Of a stretch of 13,688 bases of DNA, positions 1 through 13,688 are shown in pieces. Origin of the DNA: a bacterium (GTDB lineage Bacteria; Sysuimicrobiota; Sysuimicrobiia; Sysuimicrobiales; Humicultoraceae); assembly GCA_041497675.1 (NCBI GenBank), contig JBGQGY010000101.1:1-13688 (forward strand), in the 5' to 3' direction. Numbering within the stretch: position 1 is the stretch's first letter; every line of letters begins with the position of its first letter. The position numbers and the translations under genes are program-made. The notes beneath the pieces were generated by a model that ran no database searches, was not told where the DNA came from, and saw nothing but the letters and a program-made list of their open reading frames with translations.

Positions 1-333
1 CTGTCCGCCGCACACCGCCTCCGCCGCGCGCTGGGCTCCACCGGCGGCGCGAACCGCCGCAGCGGGCGATTCCACGCTCACCGCGGTATCGGCATCCAGC
101 CAGCCGCCGCCCCCGCGGGCGAGGTTCTCGATCGCGCTGATATATGGTTTCGCGTGGATGGTCTCGAGGAGATCCCGATCGACCTCCGGCGCCTCAATCG
201 GCGTGAGGTGATCGAGGAGACCGGCGGATTCGACCGCACGGTGAACGGCGGTCAGACGCTGCGGGCGCTCAGGGTGCGCCCGGCCTGTCTGATGGCGCTC
301 GCACGCAGGGTGGGTGACAAAGAGCGTGCTCAC
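1..333 (-). CDS. Histone deacetylase family (Zn-dependent deacetylase / acetylpolyamine amidohydrolase-like) protein, N-terminal 111 codons, continues beyond the window edge
   Basis: Not in the ORF track. Manual translation from GTG at 333 (GTGA overlap with the rpe stop): MSTLFVTHPACERHQTGRAHPERPQRLTAV...LLETIHAKPYISAIE...GGGWLDADTAVSVESPAAAVRAAGG. H-x-x-G-x-x-HPERPxRL, H-x-x-x-Y and LDxDT are typical of the HDAC-family N-terminus. Catalytic motifs lie outside the window. Confidence 0.88.
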   Translation of the reverse strand, partial: MSTLFVTHPACERHQTGRAHPERPQRLTAVHRAVESAGLLDHLTPIEAPEVDRDLLETIHAKPYISAIENLARGGGGWLDADTAVSVESPAAAVRAAGGAQRAAEAVCGGQ

Positions 334-986
334 ACCCCGGCGGCGGCGCGGAGCCGTCGGACCGCGGCCTCGATACCCTCCGGAGCGCCGAAGATGGCCG
401 TCGCAGCGATCAACGTATCGGCGCCGGCGGCGGCAGCAGCAGCGGCGGTCGTAGCGGAGATCCCGCCATCGATGCCGATCCAGATCGGCCGACCCGCTGC
501 GAGGGCTCGAACCCGCGCGATCTTGGGCAGCACGGAGGCAATGAACGCCTGCCCCGAGTAGCCAGGATTCACGCTCATGACCATGGCGAAGTCGACTGTC
601 TCAGCCACCCACGCGCACGCCTCAGGCGGTGTGCCCGGGTTGAGGGCGAGACCGGCCTGCGCGCCGAGCGAACGGATATGCGCTAGCACGCGGTGCGGGT
701 GGTCGGTGGTCTCGGGATGGAACGCGATGCTCGTGGCCCCGGCGCGCACAAACGCCTCAACGTGGCGCTCCGGTTGCACGACCATCAGGTGGACGTCGAG
801 TGGAAGCGCGGTCAGGCGGCGCAGCGTTTCGACGATGAGCGGACCGATGGTGATTGGTGGGACGTAGCGGCCGTCCATCACGTCAACGTGCAACAGGTCC
901 GCGCCGCCGCGCTCTACGGCCCGCACCGCGGCTTCCAGATCACCAAAGTCGGCGCTTACGATGCTGGGGGCGATCCGGACGCTCAC
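330..986 (-). CDS. rpe: Ribulose-phosphate 3-epimerase
   Basis: IAPSIVSADF, HVDVMDG, DVHLMV, MSVNPG and IDGGI motifs; GTG start overlaps the kinase stop (GTGA); canonical position downstream of prkC. Confidence 0.97.
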   Translation of the reverse strand: MSVRIAPSIVSADFGDLEAAVRAVERGGADLLHVDVMDGRYVPPITIGPLIVETLRRLTALPLDVHLMVVQPERHVEAFVRAGATSIAFHPETTDHPHRVLAHIRSLGAQAGLALNPGTPPEACAWVAETVDFAMVMSVNPGYSGQAFIASVLPKIARVRALAAGRPIWIGIDGGISATTAAAAAAAGADTLIAATAIFGAPEGIEAAVRRLRAAAGV

Positions 987-2959
987 GGCCGCACCTCCTG
1001 CACAAGACGGTTGTCGACGTACAGCTGGATGATCCCGTAGCCTTGGGTGCGCACTGTCTGGTCGATGTGATCACCCGGCGCGTGCACAGCCTGGTACACG
1101 GTCCGCACACCCGTCTCGTCGATAATCACGATCTTCACCTGTTGCGACTGCGGCCCCTCCGGCACGACGACCTGCAGTCTCGTCCGTCGGACGACACCGC
1201 CGGGCTGCGTCGTCGACGGCCTCGCGGACGGCGGCGGAGACGGACCCGGCCGCGGGGTGACCTCGGCACGAGGCGCAGGTGTCGGCGTCTCTGCCGGCTG
1301 TGGCTCAGCGGTGATGACCGGCGCGCGCGGCGGTGCACCCTCTTCACCCGGCCGAACGGTGACGGTCACAGTGATGACCGCCTGACCCGGGCGGATCTTC
1401 ACCCCCGCCGACGGCGCCTGCTCGACCACGGTGCCGGGATCTTGATCGACGGAGGTCACCGTGCGCATGTGCGCGATGGCGAGCCCCCGCTCTTCGAGCA
1501 TCCGCCGCGCGTCCGGCAGCGGCTTCCCCACCAGGTTGGGCATCTCGGTCTGCACCGGCCCTCGGCTGATCACTAGGGTCACGACCGAGTCGACCGGCAG
1601 GCGGCTCCCGGCCGGGGGGGTCTGCCGGACCACCGACCCGGGCTTGATGACTTCATCGTTCGCCTCCTGCAACGCGGCGCGCAGACGCAGCCCGTCAAGC
1701 GCCAGTTGCGCGGCCTGAACGGTCTGCTGCACCAGGTCGGGCACGGTGGCCATCTGCGGGCCGAGGCTGACGGTGACGCCCACGCGGCGTCCCTGCTTCA
1801 CGCGCTTGCCCGCGGGCTGCTCCTGCGCGATCACCACATCCTGCGGCACGGTAGCGCTGTACGTTCGCTCCCCGATCTCCAGCGACAGACCCGCCTGCCG
1901 CGCGATCTGCTCGGCCTGGATCACGGTGCGGCCGATCAGCTCGGGCATCTCCACCTCGGGTACGTTGAGATAGGCGCTGACGGCCTGCCAGCCGGCCCAC
2001 AACCCGACAGCCACACCAAGGATCAGGACGACGGCGAATCGCAGGAACACGCGGCGCCGGCGCGTTGGTTCCTGTGTCGCCTCGGCCAGTTCGAACGTCC
2101 GCGTCGATCCTTCGTCGTCGAGCGCTTCGGCCCACAGTTCCGTCTCGCCGGCCAGATCGGCCGCCATCTCGCTCGCCAACTGGTATCGATCCTCCGGCCG
2201 TTTGGCCATCGCCTTGAGGATGATGCCTTCGAGTCGGCGCGGCACCGTGGACTCGAGCGCCCTCGGTGAGGGCGGCTGTTCGTGAAGATGCTTGAGCGCG
2301 ATGGCGATCGGGCTGTCGCCTTCGAACGGAAGCCGCCCGGTCAGCATCTCGAAGAGCACGACGCCGAGCGCGTAGATGTCGGACGTCCGGCCGACCGGGG
2401 CGCCGCGCGCCTGTTCGGGCGACAGATACTGCACCGACCCGAAGACCGTGCCGGCTTGCGTAATCGTCACCGAAGCCAGCGCGCGGGCGATGCCGAAGTC
2501 GGTGACCTTGACCGTCCCATCCGCCGCCAACAGGATGTTCTGCGGTTTGATGTCACGATGGACGATCCCCTCACGGTGCGCGTATTCGAGCGCATCGCAC
2601 ACCGCGCGCGAGATACGCTCGGCATCGGCGGCCTCGAGCCGGCCGTTGCGGCGCAGGTGCCACTTGAGATCCAGACCGTCGACGTGCTCCATGGCGATGA
2701 AGTACACGTCGCCGTCCTGCCCCGAGTCCAGAACCGGTACGATGTTGGGATGCACCAGCGTCTGCGCGGCCCGGGCCTCGCGGACGAATCGCTCGATAAA
2801 ATCGCGGTCCGCCACATATTGGTCCCGCAGGACCTTGAGGGCGACGATCTTGTCGTCGTCCGTGCGACGGGCCCGGTAGACCGTCGACATCCCGCCGTCG
2901 GCGATGCGGTTGAGGATCTCGTAGCGGCCGGCGATGAGGGCGCCGGCGCCGACGATCAT
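983..2959 (-). CDS. prkC: PASTA-domain Ser/Thr protein kinase (PrkC/PknB/Stk1 family), 658 aa
   Basis: GRYEI..IADGGMSTVY, VALKVL, HRDIKPQN, DFGIA, GSVQYLSPEQ; one TM helix (FAVVLILGVAVGLWAGW); three PASTA repeats (MPELIG, VPDLVQ, MPNLVG); Pro/Thr-rich linker; beta-rich C-terminal domain. Start moved from 3001 to ATG 2959 because it forms an ATGA overlap with the rlmN stop. Confidence 0.95.
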   Translation of the reverse strand: MIVGAGALIAGRYEILNRIADGGMSTVYRARRTDDDKIVALKVLRDQYVADRDFIERFVREARAAQTLVHPNIVPVLDSGQDGDVYFIAMEHVDGLDLKWHLRRNGRLEAADAERISRAVCDALEYAHREGIVHRDIKPQNILLAADGTVKVTDFGIARALASVTITQAGTVFGSVQYLSPEQARGAPVGRTSDIYALGVVLFEMLTGRLPFEGDSPIAIALKHLHEQPPSPRALESTVPRRLEGIILKAMAKRPEDRYQLASEMAADLAGETELWAEALDDEGSTRTFELAEATQEPTRRRRVFLRFAVVLILGVAVGLWAGWQAVSAYLNVPEVEMPELIGRTVIQAEQIARQAGLSLEIGERTYSATVPQDVVIAQEQPAGKRVKQGRRVGVTVSLGPQMATVPDLVQQTVQAAQLALDGLRLRAALQEANDEVIKPGSVVRQTPPAGSRLPVDSVVTLVISRGPVQTEMPNLVGKPLPDARRMLEERGLAIAHMRTVTSVDQDPGTVVEQAPSAGVKIRPGQAVITVTVTVRPGEEGAPPRAPVITAEPQPAETPTPAPRAEVTPRPGPSPPPSARPSTTQPGGVVRRTRLQVVVPEGPQSQQVKIVIIDETGVRTVYQAVHAPGDHIDQTVRTQGYGIIQLYVDNRLVQEVRP

Positions 2960-3999
2960 GCGGGCACGCCCGCGGCGCGTGTGCGGCGCAGCTGGCCGCA
3001 TGCGGCGTCGATGTCGACGCCACGCTCGATCCGAACGGTGACCGCCACGCCGCCGTCCCGTGCGAGACGCGCGAACCGACGCACGGCGTCACCCGTCGGC
3101 CGCCGGTAGTGCAGGCCAAACACCGGGTTCCACGGAATCACGTTGAGGTGCATGCCGCCTCCGGCGAGCAGGCGCCCCAACAGGCGCGCGTCCTCGTCAC
3201 GATCGTTGACCCCCGCCATGAGCACGTACTCAAACGTCACCCGGCGATGCGTCACCGCAGCGTAGTCGCGCGCGGCGGCCACCAACTCCGCAATCGGCCA
3301 GCGCAGGTTCACGGGCACGAGCTGTGAGCGCAACTCGTCGGTCGGCGCATGCAGCGAGATGGCGAGCGTCAGCTGCAGGCGCTCGTCCGCCAGACGCCTG
3401 ATCTGCGGCACCAGACCGACCGTCGAGATCGTCAGGCTTCGCATGGCGATGCCGAGCCCGTAGGGCGCGTTCATCAGCTCGACGCCCCGCAGGGTCGCCG
3501 CAAAGTTGGCGAGCGGCTCGCCCATCCCCATGAAGACGACGTGCGTGACGCGGTCGCCGGTCTGCTCGCCCGCCAGCATGACCTGATCAACGATCTCACC
3601 CGGCGTCAGGTTGCGCGTGAGTCCCGCCAGACCGGTGGCGCAGAACGTGCACCCCATGCCACAACCGACCTGCGTCGAGATGCACACGGTGCGTCGCCCG
3701 TCGTCGTACCGCATGAGCACGGTCTCGATGGTGTTGCCGTCGGCCAGACCCAGCAAGAACTTCGTCGTGTACCCATCGCCCGCATCCTGCCGGCCGATCA
3801 CGCGAAGCTTGGACAGCGTCACGGCCTCATCGAGGCGCGCGCGCAGCGGCTCCGGCAGATCGGTCATGACCTGGGATGTCCCGGCCCGACGCTTGTACAC
3901 CCAACGCGCCAGTTGACGGCCGCGGTACCGCGGCTCGCCCAACTCGATGGCCACCTGTTCCAGTTCTTCGAGCGTCAGCCCAATCAACTCGGTCGGCAT
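2956..3999 (-). CDS. rlmN: Radical SAM 23S rRNA m2A2503 / tRNA methyltransferase RlmN
   Basis: CISTQVGCGMGCTFC (CxxxCxxC), MGMGEPLAN, SLHAP, EYVL, DIDAACGQL; follows rsmB as in Bacillus. Confidence 0.96.
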   Translation of the reverse strand: MPTELIGLTLEELEQVAIELGEPRYRGRQLARWVYKRRAGTSQVMTDLPEPLRARLDEAVTLSKLRVIGRQDAGDGYTTKFLLGLADGNTIETVLMRYDDGRRTVCISTQVGCGMGCTFCATGLAGLTRNLTPGEIVDQVMLAGEQTGDRVTHVVFMGMGEPLANFAATLRGVELMNAPYGLGIAMRSLTISTVGLVPQIRRLADERLQLTLAISLHAPTDELRSQLVPVNLRWPIAELVAAARDYAAVTHRRVTFEYVLMAGVNDRDEDARLLGRLLAGGGMHLNVIPWNPVFGLHYRRPTGDAVRRFARLARDGGVAVTVRIERGVDIDAACGQLRRTRAAGVPA

Positions 4000-4009
4000 G
4001 AGTACTCGC

Positions 4010-4080
4010 AGGCCGCCGCACAGGGCGGCCTCCTGATCATAGCATCCGGATTCTACAACCGCTCGTGGCCGCGGTGTCAG
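4010..4080 (-). promoter_or_regulatory. Candidate internal promoter and structured leader for rlmN
   Basis: Minus strand: CTGACA (4080-4075), 19 nt, TAGAAT (4055-4050); a second extended -10 TG-C-TATGAT (4044-4036); AGGAGG (4034-4029); 8-bp hairpin 4010-4017/4024-4031. Confidence 0.45.
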
Positions 4081-5450
4081 CCTCGTCGAAGCACGGCGAC
4101 ATAGAACCCATCGGTATCGTGCCGGTGGGGCCAGAGGAAGACCTCGCCCCGTTCAGGACCGTCAACCACTCGGCCGCCGACGGTCCTGGGAAAGGCGTCG
4201 GGGAACGGCGCCAACGCGAAATCGCGGTGGCGTCCAAGAAACTCCCTTGTCACCTCCGGCCCCTCCTCTGCCTCCAAGCTGCAGACGCTGTAGACGAGAA
4301 CCCCGCCGGGCTTGACCGCGCCGCAGGCGCCATCGAGGATCGCGCGCTGCAGCCCCGCGTGGCGCGGCAGATCCGCCTCGGCGGCCCGCCACTTGATCTC
4401 GGGCCGGCGCCGCACGGTGCCCAGACCGGAGCACGGCGCGTCAACCAGGACGGCGTCGGCCAGACCCGGCCAACGGCTCCCGATCGCGTGGGCGTTGAGA
4501 TCATAGGCTTCAACACACCCGGCGCCCACCAACGCGCACCGCGCGGCCAGCGCCTGCAGCTTCTTGGGGTGCACGTCGCACGCCAGGATGCGGCCTTGAT
4601 CCGCCATCAGCGCCGCCATGTGGGTGGTCTTCCCGCCAGGCGCCGCGCAGGCGTCGATGACCGTCTGCCCCGGCGCAGGCCCCACGGCGAGAGACACGAG
4701 CATCGCGCCCTCGTCCTGGATGATCGCGAGGCCGCGATCGACCAGCGGCAACCGATCGCTCACAGGCCCCCCCACCCTGACGGCGTCGGGCACGAGTCCC
4801 GGCGATGCCGGGATCCCGCGCTCGCGAAGCGTCTCCAACAGGGCCGTGGCCGTCGTACGCAGGGTGTTGGCGCGGATGGCCGATGGCGCCGGCTGCAGCT
4901 GCGAGGCGGCCAGCGCCGCCGCCTCCTCGACGCCCCATCGCGAGATCCAGCGCGCGATCAGCCACCGGGGATGTGAATACACCACCGCGAAGTGGCCGAC
5001 CGGGTCCGCCGTGGCATCAGGCGGCGCGGGCGGCCCCTCACCGGCCAGCCGCCTGAGAACCGCGTTCACCAGACGCGCGGTTCCGGCGTGCCCATGCCGC
5101 GTCGCCAGGGTCACCGCTTCGGAGACCGCCACCGGCTTCGGCATGCGATCGAGATCGAGCAGTTGATACGCGCCCATGCGCAAGACGGTGCGGATGGCCG
5201 CCGGAAGGCTCTCCAACGGCCGGCGCAGCAGCGGCGCCAGCGCGTAGTCGATGCGCTCCCGGTGGCGCAGGACGCCGAGCACAAGCGCCGTGGCGAGACC
5301 CCGGTCGGCCGGGGACAGCCGTTCGCGTTCGAGCGTGTGAAACAGCAGGATGCTGACAAATGCGTCGGCCGCTTCCGCCCGGTGCAAAACGGCGAAAGCG
5401 GCCTCGCGGGCTGACGTCGGGACGGCGCGCGCCGCCCTAGTCGTTGTCAC
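4077..5450 (-). CDS. rsmB: 16S rRNA m5C967 methyltransferase RsmB (Sun/Fmu) with NusB-like N-terminal domain
   Basis: LVNAVLR, YSHPRWL, IQDEGA, DACAAPGGKT, DAPCSGLG, YSVCS, DGFY; GTG start overlaps the upstream gene by 14 nt. Confidence 0.96.
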   Translation of the reverse strand: MTTTRAARAVPTSAREAAFAVLHRAEAADAFVSILLFHTLERERLSPADRGLATALVLGVLRHRERIDYALAPLLRRPLESLPAAIRTVLRMGAYQLLDLDRMPKPVAVSEAVTLATRHGHAGTARLVNAVLRRLAGEGPPAPPDATADPVGHFAVVYSHPRWLIARWISRWGVEEAAALAASQLQPAPSAIRANTLRTTATALLETLRERGIPASPGLVPDAVRVGGPVSDRLPLVDRGLAIIQDEGAMLVSLAVGPAPGQTVIDACAAPGGKTTHMAALMADQGRILACDVHPKKLQALAARCALVGAGCVEAYDLNAHAIGSRWPGLADAVLVDAPCSGLGTVRRRPEIKWRAAEADLPRHAGLQRAILDGACGAVKPGGVLVYSVCSLEAEEGPEVTREFLGRHRDFALAPFPDAFPRTVGGRVVDGPERGEVFLWPHRHDTDGFYVAVLRRG

Positions 5451-6132
5451 GCATATTGCGAATCAACAGCAGGCGTGCCAGGTGGAGCACCGCCATCGCG
5501 GCGGCGGCGACGTATGTCAATGCTGCAGCGTTCAACACCGTCTTGACGCCCTCGGCTTCGCTGGGCATGACCAGCCCCTCGCCCTGCAGCACCGCGACGG
5601 CGCGACGGCTCGCGTCGAACTCCACCGGCAGCGTCACCAGCGCGAAGACGACGTAGCCGAGGAACAGCAGGATGCCCAAGTCCATCAGGATGCCTCGTTG
5701 GGTCAGCATCCCGATGAAGAACAGGATCCACGAGGCGCTGGTACCGATATTCGCGACCGGCACGATCGCCGACCGGAGGGCGAGCGGCGCGTAGCGCTCT
5801 TTGTCCTGGAGGGCATGCCCGCACTCGTGCGCCGCCACGCCGACCGCGGACACCGAGTTACTCGCGTACACGGCGGACGACAGACGCAGCGTCTTGCTGC
5901 GGGGGTCGTAATGGTCGGACAGCATGCCGTCCACCTGCTCGATCTTCACGTCGGGGATCCCGCGCCGCCGCAGGATCTCGGCCGCGATCGCGGCCCCCGT
6001 GCGGCCGCCGGCGGTGGCCACCTGGCTGAACTTCTTGAACGCGCTGCTCACCTTCCACTGCGCGTAGCCCGCCAGCAGCAGCGCCGGGAGCAGCAAGATG
6101 ATCGTGGGATCCAGTCCAAAATAAGGAAACAT
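5437..6132 (-). CDS. Membrane-bound neutral zinc metallopeptidase, YugP-like
   Basis: LSDHYDP, AAHECGHALQ (HExxH), TLPVEFDASRRA, LNAAALTYVAA; several hydrophobic segments; SD GGAGGAGG at 6147-6140. Confidence 0.92.
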   Translation of the reverse strand: MFPYFGLDPTIILLLPALLLAGYAQWKVSSAFKKFSQVATAGGRTGAAIAAEILRRRGIPDVKIEQVDGMLSDHYDPRSKTLRLSSAVYASNSVSAVGVAAHECGHALQDKERYAPLALRSAIVPVANIGTSASWILFFIGMLTQRGILMDLGILLFLGYVVFALVTLPVEFDASRRAVAVLQGEGLVMPSEAEGVKTVLNAAALTYVAAAAMAVLHLARLLLIRNMRDND

Positions 6133-6139
6133 CGTCGTC

Positions 6140-6168
6140 CCTCCTCCACTATCCTGACTATTTTACCA
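6140..6168 (-). promoter_or_regulatory. Extended -10 promoter (TG-G-TAAAAT, 6168-6160) and SD for the metallopeptidase gene
   Basis: AT-rich patch in the 46-nt fmt/peptidase gap matching TGnTAnnnT, followed by GGAGGAGG; no good -35. Confidence 0.6.
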
Positions 6169-6178
6169 CTCCTTCGGG

Positions 6179-7141
6179 CTAGGCCACAGCCGCCGGGGCT
6201 CCAAGCCGTTCGCCATCCCGCACCGCATGCCCGCGCAAGAACTCACCGACCGTCATCCGCCGGCCGCCTTCGGGCTGCACCTCGAGCAGATCGACGGCAC
6301 CACTGCCGGCGGCGACGGTGATGCCCGCTGGGCGAACGACTAGCACCTGTCCGGGGACGCCCGACCCTTGGCCGGCGCGCGCGCGCCACACCTTCAACAG
6401 CGTGCCGCGCCAGATGGTATACGCGGAGGGCCAGGGATGCATCGCCCGTACAATGTTGACGATCTCGCGGGCCGGACGGTTCCAATCGATCTGACCATCT
6501 TCTTTCGTGAGACGCCCAACGTACGTGGCGCGGGCGTGATCCTGGGGCCGCCTGGGCGCGGCACCGCGCGCGATCAGCTCGATCGCCTCACGCAACAGCG
6601 CCGCGCCTTCGTCGGCCAGCCGCGTCTCAAGATCACCCGCTGTCTCCTCTGCGCCGATCGACACCTCACGCTGCAAGATCAAGTCACCGGCGTCGAGGTC
6701 TTCGGTCATATACAGGATCGTGACGCCCGTGGTCGTCACGCCGTCGGCGACGGCGCGCTGGATCGGGGAGGCGCCGCGATACAACGGGAGCAGCGATGGG
6801 TGGACGTTGATGCAGCCGAGCCGGGGCAACGCGATCACCGGTGGCGGGATGATCCGTCCGTAGGCCACGGTCACTAACAGATCGGGATGATACGCTGCCA
6901 GCGCCGCCACCACGTTTTGATCCTTGAGCGTGCGTGGTTGCACCACGGGCACGCCCAGACCCCTGGCCGCTTCCGCCACCGGCGGCGTGGTCAGTTTCTT
7001 GCCGCGTCCGGCGGGTTTGTCCGGCTGCGTGACCACGGCCACCAGCGTCGTCGCGTCCGCGACGACGCGCAGGGATGGGAGCGCAAAGTCCGGGGTGCCC
7101 AGAAAGATCACCCGGAGCGCCCTGGTCTCAGGATGGATCAT
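6179..7141 (-). CDS. fmt: Methionyl-tRNA formyltransferase
   Basis: IFLGTPDFA, VVTQPDKPAGRG, VAYGRII, NVHPSLLPLYRGASPIQ, LDAGD, PWP; ATGA overlap with the def stop. Confidence 0.97.
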   Translation of the reverse strand: MIHPETRALRVIFLGTPDFALPSLRVVADATTLVAVVTQPDKPAGRGKKLTTPPVAEAARGLGVPVVQPRTLKDQNVVAALAAYHPDLLVTVAYGRIIPPPVIALPRLGCINVHPSLLPLYRGASPIQRAVADGVTTTGVTILYMTEDLDAGDLILQREVSIGAEETAGDLETRLADEGAALLREAIELIARGAAPRRPQDHARATYVGRLTKEDGQIDWNRPAREIVNIVRAMHPWPSAYTIWRGTLLKVWRARAGQGSGVPGQVLVVRPAGITVAAGSGAVDLLEVQPEGGRRMTVGEFLRGHAVRDGERLGAPAAVA

Positions 7142-7650
7142 TTGGCAGCAGGCGCGTCGTCGTCAGAGGAGGTGATGTAGCGGATCGTGTTGGGATCACT
7201 GACGCGGTCGAGGAAGAGAATCCCGTCGAGATGATCCAGTTCGTGCTGGAGCACTCGCCCCAGCAGTTTGTGGGCCACGATCGTCACCTTGCGGCCCCGC
7301 CGATTCTTGCCGCGGATCGTCACGACGGCCGACCTCGGGACATCGGCCACGACGCCGGGAATCGACAGACACGCTTCGGTCGCGATCTCCTTGCCCTCGG
7401 CGCGAACTAGTTCGGGGTCGACCAGCACGACCGTCCGGTCCTCGACCTTCGCCACCAGCATGCGCAGACTCTCGCCGACCTGCGGCGCCGCCAGACCCAG
7501 GCCGTTGGCGGCCTGGAGGGTCGTCAACATGTCCTCAATGAGACGCTGGATCTCTGCCGTGACCTTGCCCACAGGCCTCGCGCGGCGGCGCAACACACCG
7601 GCCTTGGGGCTGCTCACCGTAACGATATCGAGGGTTGCGGTCGCGGGCAT
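7138..7650 (-). CDS. def: Peptide deformylase, 170 aa
   Basis: GLGLAAPQVG, EACLS (variant of EGCLS), QHELDHLDG. Start placed at ATG 7650, preceded by GAGG, rather than 7680. Confidence 0.95.
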   Translation of the reverse strand: MPATATLDIVTVSSPKAGVLRRRARPVGKVTAEIQRLIEDMLTTLQAANGLGLAAPQVGESLRMLVAKVEDRTVVLVDPELVRAEGKEIATEACLSIPGVVADVPRSAVVTIRGKNRRGRKVTIVAHKLLGRVLQHELDHLDGILFLDRVSDPNTIRYITSSDDDAPAAK

Positions 7651-7660
7651 CTCGTTCCTC

Positions 7661-7690
7661 ACGATACCATGCGGGAGCACGACGCTTCAA
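7661..7690 (-). promoter_or_regulatory. Candidate sigma70 promoter for def-fmt
   Basis: TTGAAG (7690-7685), 18 nt, TATCGT (7666-7661) with TG at the extended -10 position; 10 nt to ATG. Confidence 0.5.
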
Positions 7691-7797
7691 CGCGCTATGA
7701 TTCGATCCCGGGCCACAACACTGCCGGGGACGTCGAGCGGATCATCGACCCCGTGGGCCGCGTGCTGTCCACCGAGCGCGGCGATCGAGGCGCGCGT

Positions 7798-9873
7798 TCA
7801 TAGCTCGATCGGATCGACGTCGACGGCGATCTGTGCCCCCCGCGGCAGCCCCTTCCCGATCAAGAGGGGAAACACCAGCCGGTGGGCGGCGGCGCGGTCC
7901 ACCGTCTTGATGACGATCTCCAATCTGGTGGGCACGGCAGGCACCGGCACCGGCCCCAGCACTTCGGTGCCCTGAGGCGCGACGCGCGCCAGATCCTCGG
8001 CGATGGTGTGCGCCGCACCGGCCGTCCGCGATCTCACCGTCAGCACTAACAGCGACCGGGCGGGCGGATAGCCCAACGCCTCGCGTAGCGCAAGTTCCTC
8101 GGCGTAAAAGGGTCGCAGCGACGCGGATTGCGCCGCCGTCACCGCGGGGTGCGAGGGATCGGCGGTCTCGACGAGAACCGGAGTCCTGACCGCCGATCCG
8201 ACGGCGCGCATCAGCGCCAGCGCACGTTCTGAGGCGCGATATTCTGGCCGGTGCAGCCATCGGTCGGCCGCCGCGATCGCCACCAGGTCGGGCTGCAGGG
8301 ACTCTATCCAGGGCACCACGAGCGGCGTGGCGACCAACACGCCGCCCCGGAGGCGAAACGGTTCAAGCAGCCCGGCGAGCTCATGACGCTGCGGCACCGT
8401 GTCGCGGTCGAGTCGCCACACGTTCGCGGTCAGGCGGCGCATGGCGGCCGCGACCCTCTCGGTCCCGGCGCCCACCGGCACGAACCGCGTCCCGCCGCAT
8501 CGGGCGCAGGCGTCCGGGGCAGGACCGGTCCGCCCGCAGAGCCGGCACCGAAGGCGCCGGTGCTCGCGGTCGTAGCGCATCGGCACGGCGCACACCGGAC
8601 ACTGGACGGCGGCTCCGCACTCGTGGCACTGGAGGGCCGCATACCCCTTGCGGTCGATGAGGATGATGGCTCGGCCGCGCCGACGGATCGTGCCGCGCAC
8701 CGCTTCCAGGACGGGCCGGCTGACCGGCTGGTCCGGATCCGACCGCCGGCGCATGTCGACAACGCCGATGCGAGGCCGCGGCGACGGCAGCGCGACCAGA
8801 CGCATCTGTCCCGCCTGCACGTCGCCGTACGACGCGACCGTCGGCGTGGTCCCGCCGAGCACCAGCACGCCGGCGGCGGCGGTGCGGGCGGCGGCGACCC
8901 CGCGCGTCAGGTAGCGCGGGGCGCGCTCCTCCTTGTGCCCGCTGTTATCCTCGTCATCGACGATCATGACCAGGGGGCCGGACACCGGCGCAAAGACCGC
9001 GCTTCGCGTCCCAACAACCACGGCGCCGCGCGCGCCGATCGCGGAGCGCCACACGGCCAGCCGGTGCATGGGATCAAGCTCGCCGTGGAGGACCGTCGGT
9101 TCCACGCCTGCACACCGTGCGGCGTCGGCGAAGATCAACGCGGTCTCGAGCGATGGAAAGACGGCGACGGCGGACCAGCCGGCGGCGCGCGCCCGGCGTA
9201 GTACCGCGAGATAGGCCGGTGCCCGGCGCCACCCGGCGACCAACACCCTCCGCATCCCACCAGCCATCGCCTCAGCCATAGCCGCGTCGACGAAACGCGC
9301 GCCCGGCAGGGTGCCGGCCGGCGACGGCGCGCCCTGGACAGACCCGGGCGGGGACGGCGCGCCCGGTGTGTGCCCCGGCTGTTTCTCCGGCAACCACGTG
9401 ACCGTCAACGCCCCGGCGCGGGCGATGGAGTCGAGCGCGCTCCACGACGGTCGCAACAGGTGGGATGCGCGCGTCAATGACACCGGGCGCCGGGCCATCG
9501 CATCCAGCGCCGCTGGGGCTCCCGGCACCGGCGTCACGGTCGACGTGAGACGGAGCCGCGCCCAGACGGCGTCCCAGGGCACGGCAACCGCGAGGGCCTC
9601 GCCGATCGACGACAGGTACTCGCCGGCCACCCACTCGGCAAGATCCAAAGCGGCCGGCGGTATCAGCGACGAACCCGCCGCGGCAAGCACCGGTCTGAGG
9701 TCCGGCCGCCACTCATCATCGCCAAGCACGATGCCGGGCATCAGACGGCGTCCCACCGGGACGACGACCGCGTCGCCGCGTCGGGCCTCGGGCGCGGCGC
9801 CCGCGCTGAACGTCAACGCCGCATCGCCGACGCGAAGCGGGACGTCGAGCGCCACGCGGATCGAACGATTCAA
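7798..9873 (-). CDS. priA: Primosomal protein N' (PriA) with degenerate helicase motifs
   Basis: N-terminal VVVPVGRR, VVGTRSAVFAPV, four CxxC pairs (CHEC, CPVC, CRLC, CARC), GTERV, YPP, C-terminal VDVDP; directly upstream of def. Start uncertain: TTG 9873 just after the kinase stop is preferred; TTG 9924 and GTG 9855 are possible. Confidence 0.92.
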   Translation of the reverse strand: MNRSIRVALDVPLRVGDAALTFSAGAAPEARRGDAVVVPVGRRLMPGIVLGDDEWRPDLRPVLAAAGSSLIPPAALDLAEWVAGEYLSSIGEALAVAVPWDAVWARLRLTSTVTPVPGAPAALDAMARRPVSLTRASHLLRPSWSALDSIARAGALTVTWLPEKQPGHTPGAPSPPGSVQGAPSPAGTLPGARFVDAAMAEAMAGGMRRVLVAGWRRAPAYLAVLRRARAAGWSAVAVFPSLETALIFADAARCAGVEPTVLHGELDPMHRLAVWRSAIGARGAVVVGTRSAVFAPVSGPLVMIVDDEDNSGHKEERAPRYLTRGVAAARTAAAGVLVLGGTTPTVASYGDVQAGQMRLVALPSPRPRIGVVDMRRRSDPDQPVSRPVLEAVRGTIRRRGRAIILIDRKGYAALQCHECGAAVQCPVCAVPMRYDREHRRLRCRLCGRTGPAPDACARCGGTRFVPVGAGTERVAAAMRRLTANVWRLDRDTVPQRHELAGLLEPFRLRGGVLVATPLVVPWIESLQPDLVAIAAADRWLHRPEYRASERALALMRAVGSAVRTPVLVETADPSHPAVTAAQSASLRPFYAEELALREALGYPPARSLLVLTVRSRTAGAAHTIAEDLARVAPQGTEVLGPVPVPAVPTRLEIVIKTVDRAAAHRLVFPLLIGKGLPRGAQIAVDVDPIEL

Positions 9874-9877
9874 GAGG

Positions 9878-10414
9878 TCAGTGGGCGCTGGTGGTGGCGC
9901 GTAGGGCGTGCGCGAGACGCTCAAGGACGTCCACGATCACATCGACGTCCCATCGGCTGGTGTCGATCACCAGGTGAAAGGGCGCGCGGTCCGCCATGTC
10001 GATACCGTACAGGTTCTTGTACCGCGACCACTCGCTGTGCTCGCGGACGAGCAGGTCCCCGCGCGCCATCTCGACCGGCTGGCCCTCGCGCGCGGCCACG
10101 CGGGCGGCGCGTATCTCAAGCGGCGCCTCCAGCCAGACCTTCAGGTCGGCCTCGACCATCCAGCCAGAGAGCCGGGACTCCACCACACACGGTCCGCCGC
10201 GCGCCAGCTCGCCCTGCAGTCGATCAAGATCCCTGTCGATTTGCGAATCGTTCTCGGCCAACCGGTTGAGCTCGACGACGGACACACCGCGGCGGCGCGC
10301 CACTTCTCTGAACACGCCGCCGGCCGAGACCACAGGCAGGTGCAGCCTGGCGGCCAGCGCTCGCGCGACGGTGCTCTTCCCGACGCCGATCGGACCGCCG
10401 ATGGCGACTACCAA
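9878..10414 (-). CDS. cmk: Archaeal-type cytidylate kinase (COG1102-like NMP kinase)
   Basis: P-loop GPIGVGKST, VSAGGVFRE, IDRDLD, VVESRLSGW, DLKVWLEAPLEIRAARVAARE, RYKNLYGID, LVIDT match the short archaeal Cmk pattern rather than bacterial Cmk or Gmk; TTG start with GAGGAG upstream. Confidence 0.88.
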   Translation of the reverse strand: MVVAIGGPIGVGKSTVARALAARLHLPVVSAGGVFREVARRRGVSVVELNRLAENDSQIDRDLDRLQGELARGGPCVVESRLSGWMVEADLKVWLEAPLEIRAARVAAREGQPVEMARGDLLVREHSEWSRYKNLYGIDMADRAPFHLVIDTSRWDVDVIVDVLERLAHALRATTSAH

Positions 10415-10427
10415 CGCCGGCGGCTCC

Positions 10428-10685
10428 TCACTCGACCTCGTCCTCCTCGCCCTTCGAGCGATGGGCGACGGTTTCCGGCTGCACCGCGGACAGCACGACG
10501 TGCCCGCTGTCGGTGATCACCACGGCGCGCGTGCGGCGCCCGTAGGTCGCGTCGATCAGCGTCCCGCGCTCGCGGGCCTCCTGAATGATCCGTTTCACGG
10601 GAGCTGAATCCGGGCTGATGATCGCCACGATGCGGTTGGCGGCCAGGATATTGCCGAAGCCAATGTTGATCAGACGCGTGTCCAT
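10428..10685 (-). CDS. remA: RemA/YlzA (DUF370) regulatory protein
   Basis: [57 protein letters not shown] closely resembles B. subtilis RemA; canonical position after yloC. Confidence 0.95.
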
Positions 10686-10703
10686 GCCCGTCCTCGCGTG
10701 CGG

Positions 10704-11582
10704 CTACTCGACGTTCTGAATCTGCTCTCGGAGGCTCTCGAGCTCACCCTTCATCGCGATGACCGCGCGGGTGATCTCCAGGTCATTCGCCTTCGATCCG
10801 ATGGTGTTGGTCTCGCGACCCATCTCCTGCAGGATGAATTCCAGCTTCCGACCCACCGGTGCGTCCTCTTGGAGCGTCTGGCGGAACTGTGTCAGATGGC
10901 TTGCCAGCCGCGTCAGCTCCTCGGTGATGTCGCTGCGCTCGGCAAACAGCGCCAGCTCGCCAGCGAGGCGCGCCTCATCGATGGGTACCTGCCCGAGGAC
11001 CTCCGCGAGCCGGGCACGCAGGCGCTCGCCGTACCCGTGGACGACCTGGCGGCTGCGTCCCGCGATCGCCGCGTGGTGCGAGTTCATCGTCGCCAGCCTG
11101 GCGACCAAATCCTCAGCGAGTCGCCGACCCTCGCCTTGTCGCATGGCGACCAGGGCCTCGGTCGCGCCGGTCACCGCCGGCTGCAAGACGCCCCACAGGC
11201 TCTCGACGTCGACGCGGTCGTCTTCGACACGCAGGACGTCGGGGAGTCCCGCGACCTGTGTGAGGGTCAGTTCGCCAGTCACGCCGACCGCCGCGGCGAC
11301 GTCACGCAGGGCGCGCGCGTAGGCCGCCGCCAAGTCCGCGTCCGCGCGCACGGCACGAGGCCGGCGCGCGCCATCGTCCCGGCTGACCACGACTTCGATG
11401 CGGCCCCGGTGGACGGCGGTTTGGACCAGCGATCGAATGCGATCTTCCAGCGCGGTGAGGTCCCGGGGGAGGCGAACCAGAATCTCGCTGAACCGGTGGT
11501 TGACCGATCGTGCCTCCACCGCCAGCCGCCCACCCGGGGTCTGCGCAGTGGCGGTGCCAAACCCGGTCATGCTGCGGATCAC
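10704..11582 (-). CDS. yicC: YicC/YloC family endoribonuclease, 292 aa
   Basis: N-terminal (M)IRSMTGFG from GTG 11582, RSVNHRF, RGRIE, DITEELTRL, GRKLEFILQEMGRETNTIGSK, REQIQNVE. The track's extension to 13163 is antisense to rqcH. Confidence 0.95.
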   Translation of the reverse strand: MIRSMTGFGTATAQTPGGRLAVEARSVNHRFSEILVRLPRDLTALEDRIRSLVQTAVHRGRIEVVVSRDDGARRPRAVRADADLAAAYARALRDVAAAVGVTGELTLTQVAGLPDVLRVEDDRVDVESLWGVLQPAVTGATEALVAMRQGEGRRLAEDLVARLATMNSHHAAIAGRSRQVVHGYGERLRARLAEVLGQVPIDEARLAGELALFAERSDITEELTRLASHLTQFRQTLQEDAPVGRKLEFILQEMGRETNTIGSKANDLEITRAVIAMKGELESLREQIQNVE

Positions 11583-11622
11583 GGGGCGACACTTCGGCTC
11601 TCTCGAAGAGCGTTCCTGCCCG

Positions 11623-11651
11623 TTGCAGCGTTGCGAACGTTGTCGTATCGT
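11623..11651 (+). promoter_or_regulatory. Candidate sigma70 promoter for rqcH
   Basis: TTGCAG (11623-11628), 17 nt, TATCGT (11646-11651), 9 nt, ATG 11661; no SD. Confidence 0.55.
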
Positions 11652-11660
11652 GACACCGGC

Positions 11661-13367
11661 ATGCAGCGGTCCAATCGCGCACCGGCCTATCCGCCGCCCT
11701 CTTTCGACAGCGTGGTGCTGGCCGCCGTGATCGCCGAGTGTGCCACCCTGATCGGCGGCCGCGTGCAGCGCGTGGTGCAGACCGGGGCCGCGGATCTGGC
11801 CATCGTGTTGCGCGCCGCCGGTCGTCAGCGCGTGCTGGTCGTCTCGGCGCACACGCAGTGGGCGCGCTGTCATCTTGCCGGCGAAGTGTCCCCGACAACG
11901 GCCACGCCGTTTGCGAACATGGTGCGCGGGCGGCTGGAGCGCGGCGTGCTGCGCGCGATCAGCGCGCCGGTCTTCGAGCGGATCGTGACGCTGGAGTTTG
12001 ACACCCTCGAGGGCTCCGCTCAGCTGATCGCCGAACTCGCCGGCCGGCACGCCAACATCATGATGTGCGAGGACGGTGTCATCGTCGGCGCGCACCGGCA
12101 GGTCCCCAGCCGCGGGATCCTGCCGGGCCGGCCGTACACGCTGCCGGCGCAGACGCGGCCCACGCCTGCTACCATCACGGCGGATCAGCTCGCAGCCGCC
12201 GACGCAGGGCAGACCTGGCGCGCGATCCTCATCGCGGTCGCGGGTATCGGTCCACCGCTCGCCCACGAGGTGTGCGTCCGCGCCGGCTACGATCCGCAGG
12301 CACCGCCTGCCGCCGGCGGAGCAGACGCGCTGGTCGCCGGGCTCCGCGAGATCGCGGTGGCGGTCGCGGAGCGGCGCTTCGCACCCGCGCTGTATTACAG
12401 CGCGGGCGGCGACCCCGTCGCCTACGCCCCGTTCCCGCTCGAGATCTATCGAGGCCTGCGCGAAGCCCCGACGTCGATGAGCGCGGCCGTCGAGGCCGTC
12501 ACGGCCCGCGCAGCGGGTCGCGCCGGCCTCGACCACCTGCGCCAGGGGCTCGCATCGACGGTCACGCAGGCGATCGGGCGGACGCGGCGCGCGCTGGCCG
12601 CCGTCGCGCAGGATCTCACGGCGGCCGGCGAGGCCGACCGGTATCGCCAGCACGGGGAACTGCTGCTCGCCTATCTCACGCAGGTGACGCCCGGCGCCGA
12701 CAGCGTGGAGGTGCCCGGCTTTGGGGGAGAACCGGTGCGCATCGCCCTCGACCCGGTGCGCACCGGTGTGGAAAACGCCCAGGCCTATTTCCGCCGGTAC
12801 GCGCGCGCACAGGCCGCCCTCAAGCGGCTCCCTACTCGCCGGGCCGACCTGGAGGCTGAGGTGGCCTACCTCGACGGTGCCGCCACGGCGATCAACCAGG
12901 CCGAGACCGAGGACGATCTGGCCGAGATCGAACAGGATCTGATCGCGGCACGGCTGCGCCGGCCGCGCCGCGCAACGACCCGGCCGCCGGCGGTGGCGGC
13001 GCACCGTGTGTTCCGCGCGGCCGACGGTAGTCAGATCATCGTCGGTCGCAGCGCACGGGAGAACGACTACGTGACATTCGAAGTGGCCAGGGCCGACGAC
13101 CTGTGGCTGCACGCGCGCGGCGTGCCGGGTGCCCACGTCATCCTCAAGACGGCGGGACCACAAGCCTCCAACGACGTCATCGAGGCGGCCGCGCGCGTAG
13201 CCGCTTATTATAGTGCGGCCCGCGCCTCAGGGAAGGTGCCGGTCGATGTGACGCGACGGCGTTTCGTGCGAAGAATCCGCGGGGGCCGACCCGGGCAGGT
13301 CCACTACACCAACGAACGCACGCGCGTGGTCGTCCCCGAACTGCCGGCGGGACTCGCTACTCCGTGA
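11661..13367 (+). CDS. rqcH: Ribosome quality control protein RqcH (NFACT/FbpA/PavA/YloA family), 568 aa
   Basis: FDSVVL near the N-terminus, FERIV, IAELAGRHANI, HhH-like GIGP, coiled coils with ENAQAYFRRY, NFACT-R VGRSAREND..DLWLHARGVPGAHV, AAYYS; divergent from yloC. The track's upstream extension to 10698 is antisense to yicC. Confidence 0.95.
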   Translation: MQRSNRAPAYPPPSFDSVVLAAVIAECATLIGGRVQRVVQTGAADLAIVLRAAGRQRVLVVSAHTQWARCHLAGEVSPTTATPFANMVRGRLERGVLRAISAPVFERIVTLEFDTLEGSAQLIAELAGRHANIMMCEDGVIVGAHRQVPSRGILPGRPYTLPAQTRPTPATITADQLAAADAGQTWRAILIAVAGIGPPLAHEVCVRAGYDPQAPPAAGGADALVAGLREIAVAVAERRFAPALYYSAGGDPVAYAPFPLEIYRGLREAPTSMSAAVEAVTARAAGRAGLDHLRQGLASTVTQAIGRTRRALAAVAQDLTAAGEADRYRQHGELLLAYLTQVTPGADSVEVPGFGGEPVRIALDPVRTGVENAQAYFRRYARAQAALKRLPTRRADLEAEVAYLDGAATAINQAETEDDLAEIEQDLIAARLRRPRRATTRPPAVAAHRVFRAADGSQIIVGRSARENDYVTFEVARADDLWLHARGVPGAHVILKTAGPQASNDVIEAAARVAAYYSAARASGKVPVDVTRRRFVRRIRGGRPGQVHYTNERTRVVVPELPAGLATP

Positions 13368-13497
13368 TTGGCCGGCGGTCGTCGTCGGTCGCGGGCCGCT
13401 TCTCGTCGCTCTGCTCGGCGGGCAGCGGACGGGACGGACGTTCGGGCGTCCACTTCCCAATCCACAGTCGCATCGGATCGTCGCGGCGGTTGGACAT
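13357..13497 (-). CDS. Unannotated small protein, 46 aa (MSNRRDDPMRLWIGKWTPERPSRPLPAEQSDEKRPATDDDRRPITE)
   Basis: AGGAGGAGG (13514-13506) 8 nt before ATG 13497; TAG at 13359-13357; downstream of a strong promoter; no family recognised. Confidence 0.6.
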   Translation of the reverse strand: MSNRRDDPMRLWIGKWTPERPSRPLPAEQSDEKRPATDDDRRPITE

Positions 13498-13515
13498 CTC
13501 TCTCGCCTCCTCCTG

Positions 13516-13560
13516 AAAAACACGACGACGCCCACACCACCATAAGGTGGGGGCGTCGTG
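13516..13560 (-). terminator. Intrinsic terminator / attenuator hairpin upstream of the small ORF
   Basis: ACGACGCCC-CCACC-(UUAU)-GGUGG-[UGU bulge]-GGGCGUCGU, 14 bp in total, followed by CGUG-UUUUU (13520-13516). Confidence 0.7.
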
Positions 13561-13576
13561 GCCCTGTCGCCTTACC

Positions 13577-13596
13577 TGAACTTTGCGTGAACTTTG
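13577..13596 (-). repeat. Perfect 9-nt direct repeat CAAAGTTCA x2 with an 11-nt period
   Basis: Plus-strand tgaactttg at 13577-13585 and 13588-13596. Confidence 0.8.
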
Positions 13597-13604
13597 TTAC
13601 TGTG

Positions 13605-13632
13605 AGTGTATCGACTGAGCGCGACTTGTCAA
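13605..13632 (-). promoter_or_regulatory. Strong sigma70/SigA-type promoter
   Basis: Exact TTGACA (13632-13627), 16 nt, TACACT (13610-13605); predicted TSS near 13598; AT-rich relative to the window. Confidence 0.75.
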
Positions 13633-13638
13633 GATATC

Positions 13639-13688
13639 CTAGCCCTCCGGGCCCGGTTCCTCAATCACCACTTCATCGCGGCCGTCGA
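13639..13688 (-). CDS. Possible 3' end of an upstream gene (...DGRDEVVIEEPGPEG*)
   Basis: Open frame from the window edge to TAG 13641-13639, ending just before the -35 box; too short to identify, and another frame ending at TGA 13665 is also possible. Confidence 0.3.
   Translation of the reverse strand, partial: DGRDEVVIEEPGPEG

Follow-up and report, generated by a model that had tools for sequence, protein, structure and literature searches.

A conserved ANTAR-like terminator switch precedes glutamine-synthetase and ammonium-transporter genes and an unannotated small open reading frame in Sysuimicrobiota

The leader RNA in front of a 46-codon open reading frame (ORF) of the phylum Sysuimicrobiota is a real, conserved switch of the "stop unless protein binds" kind that is ANTAR-like in build and that also precedes glutamine-synthetase (glnA) and ammonium-transporter (amtB) genes. 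The mode of action that we propose, with a probability of about 85 %, is protein-dependent antitermination, in which transcription would stop by default and the stop would be relieved by a phosphorylated REC-ANTAR protein acting on the G at position 4 (G4) of a six-base loop. The case is built on the hairpin and terminator structures, the regulon, the co-occurrence with ANTAR proteins and the coding signal of the ORF, all of them documented by comparison of genomic sequences. The element appears to act like an ANTAR target, yet by its sequence it lies outside the canonical dual-hairpin A1/G4 class. The 46-residue gene probably belongs to the nitrogen response, as a member that has not been described before.

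Layout of the locus and structure of the leader

The window, i.e., the whole stretch of 13,688 nucleotides analysed here, is the entire contig C101 of a genome referred to as G000. The parts listed by the initial annotation (TTGACA-16-TACACT, leader, terminator, U5, Shine-Dalgarno (SD) sequence and 46-codon ORF) were all recovered on the minus strand at the positions given there:

13639..13688 (-): 3' end of pyrR, the upstream gene (PF00156 match; contig overlap)
13605..13632 (-): sigma-70-type promoter, -35 TTGACA at 13632-13627, -10 TACACT at 13610-13605, 16-nt spacer
13577..13595 (-): pair of 8-nt direct repeats spaced at 11 nt, directly after the predicted start
13566..13575 (-): weak candidate first hairpin, 2-bp stem, A1/G4 loop, +1.3 kcal/mol
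13551..13564 (-): putative antiterminator hairpin, 4-bp stem, six-base loop CACGAC, -6.7 kcal/mol
13516..13559 (-): intrinsic terminator, its stem-loop (13559-13525) interrupted by a 3-nt bulge, U5 at 13520-13516
13506..13514 (-): Shine-Dalgarno sequence AGGAGGAGG in the window, 1 nt after the U tract
13357..13497 (-): microprotein ORF of 46 amino acids, ATG at 13497, 46 codons
11661..13367 (+): rqcH/NFACT, convergent neighbour outside the switch, start approximate

The stop of rqcH lies inside the end of the small ORF, with an overlap of 11 nt. On the other side, pyrR could be placed upstream because contig C220 of the same genome overlaps the window end at 99 % identity; it carries, in this order, dksA-like, lspA, lgt-like, rluD and pyrR genes (names read from translations), and no terminator is seen in the window sequence between pyrR and the promoter. 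In one relative that lacks the ORF cassette (G006), pyrR is joined directly to rqcH. The promoter match by itself is no better than chance, with one promoter-like site in the 13.7-kb window and 0.7 ± 0.9 in shuffles; a -35/-10 pair lies at the same place in the homologous loci of relatives, and transcription is predicted to start near 13598. The AAGTTC-N5-AAGTTC pattern of the direct repeats occurs in the genome solely at the two copies of the locus (C101 and C220). A LexA- or PhoP-like reading of the repeats is doubtful, as GTTC-N7-GTTC is present 86 times in the genome and the repeats are only partly kept within the genus. Two sequencing runs from a single study, presumed to be of RNA, yielded contigs of a relative that cover 13220-13587 and 13402-13571. 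One of them ends at 13587 in adapter sequence; as contigs cannot show transcript starts or ends, they were left out of the argument.

Taken alone, the folding signal of the leader is modest (-36 kcal/mol, z -1.87, 8 of 200 shuffles equally stable). The terminator is strongly supported by its covariation across relatives, where 92.6 % of 829 cells are paired and 10 of 13 pairs show changes on both sides, in an alignment of 66 matches that includes two reverse-strand partial rows and was fitted to the tested structure; none of 500 shuffles scored as high, and slid controls were paired to 40-60 %. The loop (C at position 1, G at position 4, i.e., 13557) and the 3' strand of the antiterminator hairpin form the 5' arm of this terminator. 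Three helices had been put forward by the initial annotation as alternatives, GGGC/GCCC, UAAGG/CCUUA and GGCGAC/GUCGUC, and all of them can be located in the window, while only the first proved to be conserved (254 of 254 cells paired, one of four pairs changed on both sides). Since three of the four pairs of this helix hardly vary, they carry little weight on their own. The UAAGG/CCUUA helix, which could form in the window together with the hairpin (-9.9 kcal/mol), loses its pairing to a substitution in the copy of the locus on C220, although this is 99 % identical, and has no partner in the relative G001. That a helix as short as the conserved one requires a ligand or protein, as was already supposed, agrees with our reading.

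After removal of 19 units with an unclassified downstream gene from a total of 113, position 4 of the loop is G in 92 of 94 units (the two exceptions are mis-registered matches) and position 1 is C in 89 and A in one, with the loop letters left free in the count script and most loci first found by a pattern or model that holds the loop. The outer stem pair is G-C in 65 units, A-U in 20, G-U in five and unpaired in four. Among the aligned copies, no conserved sequence was found upstream of the hairpin. As in canonical ANTAR targets, the leader has a hairpin with six bases in its loop and a stem of no fewer than 3 bp, partly shared with the 5' arm of an intrinsic terminator.

For the first hairpin of canonical targets, the window has a weak candidate. 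It lies 1 nt before the second hairpin and has a 2-bp stem (the same as in G001 and G002), short of the at least 3 bp and the linker of 5-12 nt (2-25 nt in actinobacteria) of known targets. In the phylum, first hairpins of at least 3 bp were counted in 26 of 112 units as compared to 23.3 ± 3.9 after shuffling, i.e., without enrichment, in a set from which five false or reverse matches and the non-G4 rows had been dropped and to which eight leaders had been added; when an A..G first loop was looked for position by position, no single peak emerged. A strong first hairpin is present in 10 of 40 glnA leaders (nine adjacent, one at 15 nt), and in 13 of the 112 units another hairpin-terminator cassette lies in series ahead of the unit (15 matches, two of them false). 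The distance from the -10 element to the hairpin is at most 17 nt in 15 of 65 promoter-called units, leaving no room for an aptamer there, and at most 12 nt in 11 of them, with as little as 6-7 nt in minimal leaders. These counts use predicted start sites, and a promoter further upstream could supply a first hairpin.

Spread of the switch and its association with ANTAR proteins

The genome set comprised 94 genomes of the order, which constitute the whole phylum in the collection. In a DNA search of 61 genomes, five relatives had the leader or the start of the ORF between pyrR and rqcH, and two more had it, unexpectedly, before a response regulator. The core common to the relatives, GGGC-CRCGRC-GCCC followed by the terminator, occurs in 25 of the 94 genomes (one match for the reversed control), mostly before glnA and also before amtB, a REC-ANTAR gene and the small ORF. 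A covariance model (R1) built from 27 copies returned 102 rows in 60 of the 94 genomes, among them G077 and G083, whose weak matches were judged false or unconfirmed. Behind the 62 rows that remain after removal of known loci and of partial matches (positions 25/28 onward), classed by eye, lie glnA (24), amtB (16), REC-ANTAR genes (9), the small ORF (8) and GNAT acetyltransferase genes (2), the rest being one contig end, one unclear case and one probably false match. A relaxed scan of G000 gave five places: C101 and C220 (the same locus), glnA on C193, and two others which, being devoid of promoter and SD context, are taken as chance. Within this genome, only glnA and the small ORF thus carry the unit in the scan, and amtB does not. 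Rfam holds nothing near gathering score for the window or for six further loci.

An ANTAR domain (PF03861) was detected in 81 of the 94 genomes and is missing in genus g4 (0 of 8), genus g28 (0 of 4) and G029. R1 matches were found in 60 of the 81 ANTAR-positive and in none of the 13 ANTAR-negative genomes; the corresponding Fisher P of 3e-7 is overstated because the 13 genomes represent at most three independent losses, with an orthologous glnA only in g28. In this genus, the orthologous glnA keeps the terminator, while the six-base loop is gone from all 4 of 4 copies. The nine glnA genes of ANTAR-positive genomes that R1 missed include seven with the six-base loop; as for the other two, one has a five-base loop and one is situated inside an operon. 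The sole glnA of genus g4 is divergent and mostly follows another gene directly; an orthologous glnA was not found in G029. Additionally, an ANTAR gene is no more than 2 kb away from 25 R1 matches in 21 genomes, as judged from the 33 matches on ANTAR-bearing contigs that were examined out of the 102 rows.

As expected for a canonical ANTAR target, the window's genome itself encodes one ANTAR protein, a REC + ANTAR regulator on contig C12 whose gene immediately follows that of a GAF-GAF-HisKA_2 kinase. Among solved structures, the regulator is closest to 1s8n (putative antiterminator, E 1.7e-55), which we take to be Rv1626/PdtaR (assuming that Rv3220c/Rv1626 and PdtaS/PdtaR are the same pair), and to EutV 6wsh (6e-42). 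Aligned to 6wsh (numbering offset 2), the regulator keeps Arg142, Lys149 and Glu160 and has Phe in place of Tyr164, so that the G4-contacting residues of an EutV-type protein, including an aromatic one at 164, are present. In place of the Met172 plug, each of the 36 canonical ANTAR proteins of the phylum in the alignment has Arg (the remaining 8 of its 44 rows are a degenerate paralog). Arg is also found at 172 in three Anaerolineae/Chloroflexota genomes picked by the C1 pattern, a fourth having given no ANTAR match, and this pairing of Arg172 and C1 outside the phylum could be explained by shared descent or transfer. Among the best 30 of 85 ANTAR matches in a Chloroflexota sample, a ranking by score that may favour Met, residue 172 is Met in 28 and Gln in two. 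The glnA leaders of nine Met-type Chloroflexota genomes (ten searched) contain no clear hairpin-over-terminator unit with either loop type, and the same is true for two Arg-type genomes.

The six-base loop with G4, the C:G closing pair, the strand shared with the terminator and the nitrogen genes downstream together make up the layout of an ANTAR target. Canonical targets, as published, consist of two hairpins that have A1 and G4 in their loops and are joined by a linker of 5-12 nt; EutV requires all of these, A1 mutants having lost induction (PMC3369931), and the features selected by NasR are the same plus a C:G closing pair (PMC7496416). In the EutV-RNA structure, G4 is the sole base-specific contact, none being made at A1; single hairpins are bound equally well, and an Ala mutant of Met172, which is essential, abolished binding (PMC8934654). 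With the EutW/EutV system of Enterococcus faecalis, the units share the second hairpin over the 5' arm of the terminator, G4 and the C:G closing pair, and in the protein Arg142, Lys149, Glu160 and the aromatic residue at 164. They differ from it in C for A1, Arg for Met172, a first hairpin that is weak and adjacent (0-2 nt) or absent rather than 5-12 nt away, and the serial cassettes in 13 of 112 cases. By its sequence, the switch core closely resembles the Geobacter GnfR site CAGGCAANGGCGCC that precedes the terminators of nifH, glnK and amtB (PMC2995071). GnfK/GnfR of Geobacter sulfurreducens likewise comprises a REC-ANTAR regulator with its kinase and a conserved GGC-hexaloop-GCC word over terminators of nitrogen genes including amtB (PMC2995071). 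Where the present units have C1 and sigma-70-type promoters, the GnfR loop starts with A and the promoters are of the RpoN type; the switch described here mainly serves glnA, and its targets include a microprotein gene. The mycobacterial pair Rv3220c/Rv1626, which would include the closest solved relative of the regulator, is also a kinase-activated REC-ANTAR system, but its targets mostly overlap the ribosome-binding site and repress translation, and Met is retained (PMC12591593, PMC8164766).

The mechanism as such, ANTAR control of nitrogen genes, is already known (PMC2995071); the departures from the textbook concern the loop of the RNA as well as the protein that probably binds it. In the literature searched, no account of an ANTAR system of this phylum, of C1 loops or of the microprotein was found, although supplementary hit tables (PMC3369931, PMC8164766) could hold C1 loops; the main text of the phylum paper (PMC11604079) has no occurrence of ANTAR, glutamine or regulation. 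Models based on A1/G4 dual hairpins probably miss these RNAs. The sufficiency of a single hexaloop for antitermination was left open by PMC8934654, and the units of this phylum offer natural test cases both for this question and for whether residue 172 sets the preference at loop position 1.

Proposed mechanism and competing readings

By default, transcripts from the promoter, joined by read-through from pyrR, would fold the terminator and end at the U tract 1 nt before the SD. The single REC-ANTAR response regulator of G000, presumably phosphorylated with the help of the adjacent kinase as in PdtaS/PdtaR and EutW/EutV, would contact the six-base loop via G4 and stabilise the short hairpin. 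A hairpin held in this way would preclude the terminator, and the microprotein would be made along with glutamine synthetase. Both the binding and the control by phosphorylation are inferred. Read-through should be most likely when nitrogen is short; nitrogen limitation is the probable signal in view of the target genes and the nitrogen theme of ANTAR regulons (PMC3369931). The core of the initial annotation, a conditional read-through switch before a real microprotein gene, is borne out, while its suggestion of a new class or a riboswitch is not supported, as the layout is that of ANTAR antitermination targets and the element tracks ANTAR genes.

Several observations speak against the proposed mechanism, namely C1 in place of A1, Arg172, the weak first hairpin and an amtB in G000 that lacks the unit. 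The first two of these, together with the absence of a stable first hairpin at most loci and of any Rfam match, would suit a metabolite riboswitch (e.g., for glutamine) or another RNA-binding protein, with the ANTAR genes as mere regulon members or neighbours. We regard this as improbable, given that nothing is conserved upstream of the hairpin, that 11 of 65 promoter-called copies leave no more than 12 nt between the -10 element and the hairpin, that the loop was lost where ANTAR was lost (g28), and that the core resembles the GnfR site; an aptamer domain before the terminator, as in the Rfam 15 riboswitch classes, was not found. Even less credit is due to a relaxed or leaky terminator, mainly serving as the end of the pyrR operon, from which the microprotein would be made at a low constant level. 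A plain terminator has no need of the loop and the 5' strand, which are kept at 26 of 27 ORF loci in at least three gene neighbourhoods, and G006 joins pyrR directly to rqcH where the cassette is missing. In favour of this reading are the weakness of the window's first hairpin and the fact that no further terminator lies between pyrR and the ORF.

In Bacillus, too, pyrR is followed at some distance by rqcH. This order and the position of pyrR as the upstream gene might suggest the relic of a PyrR attenuator that remained after loss of a pyr operon between the two genes, a very improbable origin considering that Rfam gives no PyrR match at E up to 5, that the same unit precedes glnA and amtB, and that the cassette of family f2 is located away from pyrR. 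The mark of a PyrR attenuator, a PyrR-binding loop before pyrimidine genes, was not found here. Antitermination by a REC-ANTAR protein, our preferred reading, can be extended into a bolder and rather unlikely proposal: the phylum and some Anaerolineae may possess an ANTAR variant that has Arg for the Met plug, reads C1/G4 and can act from a single hairpin during transcription, and the Trp motif of an undescribed regulon protein of 40-77 amino acids may bind and tune glutamine synthetase or serve feedback on the kinase/regulator pair.

The microprotein family and its neighbourhoods

A profile of 15 members matched in 27 of the 94 genomes, 26 of which are genuine; G077 was rejected as a weak match in a long frame. 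The family is defined by the motif D-P-M/L-x-L-W-x-G-x-W (in the window D7-P8-M-x-L11-W12-x-G14-x-W16) and a variable charged tail. An alignment of 39 sequences shows D, P, L, W, G and W without exception (39 of 39), with 2, 3, 4 and 4 synonymous codons used for D, P, L and G, and departures from the consensus number 35, 22 and 75 at the three codon positions; on these grounds the ORF is very likely to be truly coding. A search of 1.84 billion representative proteins gave 26 matches, all of 40-77 amino acids, whereas matches were absent from Pfam (0) and NCBIfam (0 of 39) and no usable one was obtained from the ESM Atlas.

None of the 26 genuine ORF-bearing genomes is ANTAR-less. The hairpin-terminator leader is present at 26 of the 27 ORF loci in these genomes, and at 12 of 13 loci that were found without the RNA model, the 13th being cut by the contig end. 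The one leaderless locus of the 27 is cut by a contig end, and at another the terminator is partly masked.

Regarding function, glnA was found in all 10 ORF-bearing genomes tested (not, however, in the ORF-bearing and 72 % complete G038), GlnE in none of the 94 genomes (3 of 14 controls positive) and Amt in 49 of the 94. AmtB was discarded as an obligate partner because the search for Amt came up empty in 9 of the 26 genomes with the ORF (72-93 % complete; G001, G061, G052, G049, G068, G069, G072, G073 and G038), and PII because it was not found in G000. The presence of glnA, the lack of any GlnE match and the gaps in Amt are compatible with a role beside glutamine synthetase, short of proof, and a modulator of this enzyme is our tentative first guess. 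Small proteins are known from other nitrogen regulons, e.g., IF7/IF17 of cyanobacteria and sP26 and sP36 of Methanosarcina, which the present one may resemble by analogy only, in being small, largely disordered and regulated together with glutamine synthetase in a lineage where no GlnE was found; it has no sequence family match. As the only other target found in G000 is glutamine synthetase and GlnE was not found in the 94 genomes, small-protein control of the enzyme is testable. Since families f4 and f5 lack the ORF and have extra REC-ANTAR genes under the same switch, a contrast that is confounded with kinship, a feedback modulator of the kinase/regulator pair is a more doubtful second guess. 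With the switch, a probable nitrogen-control circuit emerges for a mostly uncultured phylum, with an unannotated microprotein tied to it.

The adjacency to rqcH noted in the initial annotation holds for family f1, in which the ORF is flanked by pyrR and rqcH, and is local to that family. In family f2 a gene of the enolase family and a large UPF0182-like one are the usual neighbours, names which we presume from the translations, with G003 and G038 differing. The differing neighbourhoods suggest that promoter, switch and ORF move together, and a purine-rich SD precedes all 15 family members examined.

The window locus, its second copy and rqcH

The assembly of the window's genome, G000, contains two copies of the locus, at window 13383-13688 and at G000:C220:3582-3887, with three differences between them; both lie at contig ends and are probably strain variants or the product of an assembly overlap. 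The small ORF, which encodes the 46-aa microprotein, overlaps rqcH tail to tail by 11 nt (window 13357-13367), and no terminator was found between the two genes in the window, so that transcription reading through the ORF would continue into rqcH on its antisense strand. Immediately past the predicted transcript start lies a repeated element that could be the site of a DNA-binding regulator:

Window 13577-13595, a pair of 8-nt direct repeats spaced at a period of 11 nt

Arrangements of the unit and the genes behind it

Two hairpin-terminator cassettes in series stand upstream of amtB, REC-ANTAR or glnA. In genus g19, strong single-hairpin units follow a -10 element at 7 nt. The shortest single-hairpin leaders occur in family f4 and genus g25, where the gene behind encodes a REC protein whose degenerate ANTAR domain has lost its RNA-binding residues and which is a candidate feedback decoy or phosphate sink. 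Units of the C1 type (C at loop position 1) in Anaerolineae/Chloroflexota are found upstream of amtB, an amino-acid permease gene and a presumably ArsB/NhaD-like transporter gene, and also directly 3' of the ANTAR gene.

L076, L077, L078, L089, L092, L095, L096, L098, L100, L107, L112, L116, L120: two cassettes in series
L037, L038, L071: strong single-hairpin units, g19
L035, L036, L081, L086, L102, L113, L114, L117, L118: gene for the REC protein with degenerate ANTAR domain downstream of the leader
L131, L148, L150, L151, L157, L232, L233: C1-type units, Anaerolineae/Chloroflexota

At L090 and L106 the gene behind the switch encodes a GNAT acetyltransferase that appears similar to phosphinothricin/methionine-sulfoximine acetyltransferases.

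Leaders of other kinds

The terminator before glnA is retained in the ANTAR-less genus g28:

L210-L213 (genomes G062-G065), glnA leaders, ~60-130 nt upstream of glnA

In all four the six-base loop has given way to a longer conserved segment in which two helices can form as alternatives, and which is possibly a replacement switch; an Rfam search of these leaders returned no match. A separate leader was located elsewhere in G000:

G000:C213:3041, + strand, leader terminator directly upstream of an SD and a dapB-looking gene

We presume this gene to be dapB from its appearance, and the leader may be a lysine riboswitch.
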